64,000 nt of DNA from Escherichia phage phiEC1. The notes under the pieces are model-generated. The model was not told the DNA's origin and did no database searches. It saw only the letters and a list, made by a program, of their open reading frames with translations. Location: sequence record KY608965.1; one strand, written 5' to 3'. The position numbers were made by a program, and so were the translations under genes. The stretch's first letter is position 1. The number at the start of each line of letters is the position of its first letter. Below are positions 1 to 64,000 of the stretch, one piece after another.

Positions 1-1084
1 TTGCTTTGCAATTAATAAGGTCGTTAACAGCGTCATCAACTTCTTTAATAGAAGAGATAGCACCTAGTTTATATTTAGTTTCAATTGCATCTCGGAAAGG
101 TTTGTGTTTAAACAAAGGTCCCCAGAATTCTACGCAATCAGTAGCTTTAGCACGCCATGATTTCTCTTCACGAATCATTTCGCCTGTTTCTTCGTCAAGG
201 AATTCGCGAGCATACCACCCGGCTTTAGGCTTAACTACAAAACCAATTTCAGTTGCCATTTCTAGCAAGCCACTGAATGGGTCGATACCGCCATCAAAAT
301 TAACTGTGATCGGGAAAGTAGATTTCTCTTTAACTGTACGAGATTTTTCTGCTTTCAACGTGAAGTCATAACCGGTCAATTCTGTACCTTCTTTAACCTG
401 ACGTTTAGAGATAAAGAATACAGTGTTAGCAGAGTAAAGAATACCTGTACCACCGCCCATAATCTCTTTAGGATATAGTCCGCCGATTTCCATTGCTGTA
501 TGGTTGATTGCAACACATGGAATATCTTTAATAGTCAGATACGGGGTTACAATACGGAAAAGAGATTTAAGTGCCTTAGCACGAGACATATCACCTACGA
601 CTTTCTCGTTCAATGCATCTTCGGTTTCTTTCTTAGATGCAGTATTACCGATTGAATCGATAAAGATAATAACTTTATCACCGCGTTCAATTGCATCAAG
701 CTGATTAGTCATATCAACTTTAAGTTGTTCGACGGACTGAATTGGTGTATGAACTACACGGTCTAAATCAACACCCATTGAACGGAAGTAAGATTCTGAA
801 GCACCGAATTCTGAGTCATAGAACAAACAGATTGCATCTTTATATTTCTTCATATACGCTGCAACCATAGTTAGTCCAAACAATGTTTTAAAATGTTTAG
901 AAGGTGCAGCAAAAATAGTCAAGCCTGATTGCAATCCTGCATTCAGAGCACCACCTAGTGCAATATTCAACATCGGAATACGAGTAGGGACTTCATCACG
1001 ATTATTAAACAGCTTAGACTTAGTCAAGTCTGCAGTCATTTTAGAAGTAGAAGCTTTAATCAGACGAGATTTTAAATCAGACAT
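1..1084 (-). CDS. uvsX: UvsX RecA-like recombinase, N-terminal part (gene runs off window start)
   Basis: Minus-strand ATG at 1082-1084 gives MSDLKSRLIKASTSKMTADLTK..., T4 UvsX-like N-terminus; synteny. Confidence 0.85.
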   Translation of the reverse strand, partial: MSDLKSRLIKASTSKMTADLTKSKLFNNRDEVPTRIPMLNIALGGALNAGLQSGLTIFAAPSKHFKTLFGLTMVAAYMKKYKDAICLFYDSEFGASESYFRSMGVDLDRVVHTPIQSVEQLKVDMTNQLDAIERGDKVIIFIDSIGNTASKKETEDALNEKVVGDMSRAKALKSLFRIVTPYLTIKDIPCVAINHTAMEIGGLYPKEIMGGGTGILYSANTVFFISKRQVKEGTELTGYDFTLKAEKSRTVKEKSTFPITVNFDGGIDPFSGLLEMATEIGFVVKPKAGWYAREFLDEETGEMIREEKSWRAKATDCVEFWGPLFKHKPFRDAIETKYKLGAISSIKEVDDAVNDLINCKA

Positions 1085-1183
1085 TGTATTTTTCCATAGG
1101 CATCATTATATTTTACTCATGTTTAAAAGATAAGATGATTATATACTAAGAGTTATACAGCATTTAAAACTTTAAACAGGCTC

Positions 1184-1732
1184 TTAACGAGCCCATTTGA
1201 TAATTTCTGTAATCAAATTATTACGTTCGCTTGCATTAAATCCTATAACTTTGTTAGCACCATCATGATTAAGTAATTGATACGTTTGGATTTTGTTATG
1301 AATTGCAAACTCTTCAAAATGTGAAATGACTGTATTAAAACCGAATGAAGACAAAGTAATAAGGTCGTCTTCAAAACTTTCAGTCATTTCATTACGTGTT
1401 AAAATAATTGTGAACACATCATGGTTTTGGCAAAGACGAACATAATCCTGTTCATAAACATCAAGAACCGAGTCCGCATCTTGTCGAATACGTCCATAAA
1501 CCCAGTTACTAATATATCCACGGTCTAACAGATAAATCTTAGTAGGGTCTAAATAATTCAACATCGTTTCGAAACAGCCAACTTCATTTCGAGACTTAAC
1601 ATCGAAACGTCCATCAACTGTTCGTTTAGGGAAATCAATCTTTACATATCTTTCACTAATTTCCATTATGTCATTAATGAAAGTTGTTTTACCGGCATTA
1701 TCCGGGCCGTCTACTAAAATAATTTTAGCCAT
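1184..1732 (-). CDS. P-loop small-molecule/nucleotide kinase-like protein
   Basis: 182 aa; Walker A ILVDGPDNAGKTT near N-terminus, shikimate/gluconate/dNMP-kinase-like size; function inferred. Confidence 0.55.
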   Translation of the reverse strand: MAKIILVDGPDNAGKTTFINDIMEISERYVKIDFPKRTVDGRFDVKSRNEVGCFETMLNYLDPTKIYLLDRGYISNWVYGRIRQDADSVLDVYEQDYVRLCQNHDVFTIILTRNEMTESFEDDLITLSSFGFNTVISHFEEFAIHNKIQTYQLLNHDGANKVIGFNASERNNLITEIIKWAR

Positions 1733-1733
1733 T

Positions 1734-2633
1734 TTATTCCTCGATTACGACATCTTCGTATTTAGGTATATTATACGGCGAAGAAATTAAAGCATTAAAG
1801 TAGATGAACTCACCAAGACCTGGATGGAATACTTCTTCAGGATTTTCGAAATATTGAATCTTCGGACGTCCTTTAAGAATTTGATAGTACTCAGTTTTAG
1901 TTGGATTAAAAATTCGAATCAGCGCTTCTTCAGGATACTTATTTCTGTCGAAGCTATTATTTGGATCGGTTATATAAAGCGGTTGACCTAATTGAATTGC
2001 GCATTCAACCACTTGTTCAAAACGATAACACGGGTCACTAATTCGAAATGGATGAAAAATACCATCTAGATGAATAGGAGCCAAATCACCTACAAGACGC
2101 TGCATGACGGAAGGACGTATAACTTTCTGCGTTACGATAATCTTATTACCATCGGCACCTGCGTTAACCAGCACTTCCTTTTGACGTTCATTCAACACAG
2201 TAGTTTGAAGTGAACGATTAACAGACAACATGTCGGTTTTTAAGAATTCATCAATATAAAAACGTGGTTTATTAGGGTCTGCAGTGATATTGAAATTGAA
2301 TTCTACGTCAAAAGCGCCATCATATCCAGTGATATCTGTGATTAGAAAATCACAATCATAATAAGCAATTAATGAATCAACCACAAATTCATTTTCAGAC
2401 CAAAAATATTTACGAGTGTTATATGCGTTATCTTTATACCATAATGGAACAAACTTAAATTCCGGGAAAAGACGTTCACATTCTTTAATATCAGATGCAT
2501 TACGTGGATATGTAATCACATCACCTGGATTAGCACGGTGCAAATGAAGTTGGAAGTTGCCATCCTTAAGGATAGCATACTGTCCAGTTTCATAAGACCG
2601 CATACTCAAGATAGGTACGCGGAAAATAGCCAT
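1734..2633 (-). CDS. hypothetical protein, candidate DNA sugar-transferase of the modification module
   Basis: 299-aa ORF, stop/start coupled to neighbours; no motif I can assign; role inferred from position only. Confidence 0.5.
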   Translation of the reverse strand: MAIFRVPILSMRSYETGQYAILKDGNFQLHLHRANPGDVITYPRNASDIKECERLFPEFKFVPLWYKDNAYNTRKYFWSENEFVVDSLIAYYDCDFLITDITGYDGAFDVEFNFNITADPNKPRFYIDEFLKTDMLSVNRSLQTTVLNERQKEVLVNAGADGNKIIVTQKVIRPSVMQRLVGDLAPIHLDGIFHPFRISDPCYRFEQVVECAIQLGQPLYITDPNNSFDRNKYPEEALIRIFNPTKTEYYQILKGRPKIQYFENPEEVFHPGLGEFIYFNALISSPYNIPKYEDVVIEE

Positions 2634-3349
2634 TAGTCAAGGAATCCTTTAACATAATCAAAATCACGTTCAAACACATGGGCACTTACCATGGTATGAG
2701 TATAATCACCAACTTCTACACCGCATTCGTTAGCGATATAATGAAGTAATTTTCCTTGGAGATAAAAATCCAACTGCATAACAACAGCACAGTTCTGAGA
2801 ACGCATATGGCAGTGGGTATAAAGCTTACCATCACGAATATAATAAGTCACTGAGTCAGTACATGGATATTCAAGTGTTTCGTCCGAATCAAGCAAAGCC
2901 TGATCAGAACTTTCTAGAATTTGGAACACAACTCTTCGAGAGTTAGGTTTCTCTTTAAGTTCTTTTAGAAGAGCTGGTAATTGGGCCACAATGCGAGGAC
3001 CATAGAAAGTGTTGAAGTTCGCAGGCAAAGCATCTGATTTTGGTTTAGAAATGAATTTAGCGACATTAGGATATGCCTTAAACGCTTCTTCTGCATCAGT
3101 ACCACCAGAAATCATAAACTTCCAGAAGTCTTCGGCATATTCATAAGAGATGCGGTTAATACGTGGGTCGGTCATTTTGAACGATGATGGATTGTCAACA
3201 ACTACTGTCATGGACCCGATTTCATTACAACGTCCAATACGAGAATCAGTTACGAATTCCGGGTTTTCTAAAATTTCACGATTGACTGCTTTAAATGCGG
3301 TTTGAAAATCTGCGGCTTTGATATATTTCATTGTGTTATGTTTTCCCAT
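2633..3349 (-). CDS. 42: deoxycytidylate hydroxymethylase-like (thymidylate synthase fold, gene 42 family)
   Basis: 238 aa; motifs KPNSRRVVFQ, YPCTDSVTYYIRDG, HMRSQN...QLDF, HVFERDF parallel T4 gp42 NPDSRRGIMIY, MCTNTVQYLIRD, NMRSND...RNDY, HVYSRHF; Asp at the pyrimidine-specificity position. Confidence 0.75.
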   Translation of the reverse strand: MGKHNTMKYIKAADFQTAFKAVNREILENPEFVTDSRIGRCNEIGSMTVVVDNPSSFKMTDPRINRISYEYAEDFWKFMISGGTDAEEAFKAYPNVAKFISKPKSDALPANFNTFYGPRIVAQLPALLKELKEKPNSRRVVFQILESSDQALLDSDETLEYPCTDSVTYYIRDGKLYTHCHMRSQNCAVVMQLDFYLQGKLLHYIANECGVEVGDYTHTMVSAHVFERDFDYVKGFLD

Positions 3350-3391
3350 GTTTACCTCAATACAATTTATTATATACTCAATTCATAAAGC

Positions 3392-3631
3392 TTATTTGAA
3401 TTTCTTGGCAATGTTGATATAACGTAAAGCTTCAGAATCTATACTTCCAAGAACACTATGAAGAAATGCATCAGCGTAGTATTCCAATTGAACAGGTTCT
3501 TTAATCACTTTAGCCGCTTTGGTTTCAAACAGGCCCATCAGGGCCTTTTTAAGAATTTGTTCATTAGTGTTCAGTTTTATAGTCAAAATCTCTTCATTAA
3601 GTTGGTGGTTAAAAGTTTTTCTAGAAATCAT
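3392..3631 (-). CDS. hypothetical small protein
   Basis: 79-aa ORF; start overlaps upstream stop (ATGA coupling). Confidence 0.45.
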   Translation of the reverse strand: MISRKTFNHQLNEEILTIKLNTNEQILKKALMGLFETKAAKVIKEPVQLEYYADAFLHSVLGSIDSEALRYINIAKKFK

Positions 3632-4797
3632 TCCGGGTACCTCAAAGCGTCATCAGAGTTAGTTATATCAATAATAGATATAGAGTTTTCTGATAACCCA
3701 TTTTTAGATAACTGACGTTTATAATATCTTTCACAATATGTACACGTCGTCCCGCAGATTTCATTAGCACAATCGAAATCTGGATGTCTGAACCACCTTT
3801 TTTCTAAAAAGCCATCTAACAAAGAGGTTTCAATATTTACTGTATGTGAAAACTCAGTTTCGTTTTCAAGAGTGAAAATAGTCTCTAAAGGCTTCCACAG
3901 TTCTAACAAATTACCTTCAAACTTTTCAGAAGCGTATGCTTCAAGAACTTTCAAAATGTAGTCTGTGCTACCTGTACGTCCTGAAACTTTGAATTGAGTG
4001 ATACCAATATCATTATAAAGTTTCAAATCTTGAGGACGAACAAAACGAGTTCTCAACCAGTTAAATGGGTCTGTATCACGAGCTTTAATACAGTGCTGCA
4101 TAGGATATCCGTTTAAGGATTTAGCATCATCAGCTGTAACATCAGTACTATGGAAAATATAGCAAGAGTCACGATAGCTACAATGTGTTGTATACCCTTT
4201 ACCAGCATTAGAACAGAACTCATTTACAAGAACTTCAAATATTATATTGTTCTTATTGCAAAACTCTGCTGCACGCTTCAGGAAAGAAACTGAACGGTTC
4301 TTATGAATTCCGCAACAGACTTTTTTGATGTTATATTGGTCGTGCAAGTATTTGATTTGAGTTACGGCATCAACATGTAGAATTGTTGAAACTTCAATCT
4401 CAATATCTTTATTGACTTCACGAACAATTTCCATAACAACAGGGTTAGCGATAGTAATACGCCATACGCCTATTGACCAAAGATACTGAACATAATCCTG
4501 AATAGCTTTCTTCTTCCACTCAACTAGTTCTCTTTTTGAACCAGGATTTATCGTGTTGAGTGTATAGTTAAAGCAAATACCTAATTCGTTACAACGTTTA
4601 ACGTAGTCTTCTAACATCTTTTTGTCAACGTCAGGAAGCCTAAAATCAGGTCTGGCTGCTACAAAAGCCATTTCTCTTGTAGAGCCATATACTTCGTTTA
4701 TCAAGCTATTAGGATAGGTTTTATTGAGCTCTACGATTTTATCAAGAAGAGCTAAATCAAAATTCGTTCCGATTTTAAAAGTATTCATTTTTTGCAT
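3628..4797 (-). CDS. cysteine-rich hypothetical enzyme (possible TIM-barrel/Fe-S protein)
   Basis: 389 aa; Cys cluster CCGIH...FC...CSNAGKGYTTHCSYRDSC and C-terminal CANEICGTTCTYCERYY; weak resemblance to U32-family proteins, not confirmed. Confidence 0.55.
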   Translation of the reverse strand: MQKMNTFKIGTNFDLALLDKIVELNKTYPNSLINEVYGSTREMAFVAARPDFRLPDVDKKMLEDYVKRCNELGICFNYTLNTINPGSKRELVEWKKKAIQDYVQYLWSIGVWRITIANPVVMEIVREVNKDIEIEVSTILHVDAVTQIKYLHDQYNIKKVCCGIHKNRSVSFLKRAAEFCNKNNIIFEVLVNEFCSNAGKGYTTHCSYRDSCYIFHSTDVTADDAKSLNGYPMQHCIKARDTDPFNWLRTRFVRPQDLKLYNDIGITQFKVSGRTGSTDYILKVLEAYASEKFEGNLLELWKPLETIFTLENETEFSHTVNIETSLLDGFLEKRWFRHPDFDCANEICGTTCTYCERYYKRQLSKNGLSENSISIIDITNSDDALRYPE

Positions 4798-4844
4798 CTC
4801 GCGTTAATTGATGCGATGGTTTTTTGCAGGTCTTACTTAAATTA

Positions 4845-5231
4845 TTATAGATTCGGTTTATATGATTTAAATGTTTCGAATTCGCCTTTATTCATAAGAG
4901 CTTTGAATTCGTCAGGACGCATAGCTTTGTCGTCGATAATCCAATCATATACTGGTTTATGTGTTAGCAAATTATGATACTTCAAACCAATGTTTTCCAA
5001 GTTCTGAATCAGACTTGGGAGAATGTCAATTGCTATACGTCCAGGACCTACTGACTTCATACCGCGTGCAGTATAAAGCGTTATAGTATGCCCTGCATCA
5101 TACAGGGCATTAATGGCGGTCACCATTTCGACGTCTGGTTTGAAGTTCACATAATCACGATTGTTATTCCACTCTGTTATACAATCATCGACATCAAAAC
5201 AAAGATTAAGCATGTTTTCTACACGGTGCAT
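4845..5231 (-). CDS. HAD-superfamily phosphatase
   Basis: Motif I FDVDDCIT, motif II ITLYTAR, motif III HKP, motif IV WIIDDK; ATG at 5229-5231 overlaps upstream TAA. Confidence 0.65.
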   Translation of the reverse strand: MHRVENMLNLCFDVDDCITEWNNNRDYVNFKPDVEMVTAINALYDAGHTITLYTARGMKSVGPGRIAIDILPSLIQNLENIGLKYHNLLTHKPVYDWIIDDKAMRPDEFKALMNKGEFETFKSYKPNL

Positions 5232-6916
5232 TAGATTCGTTCCCATTGATGAGTGATATCGCCACCGATTGGACGATAGGAAACACCAGTTTCTTTATCA
5301 GTTAGTACCCATTTACCAGGATTTTTTGTAATCAGAGTAGCCGTTACAGGTTCTGCTACGTCATAACTAATAGAGCCGTCTTGAAGTACACGGCCCATGT
5401 TACGTAATTGCTTAGTCAGAAGTTCCATACCTTTATAATATGCGGCAACCGCTTTAAGTGGATTATTCTTGAAATAACCACCTAATGCAATCCAAATAAT
5501 TGCTACAGCCAAATGATGATACTCGTTAAACGAACTCATCTTTCCATATTTGTAAACTAATGGATTGATGTTAATAGTCACATTACAAGTTGTTTCATCA
5601 ATAGTAAACTGTCCCCAGGTCGGATTAGCATTGAATTCATCATAACCTGAAACAGCATAAAGCACTTTAGCTTCATCATACAATTTTGGCCCGTAAATCT
5701 TGGTTTCACCAAAATATCCACGAGGGTCGATAAACTTGACTTCGCCGTTATCAGTAATCATAGTATTACTGAAGTTTGGGTCACCGTGAATAACAGAGTA
5801 CTGTCCCTGAGAACGGTTATGATAACGAATAAGATGTTCTAAAGCTTGTTTCAACATTGGCTTCAGACGTCCAATCTTAGTGTAGTTCACGTGTGTGATT
5901 TTACCAAATGAATCAATCAATGGCTGAATGCTTTCACAACGATCAATAACTTTCGTATAGAACTCTTTAGTGAAATCACGGCGAACAGTTTCAGGACTTA
6001 CAAAATAAGTGTCTGTGCTGAATTTCAGTGCATCTAAAATTGCATCAACAATTTGTGGACGAGCAAGACTTGATTTGGATTTAATATATTCAAATGCCGG
6101 CTTACCTTTAATACGTTCCATTTCAAAATTATTTTCATTTACCGAAACTAACTGAGGAACTGAATCTGATTTCACTTTCAAATACCATGAAATCTCATCT
6201 TTTTGAAGAGCTCGACCTTGTTCGGTTAACGCGAATTTAGTTACAGTTTCTTCGCCAATTTCAACTGCATTAAAACTACGATTAAGTTCACGAACTTCAT
6301 GAGCTTTTTCAAGTTTAGGCATATCACCTAAATCAATTAGATTCATAAGCTCTGATTTATTGAATGCACTGCCGTAAAGGAATTCTACGAAATCACGTCC
6401 TTTGCAGTATTCGTGAATTTCCTCGTCAGTAGAACCCATGTAGAATTCCCAGTCTTTGAACTGATAAATTCCTACAACATTACCGCCTGTTGAACCTACG
6501 TTAGTGATATTTTCACCATCGAAATTATATCGACATTCATCACCCTTAACATAGATTGCGTTAACATTCCAAGACCATGAACCAAAATCAGGAATAATAT
6601 CACACCAGTTAACAATTACATTATGGCCATCTAAATCTTTGTATAATTTAGCAAGAGCATAAGCAGAACCATACGCTTCATCAACTGTACGAATAGTCAC
6701 ATTGAACCCTTCTTGCTCACAATAAGCTCGAACAGTTTCAGCAAATTTTGAATGAACTACTACAATAATTTCATCTGCGCCAAGGTCAGAATAAATTGTA
6801 TACAAATTGCTCAGAATAGTGTCTTGCTTATAGTTCACAAGAACTTTTGGAATATGGTGAGTAATTGGATATAAACGAGTTGCCAATCCAGCACCAAGAA
6901 TAACAGCTTTTTTCAT
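5231..6916 (-). CDS. bifunctional sugar-1-phosphate nucleotidyltransferase / APH-like anomeric sugar kinase
   Basis: N-terminus VILGAGLATRLYPIT (RmlA/GlmU-type G-x-G-T-R-L-x-P-x-T); C-terminus VIHGDPNFSN...FIDPRGYFG (aminoglycoside/choline-kinase-type catalytic loop); SD GAGGA upstream. Confidence 0.8.
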   Translation of the reverse strand: MKKAVILGAGLATRLYPITHHIPKVLVNYKQDTILSNLYTIYSDLGADEIIVVVHSKFAETVRAYCEQEGFNVTIRTVDEAYGSAYALAKLYKDLDGHNVIVNWCDIIPDFGSWSWNVNAIYVKGDECRYNFDGENITNVGSTGGNVVGIYQFKDWEFYMGSTDEEIHEYCKGRDFVEFLYGSAFNKSELMNLIDLGDMPKLEKAHEVRELNRSFNAVEIGEETVTKFALTEQGRALQKDEISWYLKVKSDSVPQLVSVNENNFEMERIKGKPAFEYIKSKSSLARPQIVDAILDALKFSTDTYFVSPETVRRDFTKEFYTKVIDRCESIQPLIDSFGKITHVNYTKIGRLKPMLKQALEHLIRYHNRSQGQYSVIHGDPNFSNTMITDNGEVKFIDPRGYFGETKIYGPKLYDEAKVLYAVSGYDEFNANPTWGQFTIDETTCNVTININPLVYKYGKMSSFNEYHHLAVAIIWIALGGYFKNNPLKAVAAYYKGMELLTKQLRNMGRVLQDGSISYDVAEPVTATLITKNPGKWVLTDKETGVSYRPIGGDITHQWERI

Positions 6917-6957
6917 GTTGAAGTCCTCATTGGTAAGTAGGTGTATTGTACACTATT

Positions 6958-7101
6958 CTAGTTAAAGCATTCATACTTTGCTTGTAGTCCAATCATAATC
7001 CATCCAATTACAAGTGTTGGAATCATTACTGGAGCCGTTAAGCTCCAGTAGATAGTCATGACAAGCATCAATAGTAAAAGTCCTATTGTTATTGCTTTCA
7101 T
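6958..7101 (-). CDS. small hydrophobic protein (47 aa), not in ORF track
   Basis: MKAITIGLLLLMLVMTIYWSLTAPVMIPTLVIGWIMIGLQAKYECFN; ATG overlaps the SIS-gene TGA (ATGA). Confidence 0.35.
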   Translation of the reverse strand: MKAITIGLLLLMLVMTIYWSLTAPVMIPTLVIGWIMIGLQAKYECFN

Positions 7102-7733
7102 TGTTCGCCTCGTAACATGGCACCTAGTGCACCGCCTGGATGGAACTTAAGGAAGTCATTAGAGGTAAATCCACGTTCAGACGAAAGGTTGATAGCAAAC
7201 GTATCGATAAGCGCTAACAACAATGTAGTGGACATGGTCGGAGCCAGAGAATTCTCGTCAACCTCTACCGCGATACCGGTACAGAACGTATAATCAAAAA
7301 GAGCTTCGTATTCTTGCGGAATGTCAGGGTTACAATGTAACAGAATCTGTTTAACCTGAGGACGAATCATACGAAGATGTTTAGCAACACCTATCATTTC
7401 TTCAGTCTTACCAGAACGACTGATGTGAACTAATACATCATTGGGTGCAATAAATCCTGCATCCCCATGAGAATAATGCCCAGTGTTCAAGTACATACTC
7501 GGGATACCGAGTGAAGCAAAAGTCTCTGAAGCTTTAGTTGCGATATTAGCGTTCTTACCAACACCTGTAATAATTACACGACTTTCATAATTACTCAGTC
7601 CAGGGCGACGAAGAGTTTCAAGAATAACATTATATCGGGCAGAGTTTTGACTAATTACTTTAGCCATAGTGGCAAGAGATGAAGCTTGTTTTACGATTGC
7701 GTCAATAGCGATAGTGATTGGTGTAGTTTTCAT
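7098..7733 (-). CDS. SIS-domain sugar-phosphate isomerase, KdsD/GutQ-like arabinose-5-phosphate isomerase without CBS domains
   Basis: GVGKNANIATKASETFASLGIPS, HISRSGKTEE, LAPTMSTT, FHPGGALG match the KdsD SIS domain (GMGKSGHIG..., ISNSGES, LAPTSSTT, HPGGALG). Confidence 0.8.
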   Translation of the reverse strand: MKTTPITIAIDAIVKQASSLATMAKVISQNSARYNVILETLRRPGLSNYESRVIITGVGKNANIATKASETFASLGIPSMYLNTGHYSHGDAGFIAPNDVLVHISRSGKTEEMIGVAKHLRMIRPQVKQILLHCNPDIPQEYEALFDYTFCTGIAVEVDENSLAPTMSTTLLLALIDTFAINLSSERGFTSNDFLKFHPGGALGAMLRGEQ

Positions 7734-7773
7734 ATTTCTCTCATTTAATTAGTTGGCCGTCCTTGGCATTATA

Positions 7774-10485
7774 TCAAAAATCGAACATATCGAACAGAGA
7801 TGCTTTCTTCTCGTAATCGAGTTTCGCTGCTGATGTGAATCCTTCAAGTGGTTTAATAAATGTCTTCTCAAGGAGAACAGTGTAGTCCATCCAATGAAGT
7901 ACGTCGTCTTTAATTAAATCTGTGATTTCAGTACCAGAAGGCCATGCGATACATTTATCACCGAACGGGTTTCCATCACGTAAAGGCAGAACGTATACCT
8001 TTTCGCCTTCTACAACTTGTGGAGCATCAATATTACCTTTGATAGCCCGGTTATATGTCAGAATTCCACGAATATGGAACGGACATTTAGGACCAGGGAA
8101 TCCACCAACGTCATATTTAGCAATGTTATTCGCAGAAGATACCGACGCGATGCTAATATAATTCAATTGACGGAATTCTTTTTCAAACTCTTTAAAATAT
8201 TCTTGTAATGATTCTTCACCTTCTTGAAGCATACGACGAATACATTCTTTAAGAGCTTTCTGTACTGCTTTAGGGGTCGAAGATTTCTGAGTCTCTAGAC
8301 CCATGATTTTGAGTTTAGGCTCAGCGTAACGAGTACCTTCCATATCCCACACGTTTAATGCGTAACGTTTCTTACCAGTCCAGAATCCACCAATACCTTT
8401 AGAACCGAGCGGAGGACCAGCGATAGCTTCTCGGTCCATGAACATTAAGTGTTGTTTATTGTTCATGTATTCACACATTTCACGGAAACCTCTATCAATA
8501 GCTGGTTCCATACGTTCACGTGCAAACTTATCTAAGAAGTCTACCCAATGGTTGGTATCACGGAATTTAGATTCACCAACCTTATCAATAATTTTATCTG
8601 CAGATACATAAATGGAGTCTGTATCACCATATAGAACGAAAGCTTCACCTTCTGTACCACAAACTTCATTCAGATATTCATTAACTTTACGTTCAATCCA
8701 CTGTAAAGCCATTTGTCCAAATGTTGTGATTGCAGTAGCATTACGCAAATCATAATAACGGAACCAAACGTTGCCAAGTGCACCATAAAGTGAGTTGATA
8801 AGCAATTTACGGTTAATTTGTGCAGTCATACCTGCAACTTCAGTACGTTGAGCTCTAAACAACATTTCATTAAGAGATTTAGCAGACAACTTTTTAATCT
8901 TTTCTTTAATCTCGTCAGTGAAGTCGAAACGATAATCAACATCTAATGGTTCGTCAACAGAAAGATTAGGATTATGCAATGCCTCTTTAATTATTTCACC
9001 ATTACGTTGAGCCGCAAGCATGTAACCTTTATGTTCTTTACGTTGATTAAAGACCTTAGTGATTTCAGTTGGAACTACACCGTCACGGTCTTTATAATAC
9101 ATCATGCCGTTAGGAGAGCAACTGTACACATCTGAAGGACGTTCAGCGATTGCGTTAATATAATCATGCAGTGGAGCTACTTTAAACGTTCCTGCTATTG
9201 TTTCTGGGCTAATATTCACTTGGCGAATAATACTTGGATACAGAGATGTAAGGTCGAAACTCATTACATATTTGTATCGATTTGGAATAGGTTCCTTAAC
9301 AAAAGCGCCAGGATAAGGTTGAACCGGGTGAGAACGACCTTGTGGAATCACCTTGTTTTGTTCTTTAAGGCTATTAAAAATAATAGCATCCCATGTTTTA
9401 ATTGGGCTAAACACAGATTGAATCTGTATCTTAGCATAATAACCCATGTCCAAACTCAAGTTGATGAACTGACGCTTAGCATCAATTTGCAATACACGAT
9501 ACACGTCGATAATGTTATAAGAAATATATCGTTGGTGATTGCTTTCACGAAGCTTAGAAATAGGACCGTCATATTTCAGTTTACCGACATTCAATTCAAA
9601 TTCTGAAATGTAATCCAGAGAATACGACGGTTGATTGGTAAAAGAGAATTTTTTGTAAAGGTCAATGTAATCAAGAACAGAGATACCGAACAATGTAATG
9701 ATTTCACGAGAACCATACATGTTTTCGATAACTTTAACACGAGTTTTACGATGTGGTGATAAACGTTTCGCAGTAGATTCGCCAAAAATATTCTTGATTC
9801 GGTTATACACATATGGAATATCAAATGACTCAACGTTCCATCCAGTCAAAATGACAGGAGTTTTCTGTTGCCAGAAGTTGAGATATTCCATCAACAATTC
9901 TTTTTCGTTATCGAACGGCATATAAATGATTTTATCAATAATTTCGGATGGAACTTCATCACCACCTTGTTCTTGAAGCTTAGCTGCAATTTCGATAGAC
10001 CATTCTTCTACATTACCATATGGAGAATTCAATAGATCAAATACGTAGAACCTGTCGTCAATTGAGTCATAATGGGTGATAGCATCAATCGGATGTTTTG
10101 CTTGTGACGGCTCAGGAAACCCATCCGGAGATGTTACTTCGATGTCGAAGTTAGCCACACGAATTTTTGTATGGTCGTATTTGATTTCATAGTTATAAGT
10201 GTCAGACAAATACGCTAATTTGAAATCGTCCATGCCAAGTGCTTCAAGACCGATATCTTCCATGCGTTTAATCCATTGAGACGCATCACGCATATTAGCG
10301 AACAACTTACGAGTACACGGCTTACCGTAGATATCGAAATATTTCGTAGCTTGACTTTCCGGACAATGAGCAAACAGTGATGGTTTATATTCTACTTCAC
10401 GAGTACGTTCACGGCCATTAGAATCGATGTAACGTTCAAAAATTGAATCACCAATCTGTTCAACCGTTAAGTAAAATTCTTTCAT
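7774..10485 (-). CDS. 43: DNA polymerase (family B) gp43
   Basis: 903 aa; MKEFYLTVEQIGDSIFERYIDSNGRERTREVEYKPSLFAH...; exo and pol motifs (FDIEV, YGDTDS); T4 synteny. Confidence 0.97.
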   Translation of the reverse strand: MKEFYLTVEQIGDSIFERYIDSNGRERTREVEYKPSLFAHCPESQATKYFDIYGKPCTRKLFANMRDASQWIKRMEDIGLEALGMDDFKLAYLSDTYNYEIKYDHTKIRVANFDIEVTSPDGFPEPSQAKHPIDAITHYDSIDDRFYVFDLLNSPYGNVEEWSIEIAAKLQEQGGDEVPSEIIDKIIYMPFDNEKELLMEYLNFWQQKTPVILTGWNVESFDIPYVYNRIKNIFGESTAKRLSPHRKTRVKVIENMYGSREIITLFGISVLDYIDLYKKFSFTNQPSYSLDYISEFELNVGKLKYDGPISKLRESNHQRYISYNIIDVYRVLQIDAKRQFINLSLDMGYYAKIQIQSVFSPIKTWDAIIFNSLKEQNKVIPQGRSHPVQPYPGAFVKEPIPNRYKYVMSFDLTSLYPSIIRQVNISPETIAGTFKVAPLHDYINAIAERPSDVYSCSPNGMMYYKDRDGVVPTEITKVFNQRKEHKGYMLAAQRNGEIIKEALHNPNLSVDEPLDVDYRFDFTDEIKEKIKKLSAKSLNEMLFRAQRTEVAGMTAQINRKLLINSLYGALGNVWFRYYDLRNATAITTFGQMALQWIERKVNEYLNEVCGTEGEAFVLYGDTDSIYVSADKIIDKVGESKFRDTNHWVDFLDKFARERMEPAIDRGFREMCEYMNNKQHLMFMDREAIAGPPLGSKGIGGFWTGKKRYALNVWDMEGTRYAEPKLKIMGLETQKSSTPKAVQKALKECIRRMLQEGEESLQEYFKEFEKEFRQLNYISIASVSSANNIAKYDVGGFPGPKCPFHIRGILTYNRAIKGNIDAPQVVEGEKVYVLPLRDGNPFGDKCIAWPSGTEITDLIKDDVLHWMDYTVLLEKTFIKPLEGFTSAAKLDYEKKASLFDMFDF

Positions 10486-10546
10486 TTAATTTCCTTTAGA
10501 CGAGTTATTGTCTTTTGTTTGTTGATGAACTTATTATACTCCAAAT

Positions 10547-10560
10547 GGGACCGAAGTCCC
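10547..10560 (-). promoter_or_regulatory. GGGAC-UUCG-GUCCC hairpin between regA stop and gene 43 RBS (attenuator or part of gene 43 translational operator?)
   Basis: Perfect 5-bp stem with UUCG tetraloop on transcribed strand 6 nt after regA stop; not followed by a clean U-run. Confidence 0.4.
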
Positions 10561-10566
10561 ATTGCT

Positions 10567-10935
10567 TTAATTACCAATTGTATATTTTGCTTTCAAAGTC
10601 CAGTCATCTTTCTGTTTAAAAGAGATAACACGGAAGTTATTAGTCAGGCTAAATAGATCTTCACGAGCAGAGTCTTCAATAACAATCAATCCCCAGTCTT
10701 CAAGCAACTGAGCAATCGAATCACGTCGCTGATAGTCTTCACCATCGATATCAACTTGACGTCCGTCCATACGCAGCATTTCTTTAAAGTGGACGATGTA
10801 GTATTTACCTTGCTTTTGGAGGATATGACAGGACTGATAAAGGATTTTATCCTTGTTATTAGCGATGCCCATACGGGTCAAAGTCTCTTTGACTTTCAGA
10901 AAATCTTCAGGGTTCTTCAATTTAATTTCAATCAT
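10567..10935 (-). CDS. regA: translational repressor RegA
   Basis: MIEIKLKNPEDFLKVKETLTRMGIANNKDK... matches T4 RegA; start taken at 4th codon of track ORF. Confidence 0.85.
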   Translation of the reverse strand: MIEIKLKNPEDFLKVKETLTRMGIANNKDKILYQSCHILQKQGKYYIVHFKEMLRMDGRQVDIDGEDYQRRDSIAQLLEDWGLIVIEDSAREDLFSLTNNFRVISFKQKDDWTLKAKYTIGN

Positions 10936-10937
10936 TT

Positions 10938-11501
10938 TTACCATTCCAATGCTAATTTTTTAAATTGTTTTTGTTCTTTTACGTTTTTAGTAACTTCTTT
11001 GAGAAATTCATCAGTGACCATGGCCTTCAGTTCTTTAAGGACTATTGGCAGCTTGTTATTTTTTTCAAGGAGCCGCTTATACTCGGTAGCATCATTCATG
11101 TTGATTGTGTAATGTTTCATCAACAGTTTGATAACTAGTAACTCTGAAGTGTCTTCGACTAGTTTAGCCCATTTAGAGAATCGACGACCACGCGGAATTG
11201 CCGCCATCATATAGTTGAAGTGTGCTTCATCGCTTAATTCAGAACCGACTAAGTTCATCATGTAAACGGCTGGCATACATTCTGGAAACTGGGATAATGA
11301 GTTCTCAACCATAAATTTTGAGTAGTCGACCTGAGCAATTGACATAGATTTCTTTTCATTAATAGCATTAATGATTTTAAAGAATTCATTCTCAGGTTTT
11401 TCTTTAAACATATCAGCACATTTTTGAATCGCATCAGCGTCATTAGACTTCCATGCAATTTGGTGCTCGTTAAGCTGGACGTCATCATCGAATAAGTTCA
11501 T
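10938..11501 (-). CDS. 62: clamp-loader small subunit gp62
   Basis: 187 aa, T4 gp62-like sequence and position. Confidence 0.9.
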
Positions 11502-11502
11502 A

Positions 11503-12465
11503 TTATTTCCAAGTCAGTTCACAGGTCAGTTGAAGAAGCATATACATAACATGTAATTCAATATTACTTGCTAATCCGTGAAACTTATTATTTTCGCCTG
11601 CAATTTCATAAAGCGAAATAATACTTTTACCAGGTGCAACTTGGTCATAACATTCTGAAACTAATTTATCGATGAACCATGAATAATCTGCGGCATATTT
11701 TGGAGCTAATGCACGAAGCTGTTTTATATCTTTGTTCTTCATTGCTTCGATAACGTCAGAGACTGTGCCACGGTCATTAGTTACGATAGACAAAATACCA
11801 GCATCAAGAACACCTTTAGACGAGTACTGGTCTAATTGACCAATTGTACGACGAAAGTCCGGGAAGTTCTTTTTAACCAGAGCTGCAACAACTTTCATAT
11901 CAGCGATTTCGATATTTTCGTTCTTACAGATTTCAACCATACGATGAATCATTTTCTTCATCATCGAGATTTTATCTTCTTCGGTTGGACGTCCGAATTC
12001 GATAACTCGACAACGACTACGTAATGGTTCAATAATTCCATCGATGTTGTTAGCAGTAATAACAATAGAGCAGTTACTAGAGAATTCTTCCATAAACGTA
12101 CGAAGGTGACGTTGTGATTCGGCGAGGCCACTACGGTCAAATTCATCAATAACAATAACTTTCGGCTTGCCTTCCATTGAGACTGAACGAGCGAATGCAG
12201 TTAACGGACCACGCACAAAATCAATCTTACAATCAGAACCATTGACAAACATCATTTCGGCATTGATATCATTACATAATGCTTTTGCTACGGTTGTTTT
12301 ACCTGTACCAGGAGAAGGAGAGTGCAAAATAATATGAGGAAGTTTTCCTTTAGATACTAAAGACTTGAATGTTTCATGGTCATACGCAGGCAGAATACAT
12401 TCGTCAATGGAAGAAGGACGATATTTCTGTTCTAGAATGTGTTCTTTGGAATTGATAGTAATCAT
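11503..12465 (-). CDS. 44: clamp-loader ATPase gp44
   Basis: 320 aa; Walker [22 protein letters not shown] motif. Confidence 0.95.
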
Positions 12466-12540
12466 GTAATTTTCCTCATTATCATTAAACTGGAGGATTT
12501 CTCCTCCATAATCGTACTACATTAAACGTAAAGCTTTGAC

Positions 12541-13227
12541 TTAGAAGTCGTGAGTAGAATCGGCTTCCATTGCAATAACATAACTTACTTGAGAGCTTTC
12601 AAACTTGGCTGCAACTTTATCACCAGCTCCCCACAACATTACTTTATAGTTACCTGGCTGGATTTTCATATTAGCCATATTGATTACAAAGTTAAAGTTA
12701 TTAGAACCATCATAATCGGTAAGAGTCAAAGAATACTTAGGACGAGTTAGTCCAGAATCTTCAACTTTATTATAACCATTGATAACAATTTTACCATCTT
12801 TATTTGTAATAGCAATTGTATCAATCTGGAGACCACGTGAAACTCGAAGCAATTGTTGAAGGTCTTCAGCTTTAATTTCAGTAATCACAGAAGCCACTGG
12901 GAATTGAATTGGCTTATTAGGAAAAACAATGGTGCTCTTGTCGGCAGCAGGCCAATAAACTGTGGAACGTGTATCTGCAATTTTAATATTGCCATCAGTG
13001 TGCATTGAAATTTCAGCATCATCAGACACTAGACTCAAAATGCTTAAGAAGCTATTCAAATCATAAAGTGCTACGTCAAAATCAATTTCATCAGAGATAT
13101 TTGCTTCCGCATAAGTGGTGCCATTAACTGCACGGGTCATAATAAATTTACCTTGACTCAGCAGAATACCGGAGTTAATAGAGGCAAAGTTTTTCAGAAT
13201 AGCGATAGTATCTTTAGACAGTTTCAT
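12541..13227 (-). CDS. 45: sliding clamp gp45
   Basis: MKLSKDTIAILKNF..., 228 aa from ATG at 13227 (track start is an upstream TTG); SD AGGAAA. Confidence 0.95.
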   Translation of the reverse strand: MKLSKDTIAILKNFASINSGILLSQGKFIMTRAVNGTTYAEANISDEIDFDVALYDLNSFLSILSLVSDDAEISMHTDGNIKIADTRSTVYWPAADKSTIVFPNKPIQFPVASVITEIKAEDLQQLLRVSRGLQIDTIAITNKDGKIVINGYNKVEDSGLTRPKYSLTLTDYDGSNNFNFVINMANMKIQPGNYKVMLWGAGDKVAAKFESSQVSYVIAMEADSTHDF

Positions 13228-13267
13228 TTTATTTCCTTTCAAGACAATTCAAAGTTTAACAAATTTA

Positions 13268-13684
13268 TTATGCAGCAACCATCTGCTTTTTAATAGCTTC
13301 AGGCAGTGATTCAATATATTCTGGAATTTTAGAAGCAACAATTTCGCCAGCTGCAATTAATTGTTCGTCGGCATCAACACAGTAGAAATCTTCCAGACGC
13401 TCAGAACCATCTTTATCAAGAACGATTTTTCCACCAGCTTCAATAGAATCTTTATAGTGCTTACGCATCAGATGAATCCACATATCAGATACATCATTAT
13501 CAATAAAACCATAAATCATAAAACGAGTTTCTTGTGGCAAAGATTGAAGCTTTTTAGCACTTGCGTCATCACAATGCAGGACCCATGCTTTACGAACACG
13601 ATTATGGTTATGTGGGTTAGCGTCAGTACGGATAGAAGTAACTTTCAGATCAGCAGCAGTGAAACCTTTAGCAGTAGTAAACAT
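13268..13684 (-). CDS. rpbA: RNA polymerase-binding protein RpbA-like
   Basis: 138-aa ORF in the T4 rpbA position between 46 and 45; assignment by synteny. Confidence 0.55.
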   Translation of the reverse strand: MFTTAKGFTAADLKVTSIRTDANPHNHNRVRKAWVLHCDDASAKKLQSLPQETRFMIYGFIDNDVSDMWIHLMRKHYKDSIEAGGKIVLDKDGSERLEDFYCVDADEQLIAAGEIVASKIPEYIESLPEAIKKQMVAA

Positions 13685-13696
13685 ATTATTTCTCTC

Positions 13697-13897
13697 TTAT
13701 TCGTAGAAGTCAGTAACTGTCCATGCGGAATTGCGATTAGACATTATTTTATTATACTCATCTTTAAAAGCAGATTTGAGCATTTGTTCAGTAACAATAT
13801 GTTCTTCACCTGAAAACGTATTGGTCAAAACATATTTTTTAATTTCAGGGACAACAAGAAGATGTTGTCCGGTTGAATACTCCATGTTGTTCTCCAT
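13697..13897 (-). CDS. hypothetical protein (45.2-like position)
   Basis: 66-aa ORF; SD GGAG upstream. Confidence 0.4.
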   Translation of the reverse strand: MENNMEYSTGQHLLVVPEIKKYVLTNTFSGEEHIVTEQMLKSAFKDEYNKIMSNRNSAWTVTDFYE

Positions 13898-13939
13898 TTA
13901 ATTTGATGTGGTCATTATAACCACATCGTGTTAAAGCGT

Positions 13940-15628
13940 TTATGAAACAGTCATCACAGTAAATCGTCCAACTTTGCTCATTTGAAGATGTTGTCCATAA
14001 GCTTGTGGGTCATGGTCTCTGTGACTAATTATAAACACGTTTGCATCGGTTAGAGAGTTAAGAATTGTTGAAATAGCTTTAATACCTTCAGAATCAGTCG
14101 CGGAATCCATGACTTCGTCCATAATTAATGTATTGATTCTAACACCAGAGATCTTTTCAGCAATATCTCGCCATGTAAACAACAATGCGATATCGATACG
14201 TGCCTTTTCACCTTGACTAAATGAAGCATAACTAAAATCTTCACGACCACGTGATTTTATAGATTCATTGAATTCTTCGTCAATAGAAAACACATAATCA
14301 GCTTCCATGATTTTAAGGTAATGGTTAATCTGCTTGTTGAACAGAGGCACATATTTTTTAATGATAGCACCTTTAATACCAGAATCTTTTAACATATCTG
14401 TTATAATACCACGATGGTATTTTTCAAGAACGATATCTGATTTTGTTTTAATGATTTTATCAAGTTCTTTTTGAAGCAAAGCTATCTCATCGGCATGGTC
14501 GATAAATTCCGCCGAGGCTTGTTCTATTGCAGCTTTAACTTTCTTAGCTTTATCAATAGTGGCAATCATTGCTTGTTTCTTAGTACGAATATCAGATGCA
14601 AGGTCCTGCTTAGTCTTAACATTAGCTCTATATTCGTCCACTAGGACACTCAGATTATCTCTGTGGCAGGTAAGTTGCTCGAATGAGTGATTACATTCAT
14701 GAAGCTTATCGGTAATCTTAGAGACAATAGGATCACCCTGGTGCAACTGTGATGCACAAGTAGGACATGTACCGCCATCATGATACATCTTAATAACTTT
14801 GTTATATGAGTCAATTTTAGATTTAATCAAGAATGCTTCTTGTCCTATCTTGTTGAATGCCTCAGTAGGGTCTTCGTCAAGAACGATATTAAGTAGACGC
14901 TCGTTAGCTTCTTCGATTTCTGCTTTTAATGAACGAGCTTCTTTAGCCAGGTCGTCATACATATTCTGTAGACGCGCTACATTATCACCAGATAATTTCT
15001 TTTGACGTTCGATATTCTCGTTATAAATCTTAATTTGTTGGATAATACCATCTTTCTTGGCATCGAGAACTTGCCCCTGGGAATTAAGTTCTCGAACTTG
15101 AGACTTATTGATTTTATCCATTTCAGCGAGTGTGCCAACTTCTAAAAGGTCTTCGACAAGTTTTCTACGAGCAGGGGTGCTAAGAGCCATGAAAGGGGTA
15201 TACCCTGCCGTCCCAAGCACAACGATTTGTTTAAAAGACGCGTATGACATTCCGATGCTACGTTCAAATTCTTCTTGGAAGTCACGACTGCTGGCAGATT
15301 CATCAAGACGAACACCGTCAACGGAGATTTCGAAAATATTGGGCTTTTGGCCACGTTTAATGAAGTATTTTTTACCATCGAATTCCATCCAAAGCTCAAC
15401 TAAGAGCTCTTTCTTGTTCGTGCTATTAATGATTTGTCCTTTCTTAACATCACGAAATGGTTTACCGAAAAGTCCGAAAGTAATGGCTTCTAACATCGTA
15501 GATTTACCACCGCCATTTTTACCTGTGATTAAGGTCTTTTGGACTTTATCTAATTGGATATCGATAAAATTTTGCCCAACAGACATTATATTTTTATAAC
15601 GAACACGATTTAATTTAAATGTTTTCAC
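13940..15628 (-). CDS. 46: recombination endonuclease subunit gp46 (Rad50/SbcC-like)
   Basis: 562 aa; Walker A GKNGGGKST, coiled-coil middle, C-terminal signature/Walker B. Confidence 0.95.
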   Translation of the reverse strand: MKTFKLNRVRYKNIMSVGQNFIDIQLDKVQKTLITGKNGGGKSTMLEAITFGLFGKPFRDVKKGQIINSTNKKELLVELWMEFDGKKYFIKRGQKPNIFEISVDGVRLDESASSRDFQEEFERSIGMSYASFKQIVVLGTAGYTPFMALSTPARRKLVEDLLEVGTLAEMDKINKSQVRELNSQGQVLDAKKDGIIQQIKIYNENIERQKKLSGDNVARLQNMYDDLAKEARSLKAEIEEANERLLNIVLDEDPTEAFNKIGQEAFLIKSKIDSYNKVIKMYHDGGTCPTCASQLHQGDPIVSKITDKLHECNHSFEQLTCHRDNLSVLVDEYRANVKTKQDLASDIRTKKQAMIATIDKAKKVKAAIEQASAEFIDHADEIALLQKELDKIIKTKSDIVLEKYHRGIITDMLKDSGIKGAIIKKYVPLFNKQINHYLKIMEADYVFSIDEEFNESIKSRGREDFSYASFSQGEKARIDIALLFTWRDIAEKISGVRINTLIMDEVMDSATDSEGIKAISTILNSLTDANVFIISHRDHDPQAYGQHLQMSKVGRFTVMTVS

Positions 15629-16490
15629 TTAAATTTTTCCTCATGAATTCAGAAACTAAAGCCTGTAAAGAACTTTGTATAGGATATCCTAAATTGACTA
15701 AATTTTTAGAAAAAGTCACATATTTAGGTTTGTTCATTTTAACCCATTCAACGTAAAGCATATCAAAATTTTCCCAATGATATCCTTTTCTTCTAGATTT
15801 CAAATGAGTGTCTCTAACTTTAGGATTTTTCCAACTGCGTGAAACTCCAGCCGATAATGATTCTCTATATTCGGCTGTTTTAGATATTTTACGACAAGCA
15901 TCCAAATGTTTTTGTTTATTAATAGGGTCACTAAACCACTTTTGGGTCATAATAGAGACGGTTTCTTTAAATTCCTTTGAACTTGTCATAATTCTGTGTT
16001 TCTTTAAATTTTCCGGATTTTTAAACCATGCTTTTAAAGCTTGACTAATCTTAATTCTATTATCCTGATTGGAATAGTATAATGTCATTTTTATAGAATT
16101 AACTTTACAAACATTTTCGAATTCTAAAGAATACGCCTCGGCTATATTATTTAGTTCATGCGTTGTACAATTTAAATTAAATCGCCCGGTATACATTCTT
16201 TGAAGCGCGTTAATCATCTTGTGGTTGCCAGTTTTTGCCAAAATGCTATGTGCAATAAAATGGTTATAATGACTTAAATGACACAAGTTCCATTTACATG
16301 TTTTAAAATCTGGAAAAATAGATTTTGGTAGTATATGGTGAACCTGAGTCAGTCCTTTTACTTTATTAGTGGAATTAGTTTTTATAAAGTTTAAATACTC
16401 ATCAAGTCCTTCCCACGAAGGGAAGGAGGTTTTAAGAATTTTATAAATTTGAGTTTCATAATCAGTCTTCGTCATTATACGCGTCCTCAA
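15615..16490 (-). CDS. free-standing HNH homing endonuclease
   Basis: 291 aa; VHHILPKS...HLSHYNHFIAH HNH motif; inserted between 46 and 47; overlaps 46 start by 14 nt. Confidence 0.7.
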   Translation of the reverse strand: MRTRIMTKTDYETQIYKILKTSFPSWEGLDEYLNFIKTNSTNKVKGLTQVHHILPKSIFPDFKTCKWNLCHLSHYNHFIAHSILAKTGNHKMINALQRMYTGRFNLNCTTHELNNIAEAYSLEFENVCKVNSIKMTLYYSNQDNRIKISQALKAWFKNPENLKKHRIMTSSKEFKETVSIMTQKWFSDPINKQKHLDACRKISKTAEYRESLSAGVSRSWKNPKVRDTHLKSRRKGYHWENFDMLYVEWVKMNKPKYVTFSKNLVNLGYPIQSSLQALVSEFMRKNLSENI

Positions 16491-16719
16491 TACATGCTTC
16501 AGCCATTTTAAGAATAGAACCAGGAGTATCGTTGTCCATTATATTAAAGCTAAATTCAATAGCCCAGTCTGTGCAGACATGAACTGCTTTAACTTCATTG
16601 CCTTCAACGCGTAATGGCTCGATCCAATACTTGATAGTGTTCTCGAATCCATCATCATCTTTAACGTCCATTTCGACTTCAAGCCTGAGTCCAGCATTGT
16701 TAAATTCATCTAAAGTCAT
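16462..16719 (-). CDS. hypothetical acidic protein
   Basis: 85-aa ORF coupled to gene 47 stop. Confidence 0.45.
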   Translation of the reverse strand: MTLDEFNNAGLRLEVEMDVKDDDGFENTIKYWIEPLRVEGNEVKAVHVCTDWAIEFSFNIMDNDTPGSILKMAEACIEDAYNDED

Positions 16720-17735
16720 TGTGTTGCCTCAATATAAAGTTCGTTGGAATATTTGACCAGCGCTTCTCTGTCTTCATCTGAGATATCTGGAATCGCGTCA
16801 ATATATTCTTTAATGATATCTTGAAGTGATTTAATCTCGATTTCCTGGTCGTCATCAGATTCAACACTGTTATCAACTTTAGAAACCATACGAAGAGAGT
16901 GAACTACTTTTTCAAGTTCAGATTCAAACTTAGTCAACTCTGAATCAATTTCTGATACTATAACACGTAAGGCTAGATTAGTATAATCAGAATAATTGAT
17001 TTTGCCTTTAAACGGATAAGTGATTCGTCGATGCCATGTTGTTTCATTAGGAATAAATTCCATACGTTCAACATCAGTGTCAAATACCCAGAATCCGCGC
17101 GGGTCGTTCTCATCACCTGCAGTAAGTGTCCATGGTGTCCCAATATATTTGACGTTAGCAGCTTCAGAGATTGTGTGGAAGTGGCCGGACCAGACTTGTT
17201 TATAGGTCTTTAAGAAATCAGGTTCAAGCCCATGAGACTTCATTCCTTTATAGAAATAAAAGCCATTCAGTTCCCAGTGCCCAACACAATACGCGGCAGA
17301 AGAAGTCTTGATGTGCTCTAAGATTTCACCTGTATTTTCTTCACACATCCATGGAACGATATCAATTAGACATCCGTCAAAATCTACAGTAGTTGGATGT
17401 TCGTAAATAGTAAAGTTTTCAAATTGAGTTAACAATTCAGAAACAGTGTTAGGTGTTATTGTATTCTTAAACGCCATGTCATGGTTTCCTATCGTGACAT
17501 GAACGTGAATGCCTGCTTTAGAAATCATATCAACTATTTCACGATTGAATTCCATTGTACGATGTGTAATTGCTTTACGGACGTCGAACCAATCACCGTA
17601 CTGAATCCAAGTTTTAATCCCGTGTTTCTTAGAGTATTCAATTGCTTGACGAATACCATCACGTTGAATATCTTGAACCCATGGGTCATCTTGTTTGACT
17701 CCGATATGGAAGTCGCCTAAGTGCAAAATTTTCAT
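16716..17735 (-). CDS. 47: recombination endonuclease subunit gp47 (Mre11/SbcD-like)
   Basis: MKILHLGDFHIG..., phosphoesterase motifs GNHD, GHWE. Confidence 0.95.
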   Translation of the reverse strand: MKILHLGDFHIGVKQDDPWVQDIQRDGIRQAIEYSKKHGIKTWIQYGDWFDVRKAITHRTMEFNREIVDMISKAGIHVHVTIGNHDMAFKNTITPNTVSELLTQFENFTIYEHPTTVDFDGCLIDIVPWMCEENTGEILEHIKTSSAAYCVGHWELNGFYFYKGMKSHGLEPDFLKTYKQVWSGHFHTISEAANVKYIGTPWTLTAGDENDPRGFWVFDTDVERMEFIPNETTWHRRITYPFKGKINYSDYTNLALRVIVSEIDSELTKFESELEKVVHSLRMVSKVDNSVESDDDQEIEIKSLQDIIKEYIDAIPDISDEDREALVKYSNELYIEATQ

Positions 17736-17781
17736 ATTATTTCCTCATTAGTTAATTCATTCTATCATCCGTTTATAAAGC

Positions 17782-17806
17782 AAAAAAAGGAACTCCGAAG
17801 AGTTCC
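17782..17806 (-). terminator. rho-independent terminator
   Basis: GGAACUC-UUCG-GAGUUCC hairpin followed by U7 on transcribed strand. Confidence 0.7.
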
Positions 17807-17979
17807 TATCCACATAGTACACCGTACAGAGGCTCATTTGAACTTTTAAATCGAATGGGCTTGTATGTAATAGTTCCTTCGGCTTTAGCTTTATCATAAG
17901 ACTCTTTAAAACGTCTCATTCTTTCTGCTTTGCCTTTACGGATTTTATCGAAATTTTCAGAAGTCGGGATGTTCGTCAT
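17806..17979 (-). CDS. hypothetical small protein (57 aa), not in ORF track
   Basis: MTNIPTSENFDKIRKGKAERMRRFKESYDKAKAEGTITYKPIRFKSSNEPLYGVLCG; followed directly by terminator. Confidence 0.3.
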   Translation of the reverse strand: MTNIPTSENFDKIRKGKAERMRRFKESYDKAKAEGTITYKPIRFKSSNEPLYGVLCG

Positions 17980-18018
17980 GCATAAGCACCTCTCAGAAAA
18001 TGCCTAAATCAATTTCTC

Positions 18019-18225
18019 TCATCGTTTCCACCATTTCTTAACTTGAAATGAATCGACCCACACGAGTTGTTTTGGGTCTGCCTTTACAATAGGCGGACAA
18101 ATTTCTGTAATAGAACCGTCGTGATATTCCTTTTCGGAAATTTTAACACAAAGAGGACCACCCAATTTAATGGTGAACCCTGCGTTCAGCTTCAGACGTT
18201 TAAACTTTGTTTGAACTAGCGCCAT
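18019..18225 (-). CDS. hypothetical protein
   Basis: ORF track; start uncertain (M1 or M6). Confidence 0.4.
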   Translation of the reverse strand: MALVQTKFKRLKLNAGFTIKLGGPLCVKISEKEYHDGSITEICPPIVKADPKQLVWVDSFQVKKWWKR

Positions 18226-18523
18226 TAATGATGTCCTCAATAGCCTGACGAGTAGTAACCCACTGGATTTTAATTAACTTGTCATTATATGGTTGTCGTA
18301 GAATATCCCGAGATTTCTTAATAGCATATTCGTAAGCTTCGAAGTTGTTTTGAATTGCTGCTTCTTGAGCGTGAGCATAAAGACGGTTTAGTTCAAAACG
18401 ATTCTTTTTAAGAATCTTTTCGGATTTTTTACGTGCTTCAGCTTCATTTTTCTTTTGGATTTCTTGTAGCATTTTAGCTACTGCATCTTCTGCTTCTTTA
18501 TTTTCAATAATCTCGGTAGTCAT
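18200..18523 (-). CDS. hypothetical protein
   Basis: 107-aa ORF, charged/helical. Confidence 0.45.
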   Translation of the reverse strand: MTTEIIENKEAEDAVAKMLQEIQKKNEAEARKKSEKILKKNRFELNRLYAHAQEAAIQNNFEAYEYAIKKSRDILRQPYNDKLIKIQWVTTRQAIEDIINGASSNKV

Positions 18524-18524
18524 A

Positions 18525-18740
18525 TTATCTCATTAAATTAAAATAAAAACGTCCATCCTCTTCAATACAGAACTCATACTCAACCGGAGTCCCATTTATC
18601 GAAAATGACACGTCATGTGGGTTCAAAGGGTCGATGTCAAAATTAATTTTAAATTCACGACCCAACAGTTTTACCAAATAAGGGATTGCTTCGTCAAAAG
18701 GTTCTTCTAAGTAGTTAGAGATGTCAATTGTCATCCTCAT
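18525..18740 (-). CDS. hypothetical protein
   Basis: ORF track; 5' end overlaps gene 55, internal Met start likely. Confidence 0.4.
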
Positions 18741-19281
18741 ATAAAAAATCCAAACTAGGCGAATCGCTAACAACTTCCTTCTTTTCAGCCCCAGGAGCTT
18801 TATAAGCGGATTCTTCATAATGCGTCATTTTATCGTAGATGTCTTGAATAAACGTTTCATCTACCAACGCTACCATATCATCGTCATGACTGTCGTAGAC
18901 GTTATGAACGAAGTAACTATATTTCTTTGCAACTTCCTTACGTTCTTTTTTGATACGTTGGACAAAAGCATTAAAACAAGCTCGAGTTATGTATGCATGT
19001 GGGTTATTGTACTTAGTTTCGTCGAAATTATGAAGTCCCTTAATAGAAGCTTCAATCCCGTCTGCAATCATCTCCTGCTTCCAAGACTGGGTATATCCTG
19101 AAAAGTTGAAACGTTTGGACAGGCCTTCGGCGATAAGCATAATTGCTAAACCGATGGTATCATTCTGACGAATAATTTTGTTTGGGTCTTTATTATTTAA
19201 GAGCTCCTTTTTCCACTCGATTATAGCGGCGAGAAGCTCTTTATTATTCACATAGTTATTTTTAGGTTTTTGTTCAGTCAT
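18724..19281 (-). CDS. 55: late-transcription sigma factor gp55
   Basis: [24 protein letters not shown]... matches T4 gp55; ATG at 19281 (track start is upstream TTG). Confidence 0.95.
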
Positions 19282-19436
19282 AAGTACCTCTTGGCTCAAT
19301 TCATAGGTCTATTATATCATAATATTTAGAGACCTATCTTAAAGCACGAGATACTATCAAAGATACATAACTTTCATAAAGTTGTCGACGTAAAATTCGC
19401 CCAGCTTTTCTTCAGTTATAGCGATTCGAGATAGTT

Positions 19437-19664
19437 TCATTCTAGTTCCTTTGCTGCTTCAAGAGCAGCATCCAGCGAATCAAATTGGTCAACGAAATCA
19501 ATATTCAACGCATCGTCAACCGTAGCATATAACCACCATTGTTTGAATTCATATTCCAAAATAAATCCAGGACCTTCAATCTGAGGAAGACCTAAACTAT
19601 TTGTACCAACTTCGTAACCAGCTAGACGCAGGTCATTAATCAAAGTTTCTGTTAATACGCTCAT
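19437..19664 (-). CDS. hypothetical protein
   Basis: 75-aa ORF. Confidence 0.45.
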   Translation of the reverse strand: MSVLTETLINDLRLAGYEVGTNSLGLPQIEGPGFILEYEFKQWWLYATVDDALNIDFVDQFDSLDAALEAAKELE

Positions 19665-20041
19665 TTTACCGCCTTAACAATTTTCAAGTCAGCGAATTTT
19701 TTCTTACGTTGATTTTTCATACGACGGATAGTTTTTTCAGAGATTTCATGTTTCTGATAAGCTTTAGATTCAACACCAAATGCAGCAACGTCAAATTCAG
19801 AAAGAATATATTGTACTAGAATTTCACGAATAGAATTACGTCCAATTTTCTGGTCGTGTTTTTGCATGATTTCATAAAGACGGAATTCCCAGGCGTCAAG
19901 AACTTGAGGAGTAACAATATTGCCAGATTCCAGAAGAGCAACAACTTTATCGAAAGCGAAAGAATTAACTACGTTTTTGATTTTAGTAGACATATTATTT
20001 TCCTCGGTTATTTTATTATCCAACGAGAGAATTATACTCAT
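19661..20041 (-). CDS. hypothetical protein
   Basis: 126-aa ORF. Confidence 0.5.
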   Translation of the reverse strand: MSIILSLDNKITEENNMSTKIKNVVNSFAFDKVVALLESGNIVTPQVLDAWEFRLYEIMQKHDQKIGRNSIREILVQYILSEFDVAAFGVESKAYQKHEISEKTIRRMKNQRKKKFADLKIVKAVK

Positions 20042-20059
20042 CTCTCAAGAGTTTGTATA

Positions 20060-20299
20060 CTATTTTTTAAGCATGAAAAGTAAGTAATTTGTATCACGCG
20101 GAGTAATATCAACACCCATATCAAAGATGCCTTTATAGATTGGGTATTTGTTTTCGGTTGTATCGAAGCTGAAACTATTTCCATCACAACTAACAGTAAT
20201 AGCATCTGTTAAAATGTCATACTCAATCCTAACGGTTGAATCGCCAATTTTAACGTCGAGGTGTTTTTTGAATTTGATAAAATCTAATTCTTGGGCCAC
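20060..20299 (-). CDS. hypothetical protein
   Basis: 79-aa ORF. Confidence 0.45.
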   Translation of the reverse strand: MAQELDFIKFKKHLDVKIGDSTVRIEYDILTDAITVSCDGNSFSFDTTENKYPIYKGIFDMGVDITPRDTNYLLFMLKK

Positions 20300-20362
20300 G
20301 ATATTTTCCTCATTTTAAGACGATAGGAAGACATGTTATTATCTTCCTACCATTGTAAACTA

Positions 20363-20575
20363 TTAACCGAACTTTTTAGCGCCTTTCCAGCCTTCGTACA
20401 TAGCTGCACAAGTCAATAGCACAGCATGTTGACATTCTTTGTATTTGTAAATCCAGAACCAGCGTAAAAAGTCTTCATCCTCAACACCGTTGAGTTTCAT
20501 ATTGGCAAAGAATTCGGCACGTTCTTCACGAAGTTGCCATGACACAATATTTTCAGGATTCATTTTGTGTTCCAC
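20363..20575 (-). CDS. hypothetical protein
   Basis: 70-aa ORF. Confidence 0.4.
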   Translation of the reverse strand: MEHKMNPENIVSWQLREERAEFFANMKLNGVEDEDFLRWFWIYKYKECQHAVLLTCAAMYEGWKGAKKFG

Positions 20576-20694
20576 GCCCCATTTTCATCGATGAACTTAA
20601 TCCAGTCATTTACAGACCATTTAGTTGTATCACCCTTTGGATTAACATTTAAAGTATATAATCCCTGCTTAAAAAGCATTCGTTTGATATTCAT
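20560..20694 (-). CDS. hypothetical small protein
   Basis: Track ORF trimmed to internal Met to avoid 86-nt overlap. Confidence 0.3.
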   Translation of the reverse strand: MNIKRMLFKQGLYTLNVNPKGDTTKWSVNDWIKFIDENGAWNTK

Positions 20695-20701
20695 AATTTC
20701 C

Positions 20702-21025
20702 TCAACTGTAACGATAACATTCGTTAGCTTTACGTTTGGCTTCAGTATGAGAAGTATTATAATCATACTCTTCTTTACTGTAAACATCTTTTTTCAACTT
20801 ACGAACTTCTTTGCGGAGTTGTCGATTCATTTCGTTCTTGACTTCAGAATCAACACCTTTCATACGTTTCCATTTATCTGAGCGGAAGATGTTTTCAACC
20901 ATGTCTTTGTGGCTAACACCATCAGGAGCTTTACGCTTACCAAAATAGTCGTAATCGCGAACTTTCAAATCTTTACGACGATATGTTTTACCCATAAGTA
21001 CCTCAGAGGTTGATTGATACGACAC
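20702..21025 (-). CDS. hypothetical basic protein
   Basis: 107-aa ORF, Lys/Arg-rich. Confidence 0.5.
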   Translation of the reverse strand: MSYQSTSEVLMGKTYRRKDLKVRDYDYFGKRKAPDGVSHKDMVENIFRSDKWKRMKGVDSEVKNEMNRQLRKEVRKLKKDVYSKEEYDYNTSHTEAKRKANECYRYS

Positions 21026-21251
21026 GTTTGATAAAATTCACTTCACTTACTGAAAGGTCTTTAAGACCGATTGATTCTAAACGCTGAGTAAGCGTCAACA
21101 TCGGGATATAATCCCATTGTGTTTTAGTCGTTTGATAAGTACGGACGCCATTAGCAATTTCAACATGTAAATCGGAAATGGTAATGAATACCAGTCGCTC
21201 GTCATTAACTTTAAGGGTTAGAACAACTTTCTTTGAGTCTAAACTAATCAT
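21003..21251 (-). CDS. hypothetical protein
   Basis: 82-aa ORF. Confidence 0.45.
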   Translation of the reverse strand: MISLDSKKVVLTLKVNDERLVFITISDLHVEIANGVRTYQTTKTQWDYIPMLTLTQRLESIGLKDLSVSEVNFIKRVVSINL

Positions 21252-21430
21252 GGCTTAATTTCCTTCGCAATTGAACAGAAGATACCACGGTCACAAAGCA
21301 TTTCACCAATTTCTGGATATTTGATTGAACGGTACCAAACATCCAGGCTTGAAACTCTGGTTATCTGTACTGCATTACCGTTGACAGAATAGTACTGGTC
21401 GACCTTAATTTCTTTATCTTCAATTGTCAT
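21248..21430 (-). CDS. hypothetical protein
   Basis: Track ORF trimmed to MTIEDKEIK... Confidence 0.4.
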   Translation of the reverse strand: MTIEDKEIKVDQYYSVNGNAVQITRVSSLDVWYRSIKYPEIGEMLCDRGIFCSIAKEIKP

Positions 21431-21564
21431 TTTATTTTCCTCTATAGTAGATGGTTTAATCTTAACACATCTATTGAGGATGTAAACTGTTTTATGAAAA
21501 TATTTTTGATTTGAGAGGGGCACAAGGAGATAGTGAAGTGAGGGTTCCAATAGATTATATTAGA

Positions 21565-21597
21565 AATGGGATAAAGAAGACCAGGCGGCACCTGGTC
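21565..21597 (-). terminator. putative rho-independent terminator
   Basis: GACCAGG-ugccg-CCUGGUC hairpin then U-rich UUCUUUAUCCCAUUU. Confidence 0.5.
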
Positions 21598-21919
21598 AAT
21601 CTTCTATGATATCAGAGTCGTATCCTAATGAAATCAAGGACTTTTTAAACTCTGCAATATTCTTTTGTTTCTTACCATTTAAAAATATGACAGGATAACG
21701 AATATTAAGTGAAGTGAATCCTGCACGTTTAGCAAGAGATACGATTAAAGGACGGTCATATTCAATCTTACCATTATTAGTGAGGACTTTATAAAATGTA
21801 TAAGGAGCATTGAGCTCCTTTAAAAGTTTTGTAACAGTATAACATCCTGGACAACGTCCAACTTCTTCAGGGATGCCATAGATTTCAATCTTGTTCTTTA
21901 AGTTCGAGTTTTGTTCCAC
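21596..21919 (-). CDS. glutaredoxin-like protein (NrdH-like), start uncertain
   Basis: IEIYGIPEEVGRCPGCY... redox CxxC; track ORF 21596-22048 overlaps upstream ORF by 164 nt; possible GTG start at 21919. Confidence 0.5.
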   Translation of the reverse strand: MEQNSNLKNKIEIYGIPEEVGRCPGCYTVTKLLKELNAPYTFYKVLTNNGKIEYDRPLIVSLAKRAGFTSLNIRYPVIFLNGKKQKNIAEFKKSLISLGYDSDIIED

Positions 21920-22202
21920 GAGAAATAATTCCTTGATAAGCCCAATAAGGAGGATTAACAGAATCCTCACCAGAGTTTTCTTCAGGAAAATAAACCTGGA
22001 TAACAAATCCAGATGCATCAAAGGTAAAATAAACCATAGGCAGTTCACCTAACAATTCGGCACGAGCATTAATTACTTCGAGATCTCGTTCACGTCCAGC
22101 CCAAAAACTAGGATTTAGACTACATTCGTAAAAATAATAGTCATTACCGAACATATCAAACCCCTTCCAACTCTCTACCACATACCGCTCAAAACTAATC
22201 AT
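21885..22202 (-). CDS. hypothetical protein
   Basis: 105-aa ORF. Confidence 0.45.
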   Translation of the reverse strand: MISFERYVVESWKGFDMFGNDYYFYECSLNPSFWAGRERDLEVINARAELLGELPMVYFTFDASGFVIQVYFPEENSGEDSVNPPYWAYQGIISRGTKLELKEQD

Positions 22203-22204
22203 AA

Positions 22205-22444
22205 TTAAGCCTTTTTATCAAGAACAGAATTCAGTTTATTAGTAATTTTGTCCAAACGTTCATTGAATTCGCTGGAGGATAAACCCTTTTCCGGAGAAAT
22301 TAAACTAATCAAGAAAAATACAACAGTAAAAGGAATAAGAAAAATAGCTCCAACTGCCATAAACAAAAAGAACGTTACAGTTGTAAGAAAATCAGCTAAA
22401 CCTTTACGAAATTTATACATATTTACCCTTAATTGGTTAACCAA
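22205..22444 (-). CDS. hypothetical membrane protein
   Basis: 79 aa with hydrophobic segment. Confidence 0.4.
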   Translation of the reverse strand: MVNQLRVNMYKFRKGLADFLTTVTFFLFMAVGAIFLIPFTVVFFLISLISPEKGLSSSEFNERLDKITNKLNSVLDKKA

Positions 22445-22534
22445 GCATTGATAAGCACTAAACTACACTGTGAATAAAATTCTGGACCAAAATGAAAAAT
22501 CATATCATTTATAGTATCCATAATATAATTCAAT

Positions 22535-23005
22535 TTAATCATGTTTCCACACCCCGTTGGTATTTGACCAAAGTCGCTGATTATCTGATCCTCGCCACAA
22601 CTTTTTGGTCGGAAGATTTTTCTCATACTTACCATCAATAATAACATCAACATATTTAAGCATTTCTAGTTGTTTAATATCTTCAAACTTATATCCTGTC
22701 CACAACCAAATGCTTTTATTGGGATAAAGATTTTTAATAGTTTGTACCACAGAGTGAATCACGTCTCTGTTATCAGGATAAAGAGGGTCACCTCCAGTTA
22801 TAGTTAATCCTTCTATATAATCATTATTCAAACATTCAATTAATTGTTCTAGTGTTTCACCAGTGAATTGAATACCATTTCTAGCATTCCATGTTGATTT
22901 ATTATAACACCCTTCGCATTTATGCAAACAACCTGTAACGAAAAGAACGACCCTGCAACCAGGGCCATTCACAAAATCGCAAGGATAAAATCTATCATAA
23001 TTCAT
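22535..23005 (-). CDS. nrdG: anaerobic ribonucleotide reductase activating protein NrdG (radical SAM)
   Basis: CLHKCEGC cluster motif, 156 aa. Confidence 0.95.
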   Translation of the reverse strand: MNYDRFYPCDFVNGPGCRVVLFVTGCLHKCEGCYNKSTWNARNGIQFTGETLEQLIECLNNDYIEGLTITGGDPLYPDNRDVIHSVVQTIKNLYPNKSIWLWTGYKFEDIKQLEMLKYVDVIIDGKYEKNLPTKKLWRGSDNQRLWSNTNGVWKHD

Positions 23006-24819
23006 TGGTGTTTAACCCTATGCATTATTTCTTTATTTTTACCGAGATTAAATCCGCGTTCGTTCGGATTTCCCAGGTAGCCGCATGTTCTTCTTATTGT
23101 GTTCATCTTTTTAGGATCAGTTTCTCCACAAACTGAACAAACAAATCCGTTTTCAGTCGGAGTCATTTCATGGGTACTTCCACATGTAAAACATTTATCT
23201 ACTGGCATATTAACACCAAAATAATCTAAATGTTGTGCAGCATAATCCCATACAGCCTCAAGACCTTTTAGGTTATTTTTCATATCAGGAAGTTCAACAT
23301 AAGAAATGTGACCACCTGTCGCAATGAAATGATACGGCGCTTCACGAGAAATCTTTTCAAACGGAGTAATATTTTCTTCTACTGAAACATGGAAACTATT
23401 AGTGTACCAGCCTTTATCGGTAACATCTTTTACGCTTCCATATTTTTCAGTATCAAGTTTACAGAAGCGATAACAAAGGTTTTCAGCAGGAGTAGAATAT
23501 AAACTAAAAGCAAATCCAGTTCTTTCGGTCCACTGTTTAAGATGAGCATTCATTTTAGTTAAAATTTCTTGTCCAATATCACGACCAACAAGAATATTCA
23601 ATTCATGAATACCAATGTATCCTAAAGACACTGAACTTCTACCGTTTTTAAATAACTCAATTATATCGTCGTCAGGTTTAAGACGAACCCCGAATGCACC
23701 TTCTTGGTAAAGAATAGGAGCTACAGTTGCTTTAACACCCTTTAAAGAACTAATTCTACACATCAAGGCTTCAAAACACAGATCCATTCGTTCATTAAAT
23801 AGCTCAACAAATTTCTGTTCATTGAACTGTGTTCCAATATAAGAATCTAATGCAATGCGAGGAAGATTCAATGTTACAACACCGAGATTATTACGTCCAT
23901 CAAGAATTTCATTACCAGTCGAATCTTTCCATACGCTCAAGAAACTACGGCAACCCATTGGAGAAACTGGAACTGAAGAACCGGTAATAGCTTTATTATT
24001 CTTAACAGAAATAATGTCAGGATACATTCTTTTGCTTGCACACTCTAGAGCGAGTTGCTTAATATCATAGTTCGGATCGTCTTTATAAAGATTAACACCC
24101 TCTTCAACAAACATAACAAGTTTAGGAAAAATAGGAGTTATTCCATCACGACCAAGTCCTTTAATGCGGTTTTTAAGAATTGCCTTCTGAATCATTCGTT
24201 CGGTCCAATCGGTTCCTGTTCCAAATGTTATAGTAACAAAAGGAGTTTGACCGTTTGAACTAAAAAGAGTATTTACTTCATATTCATAAGCTTGGAATGC
24301 ATCGTATACGTCTTTTTCTGTTTTAGATTGAGCATAATTCAACGCATCAGCGATTTGCCATTTTTCTGCATCCTCAATATGTTTTGCATAGGTGCGTTTA
24401 ACATAAGGAGAAAGAACTTTATCGACATTAGCAAATGTAGTTCCGCCGTATTGATGGGAAGCAACTTGTGCAGTAATTTGTGCCATAATTGCAGTAGCAA
24501 CACCAATCGATTTAGGCGTTTCGATTTGAGCATTGCCTAATTTAAAACCATTCTCAAGCATCCCCTTTAAATCGACTAAACAGCAATTAGTAAATGGAAG
24601 AGCAGGAGAATAATCAATATCATGCATGTGAATGATTCCACTTTCATGCGCATTCATAATAAAAGACGGGACCATATTTTTGGCAATGTGCTTAGACACA
24701 ATACCAGCCATAAGGTCCCGTTGAGTTGGAAAAACACGAGAATCTTTATTAGCATTCTCGTTCAAAAGATCTTTATTAGTTTTATAAATTAATCCTTCAA
24801 TTTCTTTTTCAATTTTCAT
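23002..24819 (-). CDS. nrdD: anaerobic ribonucleoside-triphosphate reductase NrdD
   Basis: 605 aa; C-terminal glycyl-radical RRTCGYLG and Zn-ribbon CxxC...CxxC; uninterrupted. Confidence 0.97.
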   Translation of the reverse strand: MKIEKEIEGLIYKTNKDLLNENANKDSRVFPTQRDLMAGIVSKHIAKNMVPSFIMNAHESGIIHMHDIDYSPALPFTNCCLVDLKGMLENGFKLGNAQIETPKSIGVATAIMAQITAQVASHQYGGTTFANVDKVLSPYVKRTYAKHIEDAEKWQIADALNYAQSKTEKDVYDAFQAYEYEVNTLFSSNGQTPFVTITFGTGTDWTERMIQKAILKNRIKGLGRDGITPIFPKLVMFVEEGVNLYKDDPNYDIKQLALECASKRMYPDIISVKNNKAITGSSVPVSPMGCRSFLSVWKDSTGNEILDGRNNLGVVTLNLPRIALDSYIGTQFNEQKFVELFNERMDLCFEALMCRISSLKGVKATVAPILYQEGAFGVRLKPDDDIIELFKNGRSSVSLGYIGIHELNILVGRDIGQEILTKMNAHLKQWTERTGFAFSLYSTPAENLCYRFCKLDTEKYGSVKDVTDKGWYTNSFHVSVEENITPFEKISREAPYHFIATGGHISYVELPDMKNNLKGLEAVWDYAAQHLDYFGVNMPVDKCFTCGSTHEMTPTENGFVCSVCGETDPKKMNTIRRTCGYLGNPNERGFNLGKNKEIMHRVKHQ

Positions 24820-25289
24820 TTTAAACTCTTTCTAAGCTGCTTTTTGAATGAAGCTATTAATTGTGTTTTAGTATCAGATTCATTATATTCAAATCCTCTT
24901 TGAAGCATCTCGGTCATCATTTCCTCTTTACCTAGTCTTGAGAACTCTTTAGTTTTGTCTGGAACAAAATTAGGATGGATATTATTATCAGAATAATCTT
25001 GTTTCAAATAAGCAAGAAGAGCTTCAAGCCATTCGAGGTAATCAACGTTTTGACCTTTAAGACCAGAACGGTTGAACTTATGCTTCATTTGACCTTCTGC
25101 TGCATTGCACAGGTTACATAGTAAACCACGAACCTTACCAGCTTTTGGCCCGTTTAATTCGTGGTCGTGGTCAAGATGGTTACCTTGAACATCAGGGTCT
25201 AATTCACGGTGGCAAATAGGACACTTACCATTCTGTGCGTCATAAAATTTTTGTTTTTCTTCTTTGTATTTTGCGCCTGATAATAACAT
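24816..25289 (-). CDS. 49: endonuclease VII (Holliday junction resolvase) gp49
   Basis: 157 aa; CPICHREL...HLDHDHEL HNH/Zn motif; matches T4 gp49. Confidence 0.95.
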   Translation of the reverse strand: MLLSGAKYKEEKQKFYDAQNGKCPICHRELDPDVQGNHLDHDHELNGPKAGKVRGLLCNLCNAAEGQMKHKFNRSGLKGQNVDYLEWLEALLAYLKQDYSDNNIHPNFVPDKTKEFSRLGKEEMMTEMLQRGFEYNESDTKTQLIASFKKQLRKSLK

Positions 25290-25324
25290 GATATACCCTT
25301 ACCTTAAATAGATAAGGGTATTTA

Positions 25325-25738
25325 TTAACTTAAACGTCTTTCTAAATATTCAATGTATTCTGCGGCTGCTTGCATCAGATTACCTTCATAGCCGTCGTTA
25401 TTTTCTTGTCCGGCTAATTTAGCTAATGCATAAGAAATTCGTTCACCTTCGAATTCGCCAAGTCCACCATCACAAACTACTTGGTCAATTTCTTCGAGTT
25501 CATCTATTGAATGGGATTCCCAGAAGCACCAAAGACAAGTATCACGGTCATAGATGCAAAGTTTCTCACCTGTGTTCAACATCACTTCGATAATGCCATG
25601 GTCGCCATAACCATCTTCGGTAGTAGTACCAATTACCTTGATGATTGTTCCTTTCTTTAATTCAGGAAACTTGTCTTGTAGTTCTTCGTCTTCTTTAACA
25701 ATCTTGAACCATTTACCGCGAGTTTCAGAAATATTCAT
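25325..25738 (-). CDS. hypothetical protein
   Basis: Track ORF trimmed to MNISETRGKW... Confidence 0.5.
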   Translation of the reverse strand: MNISETRGKWFKIVKEDEELQDKFPELKKGTIIKVIGTTTEDGYGDHGIIEVMLNTGEKLCIYDRDTCLWCFWESHSIDELEEIDQVVCDGGLGEFEGERISYALAKLAGQENNDGYEGNLMQAAAEYIEYLERRLS

Positions 25739-25739
25739 A

Positions 25740-25937
25740 TCAATATTCTCTATAAAAGTTACGATGAGAACGTTTAGCTTTGCGAAGCTGACGTTTAGTA
25801 GGACGAACTGTAAATGGTTGTCCAGAGAAAAAATTCGGATCGGTTTTAATAAGCAAATACCAATCATGCTTGCCATTTTTTAATAAACGGTACAATAATT
25901 TAACTTGCATAATAATCTCTTCCCATTTCCATATCAA
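25740..25937 (-). CDS. hypothetical small basic protein
   Basis: 65-aa ORF. Confidence 0.3.
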   Translation of the reverse strand: MIWKWEEIIMQVKLLYRLLKNGKHDWYLLIKTDPNFFSGQPFTVRPTKRQLRKAKRSHRNFYREY

Positions 25938-26038
25938 TTAATTCATTTATTGAAGGTTCATCATAACATGGTTCTTCGTCGTTGTAAACAGTTTCGACGT
26001 CTGGCTCGACAGTCTCCCATCGAGCAGAATACCACGGT

Positions 26039-26395
26039 TTAACCCCGGAGTTTATTGAGCTCTTCATAATCAATCCAGGATTCTAGTCCGGATGGCAGGT
26101 CACATTCAATGTTCCACAGAAGCTCTTCAATGGCTTGCAGGCGATTATATTCTTCAACGGTAATGGTAACCATTGGTGCAACCGGTTCTGCCTTTTTAAC
26201 CATTATATCGTTCATCAGGACGTAAAGGTCATCACGAACGACGGTGTCGTTCCAACCCCATGATTTGGCTTCGTAAGCTAATGATGAAGGGAGCACATTT
26301 AAAACTTCAATAATAGTTGGAGCATCAGGACCAAGTTCATTGGCACAAACTTCGTATACATCTTGGAAATCTTTAAGATTTAATGAATATGTCAT
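26039..26395 (-). CDS. hypothetical protein
   Basis: 118-aa ORF. Confidence 0.5.
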   Translation of the reverse strand: MTYSLNLKDFQDVYEVCANELGPDAPTIIEVLNVLPSSLAYEAKSWGWNDTVVRDDLYVLMNDIMVKKAEPVAPMVTITVEEYNRLQAIEELLWNIECDLPSGLESWIDYEELNKLRG

Positions 26396-26655
26396 TTAAA
26401 ATATTCTCGTAGTTGGTCAAAGCCACCAATCGAAGTTCCATCAGGAGCAAACACTTGGGGCATAGTCAATCCGACTTGTGATTCACGTCCAAGCTTAACC
26501 AGAAGCTCAGCAATTTTCTCATCATCAAAAACACCTTTTTCTGGCATAACATTAATGAATTCAAATGGCTGTTTCTTAACAGTCAGCAATCGTTTCGCAT
26601 TATCACAATAAATGCATTTATGAATAGTAGAGTCGTACCCGTACACTTTAAACAT
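26392..26655 (-). CDS. nrdC: thioredoxin/glutaredoxin NrdC
   Basis: MFKVYGYDSTIHKCIYCDNAKRLL... matches T4 NrdC; SD AAGGAAA before ATG at 26655. Confidence 0.9.
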   Translation of the reverse strand: MFKVYGYDSTIHKCIYCDNAKRLLTVKKQPFEFINVMPEKGVFDDEKIAELLVKLGRESQVGLTMPQVFAPDGTSIGGFDQLREYFK

Positions 26656-27061
26656 TATTTTTCCTTTCATCGATTAAATATGCAATGCCAAATACAATAC
26701 ATGTAATAAAACCTGTGATACAGATAGAAACCAACAACACTGTACCAAAGAACCAAATCAAGTTATCTTTAGTAGTTTGTTTGATATCCATCTCACGAAT
26801 TTCTATAGCTATCGTATCACCTTTATTCAGAAGCGTATAAAACGATGGTGATACATGCCTGTCAAAAACTCGTCCTTGCTCATCTTTATAGACTGCAATA
26901 AATTCTAATTTAGAATATTTTCCTGTAGATTGACCTGAAATTAATTCCACTACCTCCACAGGAATTACTTTAGTTTCCATGTAAGTATTCTGGCTGTTCC
27001 AAATGAATGGAATAATAGCAAAAACTAAAGCTGCGATAAAACAACGAAGGCTATATCTCAT
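26648..27061 (-). CDS. hypothetical membrane protein
   Basis: 137 aa, N- and C-terminal TM segments. Confidence 0.5.
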   Translation of the reverse strand: MRYSLRCFIAALVFAIIPFIWNSQNTYMETKVIPVEVVELISGQSTGKYSKLEFIAVYKDEQGRVFDRHVSPSFYTLLNKGDTIAIEIREMDIKQTTKDNLIWFFGTVLLVSICITGFITCIVFGIAYLIDERKNNV

Positions 27062-27366
27062 TATAATGTTCTCTCAAATTTGTGGAAGCATTTACGGCAT
27101 TTCAATTTCAAGTTATCAGTGGTCCAGTTAACCAGTTGGACTTGGATAGTTCCACATTCCGGGCATGGATGTTTTGCTGCCGATTTGGCAGCATTTTCAC
27201 GTCGTTCAACCATTTTCATTATTTCGTTCCATGCCGGAGGAACGAACTCTTCTTCACCATGAATTTTATCTCGCTGAACAAATTCAATCTTTGAACTATC
27301 ATCAATAAACTTAACTAAGCCATGATTAGTGCTCATATCAATATCCTCTAGAAGACGTAGGTTCAT
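27061..27366 (-). CDS. hypothetical Zn-ribbon protein
   Basis: 101 aa; CPECG...CRKC. Confidence 0.5.
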   Translation of the reverse strand: MNLRLLEDIDMSTNHGLVKFIDDSSKIEFVQRDKIHGEEEFVPPAWNEIMKMVERRENAAKSAAKHPCPECGTIQVQLVNWTTDNLKLKCRKCFHKFERTL

Positions 27367-28316
27367 TATAACACCTCAATGGCATTTCGTAAACCGTCCG
27401 CTTTCGCATTCAGAGCTTTTAACGATTTAGTTTGTTCTGCAATCTGGGCTTCGACTTCTTTCAGACGAGATTTGAGGTACTCACGTTCTTCGCTCAAGTT
27501 GTCAACTTTTTCTACTTTAGGTTCTTTAATAGTCTTAAGTTTATACTCGTTAGGGTTCTTCAACTTAATTCGGGTACGAGAACTATATAACATTGATCCG
27601 TTATCTTCGGATTCGTCGAACGTTTCAACAACATCCATAGTCTCTAACAATGTAATAAGTTTATAAGACAACGAACGAATAGTTTTGTTGTGCTTATTAA
27701 TTTCTTCGGCTTTCATGGTACCGAGATTACGTGAGTAGTAATAAGGAACCTGGATATCAATTGATAATGATGCGTTACCATTACCAGTTGGTTTGAATAC
27801 TGCAGTAACCCAATCTTTAACATGAACTTTATTTGTACGGCCATCACCGCCAGTGAATAATTTACGAGAATGTTTAAAAAGCATATTCACTTGTTTATTG
27901 AATTCACAAGCAAATTTATCAGCAAATTTAGTTTCAGGAATGGTAGATAACCAATCAGCCAAATGAGTCTTTTTAACATCATTAACAATAGTGAATTCAA
28001 CCAAATCGGTTTTAGATGTCACAGATTTAATAAAGCTCGGCTTCATAAAGTTTTTGATGTTATCACGAGCTACAGTAGAAGATAATAAACGAGAACGTTT
28101 GAACCATTGAAGCAGGGTCCCTAATGAATGAGAATACGCATTCTGAGTATCTTTACAGATATGATTTTCTTGGCCTGTGTATGTACCAAAATCGCGAAGA
28201 ATACCACTTACTACATCTCGGTGTGGAACATCAAATCCTAGTGCACCAACAGCGCGCTGGGCATGAACGTTAGCGATAAGACCGGCAAAGTATTCAATGT
28301 AATGTGAACGTGTCAT
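27366..28316 (-). CDS. hypothetical protein with C-terminal coiled coil
   Basis: 316 aa; own early promoter and SD. Confidence 0.6.
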   Translation of the reverse strand: MTRSHYIEYFAGLIANVHAQRAVGALGFDVPHRDVVSGILRDFGTYTGQENHICKDTQNAYSHSLGTLLQWFKRSRLLSSTVARDNIKNFMKPSFIKSVTSKTDLVEFTIVNDVKKTHLADWLSTIPETKFADKFACEFNKQVNMLFKHSRKLFTGGDGRTNKVHVKDWVTAVFKPTGNGNASLSIDIQVPYYYSRNLGTMKAEEINKHNKTIRSLSYKLITLLETMDVVETFDESEDNGSMLYSSRTRIKLKNPNEYKLKTIKEPKVEKVDNLSEEREYLKSRLKEVEAQIAEQTKSLKALNAKADGLRNAIEVL

Positions 28317-28344
28317 AATATTTTCCTCTCGTTAAGATAGATTC

Positions 28345-28373
28345 ATTATACTCAAACCATCCTTGGTTGTAAA
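28345..28373 (-). promoter_or_regulatory. T4-type early promoter (TTTACA-17-TATAAT)
   Basis: Transcribed strand GTTTACAACCAAGGATGGTTTGAGTATAAT upstream of 27366-28316. Confidence 0.55.
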
Positions 28374-28378
28374 CTGAT

Positions 28379-29335
28379 TTATGATTTTAATGCATTCATT
28401 GCGTTAAAAAGTTTAGAGTACTGCAACTGGAGATTGGTCACCACCTGTTGAGCATCACGAAGCTTAGCTTGTGCCTTATCAAGTTCAGCAGACAGTTGGT
28501 CTACAGTAGCCTTGATTTGATTGTAATGATAATCTTCAGCCGGAAGAAGGTCATTAGAAACATTTAGTTTTACTGCCGACAGTTTGCACACATTTGGCGA
28601 ACCTTTAAACATACCAGATTGTGCTGGAGAATATGCGCCTAGAACCTCTGCATTACCGACTGGTGTTGCTGTAATATTGCCTTCAAACAATGCATTTTCC
28701 TTTTTAAGATTTTGATAGTATTCAGAGTCTTTGTGCCACCATGGTGCAGGAACCTTTTTACCAATAGATACACGAGCCTGGATAGCGATATGGCCCTTAT
28801 TCTTGATAACGTCGATAATATTAAGCTCACGAGAATAAATTGCTTTAATCTCGTGGATATTATCACCTAAAACTTCCAACGCTTGATGGAATACACGAGC
28901 AACGTTATCATTCTTAGGTTTATACGTAAGAGTAAACTCATTCTCACTGATAACCATGATTTCTAACTTATCGTAAGTATATTTCAAATGTTTCATGTTA
29001 ATTGCTTGAGGACGAATACGAGAAGCAATGGCCATCAAATTGTTAAGGTTATTTCTGAACTGTTTAGCAAAATATTGTCCATAACCGCCAATACAAAAAT
29101 TACGAAGTTTCTGTTTGGCCAGTAAACGGCTGAACTCACCATTTTTAATGAACTCTTTAACGGGTGTGTTAGTAACACATTCAAATTGAGTAAACTTACG
29201 AGAATTAATCCCATAATACGAACAGATTTCCTCAATCTCTTCAGGAGTCTTTACAGGCATACGGATAGGATTAGGTCCTGGAGTATATGCGTTCGAGGTA
29301 AATTCTTTGATAAGTTCTCTACGTGTAATAGCCAT
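28379..29335 (-). CDS. hypothetical protein with C-terminal coiled coil
   Basis: 318 aa. Confidence 0.6.
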   Translation of the reverse strand: MAITRRELIKEFTSNAYTPGPNPIRMPVKTPEEIEEICSYYGINSRKFTQFECVTNTPVKEFIKNGEFSRLLAKQKLRNFCIGGYGQYFAKQFRNNLNNLMAIASRIRPQAINMKHLKYTYDKLEIMVISENEFTLTYKPKNDNVARVFHQALEVLGDNIHEIKAIYSRELNIIDVIKNKGHIAIQARVSIGKKVPAPWWHKDSEYYQNLKKENALFEGNITATPVGNAEVLGAYSPAQSGMFKGSPNVCKLSAVKLNVSNDLLPAEDYHYNQIKATVDQLSAELDKAQAKLRDAQQVVTNLQLQYSKLFNAMNALKS

Positions 29336-29361
29336 TTTATATTCCTCATGTTGAAAAATTT

Positions 29362-29390
29362 ATTATACTCCAACCATCCTTGGTTGTACA
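29362..29390 (-). promoter_or_regulatory. T4-type early promoter, near-copy of the 28345 cassette
   Basis: TGTACAACCAAGGATGGTTGGAGTATAAT. Confidence 0.5.
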
Positions 29391-30386
29391 TCATTCCTTA
29401 AGAAGTTTTACTACTTGAATAAGATTAGCTCGTTCTGTTTTATTTTTACCGTTTAAGCCTGCTAATCGTGAGATTTCATCGTCAGTCTGTTGAATAGTTA
29501 CATTAAGTTCGTTAATCAAAGCTTCAAAGTATTTGATTTGCTCAGCATGTTTTGATTCAAATTTCTGAACCGGAATAACGTCTTGGTTTAGTTCGTCAAT
29601 AAGGTCTTTAAGAGCATCTTCTTGGTTGATATCGTATTCAACTTCTTTTATTTCTTCAACGAGCTCGTCTTTATATCTAACGTCTTTTAGTCCTGGAGCT
29701 GGTCCTGAAATCTCTTCTTTAAGAGTACAAACATACCCAATACGGTATCCAATGCCGTCTCGCTTGATATCAACTTCGTCGATAAATCCACAATGTTTAA
29801 GACCAGAGCCGATTATGTCAAAATATCCTTGACGTCGTCCTTCAAACGTTACACGAACTACTAAGACAGTTTTGCCACCGACCTTTTGAAGCTCACATTT
29901 ATAAAAGTTTGTTGAACCTGAATAACGTGGATGAGTTTTAAAGTTCATCTGACGATCTAAGCCCATTTGTAAACGTGCTGTTACAGCCATAAAACGTGTT
30001 TGGTTCTCGTTAAGATGAGCAACGATCCATTTCAAAGGCATTTTACACTGTTCACGTCCGAACAAATCAGTACGTCCTAGATTACGCAGGATGTTGTTAG
30101 AGTTAATCATCGACAGAACGTTAAGTTTATTCAGCGCGCTGAAGATTCCATCAGCCATTGATTTTCCATAACCTTTACACGCTTTAATAAGCGCTCGCGG
30201 CAGATTAGTATAGATTTCAGACGGCATATGAAAATCAAATTTACTAGTCAGTAATTGATGAACTTGGATAGCAATTTGCTCATAATTAAGTGCTCTGCGA
30301 TCGTTATGGTCTTTAAACCACACTTTAATCTGTGAAGCACATAAACCGTTAATTTCATGTTTTACCGCATCAGATGTAATGCTCAT
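29391..30386 (-). CDS. hypothetical protein with C-terminal coiled coil
   Basis: 331 aa. Confidence 0.6.
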   Translation of the reverse strand: MSITSDAVKHEINGLCASQIKVWFKDHNDRRALNYEQIAIQVHQLLTSKFDFHMPSEIYTNLPRALIKACKGYGKSMADGIFSALNKLNVLSMINSNNILRNLGRTDLFGREQCKMPLKWIVAHLNENQTRFMAVTARLQMGLDRQMNFKTHPRYSGSTNFYKCELQKVGGKTVLVVRVTFEGRRQGYFDIIGSGLKHCGFIDEVDIKRDGIGYRIGYVCTLKEEISGPAPGLKDVRYKDELVEEIKEVEYDINQEDALKDLIDELNQDVIPVQKFESKHAEQIKYFEALINELNVTIQQTDDEISRLAGLNGKNKTERANLIQVVKLLKE

Positions 30387-30448
30387 AACTATTTCCTCAG
30401 ATTGAATTGGAACTCAAAACCATTATAACCCGTCCTTGGGTAAAGCGT

Positions 30449-30976
30449 TTATGCGTGAACCGTCTTTAAACGTTCTTCAAATTTCCTAAGAGTACTAATA
30501 CGTTCTGCTTTCTGTTTTGTGTAGTTTGCAATACGTTCTGAAGTGAGAGCGTATCGTTCGTTTACTGTTTCTTTCATGAAGTCAGGGATTTCACGAGAAG
30601 CTTTAATTTCATCAAACTTATCAAGTACTGCCTGATCTTCAGCGATTAAATTTTCGTACATCTCGATATCTTTCTTGATGAAGTCGATATCTTCCTGGGT
30701 TACTTTGGATAAACGAGATGCTTTATCCTTTTTGTACTGCTCGTTAGTTTCACGAGACCAGAATAATGTACGTTTTTTGTTAGTGTTTTTGTAGACTTCC
30801 ACAATTCCAACTGAATCGATGATAACAATCCAATTCCAGCGAGATTTGAAAATCTGACCTCCATCCACGGTAATCTCGTTACCATAAGCAACATCGTTAA
30901 AGAACTTGCTTTGTGCTTCAGATTTAAATTTACCGTCGTTATAATTTACCAGGTTGAAAATATCTTTAGCGTTCAT
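30449..30976 (-). CDS. hypothetical protein
   Basis: 175 aa; SD GGAGG. Confidence 0.55.
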   Translation of the reverse strand: MNAKDIFNLVNYNDGKFKSEAQSKFFNDVAYGNEITVDGGQIFKSRWNWIVIIDSVGIVEVYKNTNKKRTLFWSRETNEQYKKDKASRLSKVTQEDIDFIKKDIEMYENLIAEDQAVLDKFDEIKASREIPDFMKETVNERYALTSERIANYTKQKAERISTLRKFEERLKTVHA

Positions 30977-30994
30977 GTTTTACCTCCAGTAGTT

Positions 30995-31031
30995 GATAGG
31001 TCTATAATAACATAACCATAGACCTTGTAAA
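30995..31031 (-). promoter_or_regulatory. early promoter cassette with inverted repeat (PeSL-like)
   Basis: GTTTACA-17-TATTAT with GGTCTAT/ATAGACC inverted repeat around -10. Confidence 0.5.
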
Positions 31032-31034
31032 CAA

Positions 31035-31322
31035 CTAAAAGAAACTTTTTTCGGTATTTTTTCCACTGAACCAAACAGACTTCGGGATTTTTTGTAATTT
31101 TTCAGATTTAAGTTTCTCTTCCTGTTCTTTCTTATATACACTCTTGTCGTACTGGAGCATCTCTATGGCATTCTTTTGCAAACGATCTAAGGTAATTAAG
31201 GCTTTAGTTTTTCCTTTCAAGGAAGAGTCCTGGCGAACCTCCTCGCTATATTGCATTGTAGAACTAACCATACGATGAGCATAGAGTTCGACTGCAGCTT
31301 TAATTTTTTGCATAAAATCCAT
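31035..31322 (-). CDS. hypothetical protein
   Basis: 95-aa ORF. Confidence 0.45.
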   Translation of the reverse strand: MDFMQKIKAAVELYAHRMVSSTMQYSEEVRQDSSLKGKTKALITLDRLQKNAIEMLQYDKSVYKKEQEEKLKSEKLQKIPKSVWFSGKNTEKSFF

Positions 31323-31460
31323 AACATATCCTCTTTGATTTGTACATCATTATTTTTAAATATTTCTATGCCCTCAGTAGGTTCCTGGTGTCCTTCTTTG
31401 AGGTAAGCCATATGATTATTCATCTTTATGGCTTTTGTTACCTCAGAACTTCCTATAAGC

Positions 31461-32441
31461 TTATTTCAGTAAAGTTACTTCGGAGATTTCCTCCCAACCA
31501 TCTTTATCAGTTGAAATAAAATCTGCTACATAAAGAGCCGTACGTAATGATACATTGCGAAGACGAGATACGTTAGCCTTCATCCAGGACAATGCTTTGT
31601 ACGTTTCAGCATCAGTCAGACCACGTTTCTGCATCATGTCAGTAGATAATATTACGTCTTCAACTCGAACCATAATCTCTTCATTAGAGTGTACTCCAAG
31701 GTCGAGATACACTGAACGAGATACTAAAGCTTGAAGGTGTGGGGCAAGTTTCGAACCACGTTCTAACTCTTTATCGATATCAACGTTTGTAATGAAAACG
31801 ATAGTACCTTCAAACTCAAATTCTTTATCGATACCCTTATCATCAAGATAAGATGATGCAGTGCTCCAGCAAACTTTGCGTTTATCACCGGTATCTAATG
31901 CTGCTTTAAGAAGGTTCAAGATGTCCATATCCGAGAATACGTCAACGTCGTCGATTAAGAGAACGCTGTCTGCATCACGGTTGAGCCAAAGTTGTTCGTA
32001 AAGACCTATACCAGAGATTTTACCATTAATGCTTTTGTATTTGATGAAACCATTATCATTAGCATTACTAAGTGCTTTATCCAGAGAATACGTCTTACCA
32101 ATACCAGCTGCACCTGAAATAATGAGTGAACGAATTTTGCCATCGATAATGCCATTCGTCATCATGTTCATTACTTTAAAGCGTTTGTTGATACGAGTTT
32201 TCATATCTTCAGTGCTTTCAACAACTGCAACTGGTGATGTCTCAACTCCTTCCATTACGATGTCTGATTTGAAGACCCATACTCCACGTTCAGAACCATC
32301 AATCATAACGAAAATTTTACCATCACCTAAGTGGGAACATTCAGGATTAAGCTTTGCCGGGAACCATGTCTTTGTGGCAACATAAGAACCAGAGATTTCG
32401 TTATTACGATAGATACCTTTTTTGATTTGAACGTTGAACAT
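31461..32441 (-). CDS. P-loop ATPase
   Basis: Walker A IISGAAGIGKTYS, Walker B VLLIDDVD; start at MFNVQIKKG with SD GAGGAG. Confidence 0.65.
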   Translation of the reverse strand: MFNVQIKKGIYRNNEISGSYVATKTWFPAKLNPECSHLGDGKIFVMIDGSERGVWVFKSDIVMEGVETSPVAVVESTEDMKTRINKRFKVMNMMTNGIIDGKIRSLIISGAAGIGKTYSLDKALSNANDNGFIKYKSINGKISGIGLYEQLWLNRDADSVLLIDDVDVFSDMDILNLLKAALDTGDKRKVCWSTASSYLDDKGIDKEFEFEGTIVFITNVDIDKELERGSKLAPHLQALVSRSVYLDLGVHSNEEIMVRVEDVILSTDMMQKRGLTDAETYKALSWMKANVSRLRNVSLRTALYVADFISTDKDGWEEISEVTLLK

Positions 32442-32460
32442 TTTATTCTCCTCTTGTTTT

Positions 32461-32497
32461 GATAGGTCTATAATAACATATCCTAAAAGCATGTACA
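32461..32497 (-). promoter_or_regulatory. early promoter cassette (PeSL-like)
   Basis: GTGTACA-17-ATTATAGACCTATC. Confidence 0.45.
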
Positions 32498-32514
32498 CTA
32501 CTTTTTAAAAATAT

Positions 32515-32544
32515 TTTGACCCCCTAAAGGGACCCGAAGGTCCC
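32515..32544 (-). terminator. putative terminator hairpin
   Basis: GGGACC-UUCG-GGUCCC 5 nt after stop of 32550-32816; weak U tract. Confidence 0.5.
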
Positions 32545-32549
32545 CACAT

Positions 32550-32816
32550 TTACTTATCGCACTTAGCAACATAATTAGGCATATCACAGAATACGGAGCG
32601 TGTAACTACTCGACCCTTTGACCATGCTTCAGTTGCTTGTCCGGCTGTGCTATTAATATAGCTTGATTTAATGTTCTCAATACCCTGAGAATGTGATGCA
32701 TTTACCGAACCGTTGGAAGGTGCAGAAGACTGGTTACCACCAGCTCCTGTACCTATGGTAGCACCAACAGAGAATGCCATCATTACTGCGAATAAACCAA
32801 TTGCTAATTTTTTCAT
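32550..32816 (-). CDS. small secreted protein (signal peptide)
   Basis: MKKLAIGLFAVMMAFSVGA... then Gly/Ser-rich. Confidence 0.55.
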   Translation of the reverse strand: MKKLAIGLFAVMMAFSVGATIGTGAGGNQSSAPSNGSVNASHSQGIENIKSSYINSTAGQATEAWSKGRVVTRSVFCDMPNYVAKCDK

Positions 32817-32843
32817 ATTTACCTCAAGTTAAGGGTTATTTAT

Positions 32844-33830
32844 CTATTTATAGTAAGAATTATGATTTTCGAGATAGACTTGCTCAAGGAAGTCATCCCA
32901 GAAACTCATATCTACTTTTTGCTGCATACCGTTCTTAGCGGCTTGTTCTGATGCTTGTTCAACTTGGTCAACAATATCTTCTAGGAATTCTTGTACAGTT
33001 TTAAACGTATGTTTACCAAGCTTAACATCGAGAATAAATGGAGCATCCTGAAGTGGGTAAACCAGGTCGCCGGTTTTGTAAATTTCCAATAATTGAAGTC
33101 CACCACGACATGCATGACTCAATGCTTTCCAGTCAATACCTTCGTTGGCTTCTGCCTTACGAGCACGTTCGCCATAGTTCTCTTCAAGTTTAACCAGGAT
33201 GGCATTGAACTCTTTATTGGTTAACGTGTCTTGGAATTTACGGTCTAACAGACTATAGAATGTTTGCTTACCTGTTTTCTCGTTTTCGGTTTCAACCCAT
33301 GAAGCAAATTCACCTACAGGCAGAACATTCTTCATATGTGATAAACGAATTACTGCACCGTTATCAAAGTATTGTCCCCATTCATTAGAACGTTTAAGGG
33401 CTTGACGAAGAACAGCCAGTCGAGAACCCTTGACACCGTATTTAGAAGCTTGCTTACGGACATACCCTAAATAAGATTTCATGTTAGTGGTATAGAAACG
33501 AGACCTGTTATCTTGAATATACTTCCATACATCAGGCAAATCAGATTTAACTACTAGACTTGGTGGAGTGTGAAGCATATCTAATGCGACGGTTTCACCA
33601 TCCGCAGCTAGTTTAAAGAAATATTTGAGACTATATAACTCATGGTCCACGTCGTCTTTTGTGTTCTTAGAAGATGTGTTATTCGTGTTCTTGCTCATAT
33701 GTTCTTTAACGTTACCGGTCAAAATATCACGAGCATGAGGGACATAAATTTCTTTAAAATCGACGTCAGATTCAGGAGTAGACGTTCCATAAAGGTGGCT
33801 ACCAAAGTAAGCCTTAACAATCGTTTTCAT
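32844..33830 (-). CDS. Pol-beta-superfamily nucleotidyltransferase-fold protein
   Basis: 328 aa; YFGSHLYGTSTPESDVDF matches GS...DxD minimal NTase motif. Confidence 0.55.
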   Translation of the reverse strand: MKTIVKAYFGSHLYGTSTPESDVDFKEIYVPHARDILTGNVKEHMSKNTNNTSSKNTKDDVDHELYSLKYFFKLAADGETVALDMLHTPPSLVVKSDLPDVWKYIQDNRSRFYTTNMKSYLGYVRKQASKYGVKGSRLAVLRQALKRSNEWGQYFDNGAVIRLSHMKNVLPVGEFASWVETENEKTGKQTFYSLLDRKFQDTLTNKEFNAILVKLEENYGERARKAEANEGIDWKALSHACRGGLQLLEIYKTGDLVYPLQDAPFILDVKLGKHTFKTVQEFLEDIVDQVEQASEQAAKNGMQQKVDMSFWDDFLEQVYLENHNSYYK

Positions 33831-34303
33831 TATTTAGCCTTATATTCAAGAGTAGGACAGATTTTTTCTTTACGAGCTTTAAGGTATTCACCTATTAATG
33901 ATTTCTTACGTTCAATAGGCTCAAGTCCATTTTTAATTCGTTCTTGGTTTTGTGCAATGAGCTCAATTTCTTTATAATATTTTCTGTCGTTATATTTGTC
34001 TAACAACCAAGACGGACCAATTATCAACCCAACAGAAATAAGAGCCATGACTGCTACAATTAAAATGCCTACGCCAATTGAGGCTGGAACTAATGTCCAT
34101 AGACTGCTAAAAACAAAGAATTTAGTTAAAATTTCATGGCCGATGATTATGACTGCTGCTAAAATCGCAAATCCAATAATTGAAACAGCCAATGCCGGGA
34201 TTAACGTTTTCCAAAAATAAGCACACAACGTTTTCGGACGATTCCATGTACTATTAAACGCGGCATAAATTTTAAAGTGCCAAGAGTTTTCATTGATAAT
34301 CAT
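33830..34303 (-). CDS. hypothetical membrane protein
   Basis: 157 aa, 2-3 TM segments. Confidence 0.5.
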   Translation of the reverse strand: MIINENSWHFKIYAAFNSTWNRPKTLCAYFWKTLIPALAVSIIGFAILAAVIIIGHEILTKFFVFSSLWTLVPASIGVGILIVAVMALISVGLIIGPSWLLDKYNDRKYYKEIELIAQNQERIKNGLEPIERKKSLIGEYLKARKEKICPTLEYKAK

Positions 34304-34312
34304 AATAATTCC

Positions 34313-34843
34313 TTATTTCAAAGTTGGGATAATAGAATCGAGATAAGCTTTAAGAGCAACTGCTTCATCTTTGTCTAATGTAACGATATGTTGACGAAGG
34401 TCATCAATTTGGCGAATAACTACAACATCGCCATCTTCATAAGAAGGATTAACGCCTAGGACTGTTGTATAGTCAGGGCGGTCCTGATTTGTAATAAAAG
34501 CATTACGGCATTTAGCCCATTGAAGTTTGGCCTTTTTGGCTGTTTCAGATTCAATGAATTCTTTCACCTTAGTGACGAATGTTTTCCAATTATTAATAGA
34601 AAAACATTCGTCTTCAGTTTCGATATTAACCCCACTATAAAGTCCGTGATAAAAACGAACTTGAAGGTCTTCATTAATGTTAATTACAGATGCATGGCCT
34701 GGTGGATTGAGTTTCAAAATCTTGTCCAGTTCCATAGGAAGAATAGTAGCAGCATCATCTTCTTGTGTCAGAACATACACATAACCACGTTTTTCGATAC
34801 ATAAATCACCAAACAACTCGGTTGTTTCAATTACAGTTTTCAT
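34313..34843 (-). CDS. hypothetical protein
   Basis: 176 aa from ATG at 34843 (track start is TTG). Confidence 0.55.
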   Translation of the reverse strand: MKTVIETTELFGDLCIEKRGYVYVLTQEDDAATILPMELDKILKLNPPGHASVININEDLQVRFYHGLYSGVNIETEDECFSINNWKTFVTKVKEFIESETAKKAKLQWAKCRNAFITNQDRPDYTTVLGVNPSYEDGDVVVIRQIDDLRQHIVTLDKDEAVALKAYLDSIIPTLK

Positions 34844-34844
34844 A

Positions 34845-35023
34845 TTATTCACCAATTAAAGTTTCAACAAAATTCACCAAATCATTCAGACAAGCATCAA
34901 CCTGATTTTCATAAAAGTCTTCGTTATCATTTACTGCATGATAAGCTACATCATTCAAATCTGAATCGGCTTCACGTAAGTCACTGATAAGGTCCATCAA
35001 TTTATTAGCTTGTTCACGGGTCA
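34845..35023 (-). CDS. hypothetical acidic small protein (58 aa), not in ORF track
   Basis: MTREQANKLMDLISDLREADSDLNDV...; stop abuts next start. Confidence 0.3.
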
Positions 35024-35150
35024 TTTTACCATACTCGTTTCAATAAGATTCACTATGCCGTTTACCATGTTATAAGTAAACATCGGATAATTGTATTGTA
35101 CTACAACATAAGCGATAAGCAAAAGTTTCATTTTGTTCTCCGTTCGTTTT

Positions 35151-35177
35151 GATAGGACTACTATAACATAGTCCTAC
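35151..35177 (-). repeat. palindromic early-promoter element GATAGGACTACTATAACATAGTCCTA(T/C), copy 1
   Basis: Inverted repeat centred on -10 TATAGT; GTAAAC (-35) at 35183-35188 on + strand. Confidence 0.55.
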
Positions 35178-35188
35178 CAAGATGTAAA

Positions 35189-35425
35189 CTACCGATTGTG
35201 TTTTAAATGTTGATAAAGTTCTTCAACTTGTTTAGGGTCCAAAACAATTAAGTCATTTTCTTGGCGAAGATAAATCCATCCCTTATCCCCAGGGCCATTT
35301 TTACAAAACATCACCGTCGTCATATCATCATCTTCAGCGCTTTCAGGTAAAAGTTCAAGTACACCGTCTTCAGATTTTCCAGTATAATCGTAAAGCATAA
35401 TGTCCTCACATAATCTCGTTAACAT
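35189..35425 (-). CDS. hypothetical protein
   Basis: 78-aa ORF. Confidence 0.45.
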   Translation of the reverse strand: MLTRLCEDIMLYDYTGKSEDGVLELLPESAEDDDMTTVMFCKNGPGDKGWIYLRQENDLIVLDPKQVEELYQHLKHNR

Positions 35426-35585
35426 ACATTTGCAATTCGGTGTGGGCGTCGGCCATCTTTTTCATAGCTCTGTTAATGTCGATGTCTCCATCTTCGCAAC
35501 CATGAGCATTTTCCCAATCAGATACCGCATTAGCGTACTCTTCAATCAAAAACATCAACTTAGAAATCTTTTCTTTACGTGTCAT
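35406..35585 (-). CDS. hypothetical protein
   Basis: Start MTRKEKISKLM with SD AGAGGAG. Confidence 0.4.
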   Translation of the reverse strand: MTRKEKISKLMFLIEEYANAVSDWENAHGCEDGDIDINRAMKKMADAHTELQMYVNEIM

Positions 35586-35652
35586 AACGTTCTCCTCTAG
35601 TAAGTAAGGACTACTATAACACAACCTGAGGAAAAGTAAACTGCTAAATGCC

Positions 35653-35680
35653 AAAAAGCCCCAACCATAAGGAAGGGGCT
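35653..35680 (-). terminator. rho-independent terminator
   Basis: GCCCC...GGGGC hairpin followed by U5; same architecture as 51445. Confidence 0.6.
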
Positions 35681-35686
35681 AGTAAA

Positions 35687-35989
35687 TTAGATAGATGTAG
35701 GCTCTAATTTTATTTTCATGAACTCGGCAAATTGTCTGGCAGTTTTTATGCCTTGTTCATGACATTCAAATGCATCATCACAGGGGCTATTTTTGTAATG
35801 CTTTGCCATATACTTATAGAATTTTTCAGAATTCTCGACATTTTGAATTTCAAACAAAGTATATACGTTTTTAATCCCTGATTCCATAAAGTTATCAAAA
35901 TATGGGTCAATATGTGCAGTACCAACGATAGGAGTTGTTGCTGCAAAAAACCCCAGCATCGCCATGACAGCTATCGCTCTTAAGGCCAT
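35687..35989 (-). CDS. secreted protein (signal peptide)
   Basis: MALRAIAVMAMLGFFAATTPIVGTA... Confidence 0.5.
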   Translation of the reverse strand: MALRAIAVMAMLGFFAATTPIVGTAHIDPYFDNFMESGIKNVYTLFEIQNVENSEKFYKYMAKHYKNSPCDDAFECHEQGIKTARQFAEFMKIKLEPTSI

Positions 35990-36001
35990 ATAGGCCTCCT
36001 G

Positions 36002-36214
36002 TTAATTTTGGCCAGTATTTATTTTTCGCCTTTGGACGGCCTTAACATCTGTGAGGTATTTTTCCAGCTTGCGCTTGCGTGTATAATCAGCTTTAGAACC
36101 AGTTTGACGGATATCCTCGTTTAAATGAGAAATAGAATGTCCTAATTCTCTTCGGATTTCATCCAATTGGGTTACAGTAAGATTACGAAGTTGTCTTTCG
36201 TTTAATTGCTGCAT
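36002..36214 (-). CDS. hypothetical protein
   Basis: 70-aa ORF. Confidence 0.45.
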
Positions 36215-36241
36215 ATATACCTCTTGGTTAGATATTAGTAT

Positions 36242-36823
36242 TTATAACAACCCTGTCAAATCATTCCAATGCTTCCGGCATAATGACACGTATCTATCGG
36301 TATCACCAATTTCAATTTGACTGCCATCTGTAATTGGAAGTCCATCTTCCGTGACTCTAGCTACCATTGTGGCCTTTTTACCGCAATGACAGACACCTTT
36401 AAGTTCAACAAGCTTATCGGCAATAGCCATTAATGCTTGAGAACCTTCAAATAGATTACCTTTAAAATCTGTTCGTAGTCCATATGCCATTACCGGCACA
36501 TTGTATACGTCAACAATACGACTAAGTTGATACACCTTTTCAGTAGTTAAGAACTGAGCTTCGTCAACAAATACACAGTGAATATCCTTTTGTGCTGCAG
36601 CCCATTTATAGAATTCAAAGATATCCATGTCTTTTGTAATTATATTGGCATCTTGACGAATACCAATACGAGAGACTATTTCACCTTTTGAATCACGAGT
36701 ATCAATAGCCGGTTTAAGAACTAATACACCCATGCCACGTTCTTTATAGTTATGTGCGGCAGTAAGTAATGAAGCAGACTTACCAGCGTTCATAGCGGCA
36801 TAGGTAAAAATTAAACTAGCCAT
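36242..36823 (-). CDS. tk: thymidine kinase
   Basis: MASLIFTYAAMNAGKSASLL..., matches T4 Tk; Zn-site CHCGKKA. Confidence 0.95.
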   Translation of the reverse strand: MASLIFTYAAMNAGKSASLLTAAHNYKERGMGVLVLKPAIDTRDSKGEIVSRIGIRQDANIITKDMDIFEFYKWAAAQKDIHCVFVDEAQFLTTEKVYQLSRIVDVYNVPVMAYGLRTDFKGNLFEGSQALMAIADKLVELKGVCHCGKKATMVARVTEDGLPITDGSQIEIGDTDRYVSLCRKHWNDLTGLL

Positions 36824-36831
36824 AAGAGTCC

Positions 36832-37017
36832 TTATTCGGTAATTCGTTCTAGATAATCATCTAATGCCCTTTGAGCATCTTCCAGTTCTTGTGTTGCGAG
36901 CTGTTTTGCCAGTTTAGACGAGAAATACGATGAATGTTCCCATTCATAAGCTTGTTCAGCCAAACGTATTTCATTAGACAAATAAATTATCTCTTCTTTC
37001 TGTTGACGAGTAATCAT
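36832..37017 (-). CDS. hypothetical protein
   Basis: 61-aa ORF. Confidence 0.4.
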   Translation of the reverse strand: MITRQQKEEIIYLSNEIRLAEQAYEWEHSSYFSSKLAKQLATQELEDAQRALDDYLERITE

Positions 37018-37196
37018 AATGAGTTCACATAATTAATGAGTTCTTGTTCTTTCCTGTCAAATGATTCCAACAATGCTTGATATTCTTCATCTGTTAAAGG
37101 AGCATATTCATCGTACGCATTGGTGGCTGCTTGCTCATCCAATAGGTCATGGATAAGTTCGAACAGTTTAGCTTTCTCTTCTTTAGTCAATTTCAT
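37014..37196 (-). CDS. hypothetical acidic protein
   Basis: 60-aa ORF. Confidence 0.4.
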   Translation of the reverse strand: MKLTKEEKAKLFELIHDLLDEQAATNAYDEYAPLTDEEYQALLESFDRKEQELINYVNSL

Positions 37197-37224
37197 TTAG
37201 CACCTGTAAGAATTTTTGTTTGAC

Positions 37225-37437
37225 TCATAACCATGTCACCTTTAAGCAATATTCTTCTACATGTTGTTTACGACCTTTCTTATCAATAAAGGTATATTCA
37301 ACGAATGTTCCGATGTAGTCTTTATCTACGTCATGTGGACTATTAATTGGACATTTAGTACGACAAATGCGTTCCCATTGACGAATAATTACTGCTTTAT
37401 TTTTAGGATCAAACGGATGTGGGTAATGTACTTTCAT
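37225..37437 (-). CDS. hypothetical protein
   Basis: Start MKVHYPHP overlapping macro-gene stop (ATGA). Confidence 0.4.
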   Translation of the reverse strand: MKVHYPHPFDPKNKAVIIRQWERICRTKCPINSPHDVDKDYIGTFVEYTFIDKKGRKQHVEEYCLKVTWL

Positions 37438-37931
37438 AGCAATGGTTCCCAATCAACAATCACAATTTCTAGTTTAGTGGAATACGTATCTAAAATTTCT
37501 TCGATGACATCCCAGTTTCCACCACCAATACCTGCACCAATTCTTGGCATATAAATTACAGGCTTTGTTATCTTATTCTTTCCGAATTTATTTAATTCTA
37601 TTATACAATTCATTAAAGCAGAGTACTCAAAATTAGGTCCCGGCTCAAACTGTGTATAAAGATTAAAGCAATAAGCTTTATGGGTCTTAAAATATTTTTC
37701 ATAAACCGAATAAGTCCCGAGTTTAGACTCGTCTCCGAATTCGGTTTGAAGTTTATCGGCTTCCAGAATTTTTGGATAAGCCTTTGCTAATTGACCTGCT
37801 ACACCAGCGCCCATTGTATGAAAACAATTACACCCATGAGCAATATTATTACCTTTAGAAAACAGGGCGACAATATCGCCCTTGATATAGTTTTTAATCA
37901 CTTGCTGCAAGTCCTCTAGTATAAGAGTCAA
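37434..37931 (-). CDS. macro-domain protein (ADP-ribose binding/processing)
   Basis: NIAHGCNCFHTMGAGVAGQ and PRIGAGIGGGNW macrodomain signatures. Confidence 0.7.
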   Translation of the reverse strand: MTLILEDLQQVIKNYIKGDIVALFSKGNNIAHGCNCFHTMGAGVAGQLAKAYPKILEADKLQTEFGDESKLGTYSVYEKYFKTHKAYCFNLYTQFEPGPNFEYSALMNCIIELNKFGKNKITKPVIYMPRIGAGIGGGNWDVIEEILDTYSTKLEIVIVDWEPLL

Positions 37932-38241
37932 CTAGACGGTCCACCATAGAATTGCATGCTGCCTTATCTTTAGGTTCCGCCACCGAGCATTCTAATATTT
38001 GCCATTTTTTATAGTATCTTTTAATTAAAGTAGACGCCTTGAACCTACTAGACGCCCCATCTTTTTCTCCGTCTTTATACGCGTATAACAATTTTTGTGA
38101 AAAATCTACTTTACACTCTTGACTTTTACCACAGTAATCAGACGCCGTTCTGTTTGTATACTCCGTTACATCAGTATATGTAGTATTAGCAAGAGCGTTA
38201 AATGAAACCAAGCCAACTATTAAAGCCAACATTTTGGTCAT
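37894..38241 (-). CDS. secreted protein (vs-like position)
   Basis: 115 aa, signal peptide, 4 Cys. Confidence 0.5.
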   Translation of the reverse strand: MTKMLALIVGLVSFNALANTTYTDVTEYTNRTASDYCGKSQECKVDFSQKLLYAYKDGEKDGASSRFKASTLIKRYYKKWQILECSVAEPKDKAACNSMVDRLVDSYTRGLAASD

Positions 38242-38780
38242 TCTTTTATTTCCAGTAGTTTATTTGATTTAAGGTAATTAGCCTTTTCTAGGACTTCAGA
38301 AGCATATTTACTTCCAGCACTTGTCTTCCATCCCGCATTATATGAGGATATAGCTTTTCTTATATCCCCGTTATGTATATTTAACCAATAAGAAAATTCG
38401 ATATAAGCCCATCTGGCTGAATTAGACCGCTTAGATAGCATTTTCTTAATTTGGGCATCAGTCATATTATAACCAAGCTGGTTAATTCTTGCCCTCATTG
38501 TTGGTAGATAATTTTGGAACATTCCATACGCATGGTGACCTTTCTTATCTTTAAGATTAATACCGGCAGATGATTCCTGCCATAGTATTGCGGCCATTAT
38601 GTATCCAAGTCCTTTCTTATGCATATTTTCATGCGTTTTAAATTTTCCATCCTTAGAAAACTGTTCCCCAAACTGATAAGCATAATTCAAGTTATCGAGT
38701 TGGACATTACTAAAAGTATGCTCGGAGCTATGTGCTGATAACGAAAGAGCAAATAGACCAGCGAGTAGTGCTTTTCTCAT
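38238..38780 (-). CDS. secreted lytic transglycosylase-like protein
   Basis: Signal peptide; WQESSAG...GMFQ SLT-type motif. Confidence 0.6.
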   Translation of the reverse strand: MRKALLAGLFALSLSAHSSEHTFSNVQLDNLNYAYQFGEQFSKDGKFKTHENMHKKGLGYIMAAILWQESSAGINLKDKKGHHAYGMFQNYLPTMRARINQLGYNMTDAQIKKMLSKRSNSARWAYIEFSYWLNIHNGDIRKAISSYNAGWKTSAGSKYASEVLEKANYLKSNKLLEIKE

Positions 38781-38788
38781 GTTTACCT

Positions 38789-39247
38789 CTAGATTTTAAT
38801 CACTGCTTTAGAAGCTTTTCCTGGTAGTCGTTTACTGTTAATAATAGCCATTCTACATTGAAGAGTCTTCATTTTGAATGCTGGATTTTCGCGACAAACT
38901 GTAAGTCCTAACCAAAGATTTCCGTCAGTTATTTCTAAACGGCCTGGGCGATATTCGACACCTTCGACAAAATCTTCATCAACATCTGGACGTGCCGGCA
39001 TTGATAAAAATTCTGCAACTTCTTTAACATGATTTTTTACTTTATGAAATAATTCAAAAACGTAATTCTCATCTATTTCTCTCTGGATGGCACGATCTAA
39101 GAGATGTTGAGAATACTTGATATGAAAGCCTGGTAGCCCAAGAGACTTTGCAGCATCTTTTATACCGGCATTTATTTTGCGGAACTCCGTTTCAAAGATT
39201 CGACGAAGTTTATTACGGCGGATAAAAACGTCTGAATTGATAGTCAT
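38789..39247 (-). CDS. regB: endoribonuclease RegB
   Basis: MTINSDVFIRRNKLRRIFETEFRKIN... matches T4 RegB. Confidence 0.9.
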   Translation of the reverse strand: MTINSDVFIRRNKLRRIFETEFRKINAGIKDAAKSLGLPGFHIKYSQHLLDRAIQREIDENYVFELFHKVKNHVKEVAEFLSMPARPDVDEDFVEGVEYRPGRLEITDGNLWLGLTVCRENPAFKMKTLQCRMAIINSKRLPGKASKAVIKI

Positions 39248-39270
39248 TTTGATTTCTCCTCTAGCTGACA

Positions 39271-39304
39271 GGTCTATAGTAACACAACTAGAGGAGAAGT
39301 AAAC
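39271..39304 (-). promoter_or_regulatory. early promoter cassette
   Basis: GTTTACTTCTCCTCTAGTTGTGTTACTATAGACC. Confidence 0.4.
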
Positions 39305-39308
39305 TACT

Positions 39309-39524
39309 TTATTGATAAAATGGAGTTAAAGCCCAAGATTCTTTAGATACCATATCGGCGAAACGCCTCATCTCTTCGATTTGGCGACGACGCTGGTCAG
39401 CATAGTCTTCTTCGCCTTCTTCCTTACAATCTTCAAGGTCTTCTTCAAGATACTTTAAGTATTCACTACAAATTTTGTTGACCTTTTCTTGGAAGTCCAA
39501 TAACCCAGTAATAGTAGAAGCCAT
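39309..39524 (-). CDS. hypothetical acidic protein
   Basis: 71-aa ORF. Confidence 0.45.
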   Translation of the reverse strand: MASTITGLLDFQEKVNKICSEYLKYLEEDLEDCKEEGEEDYADQRRRQIEEMRRFADMVSKESWALTPFYQ

Positions 39525-39790
39525 TAGTATTTTTCCTCAGGTCGAAATACTGCACGACAGGCCCACATGCTGGCTTCTTTTAGATGTTGCTTAGCATACT
39601 TAAGAGCCTGCACTGCATCCATATCTTCTTTGGTTTGTTGCTCTGTTTCATTTTCTTTCAAGATATATGCTTCTTCAATCAGAGCATCAAACAGCAATCC
39701 AAGACGGACTTCTGCATCTTTAATAGCGTTCACTTTACCGATTTTATCGTCGGTATGCGGCTTGTAGCCTTTGATGTCTTCAATCGACAT
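39524..39790 (-). CDS. hypothetical protein
   Basis: Track ORF trimmed to MSIEDIKGYK... Confidence 0.4.
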   Translation of the reverse strand: MSIEDIKGYKPHTDDKIGKVNAIKDAEVRLGLLFDALIEEAYILKENETEQQTKEDMDAVQALKYAKQHLKEASMWACRAVFRPEEKY

Positions 39791-40004
39791 AAGGAATTTC
39801 CTCATCGGTGGCAAGGTCATATTCGACCAATTGGATAGGCTCATTAATACCATATCCACGTACAGTGATATCAGTTGTCGGATAGCTTCCAGTAATATCA
39901 CCCATTCTAAATGCTTCAATGAATGATTGCTCGCCTGAGCAACTAAACCAGGCGGCAAAACATTTTAAAACATCTTCAGAACCTTCAATAATTATTTTAG
40001 CCAT
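39780..40004 (-). CDS. hypothetical protein
   Basis: 74-aa ORF. Confidence 0.45.
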   Translation of the reverse strand: MAKIIIEGSEDVLKCFAAWFSCSGEQSFIEAFRMGDITGSYPTTDITVRGYGINEPIQLVEYDLATDEEIPYVD

Positions 40005-40366
40005 TATAGACTCTCAGTAAAGGTACGAGCGATAACGTCGCGCTGCTGTTCCGGAGTCAGAGAGTTAAAGCGAACTGCATAACCGGATACACGGACGGTC
40101 AGCTGTGGATATTTTTCCGGATGCTTAACTGCATCTTCCAGAGTTTCGCGACGCAGAACGTTAACGTTCAGGTGTTGACCACCTTCAATTTTAACTTTAG
40201 GTTGATGTTCAATTTCAATTTCACGGGCATTCAAACCGTAGAAAATTTCCGGGTCTACAATAGCGTCTTCTTTAAAAGTCTTAGAGACAATAATCCGGGC
40301 TTGAGTACCATCTTCAAAATAAATAGTGCCTTTATGTGCACCTTCAAGAATTTGATATGCTTTCAT
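40004..40366 (-). CDS. autonomous glycyl-radical cofactor (GrcA/YfiD-like)
   Basis: C-terminus [62 protein letters not shown] carries the RVSGYAV glycyl-radical signature. Confidence 0.85.
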
Positions 40367-40372
40367 ATAACC

Positions 40373-40681
40373 TCAATTAGAAAATAAATTTATCCAAGTT
40401 TTTTCTTTAATCAAAAATGGGTCGGAATTAAACGCCATTAAACTTTGAGTGATTAATCCCTTAAATGGCCCATCAATAAATTCCATTTTGAAATGTGGAA
40501 TACTAGTCATCAACCGCGCATTAGGAGCAGTACAAAGAACCTGCTGCCCTGAGAACGGACCTTTAGTCAAACGATATCGTTTAGGTTTAAAATGGTAAAT
40601 CTCGTAATTTTCTACAAGAGCCCTTTTATTGCATACTGGGCTGTTATAACAATATTCAAAAACTTCAATAGTGGTCATCAT
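40373..40681 (-). CDS. hypothetical protein
   Basis: 102-aa ORF. Confidence 0.45.
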   Translation of the reverse strand: MMTTIEVFEYCYNSPVCNKRALVENYEIYHFKPKRYRLTKGPFSGQQVLCTAPNARLMTSIPHFKMEFIDGPFKGLITQSLMAFNSDPFLIKEKTWINLFSN

Positions 40682-41217
40682 TGCATTCCAATCACAAAAA
40701 ATTGAGGACGAGCGTTACCGCCGATGCAATATTTGCTTTTGCAGCAGGGCTGTACTGTTTTAATGTGGACATTGTAAATCTTATCCATATCAGGAGCTTT
40801 AATAGGCTCGTCAATTATATACAGAATACGAGAAAGCGTTAATCCACGGAATTTAGAACCTTCATTGCCAATAAAACTACGAACAGAATCGGTAAATAAA
40901 CGGAATCGAATATCGTCGCTAGAATAACGCGAAAATTCTTTTTCAATGTTGCCAGCAGAAATTTTAGCATAAGCTGAAGTATTAGAAAGAACAATAACTG
41001 TTCCACCATCATACAGCCAATTAGCAGCAAAGTTAGTCACAGCAATTGATTTACCTGATTGTCGGCCGCCATCTAAACGAAGTGTACAGTACTGCTTGAG
41101 TACGTCTTCAAATGGTGGGACATAACCGTTCTTACAAATTTCTTCTACTCTAGCATCAGAATGGTGTGTAAAAGCATTCATCAGGGATAGATAAGGTCCA
41201 GTTAAAAATGTTCTCAT
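40678..41217 (-). CDS. P-loop NTPase-like protein
   Basis: Walker A-like DGGRQSGKS, Walker B-like LYIIDEP. Confidence 0.5.
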   Translation of the reverse strand: MRTFLTGPYLSLMNAFTHHSDARVEEICKNGYVPPFEDVLKQYCTLRLDGGRQSGKSIAVTNFAANWLYDGGTVIVLSNTSAYAKISAGNIEKEFSRYSSDDIRFRLFTDSVRSFIGNEGSKFRGLTLSRILYIIDEPIKAPDMDKIYNVHIKTVQPCCKSKYCIGGNARPQFFVIGMQ

Positions 41218-41360
41218 TTAGTTTCTCTTAAGGTTGGGCCATTCCATGGCGCATGAATTGTCCGTTTCTGTATTTACCCATTACCGCACTTGGGCTCGAC
41301 CTTATTACAGGTTGGCGGGAATCCCTCATAGAATAATGAGGTCCAGGTTGTTCCCATTTT

Positions 41361-41392
41361 ATTTAAATGTAAATAGGCCTATACTTAGGCCT
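41361..41392 (-). terminator. putative terminator
   Basis: AGGCCU-n6-AGGCCU hairpin after ipIII-like stop, U-rich tail. Confidence 0.45.
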
Positions 41393-41394
41393 TA

Positions 41395-41973
41395 TTAATT
41401 ACCACGGGCTGCATTAGCAACGGCGTAAGCGTACTGAACATTAGCGTCTTTAAACGTACCTTTAGAGGTATCTATTTCTGCCTTAAAGCCGCCTTTAGCC
41501 ATAACATCAGCAAATTCTTTACGGAAAGCCATTGCGTCAAGACCTTTCCATGATGATTTATGCTTGGCAAATTCAAGACCTGCGAAGTTGACAGCTTTAG
41601 CCAATTTATTATCAATGACCCATTTACCTGCTTTAGGCACAAACTTCGGGCCTTTTTGTTTAGAGAACAGTTTTAAATTCCAGCGACGAAGGTCACTGTC
41701 GGCTTTAACAAAAGCTGCGTCTAAGTTACTAGCAACAACATCTTCAATATGAGCAAATTTAAGACCATCAACTTCAATATTTAGATCGTTACGCCAGCGA
41801 AGTCCTTCCCAAGCGAAGGCTTTAAAGTCGGAAGCCTTTGTAGCTAAGTACCGTTCAATAGGAGCAGTTTTAGGGTCAAAGCCGTTTCCGCCACGATAAT
41901 TCCACTCGTCCTTATTAATGCCTTGAGCTTTTCCTGCAAAGGCCTCGGCGATAAATTCTTTATATGTTTTCAT
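41395..41973 (-). CDS. ipIII: internal protein III-like (capsid-targeted)
   Basis: N-terminal MKTYKEFIAEA capsid-targeting leader; 192 aa. Confidence 0.7.
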   Translation of the reverse strand: MKTYKEFIAEAFAGKAQGINKDEWNYRGGNGFDPKTAPIERYLATKASDFKAFAWEGLRWRNDLNIEVDGLKFAHIEDVVASNLDAAFVKADSDLRRWNLKLFSKQKGPKFVPKAGKWVIDNKLAKAVNFAGLEFAKHKSSWKGLDAMAFRKEFADVMAKGGFKAEIDTSKGTFKDANVQYAYAVANAARGN

Positions 41974-41999
41974 TTTTGTTCCTATTCTTTTAATTTATG

Positions 42000-42314
42000 T
42001 TATTCTTTAGGGAAGTTTTTAGAGTATGCGTCATAAAGTTTATTACCGATGCGACGGAAGACTTTAGCTGCAAAACGGTTTTCAGGGTTTTTAATCATGA
42101 TTTGCATCATGTAAGTTCCTGCATCCGAAAGAGCTTCTTCATAGTACCCATTAATTTCTTTAAGAGTCCTACGTTTACCACCAGGACCATCAACAGTAAT
42201 TTTCCATTTACCTGTAGAAGTGCGGCTCGGTGGCTCAACTTGTTCAATCCAAATATAACCACCTTCAACGCGTTGGTTGGCGGATTCTGCAATAAATTCT
42301 TTATACGTTTTCAT
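42000..42314 (-). CDS. ipII: internal protein II-like (capsid-targeted)
   Basis: MKTYKEFIAES leader; 104 aa. Confidence 0.65.
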   Translation of the reverse strand: MKTYKEFIAESANQRVEGGYIWIEQVEPPSRTSTGKWKITVDGPGGKRRTLKEINGYYEEALSDAGTYMMQIMIKNPENRFAAKVFRRIGNKLYDAYSKNFPKE

Positions 42315-42340
42315 TTTTGTTTCCTTGTTTGTTTTGATAG

Positions 42341-42374
42341 AGTAATTATACCATATTAATACTTAAGCGTAAAC
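42341..42374 (-). promoter_or_regulatory. early promoter (TTTACG-17-TATAAT)
   Basis: Transcribed strand TTTACGCTTAAGTATTAATATGGTATAAT upstream of ipII-like gene. Confidence 0.5.
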
Positions 42375-42377
42375 AAT

Positions 42378-42494
42378 TTAAGCTTTACCGCCAGAAATAA
42401 TTCCGAAGTTGTTAAAATCGTATCCAATATCGTCAACATCTACTTTAGGACCTTTGGCATCTGCTTCAATGATAAATTCTTGATACATTTTCAT
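42378..42494 (-). CDS. mini internal-protein-like ORF (38 aa), not in ORF track
   Basis: MKMYQEFIIEADAKGPKVDVDDIGYDFNNFGIISGGKA; SD AAGGA. Confidence 0.4.
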   Translation of the reverse strand: MKMYQEFIIEADAKGPKVDVDDIGYDFNNFGIISGGKA

Positions 42495-42500
42495 TTTTCC

Positions 42501-42914
42501 TTAGTAAATTGATTTACCATAGTATTTGTACCAAGTCGGACGTTGAGCAATTTTTTCATCTAAGCGTGCTTGACTTATCGCAATGGACGCTTCGGACGGG
42601 ACATAATTATTACGAAATTCGGCAGGAATGTCGGAAATATCCTGGACAGTCGTGTCCTTGATTTTGAAACCACGTTTCAAGCATTCAGCTATTAGCTCGA
42701 TTTGACGTAAACGTAAAAATTCGAGTTTGTCATAAAAGAATGTTACGTGACCTGTGCCTAAGATAAATGTTGGAGAGATTTTAAAATCCTTTACACGTTT
42801 ACCATTTTGAACATGTTTACGGACTGCACCAAATACGCGTGGTAATTCACGATACTCAGCCATAAGATGTTGGTCGGTCAGTTCAGAAACAAGTGTTAAA
42901 TTGATACGAGTCAT
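42501..42914 (-). CDS. denV: endonuclease V (pyrimidine-dimer DNA glycosylase) DenV
   Basis: [29 protein letters not shown]... matches T4 DenV; SD GGAGG. Confidence 0.92.
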
Positions 42915-42940
42915 AATTTCCTCCAAGTAGTTGATAGATG

Positions 42941-42971
42941 TATAGTATCAAAACCCTTGGAGGAAGTAAAC
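42941..42971 (-). promoter_or_regulatory. early promoter cassette
   Basis: GTTTACTTCCTCCAAGGGTTTTGATACTATACATCTATC. Confidence 0.4.
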
Positions 42972-42972
42972 A

Positions 42973-43254
42973 CTATTTTTCTGAAGCGCCTGAAATATAT
43001 TTTTCAAGACGTTGTTTCATCAGCGAGCCGTTCTTAGCGATTTCTTCCGGTTTATCGCACATACGCAACAGTGCTTCAAGCTTAGCGATATCGCTGGTAC
43101 GTTCAAATTTGCGAGTATCTATCTTACTGGCAAGTTCAGAAATACGTGCTAATAGACTTTCAGCTTCAACCAAAGCTGCACCTAGCTTAGTTGCAAATGT
43201 GTCAGTAGCTTCGTTAAGAATAGATTCTGATAAAAATTCACTATATGTTTTCAT
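42973..43254 (-). CDS. internal-protein-like protein with CTS leader
   Basis: [11 protein letters not shown] leader; ATGA overlap with gene e stop. Confidence 0.6.
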
Positions 43255-43739
43255 ATATACGCTTTCCAAGTTCCTGTTTTAAATGTTGAGATTACGCGTT
43301 TTGCGCGATTAGGTGTCTGACGATACCATTTAGATTGGGCGAGATTTACTGCCGCTTCATCCCAACGTTTCTGTTGAAGCATACGAAGAGAATTAGTAAA
43401 ACCGGCGACGCCTGATACGCCCATTTGGAAGACCATATTGACTAATGCACATCGACGAACCGCGTCTAAAGAATCATACACCGGTTTAAGTTTAGCATTA
43501 CCCAAGATTCCGCGAACGGCTTTATCGACGTCTTCATTAAATAGCTTTTCAGCCTCATCAAGGGTAATTGTACCGTTGCATTTACGACCGATCATTCTGT
43601 CAAGTTCAGCTTTAGCTACGGCTAAAGACGGGTTCTTTGTTACTAAATGGCCTATGCCAATCGTCCAAAAGCCTTCAGTGTCTTTATATAAAGTCAGTCT
43701 AAGACCTTCATCATTACGAAGCATTTCAAATATATTCAT
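43251..43739 (-). CDS. e: lysozyme (endolysin) gene e
   Basis: [32 protein letters not shown]... matches T4 lysozyme; SD GGAGG. Confidence 0.95.
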
Positions 43740-43773
43740 AATACCTCCCACGTTTATAGGAGGTATTTATTAC

Positions 43774-44232
43774 TTATAGGAGGGTAGTGAGCACCTTATA
43801 TAATGATTTGCCCATTACATATTCCCATTGAGAAGGTTTAATTAAAGCGAATGCATCAAATTCAGGAATTTGTCGTCCGTCTGGGAATGTATGATAGGAA
43901 TTACAAACACTGTTTCTGAATTGCTCGTGCTCTACAGGGATGGTATATAGGAACAGATGAATATTCTTATTGTCTGAGTAATGATGTTCACCTAGGTCTT
44001 TCAGGAAGGCAGGGTCATATTGTGTAAACCCAGTTTCTTCTTCGCATTCACGAATAGCGGCTTCAATAGGAGATTCGCCAGGTTCGACACGGCCTTTAGG
44101 AATATCCCACCGATGAGCTAATGCACCTTTAGAACGAGAACCAGTTACACGACCCATGAATAATTCTTTATCTTCGGTAAGGAAAATAATACCGGCTGAT
44201 AGTTCTTTCACTTTATTTTTCTTACTCATCAT
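43774..44232 (-). CDS. nudE: Nudix hydrolase NudE
   Basis: Nudix box GRVEPGESPIEAAIRECEEETG. Confidence 0.85.
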   Translation of the reverse strand: MMSKKNKVKELSAGIIFLTEDKELFMGRVTGSRSKGALAHRWDIPKGRVEPGESPIEAAIRECEEETGFTQYDPAFLKDLGEHHYSDNKNIHLFLYTIPVEHEQFRNSVCNSYHTFPDGRQIPEFDAFALIKPSQWEYVMGKSLYKVLTTLL

Positions 44233-44473
44233 CTCGGTCCCATGATTTGGCCATTAATTCGGACATAAATTCTTCAATGCGTGTTTCTTTAGATGGACTT
44301 TCACTATTAGAGACCGCAAGTTTGTAATCTGCAATAGGACGGAACAAATCAAGGTCCATATTAAGATCGTCTTTGATTTTTTCTTCTGACACATCTTTAT
44401 CGTATGTGTATAGATAACTATCACATGATTCCGATTTAATGTAAATTGCTATACTCATCTCAAATTCCTGCAT
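44222..44473 (-). CDS. hypothetical acidic protein
   Basis: 83-aa ORF. Confidence 0.45.
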   Translation of the reverse strand: MQEFEMSIAIYIKSESCDSYLYTYDKDVSEEKIKDDLNMDLDLFRPIADYKLAVSNSESPSKETRIEEFMSELMAKSWDRDDE

Positions 44474-44946
44474 TCGGTAATAAAACGTTCAACTTCGTTA
44501 TTCTTGGCCTTTATCTTGTCTTTACGTTCCTGTAAACTACTTTTAACAAGATTAATAATGATGCCTATAGTACCTCCACCAATTATACCACCAATTATAC
44601 TTACGATAGTAGATGCCAATAAGATAGCGATAATATCTGGTATGGCAAAGGCACTTACTTTAGTACTAAAAAACCATACCGACGGTACAAATATAATCCA
44701 TCCTGTTATCCATTGGCACTTATTGAAAAACTTTTCAAGATCAGCTTGAGTTGTTCGTATTACTTCATCGATAGGTTGATATCCATTAATGTATCTGTTC
44801 ACGATAATACCTGCTGGCTGGTCGATTTTAAATTCTTGGCAAATACGTTTCACTAAGTAGGATGGACATCCTGTCCAATCCACCGAATAGTACGAAATAC
44901 CTTCATTGCCGTCGTCAATATTAGACCAATATGTTTTGTTAATCAT
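44455..44946 (-). CDS. membrane protein, FI(K/T)ECR C-terminal family
   Basis: TM segments then C-terminal ...EVERFITECRNLR. Confidence 0.5.
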   Translation of the reverse strand: MINKTYWSNIDDGNEGISYYSVDWTGCPSYLVKRICQEFKIDQPAGIIVNRYINGYQPIDEVIRTTQADLEKFFNKCQWITGWIIFVPSVWFFSTKVSAFAIPDIIAILLASTIVSIIGGIIGGGTIGIIINLVKSSLQERKDKIKAKNNEVERFITECRNLR

Positions 44947-45632
44947 TACCAGCCTTCCATAGGGAATTCCAGATAAACTTGGGCATTGACACGAATTTCA
45001 TTGGTAATCTTTTTAACTCGGTCTGTATTACGAGATACACGTCCGAACCAACGCCATCCATTACTAATTGCACGAGAACCAGTGTGCCATGTTTGCCAAT
45101 CAAACTGAAGAAGAGTACGGTCCGGAGCTTCCCATTTCTCTAGTTCACCTTTTTCAATTTTTTCGAGGACTTCTTTGTGCCACTGGCGATAGATAAGTTC
45201 GCCATCAGGAATCTGACTGAACTCTGCAGTTCCTGTTGCAAAATGAGTAGGACACACGTCAGCGTTAACAAGACCAAGAATATGTTCAGAATGGTAACGA
45301 GGGTTGTCATAATCAGGTTGTCCTGCAGTAATAAAATGTTGACCAACCGGAATATCCGGGCGTGGTACATCATCATGGTGATAACCTGGGATAGCAGGAT
45401 ACCAACCAGGCATCAGCATGTGGACTCGTGAATCAAATACAACCTGGTCTGTGTTCCAATCATCTGGCAAGTTCATGATGAAGCTGCGAGTAATAGGACC
45501 GCCGTTATTATAAGCAAATTCTAAACTACAGTTGAAGAACATAGGCTCGTTCTTGATTTTATCATTAGAAATACCGCCGGCAAAACCACCTACTGCACGA
45601 GCTTGACTATTAAACACTTTAGAACTATTCAT
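44946..45632 (-). CDS. hypothetical protein
   Basis: 228-aa ORF, His/Asp-rich. Confidence 0.55.
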   Translation of the reverse strand: MNSSKVFNSQARAVGGFAGGISNDKIKNEPMFFNCSLEFAYNNGGPITRSFIMNLPDDWNTDQVVFDSRVHMLMPGWYPAIPGYHHDDVPRPDIPVGQHFITAGQPDYDNPRYHSEHILGLVNADVCPTHFATGTAEFSQIPDGELIYRQWHKEVLEKIEKGELEKWEAPDRTLLQFDWQTWHTGSRAISNGWRWFGRVSRNTDRVKKITNEIRVNAQVYLEFPMEGW

Positions 45633-45633
45633 A

Positions 45634-45939
45634 TTATTTTCCTCGACATTCTTTAATGAAATTTTCTAGATTGGTAGATTCAATAGCTTTTTTACGAGCT
45701 TCTGCGTGTTCTTCTTCAGACAATTTACATTTATAATTAACCCAGACGTTATGGTCAAAACTAGTCGTGGCATATAATAACAAAGCCCCGACGAATAATA
45801 AAAATGGTGATAAGAATACAAAACCAGGAACACCATCCATATCGTAAGCCTTTTGTAATACTGCAACAGAAAGAGCTGCGTAAAAAGGTGATGCAAATAT
45901 TGTTAAAAGACCAATTCGGTTGGTTTCGCCTAATTTCAT
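45634..45939 (-). CDS. membrane protein, FI(K/T)ECR C-terminal family
   Basis: TM hairpin then ...LENFIKECRGK. Confidence 0.5.
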   Translation of the reverse strand: MKLGETNRIGLLTIFASPFYAALSVAVLQKAYDMDGVPGFVFLSPFLLFVGALLLYATTSFDHNVWVNYKCKLSEEEHAEARKKAIESTNLENFIKECRGK

Positions 45940-45959
45940 AATATTCTCCTCATGTTTTA

Positions 45960-45985
45960 ATAGGACTACTATAACATAGTCCTAT
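45960..45985 (-). repeat. palindromic early-promoter element, copy 2
   Basis: ATAGGACTACTATAACATAGTCCTAT; GTAAAC at 45992-45997. Confidence 0.55.
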
Positions 45986-46009
45986 AATTGGGTAAACAGT
46001 TTTGTGAAG

Positions 46010-46966
46010 TTATTTGAAAGGTTTCACCATATGAAAATTTTCTTTAAACCGTTTGATGTAATCATTTTTGCCGAGCTTATGATACATAGCCACTACTTCA
46101 TAATAGTTCTCGTATGCGTACTCACGGAACCATCCTGACGTGATTGAAGTACAGACTTTTTCTAATGCCATCATGAAACTGGCTTCAGGGTTAATTTCAA
46201 AGTTATTAGGAATCTGAGAACGTTCTAATGCTAGTACACATGATTCTTCGTATACACCGGCCAATTTGACCATTTCCGGTAATGATTCGAACTTCTCGCG
46301 TGAGGTCATGACTTCAGAACCATCTTTCATGTAAAATGTATACGCTGGACGGTCTGTTAGTGCAATGGCTTCGTGAATAGTATCATGGTCATACGTATAG
46401 ATGTCATCTTTAAAGAATGCGCTTTTAGAAGTGTCAAGAACTGGGTGAGCATAGTTCAAGGTTTCTTTCTGGCGTTTCAGCATAATTTCAGTAAGTTCAT
46501 CGTTCAGTGTAACACCTTTACCACGAAGATACTGAATATGGTTCATAGTCTTTAAAAAGAATGGATTATTTTTCTTGAAACGATGGGACATCTTAATTGC
46601 AAGGCACATCTCAGGAGTTGCCCAGTAAAACCCGTTCAAACGGTCTTTAGTCAAATTTTTCTTGGCGTATTTTAAAAGGTCATAAGAAGACGTGAAATCT
46701 TCAGGAGTGAGTTCACCGACTAATTCACGGACATTAGTGATTGCCGGAACAATATATGCTTCAAAATGAGTTTCGCGTCCGTTATGAAAACATTTGAAAA
46801 CCTGGACGTCAGGGTTATCTTGGTGAACATATACACCCATCATTTGATTTTTGAATGCATTCCAAGAACCTTGGTCCGCAATAAAGTCCCAATCGCTATT
46901 TTTGATAGCGCTAGAATCAATAAGGCCGTGATAGTGAAGTGCACGAGAACCAATAACTAACATCAT
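46010..46966 (-). CDS. hypothetical protein
   Basis: 318-aa ORF. Confidence 0.6.
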   Translation of the reverse strand: MMLVIGSRALHYHGLIDSSAIKNSDWDFIADQGSWNAFKNQMMGVYVHQDNPDVQVFKCFHNGRETHFEAYIVPAITNVRELVGELTPEDFTSSYDLLKYAKKNLTKDRLNGFYWATPEMCLAIKMSHRFKKNNPFFLKTMNHIQYLRGKGVTLNDELTEIMLKRQKETLNYAHPVLDTSKSAFFKDDIYTYDHDTIHEAIALTDRPAYTFYMKDGSEVMTSREKFESLPEMVKLAGVYEESCVLALERSQIPNNFEINPEASFMMALEKVCTSITSGWFREYAYENYYEVVAMYHKLGKNDYIKRFKENFHMVKPFK

Positions 46967-46991
46967 AATATTTTCCTCGAATTTAGATTAC

Positions 46992-47243
46992 TTAAATTTC
47001 ACGACATGCGATATTATATTCATCCCAGAGGTCGTCATGTGAAGCCTCTACCAAAGGAACGATTGTACCGTTTATGTCTTCATTATAAGGACAAATTGTA
47101 CAGTGCGCATCTTCGAATCGGATGCCTTTGTGTTCAGATTTTTTATAACGCATATCGAATATCTTTGCAAACTTTTCACGACTAATAGTTTTAGCAACTA
47201 CTTCGGTTCCGATACTTTCGTAATAAATCATTGTAGACTCCAT
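46992..47243 (-). CDS. hypothetical protein
   Basis: 83 aa; Cys/His pairs. Confidence 0.5.
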   Translation of the reverse strand: MESTMIYYESIGTEVVAKTISREKFAKIFDMRYKKSEHKGIRFEDAHCTICPYNEDINGTIVPLVEASHDDLWDEYNIACREI

Positions 47244-47250
47244 TTAATTT

Positions 47251-47277
47251 GATAGGACTACTATAACATAGCCCTAT
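47251..47277 (-). repeat. palindromic early-promoter element, copy 3 (one mismatch)
   Basis: GATAGGACTACTATAACATAGCCCTATC; GTAAAC at 47285-47290. Confidence 0.5.
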
Positions 47278-47293
47278 CTTGTTGTAAACTGTT

Positions 47294-47491
47294 TTAGCAA
47301 GAATAACTAGATGATACCCAGCCTTGAACAGTAATACTATTATTTGATAACGAGATTGCGTCCTGGAGATTCAGACCTGCGTTATCTTCAATCCACAATG
47401 TAACTTCTTCACGTTCTTCGGTTGCAATTTGGAACAGGTTTTCCAGGGCAGCTACTGCCGTACGTACAGCACAATCTAATTCACGAGACAT
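47294..47491 (-). CDS. hypothetical protein
   Basis: 65-aa ORF. Confidence 0.4.
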   Translation of the reverse strand: MSRELDCAVRTAVAALENLFQIATEEREEVTLWIEDNAGLNLQDAISLSNNSITVQGWVSSSYSC

Positions 47492-47500
47492 ATTATTTCC

Positions 47501-47773
47501 TTAACAAGTGTGAGAAGATGCAACCCAACCGCCATCTTCAAGGCTCAGGTTGTAGTCGTATTGGTAAACGTCGGCCCATTCAGCATAGCCGTTTTTTGTA
47601 CAACGTTCAAGATCGGCTTTAAGCTGTCCGGGTGAATGATAGGTTCCACCCATACCATAAGCTGGATACAAGTCGAATGTTGTGTTTTGTTTATCAGCAA
47701 TTTCTTTGGCAGCCTCAATAGCTGCATAGATTTTTGCTACAGCTTCAGCCAGCTCGGTTTGTTCTTTAGACAT
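47501..47773 (-). CDS. hypothetical protein, tandem paralog A
   Basis: 90 aa; C-terminus GGWVASSHTC. Confidence 0.5.
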   Translation of the reverse strand: MSKEQTELAEAVAKIYAAIEAAKEIADKQNTTFDLYPAYGMGGTYHSPGQLKADLERCTKNGYAEWADVYQYDYNLSLEDGGWVASSHTC

Positions 47774-47782
47774 AATGATTCC

Positions 47783-48088
47783 TTAGCACAACGCAGAAGA
47801 CGAAACCCAAGCACCTTCAGTAATAACGTAACCATTACCTTCACGCTTAACATCGCCACCATTATTTTCAATTTCATTTTTCATCCACTGAGATACGATT
47901 TCACCCTTAGGATAATAAGTACGACCGCTACCATAATCACCTACAGAAAATGATACGGCATATTGGTCTGCGATCTTTGTTGCTTCTTCTTCGATACGTT
48001 CAGCTTGATTTAGAAGTTTATAAATTGCATCTGAAGCGGATTTGGCATCATTAAACTCTGGTACTTTAATTTCAATAATCTTACTCAT
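47783..48088 (-). CDS. hypothetical protein, tandem paralog B
   Basis: 101 aa; C-terminus GAWVSSSALC; shared MSK...A.A..KI N-terminus. Confidence 0.5.
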   Translation of the reverse strand: MSKIIEIKVPEFNDAKSASDAIYKLLNQAERIEEEATKIADQYAVSFSVGDYGSGRTYYPKGEIVSQWMKNEIENNGGDVKREGNGYVITEGAWVSSSALC

Positions 48089-48444
48089 TTTCTACATTCC
48101 TTAATAAAGTTTTCGATTGTTTCATTTTCACGTCTAGCTAGGAGTTCATTATAACTAATCATTTGAGAAGCGTAAACCTTTTTATTTTTCTTGTTATGGT
48201 TTATAAAATCGTAGTAAAAATAGACTACAGTACAAAAGGATGCTATTGATGCAAAGGCTTGGGTATACCGTAAGTCCTGCCATTGGTCTGTGAATCCACC
48301 AGTGTTACCTATAAATCCTAACACAACGCCGTCAATAAGAAATCCAACTAATCCAAAGGCAAATCCCATGCCGGCGCTCATGATAAAAATTAAAATATTC
48401 TCACCAAGAGAAGGCCATACGGTTAAGAGTTGAGGCTTTTGCAT
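48085..48444 (-). CDS. membrane protein, FI(K/T)ECR C-terminal family
   Basis: TM segments then ...IENFIKECRK. Confidence 0.5.
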   Translation of the reverse strand: MQKPQLLTVWPSLGENILIFIMSAGMGFAFGLVGFLIDGVVLGFIGNTGGFTDQWQDLRYTQAFASIASFCTVVYFYYDFINHNKKNKKVYASQMISYNELLARRENETIENFIKECRK

Positions 48445-48848
48445 CTTATTTCCTTAACGAATTCCATAGCTTCTTCATATTCATACTTTTTAACAGCTTC
48501 ATCATACTGAGCTTGGGCTTTTGCGCACTGAACTTTCCACTCGCGAACTCGAGCTCTGTGATGACGGCCTTGGTGCCAATATCCTGCCCAATTAATAGGC
48601 ATTAATAAAAACGGTACAATAAGTGGTGCGACGAACATTAATGAAAACGCTGCATCAGACGATATAACTTTATTGGAATCTAAAATAGCTCCTATAATCA
48701 TAAAGATTAAAAATGCTAAAGCTAAAATAGGGCCAAATAGTACTTCGTTTGGGATTAATTTACGTTTGTATTCGTATGCCCAGGGCTTAATTGGCATGTA
48801 CAGGGTTGGCTTTGACATATTCTCTACATTCCATAATAAATTGCTCAA
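48423..48848 (-). CDS. membrane protein (related C-terminal EFVKEIRCK)
   Basis: 141 aa, 2 TM segments. Confidence 0.5.
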   Translation of the reverse strand: MSNLLWNVENMSKPTLYMPIKPWAYEYKRKLIPNEVLFGPILALAFLIFMIIGAILDSNKVISSDAAFSLMFVAPLIVPFLLMPINWAGYWHQGRHHRARVREWKVQCAKAQAQYDEAVKKYEYEEAMEFVKEIRCKSLNS

Positions 48849-49389
48849 GGATTAAATTGTTAGTGAAATTAGGACTAACAACCATAGTTTCATAAAGCGC
48901 ATCAATAGCACTTAAAGCATCAACTCTTTTAAGCAAAGGCTCGCCTTCATACATAGTTTCAGAATCGACGATTAACGTAAAGTAATATTTTTTATTATCG
49001 ACTAGAACTTCAGTATCGATATAAAACATATTAGACCTCAGAAGCTTATCTCTAAAACCATAATAATCTTCAGAGCGTTCGCTGATATATTCCCATTCAG
49101 TGTTTAAACAACAAACAGACCATGTAGGAGCAACAAAATCGGTGAATCTAATATCATGGTCTGCAACTAGTTTAGCAATAGCTCCGATATCATGAATCAT
49201 AATACCTGGGGCTAATAAAGATTTTCTGCTATGGCCAGCCGTTTTCTCAGTGGTCTCATAAGAAGCTGACCAGTACCATTTACGTCCAGTTGCAACATAT
49301 CGTAATGAATCAACTAAAGACGTAGGTGGATTTACCTTATTTCGGAACTCTTCGAACATTGAGTCAATATCATTATTTTGGTTTCGCAT
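48787..49389 (-). CDS. hypothetical protein
   Basis: Start MRNQNNDIDSM with SD AAGGAG. Confidence 0.5.
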   Translation of the reverse strand: MRNQNNDIDSMFEEFRNKVNPPTSLVDSLRYVATGRKWYWSASYETTEKTAGHSRKSLLAPGIMIHDIGAIAKLVADHDIRFTDFVAPTWSVCCLNTEWEYISERSEDYYGFRDKLLRSNMFYIDTEVLVDNKKYYFTLIVDSETMYEGEPLLKRVDALSAIDALYETMVVSPNFTNNLILEQFIMECREYVKANPVHAN

Positions 49390-49404
49390 GTTAACTCCTT
49401 TATT

Positions 49405-49430
49405 ATCCAAAAGGAGGACAAAAGTCCTCC
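49405..49430 (-). terminator. rho-independent terminator
   Basis: GGAGGAC-UUUU-GUCCUCC hairpin followed by UUUUGG. Confidence 0.6.
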
Positions 49431-49438
49431 GTATTATT

Positions 49439-50047
49439 TTATTTCAAAGAGTTAATATATTCTTGTACATCAGCAGAAGTGGTTTCGACACCAGCTGGAG
49501 TGCCATTGAACGTTTCAACACGAGTCAGAGTGTCTTCGATATCAACCTTAGTCAGTGCAGCGATTTCAATTACATCATCGGCCGTAGAGATACCAAGGGC
49601 ATTAGCTGCTCGAGTTTCACGAATGTATTCGAGTTTGATTGCCAGATTCTGACGAGCATCGTCAAGTTCAACAACCTTACGAGCAATTTCAATTCGCATA
49701 GCGGCATACCCGTCAGCTTTTGTATTAAGTTGTTCGGCCGTTCGACGATACAGAAGACCAAGCTTAGCATGCATGGTAACATCTTGTCCTTCAGCCAGGA
49801 GCTTACGAATTTCACGTTCCTTAGAAGCGGCTTGCTTGTTCTTTTCATTAACAAGTTCGCGAATACGTTTTTCTTCATTAATAGATTTAACAGAAGCCGT
49901 TTTTAGTTCTTTGATTTGGGTAATCAACTTATCTGCAGCTGCGTTATACTGTTCTTCGACAGTCAGATTTTTAGCCATAGCAGTACTCAGTTTAGTGCGG
50001 ATGAATTCAACAAGTTTCTTCAGTGTGTTCATATTATTACCTTTCAA
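49439..50047 (-). CDS. coiled-coil protein
   Basis: 202 aa, long helical heptad-like sequence. Confidence 0.55.
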
Positions 50048-50102
50048 TTGGTGGTTTATTATCCAATGAGAGCATTATACTCTGCTCTCAAGAGTTTGTA
50101 AA

Positions 50103-50330
50103 TTATTTTTTAATCAAATTGACATAAAACTCGGCGTCTTCCGGGTGCATGCCTTCACAGTATTCTTCAACCATGAACTTCTTAACGGCTTCATAAGGAC
50201 CACTCAGATTAAGCTCAGTTGTCCAGAACTTGGAATCTTGGACTGAATCGATACGAACTTCAGGGTGACGGTTGCGAATAACTTCTTCGGTGTATTCATA
50301 ATCAACAACATCAATACTAACTGTAGCCAT
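50103..50330 (-). CDS. hypothetical acidic protein
   Basis: 75-aa ORF. Confidence 0.45.
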   Translation of the reverse strand: MATVSIDVVDYEYTEEVIRNRHPEVRIDSVQDSKFWTTELNLSGPYEAVKKFMVEEYCEGMHPEDAEFYVNLIKK

Positions 50331-50350
50331 TTTGTTTCTCCTCTTGATTT

Positions 50351-50389
50351 GATGTGATTACTATAACATAAACTTACTTAGATGTAAAT
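50351..50389 (-). promoter_or_regulatory. early promoter cassette
   Basis: ATTTACATC...TTATAGTAATC. Confidence 0.4.
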
Positions 50390-50542
50390 TATTTCAACGT
50401 CACCTTTAGCGGCTTTATAACCTTCAGCCCAAGATACAACAGAGTTTTTATCTGAGGATTCAAATTCAGGCATTGGACTTTCACCAATATTCACACAATA
50501 TGTTTCTTCATTTTCATCGAACCAAATAATTAAAGTAGTCAT
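50378..50542 (-). CDS. hypothetical small protein (54 aa), not in ORF track
   Basis: MTTLIIWFDENEETYCVNIGESPMPEFESSDKNSVVSWAEGYKAAKGDVEIIYI. Confidence 0.3.
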   Translation of the reverse strand: MTTLIIWFDENEETYCVNIGESPMPEFESSDKNSVVSWAEGYKAAKGDVEIIYI

Positions 50543-50560
50543 TTTGTTTACTCCTCTGTA

Positions 50561-50593
50561 GTTGATAAGTTTATAGTATCACCGTCCTTGGTG
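50561..50593 (-). promoter_or_regulatory. early promoter cassette
   Basis: ATGTACAAGCACCAAGGACGGTGATACTATAAACTTATC. Confidence 0.4.
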
Positions 50594-50610
50594 CTTGTAC
50601 ATCATTATTT

Positions 50611-50943
50611 TTAATTTTTCCAACTTAACAACTTGTAGTGTCCTTCATTAACACGTGGTTTATCCCAAGAAATACTAATATATGATTCACTGTCAATAGA
50701 AGTCGCCGGGTTTTTCTCTACCGTAAGACCTTCACTTTCCAGCCATTCAATAGTATTTGCGCATAAATCAGAAGAACACCTCATTGGAAACCGGCAAGAT
50801 TTTTCACCTTTAGCTGCAGTGTTATACATCTTTTCTAAAATACGCTTTTGCACGTTTTTAAAAATAGTTTCAGCAGATTCTTCAGATTTTTTATTCAGTT
50901 CGGTATAAAGACTCATAACATTCTTCTCATTAATAGTGCTCAT
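50611..50943 (-). CDS. hypothetical protein
   Basis: 110-aa ORF. Confidence 0.5.
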   Translation of the reverse strand: MSTINEKNVMSLYTELNKKSEESAETIFKNVQKRILEKMYNTAAKGEKSCRFPMRCSSDLCANTIEWLESEGLTVEKNPATSIDSESYISISWDKPRVNEGHYKLLSWKN

Positions 50944-50973
50944 AATATCTCAATCATAAGCCCGTGTAAACAA

Positions 50974-51249
50974 TTATTTCATATTATTGAAATAATCTTC
51001 CGCATCAAAATCGTTATCATGGTAAACTTTGGTAGACGATTTGGCGTAGCCTTCAGCAGAGAACATATTAATCACAACTTTAATTGTATACCACTGTCCA
51101 TCTTCATTACCCATTACTGCATAGGTTTCATACACCGGGTGTTCAGGTCCAATAACTTTAATATCATTCACTGTACGTCCGAAATCTTCTGGAACGCATT
51201 TCATAAAGAAGTTGAACAGTTCACCGTAATTATCCATTTCATTCTCCAA
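50974..51249 (-). CDS. hypothetical protein
   Basis: 91-aa ORF. Confidence 0.5.
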   Translation of the reverse strand: MENEMDNYGELFNFFMKCVPEDFGRTVNDIKVIGPEHPVYETYAVMGNEDGQWYTIKVVINMFSAEGYAKSSTKVYHDNDFDAEDYFNNMK

Positions 51250-51270
51250 GTTTTTTCTGTATCGGTAGTT

Positions 51271-51309
51271 GATAGTTGTATAGTACCACGGAAGAACAGG
51301 GATGTAAAC
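51271..51309 (-). promoter_or_regulatory. early promoter cassette
   Basis: GTTTACA-17-TACTATACAACTATC. Confidence 0.45.
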
Positions 51310-51444
51310 AGTTTTGTGAAAAAATTTTTAAAAAGTTTTGTGGAATTCTAGGGCAGGGAGAGGAAATTAAAAAGTAGGATAATATATTATAAAGGGTATA
51401 AACTAAATGATGTGCCTAGAGAGGCCCTGAAAGGCCTAGATACC

Positions 51445-51472
51445 AAAAAGCCCCAACCTTTCGGAAGGGGCT
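51445..51472 (-). terminator. rho-independent terminator
   Basis: AGCCCC-UUCCGAAAGGUU-GGGGCU followed by U5. Confidence 0.7.
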
Positions 51473-51480
51473 ATACCTTG

Positions 51481-51770
51481 TCGGGGTTCCACCTGCAAGG
51501 CAAGTGTTTGTACGAAACGCCGGGATTCGAACCCGGTTATTGAGTAGTTGACGCTACTCAATATTTTTAAAAGGCCATATCTCGACCATATCCGAACATT
51601 CCGTCAAAAACGCTACTCGGCTTACGGCAAAGATATTTCCTCGAATCGATAATTCGGTGCGCCGTTTCTGCTGTGATGTAAGGGGATATTAACGAATCAT
51701 AAAGATTTATTAAGACCAGTCCTTAATCAGGGAACATCAGTCCGACGACTTGCCGGTAGCGACCCGGCTT
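51481..51770 (-). other. non-coding region with tRNA-like 3' module (possible stable small RNA or tRNA remnant)
   Basis: No ORF; canonical T-arm CCGGG-TTCGAAT-CCCGG near 51520-51536 preceded by 9-bp hairpin, but no acceptor-stem partner. Confidence 0.3.
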
Positions 51771-51771
51771 C

Positions 51772-52116
51772 TTATTTTGACATATCATCAATTTGTTCTC
51801 TACGTCTACGCCATAGATTAATTACTTCATCAACACATTCGGCGTTTGATATATGACGGCAATAATATAATGATTCGCGTTTCTGGAACCGATGTTGCAA
51901 TGGGATTTCGTTTAAAAGGTCTTTACGGTCAAAGTATTCAAAACTAGTTAACCCAGAACGGTTTTTAAGGAACTTCCAATGACCAAATTCATTTTGAACA
52001 TAGACGTAATCGGCATGCTGATACAGCGAATTAATTAACCTATTGGAAATAACTGTTTCACGTTCGTTAAAATAAAACGTTAAATCATGAACTACCAGAT
52101 AAACATTGCCTTTCAT
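51772..52116 (-). CDS. hypothetical protein
   Basis: Start MKGNVYLVVHD with SD GAGGAAAA; track ORF N-terminus would overlap tRNA. Confidence 0.5.
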   Translation of the reverse strand: MKGNVYLVVHDLTFYFNERETVISNRLINSLYQHADYVYVQNEFGHWKFLKNRSGLTSFEYFDRKDLLNEIPLQHRFQKRESLYYCRHISNAECVDEVINLWRRRREQIDDMSK

Positions 52117-52134
52117 ATTTTCCTCACTTAAAGT

Positions 52135-52211
<77 letters not shown>

Positions 52212-52217
52212 AATATA

Positions 52218-52291
52218 TGACCCAGACCAGATTCGAACTGGTAACCTTTCCCTTATGAGGGGACTGCTGCTAACCATTGAGCTACAGGGCC
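52218..52291 (-). tRNA. tRNA with CAT anticodon (Met or lysidine-type Ile)
   Basis: Hand-folded: T arm ACCAG-TTCGAAT-CTGGT, anticodon loop CTCATAA, D-loop with GG; one acceptor-stem mismatch; 74 nt. Confidence 0.65.
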
Positions 52292-52370
52292 TAAATAACT
52301 TTCTATTATGAAAGGCACTTTAGAGCACCTTTGGTAATAGAGGGTATGAATTAATAATAACACATAATTC

Positions 52371-52886
52371 TTAAAGCAAATCAACCATTTTAACGGTCGG
52401 CAAAACGATTTCTTCTTCAATATAAGCAAATTCGACACGTTCAACTACACGCAAGAAATCGTAATCATAGTATTCAGAAGCATAGCCAAGAATATCAATA
52501 AGACCTTGAGATATCTCATCGCCTTTCACAAAGAACAGGTCGAATACACGTGATTCATCTTCTTCAGATTTATTACCGAGGTCGACTTCGATACCAAAGA
52601 CCTTTTTAATGAATTCCGGATAAAGCTGGTCTGAGAACAGTCCTTCAACCAAGTATTCATAGATTAAAAGCGAGCAATCACTGAATGGTGTATTACCACA
52701 ATAACGTTCGGCTTTGGTGCTAGAATGACGGCTCTTAAATTTCTTCAAGAGATATTTAAACTGTTGGAGCTCATGCTCTTCCACTTCAAACAATGTTTTG
52801 GTTTTATAGTTGTCACCATCATTTTCATAGGTAGTGACATCAATTACGTAACCCTTAGGAATTGTACTGCCTAAACAAATATTCAT
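52371..52886 (-). CDS. hypothetical protein
   Basis: 171-aa ORF. Confidence 0.55.
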   Translation of the reverse strand: MNICLGSTIPKGYVIDVTTYENDGDNYKTKTLFEVEEHELQQFKYLLKKFKSRHSSTKAERYCGNTPFSDCSLLIYEYLVEGLFSDQLYPEFIKKVFGIEVDLGNKSEEDESRVFDLFFVKGDEISQGLIDILGYASEYYDYDFLRVVERVEFAYIEEEIVLPTVKMVDLL

Positions 52887-52890
52887 TTAC

Positions 52891-53181
52891 TCACCGTACC
52901 ATATTAATGTAATTATATTCAATGCAACGTAATTTCAAAGGATTCTTGAAAATATCATATTCAAGAGGACCTTTTTCTGTTTCAATAAAGAAATCAAAGT
53001 TCACACTATTAAATTTGCGGTCTTCCCAAAGTAATTTAACCTGTGAAGATGAACGGTCGATGTAAACCTTTTCAACTTCAAAGTGGGTCAAAATACCATA
53101 GTAATCGACTAGTGCTTTAGCTGCAGCTCGGTCGCTTTCATATCCATTCTCAACGGATTTTACCTTAGCATAAAGAATCAT
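52891..53181 (-). CDS. hypothetical protein
   Basis: 96-aa ORF. Confidence 0.5.
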   Translation of the reverse strand: MILYAKVKSVENGYESDRAAAKALVDYYGILTHFEVEKVYIDRSSSQVKLLWEDRKFNSVNFDFFIETEKGPLEYDIFKNPLKLRCIEYNYINMVR

Positions 53182-53558
53182 GAATGTTCCACCATTTCAA
53201 AGGTATGAGCATCAACAATATGATACCAGTCAAAATTTTCTTCTGCGTTTTTATAAATTTCGCGAAGAGCCTCAACAGTTTTTCCTGTAGCAACAAGGTC
53301 GTCAATACCACCAAGAGGATAACAGTCATAACCAGCAAACAGAAGGAAATTAATAGTTTCTGTAGGTTCTGGATACAGAACTCCGTTATCGTCTACCACT
53401 TCAAAGAAAGTGTAAGAAGGAGTACAAGTTTTAATCCAGGCCCATGCTTGAGCTGCTGAATCAAACGGATTACGGAATAAACGACAATCCGGGTCTTTAG
53501 AAGGATTTGCTTCAAAATCAGCATATACATGATATTTCATTTTACTCACCTTTTGCAA
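53178..53558 (-). CDS. hypothetical protein
   Basis: 126-aa ORF. Confidence 0.5.
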   Translation of the reverse strand: MQKVSKMKYHVYADFEANPSKDPDCRLFRNPFDSAAQAWAWIKTCTPSYTFFEVVDDNGVLYPEPTETINFLLFAGYDCYPLGGIDDLVATGKTVEALREIYKNAEENFDWYHIVDAHTFEMVEHS

Positions 53559-53748
53559 TTTTATCCATAACGATAGCGATTAAGCCGATTAGAAATGCTA
53601 CTACCAATGAGATAGAATTTTCTGTTGTTGTCAGTAGTCCACAAATGAATCCTACAAACATCGAAAAACTAAAAGCCATTGAAGCAATTACTACAGCAAC
53701 ATTACGAATCAGTTCAGCGCGTTTCATTTTATTTCTCCATTTACTCAT
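53542..53748 (-). CDS. small membrane protein
   Basis: 68 aa, two hydrophobic helices. Confidence 0.45.
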   Translation of the reverse strand: MSKWRNKMKRAELIRNVAVVIASMAFSFSMFVGFICGLLTTTENSISLVVAFLIGLIAIVMDKIAKGE

Positions 53749-53755
53749 TTGATTT

Positions 53756-53783
53756 GATAGGACTACTATAACATAGTCCTATC
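53756..53783 (-). repeat. palindromic early-promoter element, copy 4
   Basis: GATAGGACTACTATAACATAGTCCTATC; GTAAAC at 53789-53794. Confidence 0.55.
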
Positions 53784-53797
53784 AGCATGTAAACTAC

Positions 53798-54085
53798 TTA
53801 TAGAAGAGTTTTTGCAATAATTTTAAGCTGAGCTACAGAAATATGCTTAGCTTTAAACAGTGCAGTCTCTTCAGCCGGAGAGATAACAATAGTAGCGCCA
53901 TCTTTCTTAGCAGACCATCCATCCCCTAAGTAAACAGTACCTTTTACTTCTTCACCATCAACCAGACTAATCATTGGTTTACCCTCACGTCCTTTATTTG
54001 TTTTAATAACTTCAGAAGTAAGGGATGCTTCGGTCAGAGTAGAAACGTTAGCAACAGGTGATATAAATTCTTTATAGGTTTTCAT
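53798..54085 (-). CDS. internal protein I-like (capsid-targeted), ipI locus
   Basis: MKTYKEFISPVANV... CTS-like leader; position next to 57B as T4 ipI. Confidence 0.65.
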   Translation of the reverse strand: MKTYKEFISPVANVSTLTEASLTSEVIKTNKGREGKPMISLVDGEEVKGTVYLGDGWSAKKDGATIVISPAEETALFKAKHISVAQLKIIAKTLL

Positions 54086-54110
54086 TTTATTTCCTTGAGG
54101 CTGTTTATTT

Positions 54111-54150
54111 GATAGGATGATAGTAACACACCATCATCCTTATGTAAACT
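54111..54150 (-). promoter_or_regulatory. early promoter cassette with inverted repeat
   Basis: GTTTACATAAGGATGATGGTGTGTTACTATCATCCTATC. Confidence 0.45.
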
Positions 54151-54162
54151 GTTTTGTAAAAA

Positions 54163-54848
<686 letters not shown>

Positions 54849-54852
54849 TTTA

Positions 54853-55587
54853 TTACCTTAAGATTGTTTCAATTTTAGAATAAAGCTCTTCTAAAGAGCT
54901 GTCGTTTGTAATAACTAAATCGCCTTCTTCAATAGGCAACCCAGCTTCTGTAATATGTTTATCGGTGGATTCCGTACCAGAGCGAACCACATGAATAACT
55001 GTAGCACCCATCGCTCTAGCGGTTTCCATTTCATGGACTTGACGTGTATCGGTTACGACATAGTAATCGAAATCACTTCCAATATAATCCATATAGTTTA
55101 ATGCAAAAAGTTTAACCCAATACATACGGTCAAATAAATTAACGACAACATCCGTACCGAGGGCTTGCATAAGACGGCGGATTGACCATGTGTCGTTGAT
55201 ATTATTTATAGCTTCACGCAGGGCTTCATATGGTTTAATATCTAGATACGAATATCCACCTTCTAACGATGATAATACTTTAACATTATTAATTGGTAAA
55301 TATTGACTTTGCAAATAAATTAGCGCTTCTTCCAATAATTCAATAACATCCAACTTATTGAGATTTAATGGTGTTTCACGGTCATATCCAACGCCTTCAA
55401 AGTATTCATATTTCAACTCTGTGAATACATCAGGATTTTCAGCATGCCTACGTCCCCAGGCTATTGCTAGAGCGTCTTTAATCGGATATGCCAATTGATA
55501 TTTTACGGATTTAAAGTTTGAATTGATGTAATCAGCAGTGGTGTCTTTACCACTACGTTTGATGCCGCTTAAAAAGATTAGCTCCAT
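54853..55587 (-). CDS. 1: deoxynucleoside monophosphate kinase gp1
   Basis: MELIFLSGIKRSGKDTTADYI... matches T4 gp1. Confidence 0.92.
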   Translation of the reverse strand: MELIFLSGIKRSGKDTTADYINSNFKSVKYQLAYPIKDALAIAWGRRHAENPDVFTELKYEYFEGVGYDRETPLNLNKLDVIELLEEALIYLQSQYLPINNVKVLSSLEGGYSYLDIKPYEALREAINNINDTWSIRRLMQALGTDVVVNLFDRMYWVKLFALNYMDYIGSDFDYYVVTDTRQVHEMETARAMGATVIHVVRSGTESTDKHITEAGLPIEEGDLVITNDSSLEELYSKIETILR

Positions 55588-55640
55588 AGGTTTTCCTCAT
55601 ATAATTTATGAGTGATTATAACATACGGAGCTAGAAGCGA

Positions 55641-56225
55641 TTAACGCAAAGAAGGGTGTCTAGAAATGGATTTAGATTCGACCGCTTGACGTGGTTGTTG
55701 AGATACAATGACTTCACCATCTTTTTCTATCGTCATATACGCGTAATGAATAGTTGCTACGCAAGTAACGGCAGGGTCAGAGTCTTCAGTGTAACTAAAT
55801 TCAATTTCACTCAAATCAGAAATCCATGGTTTATAGAAATTTGCTGTCAAAACTACTTCTGTTTTATTGTTGTTTAAAATGTGCAAAGTAACAAACTCAG
55901 GACCATCAGAGTGGGCCGTATTATGGCCGGTTATATAGTTATTAGTGCTGAGCATCCATTTATACATGTTCATCCAGGACGTCATGTCTTCATCAACTAT
56001 AAATCGTACAATAAAAGGGTCATATTCAAATGTGGTGCCTGCACGCATTGCACGTCCTAAACCCATTGTGCCTGTCACAGTTTCAACAACAGGAATTCTC
56101 ACACCTGGCAATGGTGCCGTTTGGGCATTGAGCACAAAACCTGAAGTTCGTGTACTATCCGGGATATCCACAACAAAGTTTGTTATATTTGTTTGGTTAA
56201 AAATCTGTCTCGCTGGACGAGTCAT
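55641..56225 (-). CDS. 3: tail completion / sheath stabilizer gp3
   Basis: T4 synteny; ATG at 56225 (track start is GTG two codons upstream). Confidence 0.75.
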   Translation of the reverse strand: MTRPARQIFNQTNITNFVVDIPDSTRTSGFVLNAQTAPLPGVRIPVVETVTGTMGLGRAMRAGTTFEYDPFIVRFIVDEDMTSWMNMYKWMLSTNNYITGHNTAHSDGPEFVTLHILNNNKTEVVLTANFYKPWISDLSEIEFSYTEDSDPAVTCVATIHYAYMTIEKDGEVIVSQQPRQAVESKSISRHPSLR

Positions 56226-56327
56226 AAGCACCTCAAAAACGCTTTAATAAAAATGCAGTATAATGGTTTTAGGTCTCTTCCATTAATCCGGTTCAACAGA
56301 ATATCAGACGAACGGAAGAGAATAGAA

Positions 56328-57149
56328 TTAAGATTTCCAAACAGTATTTGCAGAGAAACGTTTTCCTTTTGACATAAACTGTTGAGTAGGTAACATGATT
56401 ATGTTAGCCCAGTCTTTAGGAGCTATTTCTGTTATTGTTCCTCTAATGTGACCTGGCAGGTATGCTTTAATCATTTTGTCAGCACCTTGAAATCCTTTCA
56501 CCTTACTCCAGTCTATTTTCAACTTTGTGTTATTAGTAATAGTAGTTGTGCTAGCATATTGCTTCAGCAATTCTTCAAGAAACTGTTGACGTGCTTTAGG
56601 TGGGATATAGTGCAAGTTTAACCCATACATCAAATTATGTTTACCTAATCCTAAATAAATAATCAAAGGATATCGGTCCCAGTATGGCAGAGTATCTTTA
56701 TGTTTAGCATCATAAACGTAAGTATAAATTTTGCCTGGCGTAGGCTTGACTACTTTATGGCCTTTTACACTTTTCTTAATTGTTTCAACAAACCACTTAG
56801 ATGATTTGTTGTTTACTGCTGCGCCTTCATTTCTAATCTTTTCTCGTATTGAACTGCGAAACGAGTTTATCATCAGAAGTTGACGTTCTTGCTTATTGAG
56901 TTTATTTTTAGGTTTAGATTCAAGCGTTTCAATTTTCTGTGCAGTCTTAATAGATGATGCATATCTAGACATTGCAGATGTAAACGACGAGTATTTTATT
57001 CCTTTTGATTCTGCAAATGCTTTTGCAGTGATTCCTTTCTCTTTAGCTTTCTTGTATTCTAATCCTATCTCAATCCATTTTCTTTCATTCATAGACTGAG
57101 CAATCTTAGGGGCTTGTACGCCTTCAGATATAATTTGGAATATGCTCAT
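56328..57149 (-). CDS. 2: DNA end protector gp2
   Basis: 273 aa, T4 gp2-like. Confidence 0.88.
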
Positions 57150-57151
57150 AA

Positions 57152-57601
57152 TTACCCCTTGTATCCGAGTTTTCTAAGTCCGTCTTCGGTTAGAACTCGA
57201 AATTTTATATTTCTCTTTTCAGCAACAGCTGAGGCAGCTTTCCATTTGTCACAGTTCACAGACCACGTGTAGATTTCATTCATATAACGTTTCTTAGCCG
57301 CAGTTGTAAGATTCACCGGTTTAATAGGTGGCTGAGTTTCTTTCTTTGGTTTTATTTCTACAAAGAACTCTTGACCTGATGCATCTTTCATCCATATGTC
57401 CATATAGTATCGACGTTTCTTACCTTCAGCATTACAAAAATATGGAATTACTGCTGTTTCACTACCCCATGCAATAATTTCTGGATTTTTATCCAACCAT
57501 TCGAAAAAGAATTTTTCCCAGTTTGAACGATACGTTATTTTGGTATGGTCTCCACGGTATTTTTTTAAATTTTTTGGGACCCATTTACCAGAGTAGGCCA
57601 T
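57152..57601 (-). CDS. 4: head completion protein gp4
   Basis: [36 protein letters not shown]... T4 gp4-like; SD AGGAGG. Confidence 0.9.
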
Positions 57602-57612
57602 GTTGTCCTCCT

Positions 57613-57620
57613 TATAAATA
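57613..57620 (+). promoter_or_regulatory. T4 late promoter TATAAATA (gene 53 operon)
   Basis: Exact TATAAATA about 40 nt upstream of gene 53 start. Confidence 0.6.
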
Positions 57621-57627
57621 GTATTAT

Positions 57628-57635
57628 TATTTATA
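57628..57635 (-). promoter_or_regulatory. T4 late promoter TATAAATA (gene 4 operon)
   Basis: Exact TATAAATA on minus strand about 24 nt upstream of SD AGGAGG of gene 4. Confidence 0.6.
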
Positions 57636-57662
57636 CCAATTTCATATTGGAAGGAGACTATC

Positions 57663-58238
57663 TTGTTATTTACATTCTTCGACCCAATAGGATATAGTGC
57701 TAAAACAGTTGATAAGAATGCACCTACTATTCCTATGACAGATATATTTCGTAACTATAAAGAGTACTTTAAGCGTGTTGCTGCCAATTATAGATTACGT
57801 TCTTATTACATTAAAGGCTCTCCACGTCCTGAAGAACTAGCAAACATAATTTATGGAAACCCTCAATTATACTGGGTCCTTTTGATGTGCAACGATAACT
57901 ATGACCCGTATTATGGTTGGATTACATCTCAGGAAGCAGCGTATCAAGCTTCTATTCAGAAATATGCAAATGCCGGCGGAGACCAAATTCTTTATCATAT
58001 TAACGAGAACCGTGAGAAATTTTACAATTTGGTTTCATATCCGGACGAGCCTTTAGTGTGGTACGATAAAGGTGATGAAGCTCGTAAGTATCCGCAATAT
58101 AAAGGACCTTTAGCTGCAGTAGATACTTATGAAGCGGCAGTATTAGATAATGAAAAACTTCGTAAAATAAAAATTGTTGCAAAAGAAGATATAAACTCGT
58201 TTATCACAGATTTGATTCGAGAGATGGAGATTGCATAA
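57663..58238 (+). CDS. 53: baseplate wedge protein gp53
   Basis: MLFTFFDPIGYSAKTVDKNAPTIPMTDIF... matches T4 gp53; TTG start after SD AAGGAG, no in-frame ATG upstream. Confidence 0.9.
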   Translation: MLFTFFDPIGYSAKTVDKNAPTIPMTDIFRNYKEYFKRVAANYRLRSYYIKGSPRPEELANIIYGNPQLYWVLLMCNDNYDPYYGWITSQEAAYQASIQKYANAGGDQILYHINENREKFYNLVSYPDEPLVWYDKGDEARKYPQYKGPLAAVDTYEAAVLDNEKLRKIKIVAKEDINSFITDLIREMEIA

Positions 58239-59971
58239 TGGAAATGATTAGCAGTAGCCTTAATTGGTTCGTGGGTGTTGTCGAGGACAGAATGGACCCA
58301 TTAAAACAAGGGCGAGTTCGAGTTCGAGTCGTTGGTCTTCATCCGGCACAGAGGGCACAAGGTGATGTACAAGGTATTCCTACAGAAAAACTTCCATGGA
58401 TGACTGTTATTCAACCTATTACGTCTGCGTCAATGTCAGGTATTGGTGGTTCTGTTACAGGTCCTGTTGAAGGAACTCGAGTATATGGTCATTTCTTAGA
58501 CAAATGGAAAACAAACGGGATTGTACTTGGTACATACGGTGGAATCGTACGTGAAAAGCCTAATAGACTCGAAGGTTTTTCCGACCCTACAGGTCAATAT
58601 CCACGACGTTTAGGTAATGATACGAACGTATTAAACCAAGGTGGTGAAGCTGGTTATTATTCGAACTCTAACGTAATTCAAGATAACAACTTGGATTATG
58701 GTATAAACCCAGATGATACAGATTTAGCAAATATTCCAGAAGATGATGACCCTAATTTTACAATAACAGAAATGTTACGTCGTGACGAAGGTCTTCGTGA
58801 TAAAGTGTATTGGGACCATCTCGGATATCCTACGGTAGGTATTGGACACCTTATCGTAATGGAAAAGACCCGAGATATGTCTCGAATTAATAAATTGTTA
58901 TCTGATCAAGTAGGGCGTGAAGTAACAGGAAATCCCGGGACTATTACATTAGAAGAAGCAACAGCGTTATTTGAGAAAGACCTTGCTAAGATGCAGAAAG
59001 ACATTCGTTCTAATTCTAAAGTGGGTCCTGTTTATGCTAAAATGAACAGATCTCGCCAAATGGCATTAGAAAACATGTGCTTCCAAATGGGCGTTGGTGG
59101 TGTAGCAAAATTCAATACTATGCTTAAAGCAATGGCCGAAGGTGATTGGAAAACTGCATACAAATCTGGGCGCGATTCATTATGGTTCCAACAGACTAAA
59201 GGACGCGCTTCACGTGTAACAACAATTATTTTAACAGGTAATATGGAATCATACGGTGTTCCTGTTAAAACACCTCCTTCACCAGGAGTTGGTGCCGATT
59301 TAGTTACTAGAAATACCGATTCAGAAGACCCGGCTGGTCCTCCTGTTCCATTAGATTCACGCATCCTTTTTAAAGAACCGGAATCAAGTTATCGTGGTGA
59401 GTATCCATACGTTCATGCTATGGAAACAGAAAGTGGTCATATTCAAGAATTTGACGATACTCCAGGTAATGAACGTTATCGCTTAGTTCATCCAACAGGG
59501 TCATATGAGGAAGTTTCTCCGTCCGGGCGTCGTACTCGTAAAACTGTAGAAGACCTTTATGACATCACTAATGGTGATGGGAACTTCTTGATTTCTGGCG
59601 ATAAGCTTGTTAACGTTGGTGCTAATGAAATATATTATAACATGGCAGACCGCCTCCATCAAATAGACGGCAATGACACAATCTTTATTCGTGGTAACCA
59701 AACTAAAACTGTTGAAGGCGATGGAACTCTTTACGTTAAGGGGAATATCAAAATAGTTGTTGACGGAAATGCAGATATTCTTGTTAAAGGTGATGCTAAA
59801 ACTCAGGTCGAAGGGAATCATGATTACACCGTCAACGGAAACGTTAAATGGACCGTTAATGGTAATGTTGATATGACTGTTGCCGGGGATTGGGCAGAAA
59901 CAATGTCTACAATGAGCTCAGTAGCTTCAGGACAATACACTGTTGACGGATCTCGTATTGATATTGGGTAA
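58238..59971 (+). CDS. 5: baseplate hub + tail lysozyme gp5
   Basis: 577 aa; OB-fold N-terminus, lysozyme domain, C-terminal VxGxxxxx beta-helix repeats. Confidence 0.97.
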   Translation: MEMISSSLNWFVGVVEDRMDPLKQGRVRVRVVGLHPAQRAQGDVQGIPTEKLPWMTVIQPITSASMSGIGGSVTGPVEGTRVYGHFLDKWKTNGIVLGTYGGIVREKPNRLEGFSDPTGQYPRRLGNDTNVLNQGGEAGYYSNSNVIQDNNLDYGINPDDTDLANIPEDDDPNFTITEMLRRDEGLRDKVYWDHLGYPTVGIGHLIVMEKTRDMSRINKLLSDQVGREVTGNPGTITLEEATALFEKDLAKMQKDIRSNSKVGPVYAKMNRSRQMALENMCFQMGVGGVAKFNTMLKAMAEGDWKTAYKSGRDSLWFQQTKGRASRVTTIILTGNMESYGVPVKTPPSPGVGADLVTRNTDSEDPAGPPVPLDSRILFKEPESSYRGEYPYVHAMETESGHIQEFDDTPGNERYRLVHPTGSYEEVSPSGRRTRKTVEDLYDITNGDGNFLISGDKLVNVGANEIYYNMADRLHQIDGNDTIFIRGNQTKTVEGDGTLYVKGNIKIVVDGNADILVKGDAKTQVEGNHDYTVNGNVKWTVNGNVDMTVAGDWAETMSTMSSVASGQYTVDGSRIDIG

Positions 59972-59974
59972 CAT

Positions 59975-60490
59975 ATGGCACAAATACTTCCTTTAAATAC
60001 CGACTTAGGAGAAGACATGGAAGGGGCGTCTATTGACGTCCTTTTTACTCCACAGTTAGAAACAACCGAAACTTTAGTGTCAATAAATATAACAGATTAT
60101 GAACCGACACAAGGCATTACGGTAGATGGTAATCGTTTATACGGAACATATGAAAGTGTGTTTAGCTTTTCTTCGGATGCATTGAAATACCGATTAAATG
60201 ATGATTTTGAAACCGCATCTTCATGGGATGATTTACCAAAAGATGAATCCACGCAGTTATATTTGTGGAGAGCTCCTCAGAATCTTCGTAAAGTGTTTAG
60301 TTATACGGTTGAAATGATTTATAACTACCAAGAAGAAAGTTCATCAGGCGGTTCTAGAAATGACTCTGGTACAGAACCTCCACCGGCTCCAGTACAAAAA
60401 ACTCTTACTAAGGTTTATACAAAAACTATAGTAGGAAATTGGAGCAAATGGGCTCATCAATTACGAAACTACGTTTATGTGAGGCCGTGA
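59975..60490 (+). CDS. 5.1: gp5.1-like protein
   Basis: 171-aa ORF in T4 5.1 position. Confidence 0.75.
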
Positions 60491-60492
60491 AA

Positions 60493-60786
60493 ATGTCTGG
60501 CTTAAGTTACGACAAGTGCGTTACATCAGGTCATGAAGCATGGCCTCCTACTGTAATAAATGCTTCCCAATCTAAAGTGTTCACCGGCGGTATTCCTGTT
60601 CTTGTGGCAGGAGACCAAATAACACCTCATACAGAAATTAAAAAACCATACGAGACTCATGGAGGTGTTACTGAACCTCGTACATCTAAAGTATACGTCA
60701 CTGGTAAAAAGGCCGTTCAAATGGCTGACCCAATTTCATGCGGGGATACTGTTTCTCAGGCCTCGTCAAAAGTCTTTATAAAATAG
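60493..60786 (+). CDS. 5.4: baseplate spike tip PAAR-repeat protein gp5.4
   Basis: [21 protein letters not shown]..., 97 aa; SD GAGG. Confidence 0.85.
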
Positions 60787-60794
60787 GAATTAAA

Positions 60795-62768
60795 ATGGCA
60801 AACACTCCTGTAAATTATCAATTAGCCCGAACAGCGAATGCTATTCCCGAGATTTTTATCGGGGGCACATTTGCCGAAATCAAACAAAACATTATCGAAT
60901 GGCTCCATGGACAGAATGAATTTCTTGATTATGATTTTGAAGGTTCACGCTTAAACGTATTGTGCGACCTTTTAGCATATAACACTCTTTACATCCAACA
61001 GTTCAGTAATAGTGCAGTGTATGAAAGTTTTATGCGTACTGCAAACTTGCGTAGTTCTGTTGTACAAGCGGCTCAAGATAATGGATATCTGCCTTCATCT
61101 AAATCCGCAGCACAAACAGAAATTATGCTCACATGTACGGATGCATTAAATAGAAACTATATCACCATTCCACGTGGCACTCGTTTCTTAGCATACGCTA
61201 AAGATACTTCTGTTAACCCATATAACTTTGTTTCTACTGAAGATGTCATTGTAGTTAAAGACAAAAATAACCAATATTTTCCACGTCTTCGATTAGCTCA
61301 AGGACGTATTGTTCGCACTGAATTAACCTTTGATAAATTAAAACCTATCATTATTCGTGATAAGAATATTGACCGTAATTTGGTTAAGTTATACGTTGAC
61401 GGAGCAGAATGGATTAACTGGACTCGTAAGTCTATGGTTCACGCTGGTTCTACGTCAACAATCTATTATATGCGTGAAACAGTTGACGGGAACACCGAAT
61501 TTTATTTTGGTGAGGGCGAAATCTCTATTAACACATCAGAAGGTGCGTTAACATCTAACTATATTGGCGGCCTTAAACCTGTTCAGGGTTCTAAAATCGT
61601 AATTGAGTATATTTCTACTAATGGTGCAGATGCTAACGGAGCTGTAGGATTTTCTTATGCTGATACATTAGCTAATATCACGGTAATCGATATTAACGAG
61701 AACCCTAGCAATAACCCAGACTTTGTTGGGGCTGACGGTGGTGGTGACCCTGAAGATATTGAACGTATCCGCGAATTAGGCACAATTAAACGCGAAACTC
61801 AACAACGTTGTGTAACCGCTTCCGATTATGACACATTCGTCTCTGAGCGGTTTGGTTCTATTATTCAAGCCGTTCAAACATTCACAGATTCATCTAAACC
61901 AGGGTACGCATATATTGCTGCTAAGCCTAAATCTGGATTGTATTTGACTTCTGTCCAACGTGATGATATCAAAAACTATTTGAATGATTATAACTTAGGA
62001 ACTATTACTCCTGTTGTTATTTCGCCTGATTATTTGTTTATCAAAATGAATATCAAAGTTACATATGCTTTGAATAAGCTTCAAGAATCAGAACAATACC
62101 TTGAAGGGCAAATTATTAATAAAATTGACCGATATTATATTGAAGATGTAGAAATTTTTAACTCATCGTTTGCAAAATCTAAAATGCTAACTTATGTCGA
62201 TGATGCAGATATTTCTATTATTGGTTCTTCGGCTACTATTCAAATGGTTCGCGAAGTACAGAACTTTTATAAAACGCCTGAGGCCGGTATTAAATACAAT
62301 AATCAGATTAAAGATAGATCGATGGAATCTAATATATTCTCGTTTGATTCGCACAGACCTAATCCAGAAAATGCAAACGAAACTATTAAATACGGTGTTC
62401 GCATAGTATCTTCTGACCGTAATGACCGTGGCATAGGTCAAGTTATTATTGGTCCATTCGCAGACGGTGATGTTGTTGAAAACGAAAATATACAACCTTA
62501 TACAGGTAATGATTTTAATAAACTTGCTGTTACTGACGGACGAAACAAATACTATTCAATTGGTGAAGTGAATTATCCTGCCGATTCGATTTATTGGAAC
62601 ATTGCTAAAATTGACCTCACTTCAGACCGTTTTGAAGTTCAAACAATTGAACTTTATTCCGACCCTGCAGATGATATTATTTTTACAAAGGACGGTTCTT
62701 TAATCGTATTTGAAAATGACTTACGTCCCCAGTACTTAACTATAGATTTGGAGCCTATTTCACAATGA
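60795..62768 (+). CDS. 6: baseplate wedge protein gp6
   Basis: Start MANTPVNYQLARTANAIPEIFIGG; T4 gp6-like. Confidence 0.95.
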   Translation: MANTPVNYQLARTANAIPEIFIGGTFAEIKQNIIEWLHGQNEFLDYDFEGSRLNVLCDLLAYNTLYIQQFSNSAVYESFMRTANLRSSVVQAAQDNGYLPSSKSAAQTEIMLTCTDALNRNYITIPRGTRFLAYAKDTSVNPYNFVSTEDVIVVKDKNNQYFPRLRLAQGRIVRTELTFDKLKPIIIRDKNIDRNLVKLYVDGAEWINWTRKSMVHAGSTSTIYYMRETVDGNTEFYFGEGEISINTSEGALTSNYIGGLKPVQGSKIVIEYISTNGADANGAVGFSYADTLANITVIDINENPSNNPDFVGADGGGDPEDIERIRELGTIKRETQQRCVTASDYDTFVSERFGSIIQAVQTFTDSSKPGYAYIAAKPKSGLYLTSVQRDDIKNYLNDYNLGTITPVVISPDYLFIKMNIKVTYALNKLQESEQYLEGQIINKIDRYYIEDVEIFNSSFAKSKMLTYVDDADISIIGSSATIQMVREVQNFYKTPEAGIKYNNQIKDRSMESNIFSFDSHRPNPENANETIKYGVRIVSSDRNDRGIGQVIIGPFADGDVVENENIQPYTGNDFNKLAVTDGRNKYYSIGEVNYPADSIYWNIAKIDLTSDRFEVQTIELYSDPADDIIFTKDGSLIVFENDLRPQYLTIDLEPISQ

Positions 62769-64000
62769 CAGTAAAAGCGCCAGCAGTCACAAGTCTCAGA
62801 ATATCCAAGTTGTCCGCTAACCAAGTTCAAATACGCTGGGATGACGTTGGTGCTAATTTCTACTATTTCGTAGAAATCGCTGAGACTAAAACGGCAGACG
62901 GGGAAATAATTCCCCCTGCCAGCTACAGATGGATAAATTTAGGATATACTCCTAATAGCAACTGGTTCGAAAGTAGCTTAGACCCATTAACTTCTTATAT
63001 TATTCGTGTATCAACTGCCGCTGAAGGCTTCGAGAGATCCGATTGGGTATATACCGAAATATTTGAATCATTTCAGACTAACGCGTATACATTTCAACAT
63101 ATGATTGAAATGCAATTGGCTAACACTTTTATTAGAGAAAAATTTACAAATAACAACATGGCTTATGTCGATTTTAATAACGACACTATAATGGCAGCTC
63201 TAATGAATGAATCGTTCCAATTTAGCCCTGCTTATGCGGATATTTCATCTATTAAAAATTTCATTATTGGTGAAAATGAGTATCACGAAATTCAAGGTTC
63301 GATTCAACAGGTGTGCCATGATATAAACCGTGTTTATTTGATGGAATCTGAAGGAATTCTTTATTTGTTTGAACGGTATCAGCCTGTAGTTAAAGTCTCT
63401 AATGATAAGGGACAAACCTGGAAATCGGTTAAATTGTTTAATGACCGTGTAGGATACCCTGTATCAAGAACAGTGTATTACCAGACAGATTACACCACGT
63501 ATGTTCTTGGGTATGATAAATTATTTTACGGCCGTAAATCAACAGATGTTCGTTGGTCTGCTGATGATGTGAGATTTAGTTCTCAAGATATAACATTTGC
63601 TAAAATTGGTGACCAGTTAAATTTAGGATTTGATGTAGAAATATTTGGTAACTACGCATCATTACCTGCTAACGTATCACGTATTGCAGAAGCTATCGTT
63701 TGCAATGACGATTATGTATATGTTGCTGCTCGAGATAAAGTTCGTTTTATTAAAACTAGTAATGCCCCTATTGATTCAGACCCGTTATCTCCGACATATT
63801 CCGAACGTTTGTTTGAACAAGAAACATTTAACATCACAGGTAACCCTAAGGCAGTTTGCTATAAAATGGATTCTGTCGGTGGTAAAATATTTGCACTGAT
63901 TATCGGTGAAGTTGTTAATCTTAATGACGACCCAAGGACCACTCCTATTGTTGATTCTGCTGATAAGGGTGTTTACGTTCTAGACCATGATGCTGGCACA
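62765..64000 (+). CDS. 7: baseplate wedge protein gp7, N-terminal part (runs off window end)
   Basis: ATGA overlap with gp6 stop; open frame to window end. Confidence 0.88.
   Translation, partial: MTVKAPAVTSLRISKLSANQVQIRWDDVGANFYYFVEIAETKTADGEIIPPASYRWINLGYTPNSNWFESSLDPLTSYIIRVSTAAEGFERSDWVYTEIFESFQTNAYTFQHMIEMQLANTFIREKFTNNNMAYVDFNNDTIMAALMNESFQFSPAYADISSIKNFIIGENEYHEIQGSIQQVCHDINRVYLMESEGILYLFERYQPVVKVSNDKGQTWKSVKLFNDRVGYPVSRTVYYQTDYTTYVLGYDKLFYGRKSTDVRWSADDVRFSSQDITFAKIGDQLNLGFDVEIFGNYASLPANVSRIAEAIVCNDDYVYVAARDKVRFIKTSNAPIDSDPLSPTYSERLFEQETFNITGNPKAVCYKMDSVGGKIFALIIGEVVNLNDDPRTTPIVDSADKGVYVLDHDAGT

Follow-up and report, generated by a model that had tools for sequence, protein, structure and literature searches.

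The window is a stretch of 64,000 nucleotides from Escherichia phage phiEC1 (KY608965.1), an RB69-like (Mosigvirus) phage of the T4 type. Its minus strand carries five genes whose products share a short C-terminal peptide. These are the orthologues of T4 e.2, e.3, e.4, and e.5, together with ORF101, a Mosigvirus-specific ORF of 101 amino acids that has no T4 counterpart. The e.2 orthologue (44455..44946; 163 aa), identified from its ORF and translation, matches phrog_2203 (E = 4.8e-56) and ends in ERFITECRNLR (motif codons 44467-44484). It has a soluble N-terminal part of about 80 residues, then a two-helix membrane hairpin, and then a basic helix with the motif. ORF101 (45634..45939) has a PHROG of its own (phrog_9798; cluster representative P0096) and ends in ENFIKECRGK (motif codons 45643-45660). 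It consists of a two-helix hairpin and a charged tail of 46 residues. The e.3 orthologue (48085..48444; 119 aa; phrog_2330, E = 2.8e-49) is also a two-helix hairpin with a tail, and it ends in ENFIKECRK (motif codons 48091-48108). The e.4 orthologue (48423..48818; 131 aa; phrog_2604, E = 2e-63), counted from the ATG at 48818, has a two-helix hairpin and a tail of 56 residues ending in EFVKEIRCKSLNS (motif codons 48444-48461). The e.5 orthologue (48787..49389; 200 aa; phrog_2607, E = 3.9e-94) is soluble and ends in EQFIMECREYVKANPVHAN. Its FIMECR codons (48823-48840) lie within the last predicted helix.

Directly upstream of the e.5-position gene is the orthologue of e.6 (49439..50032; 197 aa), also on the minus strand. 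A GC-rich hairpin followed by a T run, which resembles a terminator, lies between e.6 and e.5 (49413..49430, minus strand). An equivalent hairpin is also visible in the T4 sequence. A promoter-like site, TTTACA-17-TATAAT, is present upstream of e.6 (50074..50102, minus strand) as a consensus match only (11/12). Orthology was assigned from full-length similarity and from gene order, which is kept between e.6 on the upstream side and nudE and e on the downstream side, as well as from the annotation of ATK48, RB69, and T4. The tail genes of the window are adjacent and translationally overlapping, and there is about 3.1 kb extra between e.3 and e.2 relative to T4.

Four of the genes had been reported in the first-pass annotation, and the ORF list and translations agree with its strand, coordinates, and C-terminal ends. 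The exception is the start of e.4, which is most likely the ATG at 48818 rather than the TTG at 48848 because MSKPTLY... matches MSKPSLY... of T4 e.4. The set of four is real, but it had missed a fifth member, the soluble e.5.

The tail motif can be written as hydrophobic-x-x-[F/W]-[I/V/L]-x-x-C-R; the 0-15 residues after it are mostly basic. When 114 genes of the window were taken as a greedy set, the pattern [FW][IVL]..CR occurred four times, each at most 11 residues from the C-terminus, where 0.015 are expected by chance (Poisson P = 2.3e-9). A six-frame scan of the whole T4 genome found it only in e.2 (as a remnant), e.3, e.5, and one 30-aa noise ORF. The T4 tails are EFVIDCRKIK in e.3, KFVKESRCKSQS in e.4, and KFVKECREYVK in e.5. 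For comparison between phages, a FIxxCR tail was defined as Hydrophobic-x-x-[FW]-[IVL]-x-x-[C]-[RK], about 15 residues or less from the C-terminus, encoded downstream of e.6. In the window this full pattern is found in e.2, ORF101, e.3, and e.5, and e.4 has Ile for Cys. The e.4 subfamily has I, S, or V in this position and has a second conserved Cys in EWKxQC; thus, the motif Cys cannot be strictly required.

A total of 34 tail-ended proteins were tabulated from eight genera, Mosigvirus, Tequatrovirus, Dhakavirus, Gaprivervirus, Kanagawavirus, Jiaodavirus, Karamvirus, and Biquartavirus. Further copies were found in Roskildevirus (six), in Pseudotevenvirus (as FIHSCK), and, in degenerate form, in a Morganella phage. 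All of these genes are downstream of e.6; where nudE and e are present, in eight genera, the tail genes lie between e.6 and nudE/e. Thus far, at least eight protein families of the T4 e.2-e.8 block share this one peptide, across at least 11 genera. The first-pass annotation had named two findings that would count against it, a motif not conserved in the orthologues of related phages and proteins that are not expressed. The motif is conserved in many such orthologues, and T4 e.2-e.6 have been detected as both RNA and protein during infection (PMC9697503 supplements). The e.2-e.5 families are catalogued separately in PHROGs (2203, 2330, 2604, and 2607) as 'unknown function', as also in a PMC11879866 supplement, and precomputed Pfam families exist for e.2 (PF26896) and e.5 (PF26876). 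Their shared C-terminal motif is not recorded in the searchable literature or in the family libraries.

The tail is not confined to membrane proteins. It is also present on the e.5 family and on several soluble proteins of 99-116 residues. The members of the e.5 family are very divergent; six of the seven other sequences are 16-20% identical to the window protein, and T4 e.5 is 46% identical. Among the eight sequences only the start Met, N96, F184, C188, and R189 are invariant, so that the F, C, and R of the motif make up three of the five invariant positions. These residues are still invariant in an alignment of 11 sequences. The e.5 motif may pack against its own globular domain instead of forming a free tail; the structure model is poor (pLDDT 57.5).

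The membrane carriers are predicted to be two-helix proteins. Kyte-Doolittle windows gave two hydrophobic helices in e.4, ORF101, T4 e.3, and Tequatrovirus e.2, and one clear and one weaker helix in the e.3 and e.2 proteins of the window. The loops between the helices are short and net acidic and the C-terminal tails are K/R-rich; an N-in/C-in topology is therefore predicted. On average the tails are not hydrophobic (mean at or below zero, 0.11 at most) and they are moderately amphipathic, which suits binding to protein better than binding to lipid. The earlier description of a conserved cytoplasmic tail on varied membrane anchors is thus correct as to the conservation of the tail and its predicted side of the membrane, but it leaves out the soluble carriers. 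The N-terminal parts were also described as unrelated, and this does not hold for all of them. Homology between e.3 and e.4 takes in the second membrane helix, the linker helix, and the motif (hhalign P = 5.9e-9, 53 columns), and on this sequence evidence the two are true paralogues. ORF101 weakly matches the e.2 PHROG (E = 0.0019), and the C-terminal half of e.2 matches a 103-aa hairpin protein of Roskildevirus (P = 1.6e-6, 86 columns). Some of the anchors are therefore diverged paralogues. The e.3 and e.4 genes are predicted to have come from a tandem duplication; the others would be very diverged paralogues or would have gained the tail as a separate module.

The most economical reading of the tail is that it marks a shared partner or signal, as the first-pass annotation proposed. 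More specifically, and as the favoured reading, the tail could be a cytoplasmic docking helix for one common partner, to which we give somewhat less than an even chance (roughly 0.45). In the predicted N-in/C-in hairpins, the motif would be cytoplasmic and would close a charged segment of 29-56 residues. The tail would act as a short linear interaction motif through which the fast-diverging hairpins and the soluble e.5 bind the same partner, giving rise, early in infection, to a membrane-anchored assembly. The specific contact would come from the Cys-Arg pair, and the hydrophobic positions i, i+3, i+4, and i+7 would form a hydrophobic face. A comparable arrangement is known in T4, where the unrelated proteins gp43, gp33, and gp55 bind the gp45 clamp through a C-terminal peptide that they have in common. 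As with beta-clamp/PIP-type motifs, unrelated proteins would be docked on one hub by a short C-terminal peptide. The FIxxCR tail differs from the clamp peptides in sequence, partner, and membrane-proximal setting, and the analogy is one of logic and not of homology. The T4 e.2-e.5 proteins are the closest known counterparts of the window's e.2-e.5 products, being direct orthologues with the same tails.

The product of e.6 is a candidate for the partner, from its adjacency and its predicted fold. In 11 of the 12 genomes examined, e.6 is directly upstream of the e.5-position gene, and in the twelfth it is one gene away. The AF2 model of e.6 (pLDDT 79) has an N-terminal helix followed by a long hairpin, with helices at 3-22, 25-80, 86-145, 151-160, 166-174, and 186-196. 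In a Foldseek search of the PDB the best matches were all Vipp1, followed by archaeal CdvB2 and CdvB, with probabilities of 0.99-1.00, TM scores of 0.44-0.51, and E-values of 0.015-0.05, none of them at or below 0.001. A profile search of PDB sequences gave a weak collinear match to Vipp1 sll0617 (E ~1-2.4). The model has the parts of the PspA/Vipp1/ESCRT-III fold, an N-terminal amphipathic helix, a long alpha1/alpha2-3 hairpin, and short C-terminal helices. Thus, e.6 is predicted to have a PspA/Vipp1 (ESCRT-III)-like fold.

In the phage shock system of E. coli, PspC binds PspA through a cytoplasmic C-terminal helix. By analogy, the hairpins are predicted small inner-membrane proteins with a cytoplasmic C-terminal amphipathic helix, and their genes adjoin one with a predicted PspA/Vipp1 fold. 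More speculatively, the hairpins could play the role of PspB/PspC toward a PspA-like e.6, recruiting a membrane-protecting or membrane-remodelling e.6 polymer to the inner membrane. The sequences themselves are unlike those of the Psp proteins. There is no match of e.6 to Pfam PspA_IM30 (PF04012), and its comparison with E. coli PspA is not significant (hhalign probability 0.5%). No similarity to PspB or PspC was found for e.2, e.3, e.4, or ORF101 (hhalign probabilities at most 2.8%; no Pfam match at E<=0.1), and the FIxxCR motif is absent from the PspB and PspC sequences. It is doubtful, though conceivable, that T4-type phages encode their own Psp-like module. In such a module, e.6 would be the PspA/Vipp1 (ESCRT-III-superfamily) protein. 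The hairpins, as a rapidly diversifying set, and soluble e.5 would use the FIxxCR tail as an adaptor peptide to bring the e.6 polymer to the host inner membrane or to regulate it there. The module could serve to protect the energy state of the infected cell when membrane-targeting abortive-infection systems, superinfection, or premature lysis threaten it.

The strongest alternative to docking on a common partner is that the tail helices bind one another. The e.2, e.3, e.4, e.5, and ORF101 proteins would form homo- or hetero-oligomers, with the Cys possibly bridging by a metal or a disulfide. There would be no separate partner; the products of the cluster would make up one membrane complex, in which e.5 is the soluble subunit. 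The heptad-like spacing of the conserved hydrophobic residues (i, i+3, i+4, i+7) is consistent with this. So are the single conserved Cys in each tail, the second Cys that the e.4 subfamily keeps in the same helix (EWKxQC), the adjacent and translationally overlapping genes, and the confinement of the motif to the e.2-e.5 cluster in the T4 genome. However, cytoplasmic disulfides are unusual, and the number and identity of the tail genes differ widely between genera, from one in an Aeromonas phage to six in Roskildevirus and Karamvirus. Such variation is easier to reconcile with interchangeable adaptors than with a complex of fixed stoichiometry, and self-association appears possible but on the unlikely side.

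An improbable reading is that a host or phage protease or chaperone (e.g., FtsH, Lon, ClpXP) reads the tail as a degron or as a signal for protection, and in this way sets the lifetime of these early proteins. A short, exposed, conserved C-terminal peptide with a basic flank would suit such a role, and T4 is annotated as manipulating host proteolysis through PinA, a Lon inhibitor. To our knowledge, the tail has no similarity to known degrons. The T4 members do not fall into one temporal class in the proteome, as e.4 and e.5 are early, e.2 is middle, and e.3 is late (PMC9697503). The distance from the motif to the C-terminus, 0 to 15 residues, is also atypical for C-terminal degrons.

Class II holins and T4 Imm are small proteins with two membrane helices and a charged C-terminus. 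The hairpins of the window resemble them in size, in having two helices with a predicted N-in/C-in topology, and in their highly charged tails, and the genes are just upstream of the endolysin gene e. It had been suggested in the first-pass annotation that the tail is linked to lysis control or superinfection exclusion, in which case the hairpins would be effectors resembling holins, antiholins, or Imm, with the tail as their regulatory domain. The hydropathy and charge are compatible with a class II holin, but this architecture is generic. Soluble proteins bear the tail as well. Of the T4 genes, t, rI, rIII, imm, and sp lack the motif, which is found only in e.2-e.5, and no holin or exclusion family was matched in Pfam, PHROGs, or NCBIfam. 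The T4 e.2-e.6 transcripts belong to the early RNA class, not the late one (PMC9697503), and their knock-down left fitness unimpaired under laboratory conditions, where these genes are dispensable (PMC11879866 supplement 15). The T4 orthologues were thus not seen to be expressed late or to be needed for lysis, as a class II holin would be; this evidence comes from T4 rather than from phiEC1. Nothing found here connects the genes with lysis control or superinfection exclusion, and such a role has a small probability.

Two further readings place the constraint on nucleic acid, and both are very improbable given the codons in use. The tabulated motifs have five Arg codons from both codon families (AGA 12, CGT 9, AGG 5, CGA 4, and CGC 1), both Cys codons (TGC 16, TGT 11), and both Phe codons (TTT 24, TTC 8). 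These mixed codons place the constraint on the peptide, not on an overlapping ribosome-binding site or a recombination linker. The motif is held by selection on the amino-acid sequence.

If the conserved stretch were the translation-initiation region of the next gene (Shine-Dalgarno and spacer), the peptide would be a by-product. In each of the five window genes the end of the Arg codon does lie at -1 to +10 nt relative to the ATG of the next gene, and four of the five have an AAGG, AGGA, or GAGG element in the K-E or R-x codons. This overlap probably does bias the choice of AAG-GAA and of AGG or CGA-GGA codons. However, motif positions +2 and +3 vary freely and F, I, C, and R do not. The SD-like element of ORF101 and e.2 is in or after the Arg codon and not in the K-E/T-E codons, and in other genera about 20 nt or more lie between the motif and the start annotated for the following gene (SP18 and CIP9, by eye). 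The codon data effectively refute this reading.

At the DNA level, the gene ends could be joints for cassette shuffling, like the promoter-early stem-loop repeats of T4-type phages, or could be homogenised by conversion. The region is plastic, with its 3.1-kb insertion relative to T4, a known natural deletion chimera (P0098), and real promoter-stem-loop repeats nearby (family D1), and the 22-nt stretches that encode the motif are 77-91% identical (family D2). However, this identity is no higher than codon bias would give, as estimated from a codon table, and the motif persists across genera while its DNA diverges. The peptide ENFIKECR is common to e.3 and ORF101 with synonymous differences in four of its eight codons, so recent conversion did not take place. 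DNA conservation beyond the need of the peptide, as in a stem-loop repeat or linker, was not found, and there is synonymous diversity at every conserved residue.

For about half of the genes of T4, the reference virulent phage, no function is known, and the e.2-e.8 block is among the regions still unexplained. With the shared peptide, what had been a list of unrelated 'hypothetical membrane proteins' becomes one testable system. If the partner is a host protein, the tail would mark a new family of host-targeting effectors. If it is e.6, T4-type phages would possess an ESCRT-III-type membrane-maintenance system with adaptors of its own. This would bear on how lytic phages maintain the host membrane and on their conflicts with membrane-acting defence.

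A C-terminal motif, hydrophobic-x-x-[F/W]-[I/V/L]-x-x-C-R (the FIxxCR tail), is conserved at the peptide level in one early gene cluster only, where it occurs both in soluble proteins and in tails that are predicted to be cytoplasmic. The window is ~95% identical in DNA, over its full length, to RB69-like phages of the genus Mosigvirus, with Shigella phage Shf125875 as the best match. All of the genes of the cluster are on the minus strand. Orthologues of T4 e.6 (49439-50032), e.5 (48787-49389), e.4 (48423-48818), and e.3 (48085-48444) were identified through the annotated relatives ATK48, T4, and RB69, and e.2 (44455-44946) through PHROG and tblastn matches to the annotated e.2 in Bp7 and SP18. 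Relative to T4, an insert of ~3.1 kb separates e.3 from e.2. It contains three small ORFs, an 83-aa ORF, a 318-aa DUF7275/DUF7277 protein, a 101-aa ORF without T4 counterpart (ORF101, 45634-45939), and a 228-aa ORF. A 78-aa ORF, nudE, and the lysozyme gene e follow e.2.

The first-pass annotation had listed three ORFs that share an FI(K/T)ECR ending and a fourth with a related one, and translation of the window reproduced the four C-termini as written. The fourth of these, e.4, most likely starts at the ATG at 48818, which matches T4 e.4, rather than at the upstream TTG. A fifth carrier, the soluble e.5, had been overlooked and has the same sequence 11 residues before its end (...EQFIMECREYVKANPVHAN). 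Among a greedy set of 114 genes of the window, [FW][IVL]..CR occurs four times, always within 11 residues of the C-terminus, versus 0.015 expected (P = 2.3e-9). When the T4 genome was scanned in six frames, the pattern was found only in e.3, e.5, the e.2 remnant, and one 30-aa noise ORF, and T4 e.4 carries the variant FVKESRC. These statistics and the T4 scan indicate that the feature is real, non-random, and limited to one gene cluster.

Orthologues in related phages keep the motif, both in T4 and in other genera. The T4 tails are EFVIDCRKIK (e.3), KFVKESRCKSQS (e.4), and KFVKECREYVK (e.5), and the intact e.2 of other Tequatroviruses ends in NNFITECRKLK. Other genera were reached via the conserved neighbour e.6, and the genes downstream of it were then read. 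The same ending was found on 34 proteins in eight genera, with the consensus hydrophobic-x-x-F-I-x-x-C-R followed by basic residues. Six further copies are present in Roskildevirus FBB1, one copy (FIHSCK) on an e.5-like protein of Pseudotevenvirus EBPL, and degenerate copies (FVISCY, FVRDCF) in a Morganella phage. The carriers are two-helix membrane proteins (e.2-, e.3-, and e.4-like families in several genera, others in a single genus), a soluble protein of 178-316 aa that always follows e.6, and small soluble proteins of 99-116 aa. Co-occurrence of tail proteins and e.6 refers to the twelve genomes examined. In more distant T4-like phages, lysozyme e as an anchor matches via the gp5 lysozyme domain only. 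A search for e.2 homologues returned close relatives only, an e.5 profile search returned 12 proteins that served for the alignments, and a search for related loci in viral contigs returned six loci only. An exhaustive profile search with the four hairpin proteins of the window (the predicted two-helix carriers e.2, e.3, e.4, and ORF101) found only seven proteins, all of the same families; with so short a tail and such hydrophobic helices, the reach of HMMER is exhausted.

The N-terminal parts had been considered unrelated, and profile-profile comparison contradicts this at least in part. Homology of e.3 and e.4 extends from the second membrane helix through the linker into the tail (P = 5.9e-9, 53 columns), and the two proteins have an M-x-K-P-x-L N-terminus in common. 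A 103-aa hairpin protein of Roskildevirus aligns with e.2 over the C-terminal half of the latter (P = 1.6e-6, 86 columns). Alignment of e.3 with e.2 or with ORF101 is limited to 17 tail columns, and the hairpin and tail of ORF101 weakly match the e.2 PHROG (E = 0.0019). Thus, the membrane carriers are at least partly a diverged family of tandem duplications. The proteins in the e.5 position form one very divergent family; of the seven other members, six have 16-20% identity to window e.5 and T4 e.5 has 46%. The only invariant residues, which were the same in a second alignment, are the start Met, N96, F184, C188, and R189, so the motif is the most constrained part of e.5 as well.

Hydropathy and charge are consistent with the membrane character that had been proposed. 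The hairpin proteins are predicted to be N-in/C-in; the loops on the periplasmic side would be short and acidic, and the tails on the cytoplasmic side rich in K/R. The tails that were measured span 38-57 residues, and that of window e.2 is ~29 by eye. Conserved hydrophobic positions are spaced i, i+3, i+4, i+7, and a low-confidence model of e.5 places the motif within the final helix (residues 179-194). In the e.4 subfamily, I, S, or V replaces the motif Cys and another conserved Cys (EWKxQC) is present in the same helix. The tails are moderately amphipathic, with a mean hydrophobicity at or below zero (at most 0.11), a profile more in keeping with a helix that binds protein than with one that binds lipid. 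We infer, with a probability of roughly 0.45, that the tail is a docking helix through which all of the carriers would bind a single shared partner. The same logic is seen in T4 gp43, gp33, and gp55, which bear C-terminal clamp-binding peptides. The tails could instead associate with one another, a conceivable reading that we consider rather unlikely, or could serve as a turnover signal, which seems improbable.

A role in lysis or exclusion, as suggested by the first-pass annotation, has a resemblance in architecture only in its favor. In T4, e.2-e.6 belong to the early RNA class, and the protein product of every one of them was detected (PMC9697503, supplementary files 4 and 6). The same genes are entered as being of unknown function in a CRISPRi-ART study, where knock-down of each was scored 'Not Fit', meaning no fitness defect (PMC11879866, supplementary files 8 and 15). 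A role in lysis or exclusion is at odds with the early expression, with the dispensability, and with the occurrence of the same tail on soluble proteins, and it appears to have a poor chance of being correct.

Readings at the level of RNA or DNA had been weighed first because the motif overlaps the ribosome-binding site of the next gene. Within the window, only -1 to +10 nt separate the end of the Arg codon from the following ATG, and four of the five genes have a Shine-Dalgarno-like AAGG, AGGA, or GAGG in their K-E or R-x codons. Codon usage in the motif is mixed for Arg (AGA 12, CGT 9, AGG 5, CGA 4, CGC 1), Cys (TGC 16, TGT 11), and Phe (TTT 24, TTC 8), and the two middle positions vary freely. 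Both e.3 and ORF101 have the octapeptide ENFIKECR, encoded by different synonymous codons at four of the eight positions. In SP18 and CIP9, the motif is roughly at least 20 nt from the next annotated start, as judged by eye from annotated coordinates. The codon table, the ENFIKECR differences, and this spacing indicate that selection acts on the peptide. Overlap with the ribosome-binding site probably biases some codon choices and does not explain the motif; against the codons at the Arg, Cys, and Phe positions, an RNA-level cause is extremely improbable. A DNA-level cause faces the same codon evidence, with recent gene conversion and a recombination-linker role excluded, and can hardly be entertained.

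If the tail is a docking helix, e.6 is a candidate for the partner. It was found in 1100 phage records. In 11 genomes examined, it is the gene directly upstream of the one in the e.5 position, and in the Morganella phage the two are one gene apart. An AF2 model from a 47-sequence alignment (pLDDT 79) has an N-terminal helix, a long helical hairpin (25-80, 86-145), and short C-terminal helices. In a Foldseek search of the PDB, Vipp1 provided six of the first eight matches and ranks 9, 15, and 22, and the archaeal ESCRT-III proteins CdvB2 and CdvB appeared from rank 7 on. Matches to Vipp1 had a probability of 0.98-1.00 and TM of 0.44-0.51 (0.70 versus truncated Vipp1), with E-values of only 0.015-0.05. 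The sequence profile matched Vipp1 sll0617 collinearly and non-significantly, Pfam PspA_IM30 did not match e.6, and hhalign with E. coli PspA was not significant. A PspA/Vipp1-like (ESCRT-III superfamily) fold is probable for e.6 as modeled. By analogy, the hairpin proteins would recruit e.6 as PspB and PspC recruit PspA. No homology of the hairpin proteins to PspB and PspC was detected, hhalign being not significant. This full model, which draws on adjacency and a predicted fold, seems quite unlikely. The N-terminal helix of e.6 (50003-50032) is almost invariant (L-K-K-I/L-V-E-F-I-R-x-K-L), with F10, I11, R12, and K14 conserved across the 47 sequences. It resembles the hydrophobic-x-x-F-I core of the tail motif, which may be coincidence or mimicry.

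The block has other features. Promoter-like sites are present upstream of e.6, promoter-stem-loop repeats upstream of ORF101 and of the 83-aa ORF, and a terminator-like hairpin between e.6 and e.5. A 57-nt repeat occurs in three copies (45946-46002, 47238-47294, and 50338-50394; 74-77% identity to the reference copy) that flank inserted gene blocks. Each contains an extended -10 promoter-like site, TTTAC[AC]-17-TG-TATAGT, spanning a stem-loop (ATAGGACTA...TAGTCCTAT). We take these to be like the promoter-early stem-loop cassettes of T4-type phages. Three tandem small ORFs (47294-47491, 47501-47773, and 47783-48088, minus strand; 65, 90, and 101 aa, the last being phrog_899) end in G-W-V-S-S-S-x-x-C at the very C-terminus. 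This second Cys-containing C-terminal motif family is interleaved with the FIxxCR genes and has three to five tandem copies in Dhakavirus, Gaprivervirus, and Kanagawavirus and two in Karamvirus, with variants that include FWFNSSMSC and IWYPSSC. The 228-aa protein (44946-45632, minus strand; phrog_1843) has a strongly conserved HHDDVPRPD...NAQVYLEFPMEGW and is labeled as a 2OG-Fe(II) oxygenase in one public record. It and the 318-aa protein (46010-46966, minus strand) accompany tail genes in several genera. The 78-aa protein (44222-44458, minus strand; MSIAIYIKSESCDSYLY..., phrog_2900) is acidic. In Mosigvirus, Dhakavirus, Gaprivervirus, Jiaodavirus, and Karamvirus, its gene separates nudE from the last gene with a tail; it is absent there in T4.

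One database protein (P0098; window ~48230-48444 joined to ~44254-44424) begins with the 72 N-terminal residues of Mosigvirus e.3 and continues, out of frame, into what lies downstream of e.2. The fusion implies that ~3.8 kb, with everything between e.3 and the 78-aa ORF, was lost in a natural deletion, and shows the plasticity of the region. In the T4 reference (NC_000866; L003 3473-3961, which is T4 67472-67960), e.2 is annotated as truncated at 102 aa. Its remainder, with the tail NNFITECRKLK, persists in another frame upstream of nudE, and the annotated nudE start ATG sits within the GAA-TGC codons of the e.2 motif. Intact e.2 in other Tequatroviruses (L006-L008) is 162 aa.

For e.2-e.6 and ORF101, no family in Pfam or NCBIfam passed the threshold, and PHROGs gave 'unknown function' families only. 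The labels 'sulfurtransferase' (e.3, e.4) and 'host specificity protein' (e.6) in some public records were disregarded because the same records name neighbouring small ORFs 'major capsid protein' or 'portal vertex protein'. They have the appearance of pipeline artefacts and ought not to be carried into other annotations. A literature search on e.2-e.6 or phage PspA found nothing relevant, including no paper on a PspA/Vipp1-like fold of e.6 or a T4-encoded PspA-like protein. The genes are already known as T4 hypothetical proteins, for which PHROG and Pfam families exist. Two points appear to be undescribed: a single C-terminal motif, kept by selection, is common to these families and several others, and e.6, their constant neighbour, has a predicted fold of ESCRT-III type. 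A shared short motif with a proposed docking role offers a concrete experimental handle, and its importance for phage biologists would be greater if e.6 is indeed linked to the tails.

What the first reader, a model, noticed from the sequence alone, without database searches (positions are those of the whole stretch)
47501..48088. Tandem paralogous small proteins with conserved termini
Adjacent 90- and 101-aa ORFs both start MSK..., contain a Gly-rich middle (YGMGGTYHSPG / YGSGRTYYPKG) and end GGWVASSHTC / GAWVSSSALC. This looks like a local duplication followed by divergence.
Basis: seen in the sequence. Interest (0 to 1): 0.45.

Follow-up and report, generated by a model that had tools for sequence, protein, structure and literature searches.

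The report
Cys-tailed small proteins flanking phage nucleotidyltransferase
The two look-alike small genes are real, ancient paralogues (a third sits beside them) from a large, undescribed family of small acidic phage proteins that end in the tag W-x-S-S-S-x-x-Cys and almost always lie next to a MenT-like nucleotidyltransferase gene, which points to an uncharacterised enzyme-plus-tagged-partner module in big lytic phages.

Summary
ORFs A (47501-47773) and B (47783-48088), both on the minus strand, align far above shuffled controls (z=9.7). A third ORF, C (47294-47491), carries the same C-terminal tail.

The duplication is ancient, not local and recent. A and B are 24% identical and share no DNA similarity. 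Each has 35-63% identical orthologues in the same order (B-A-C) across several T4-like genera.

The window is an RB69-like Mosigvirus. The genes belong to a family of 582 50%-identity clusters of 60-160 aa acidic proteins. It has no Pfam model and no fold relative, and it is essentially absent from 185,579 bacterial and archaeal genomes. Its hallmark is the tail G-x-W-x-[S/A/P]-S-S-x-x-C-COOH, with W, S, S and C about 100% invariant.

My best reading is that the small proteins are tail-tagged partners of this enzyme, either substrates or pseudo-substrate inhibitors. That mechanism is inferred, not shown.

The parts
47783..48088 (-). Gene B: 101-aa small acidic protein, 'YGSGRTYYP' subtype of the family, ending GAWVSSSALC. 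Its start overlaps the stop of the e.3-like gene (ATGA).
   Evidence: ORF; family HMM E=7e-22; phrog_899 E=1.8e-22; AF2 pLDDT 91.8; frameshifted in the RB69 reference.
47501..47773 (-). Gene A: 90-aa small acidic protein, 'YGMGGTY' subtype, ending GGWVASSHTC. A 9-nt spacer with a GGAA ribosome-binding site follows B.
   Evidence: family HMM E=5e-25; phrog_899 E=1.4e-18.
47294..47491 (-). Gene C: 65-aa protein that shares only the C-terminal tail (QGWVSSSYSC). Its body is different (phrog_4882).
   Evidence: orthologues in the same position in other T4-like genera.
47786..47809 (-). Codons of the B tail, W-V-S-S-S-A-L-C (last 8 residues before the stop).
   Evidence: tail logo from 316 distinct proteins.
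47504..47527 (-). Codons of the A tail, W-V-A-S-S-H-T-C.
47297..47320 (-). Codons of the C tail, W-V-S-S-S-Y-S-C.
46992..47243 (-). 83-aa ORF (like RB69 ORF135c) between C and the enzyme gene. It is lineage-restricted, has no tail, and is not a core part of the module.
   Evidence: phrog_3723, unknown function; found only in close T4-like relatives.
46010..46966 (-). 318-aa DUF7277+DUF7275 protein: a MenT/AbiEii/ANT-like nucleotidyltransferase fold plus a highly conserved helical domain. It is the conserved neighbour of the tail proteins.
47260..47288 (-). Sigma-70-like promoter consensus match (TTTACA-17-TATAGT, with TG) between C and the ORF135c-like and enzyme genes. This is a consensus match only.
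   Evidence: the number of sites in the region is not above the shuffled expectation.

Best explanation
A, B and C are members of a phage-specific set of small, acidic client proteins. They are defined by a C-terminal tag, G-x-W-x-[S/A/P]-S-S-x-x-Cys-COOH, and they work with the nucleotidyltransferase-fold protein encoded just downstream (46010-46966).

Shown: the paralogy; the invariant tag on several different protein bodies; the near-obligatory, co-oriented adjacency to the DUF7277/DUF7275 gene across unrelated phage lineages; and the MenT/ANT-like fold and intact catalytic carboxylates of that enzyme.

Inferred: the tag is the docking and acceptor element for the enzyme. The tail sits in the acceptor site that holds a tRNA 3'-OH in MenT toxins or a drug hydroxyl in ANT(2'')/LnuA. 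There, one of the two invariant serines (or the terminal Cys) is nucleotidylylated or otherwise modified. Several different small effector or adaptor proteins would then share one modifying enzyme.

The biological role is probably early host takeover or counter-defence linked to RNA or tRNA ends. In several lineages the enzyme gene lies near RNA-ligase or polynucleotide-kinase genes, and here it lies about 4 kb from two phage tRNA genes.

The confidence given is for the specific substrate/tag reading. That the small proteins are functional partners of the enzyme in some way I put at about 0.7.
For: - **Paralogy.** z=9.7 against shuffles.
- **Family size and signature.** 582 clusters at E<=1e-3, all 67-143 aa in the top 150, with the match running to the C-terminus.
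- **Tail logo from 316 distinct proteins.** W 100%, S(-4) 100%, S(-3) 99.7%, terminal C 100%; median pI 4.46.
- **Same tail on different bodies.** C matches the family HMM only in the tail. With tails removed, 238 proteins fall into 17 BLAST clusters, the largest being 171, 26 and 16.
- **Linkage, sampled by small protein.** In the IMG/VR loci picked by the small protein, every locus that kept enough sequence downstream has the enzyme gene directly downstream on the same strand.
- **Linkage, sampled by enzyme.** 71-73 of 80 loci have 1-5 tail ORFs within 2.5 kb upstream, and none lies on the other strand. With a relaxed motif, 96 of 105 distinct enzymes have at least one. One more, Stenotrophomonas phage Yut2, has two tail genes immediately downstream.
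- **Linkage survives changes of neighbourhood.** It holds in T4-like Straboviridae, ~370-kb jumbo contigs, Otagovirus phiPsa374, Phapecoctavirus anhysbys and Menderavirus.
- **Enzyme fold and motifs.**
- **RNA-repair neighbours.**
- **Precedent from established knowledge.** NTase-fold enzymes nucleotidylylate hydroxyls of drugs (ANT(2''), LnuA) and of proteins (MNT AMPylates HEPN; GlnD and GlnE).
Against: - There is no direct evidence of binding or modification, and I could not run a complex prediction.
- In the AF2 model of B the tail is not a floppy appendage. It forms a strand plus a short helix of the fold (E93-96, H97-100; pLDDT 88 for residues 91-100), so access to an active site is uncertain.
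- The Ser-to-Cys spacing varies. Short tails such as W-H-S-S-S-C and W-V-Q-S-S-C occur, and internal copies of the motif occur. This argues against one rigid chemistry.
- A few enzymes have no detectable tail gene (L081, L098, L130, DSS3_VP1, and the short actinophage and Vibrio forms).
- Much of the synteny among T4-like phages is inherited by descent, so the count of independent linkage events is far smaller than the count of loci.
- Gene B is frameshifted in the RB69 reference, so at least one member is dispensable in the laboratory.
Confidence: 0.4

Rival explanations
1. The small proteins are antitoxin-like pseudo-substrate inhibitors or timers of a MenT-like toxin. The acidic body and tail would mimic a tRNA acceptor end and plug the enzyme's electropositive cleft, as the short antitoxin MenA1 blocks MenT1. 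The phage could then control when its nucleotidyltransferase acts on host tRNAs.
For: - The layout (small upstream gene or genes plus a co-oriented NTase) matches MenAT1/AbiE.
- MenA1 is a short antitoxin, usually encoded upstream, that blocks the MenT1 active sites (PMC10435456).
- The family is acidic, with median pI 4.46.
Against: - Up to six different tail proteins per enzyme, with BLAST-unlinkable bodies, is unexpected for a single inhibitor.
- There is no sequence or fold similarity to any solved protein, MenA1 included.
- The family is virtually absent from 185,579 bacterial and archaeal genomes, so it is not a borrowed bacterial toxin-antitoxin pair.
- Absolute invariance of the nucleophilic residues S, S and C looks more like a site of chemistry than a docking surface.
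Confidence: 0.28
2. The tail serves a function independent of the neighbouring enzyme. Possibilities are a metal- or redox-active or oligomerisation element (Trp/Ser/Cys unit), a host-directed binding motif or degron, or a targeting signal analogous to the N-terminal capsid-targeting sequence of the T4 internal proteins. In that case the adjacency only reflects co-regulation in an early accessory-gene block.
For: - In the AF2 model the tail is part of the fold.
- Motif-like units recur internally in some members: 13 of 316 versus 0.2 expected, and in all members of the short-tail class. This fits a small structural or ligand-binding unit.
- The region is a mosaic accessory block that T4 lacks between e.2 and e.3.
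- Internal head protein genes lie a few kb away.
Against: - The adjacency persists in phage groups whose other neighbours differ entirely, and it even survives inversion of gene order in Yut2.
- No tail ORF was found anywhere else in 1.75 Mb of fetched loci.
- Short enzyme homologues that lack tail genes also lack Cys272 of the enzyme, although this correlation is phylogenetically confounded.
Confidence: 0.2
3. One reading: a simple, recent local tandem duplication that is drifting apart, with no further significance.
For: The genes are adjacent and have similar starts, middles and ends.
Against: - A and B are only 24% identical and show no DNA similarity.
- Both types have separate orthologues across genera in a conserved order.
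- The family is huge and the tail is under strong purifying selection.
Confidence: 0.02

Closest known systems
MenAT1 (MenA1 antitoxin / MenT1 toxin) and the wider AbiE/MenAT DUF1814 nucleotidyltransferase toxin-antitoxin systems
   Different: - The enzyme is filed by Pfam as DUF7277/DUF7275, not DUF1814, and carries a large extra conserved helical domain.
- The small proteins have no similarity to any solved protein and come in arrays of 1-6.
- They carry an invariant C-terminal W..SS..C tag.
- The module is found in virulent phages, not in bacterial genomes.
HEPN-MNT type VII toxin-antitoxin systems and other protein-nucleotidylylating NTases (GlnD, GlnE)
   Same: An NTase-fold enzyme acts on a partner protein encoded next to it by transferring an NMP to a side-chain hydroxyl. 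This is from established knowledge and is the mechanistic model I propose for the tail serines.
   Different: In those systems the acceptor is a Tyr inside a folded domain, not a C-terminal Ser/Cys tag. There is no homology between the partner proteins. Modification was not tested here.
Aminoglycoside and lincosamide nucleotidyltransferases ANT(2'') and LnuA
   Different: Those enzymes act on small-molecule drugs and have no partner proteins. The window enzyme is twice as large.
T4 internal proteins (IPI, IPII, IPIII) with a shared capsid-targeting sequence
   Same: The concept is the same: a set of small, rapidly diverging phage proteins that keep one short invariant terminal tag read by one phage machine. 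This is an analogy from established knowledge.
   Different: That tag is N-terminal and is removed by the prohead protease. There is no sequence relationship, and no evidence that the tail proteins are packaged.
Ribosomally made, post-translationally modified peptides (RiPPs): precursors that form lanthionine or AviCys rings, and PEARL scaffold peptides with a C-terminal Cys
   Same: The long tail ends S-x-x-C-COOH, the arrangement from which AviCys or lanthionine rings are made. In some pathways scaffold peptides carry a C-terminal Cys that is then modified (established knowledge). Ser, Ser and Cys are invariant.
   Different: - No LanB/C/M/KC/L, LanD, radical-SAM or PEARL gene is nearby.
- The proteins are folded 60-160-aa domains, not leader-core peptides.
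- The Ser-Cys spacing is not constant.

Membership tests
MenAT/AbiE (DUF1814) NTase toxin-antitoxin systems | The toxin has the DUF1814/MenT nucleotidyltransferase fold with its catalytic carboxylates. | tested here: met
MenAT/AbiE (DUF1814) NTase toxin-antitoxin systems | Sequence membership of the toxin in Pfam DUF1814 (AbiEii). | tested here: not met
   A Pfam scan at E<=0.1 returns only DUF7277 and DUF7275. There are no NCBIfam hits, and PADLOC returns only one weak hit (Cas8b, E=0.0093).
MenAT/AbiE (DUF1814) NTase toxin-antitoxin systems | The antitoxin is homologous to MenA1 or to AbiEi/MenA3 (COG5340). | tested here: not met
MenAT/AbiE (DUF1814) NTase toxin-antitoxin systems | A bicistronic small-gene-then-NTase operon. 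| tested here: met
   Co-oriented and adjacent in 96 of 105 distinct enzymes, but with 1-6 small genes rather than one.
MenAT/AbiE (DUF1814) NTase toxin-antitoxin systems | Resident in bacterial or archaeal genomes or their mobile elements as an addiction or defence module. | tested here: not met
   One weak hit on a 1.2-kb MAG contig among 185,579 species genomes. All other occurrences are on large viral contigs or lytic phage genomes.
MenAT/AbiE (DUF1814) NTase toxin-antitoxin systems | The NTase is toxic and the small protein neutralises it. | not testable with these tools
   Needs expression assays.
RiPP precursors (lanthipeptide or AviCys type) | A dedicated dehydratase/cyclase or LanD-type decarboxylase is encoded nearby. 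| tested here: not met
   Neighbouring proteins have no such Pfam, NCBIfam or PHROG assignments.
RiPP precursors (lanthipeptide or AviCys type) | A core motif with fixed Ser/Thr-to-Cys spacing at the C-terminus. | tested here: inconclusive
   S-x-x-C-COOH holds in essentially every strict-tail member: Ser at -3 in 315 of 316, Thr in the other. Short variants (W-V-Q-S-S-C, W-D-G-S-S-C) break the spacing.
PHROG phrog_899 / phrog_4882 (unknown function) | A significant profile match. | tested here: met
   A E=1.4e-18 and B E=1.8e-22 to phrog_899; C E=1.1e-36 to phrog_4882. Neither family has an annotated function.
Known anti-defence nucleotide sponges (Acb2, Tad1, Tad2) | Sequence or fold similarity to those families. 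| tested here: not met
   No Pfam hit above threshold and only one weak PADLOC hit (PDC-S49, E=0.01). No structural match in the PDB.

The most novel reading that the evidence does not exclude
The tail is a genetically encoded modification tag. The DUF7277/DUF7275 enzyme would covalently modify the invariant Ser-Ser-x-x-Cys end of several different small phage proteins. Candidate chemistries are Ser-O-nucleotidylylation, possibly followed by elimination and Cys addition to give a C-terminal thioether ring, or release of a Cys-derived product. That would be a previously unknown phage-encoded protein-tagging or PTM system, spread over hundreds of T4-like, jumbo and other lytic phages.
Probability: 0.25. 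Interest if true: 0.85.

Novelty: new variant of a known kind. Interest (0 to 1): 0.62.

Why it matters
Homologues of the enzyme occur in 733 deposited phage genomes and more than 2,100 protein clusters. The tail-protein family has 582 50%-identity clusters. Neither has any annotated function, a Pfam entry for the small proteins, a solved structure, or a paper in the searchable library.

An invariant 8-residue C-terminal tag shared by up to six different small proteins next to one MenT-like enzyme is a clean, testable handle on a block of 'hypothetical' early genes in model-adjacent phages (RB69, JS98, phiPsa374). If the enzyme acts on tRNA ends, as MenT does, the module bears on phage-host conflicts over translation. 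If it modifies the tails, it is a new protein-tagging chemistry. In either case the tag gives a simple search rule for annotating these genes.

Tried and rejected
- **Family libraries.** Pfam, NCBIfam and PADLOC scans of A, B and C gave nothing meaningful.
- **PDB sequence searches.** Searches with the enzyme and with the family profile gave nothing real.
- **Broad alignment as a locus query.** A strict DNA pattern for YGMGGTYYP gave only 13 loci. A narrower alignment worked.
- **Double-glycine leader or secreted peptide.** Rejected: only the G at -2 from W is conserved, and there is no signal peptide.
- **Recent duplication.** Rejected.
- **Fusion proteins joining a tail protein to the enzyme.** None found. 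The long enzyme ORFs are start-codon artefacts or unrelated N-terminal extensions.
- **ORF132c-like 228-aa neighbour as a third core component.** Rejected: jackhmmer finds it only in enterobacterial and Aeromonas T4-like loci.
- **T4 nrdC.11 'nucleotidyltransferase' as the T4 counterpart.** It is not homologous. T4 has e.2 abutting e.3 with no module there. The rest of T4 was not scanned.
- **Cys272 of the enzyme co-varying with tail presence.** It is suggestive, but only a few independent lineages are involved, so I give it little weight.
- **Literature.** Searches for DUF7275/DUF7277, the PHROG ids, RB69 ORF names and phage MenT/AbiEii found nothing relevant.

Full report
**1. The observation**

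Local alignment scores 73 against 26.4 +/- 4.8 for 2000 shuffles (z=9.7, none reached it). Directly downstream lies a third ORF, C (47294..47491, 65 aa), ending QGWVSSSYSC. It shares only the last ~16 residues with A and B.

The three genes are separated by 9-nt spacers that carry GGAA ribosome-binding sites. They show no significant DNA similarity to each other. The tail serines use both TCN and AGY codons, so what is conserved is the peptide, not the DNA.

**2. Where this is**

The window is an RB69-like Mosigvirus, 95-99% identical to many Escherichia and Shigella phages. In RB69 the genes are ORF139c/138c (B), ORF137c (A) and ORF136c (C). They lie in a block, ORF132c-139c, inserted between e.2 and e.3. 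In T4, e.2 directly abuts e.3.

In the RB69 reference, B carries a 1-nt insertion and a Ser-to-Pro change in the tail. It is therefore a pseudogene or a sequencing error there. Two tRNA genes lie about 4 kb upstream.

**3. The family**

Word-indexed searches found only close relatives plus a few 43-61% identical proteins. A profile of nine sequences searched against 1.84 billion representative proteins found 582 clusters at E<=1e-3. All of the best 150 are 67-143 aa, and in almost all of them the match runs to (or within a residue or two of) the last residue.

The signature has four parts:
- an N-terminal amphipathic helix ending (I/F)-A-D-E-x-G;
- a strand region, F-x-F...Y-G-M-G-G-T-Y-Y-P (B-type: Y-G-S-G-R-T-Y-Y-P);
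- an acidic, variable linker;
- the tail.

Over 316 distinct tail proteins the logo is G(-9) G/x(-8) W(-7, 100%) [VIMLNQR](-6) [S 67% / A 23% / P 8%](-5) S(-4, 100%) S(-3, 99.7%) x x C(0, 100%). The median length is 90 aa and the median pI is 4.46. A few members have one extra residue after Cys.

A, B and C have no Pfam, NCBIfam or PADLOC assignment beyond weak sub-threshold hits. PHROGs files A and B in phrog_899 and C in phrog_4882, both of unknown function.

A scan of one genome from each of 185,579 bacterial and archaeal species found a single weak hit on a 1.2-kb MAG contig. This is therefore a family of large virulent phages, not a bacterial one.

**4. The duplication is ancient**

A and B are 24% identical. 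A-type orthologues occur at 42-57% identity and B-type orthologues at 32-63%. They appear in the order B-A-(x)-C-enzyme in several T4-like genera, and singly in Aeromonas CC2-like, jumbo and Phapecoctavirus genomes. Thirty-four loci hold both types.

**5. The tail is a portable tag**

The body of C is unrelated to the family HMM. With the last ten residues removed, 238 tail proteins from the fetched loci fall into 17 BLAST clusters:
- a main cluster of 171;
- a 26-member class with a short tail, G-x-I-W-x-P-S-S-C, plus an internal W-x-S-S-S-C-Y-G-E unit;
- the 16-member C class;
- several 140-160-aa classes.

Extra internal W..S[SG]C units occur in 13 of 316 strict members, against 0.2 expected from shuffles.

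**6. The conserved neighbour**

In a ~371-kb JGI contig, an A-like gene and a second tail gene precede a 299-aa protein homologous to window 46010..46966. I tested this linkage from both directions.

Sampled by the small protein: in the IMG/VR loci found with the small-protein pattern, every locus that kept enough sequence downstream has the homologue directly downstream on the same strand.

Sampled by the enzyme alone: 71 of 80 loci have 1-5 family or tail ORFs within 2.5 kb upstream. Two more do once the match offset is corrected, and none lies on the other strand. With a relaxed tail pattern, 96 of 105 distinct enzyme sequences have at least one, and up to six. In Stenotrophomonas phage Yut2 the two tail genes sit immediately downstream instead.

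The pairing holds in Otagovirus phiPsa374 (three tail genes) and Phapecoctavirus anhysbys (three), where the other neighbours are different.

The exceptions are:
- a few T4-like or jumbo loci (L081, L098/L130);
- DSS3_VP1;
- the short (248-263 aa) homologues of Streptomyces, Gordonia and Vibrio phages. These lack the enzyme's Cys272 and have a different ~100-aa neighbour.

**7. What the neighbour is**

The 318-aa protein is Pfam DUF7277 + DUF7275 and phrog_2141. It has more than 2,100 homologous clusters and occurs in 733 phage records.

Its invariant residues include G6 S7 ... D25 x D27 ... E69, the pattern of a Pol-beta-type nucleotidyltransferase. Many more lie in the helical domain: K125, H128, H174, H194-D195, H198, E248-R249, and K270-x-C272-x-S-x-T-S-G.

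MenT toxins add nucleotides to tRNA 3' ends, and MenT1 is blocked by a short upstream-encoded antitoxin, MenA1 (PMC10435456).

In several lineages the enzyme gene lies within 5-10 kb of polynucleotide kinase or RNA-ligase genes: the jumbo clade, L020, L038, L097, BillNye, Sham and DSS3_VP1. This is suggestive but not decisive in mosaic early regions.

**8. How it most likely works**

Shown: an invariant C-terminal tag on several kinds of small acidic protein, and near-obligatory linkage to a MenT/ANT-like nucleotidyltransferase with intact catalytic residues.

Inferred: the tag is what the enzyme reads. I favour the view that the tail occupies the enzyme's acceptor site. My rough weights are:
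- a true substrate, with Ser-OH or Cys nucleotidylylated or otherwise modified: about 0.4;
- a pseudo-substrate inhibitor or timer in the MenA1 manner: about 0.28;
- a tail function independent of the enzyme (metal or redox unit, host-binding motif, targeting signal): about 0.2.

The substrate reading is preferred for three reasons. The same tag sits on unrelated bodies. The nucleophilic residues are the invariant ones. Relatives of the enzyme transfer NMPs to hydroxyls of non-RNA acceptors.

Against it: the tail is modelled as part of the fold, and the Ser-Cys spacing is not fixed.

**9. Novelty**

No paper in the searchable library mentions DUF7275/DUF7277, the PHROG ids or the RB69 ORFs. 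The MenT, AbiE and jumbo-phage literature I read does not describe this module.

The module resembles a MenAT-type pair in layout and enzyme fold. It fails sequence membership, antitoxin homology and genomic habitat. It also adds two unprecedented features: arrays of partners and a C-terminal Cys tag. I therefore class it as a new variant of a known kind, with a 0.25 chance of being a genuinely new protein-tagging system.

Noticed in passing
window 45634-45939, 48085-48444, 48423-48848, 48787-49410 (all minus strand): A second set of neighbours shares a different C-terminal motif, F-[IV]-K-E-C-R...NFIKECRGK...NFIKECRK...FVKEIRCKSLNS...FIMECREYVK... Three of the four have hydrophobic, membrane-like segments. 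T4 e.3, e.4 and e.5 end the same way (FVIDCRKIK, FVKESRCKSQS, FVKECREYVK), so e.3-e.5 and the ORF133c-like gene look like another terminal-motif paralogue family.
   Followed up: partly
L002 (RB69 NC_004928) 6685-6995, equivalent to window 47783-48088: The RB69 reference has a 1-nt insertion that splits gene B into ORF139c and ORF138c, plus a Ser-to-Pro change inside the tail (WVSSPALC). This is either pseudogenisation in the lab strain or a sequencing error.
   Followed up: yes
window 44946-45632 (minus strand): A 228-aa ORF132c-like protein (phrog_1843, unknown function) lies 1-2.5 kb downstream of the enzyme gene in enterobacterial and Aeromonas T4-like phages only. By eye its sequence has an H-x-D...H pattern reminiscent of cupin or 2OG-Fe(II) oxygenases; this was not tested.
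   Followed up: partly
L142 4399-4734, L149 3633-3968, L143 4100-4393, L146 4217-4612, L147 2860-3156: The short enzyme homologues of Streptomyces, Gordonia, Roseobacter and Vibrio phages lack tail proteins. Each has an adjacent ~100-130-aa protein with a shared G-Y-Y-x-S-W...W-D-G...V-E-V-x-P motif, possibly a different partner family for the same enzyme.
   Followed up: no
window 46010-46966, residues 272-279 of the 318-aa protein: The enzyme's invariant segment C272-T-S-I-T-S-G-W279 has the same Cys-to-Trp distance (7 residues) and the same Ser/Thr-rich make-up as the tail W-x-S-S-S-x-x-C read backwards. Cys272 is V or I in the homologues that lack tail genes. This may be coincidence, or a hint of a pairing or thiol-based interaction.
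   Followed up: partly
family members P0068, P0062, P0070, P0117 and the short-tail class (e.g. L141 2913-3131, L086 4709-4954): Some members repeat the tail unit internally, for example RWESSSEGWESSSEGWVSSSSQC and FEDWQSSSCYGEGDD...GVWHSSSC. The W-x-S-S-(S)-C unit can therefore be repeated and can sit inside the chain.
   Followed up: partly
L148 (Stenotrophomonas phage Yut2) 4207-4745: Gene order is flipped here: two tail proteins lie immediately downstream of the enzyme gene instead of upstream.
   Followed up: yes
window 52135-52291 (minus strand): Two phage tRNA genes, tRNA-Arg(TCT) and tRNA-Met/Ile2(CAT), lie about 4 kb upstream of the module. In other lineages the enzyme gene lies near pnk, rnlA or RNA-ligase genes.
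   Followed up: partly
L145 (T4) 436-1446: T4 nrdC.11 is annotated as a nucleotidyltransferase. It shows no detectable similarity to the window enzyme (phmmer, no hit at E<=10).
   Followed up: yes
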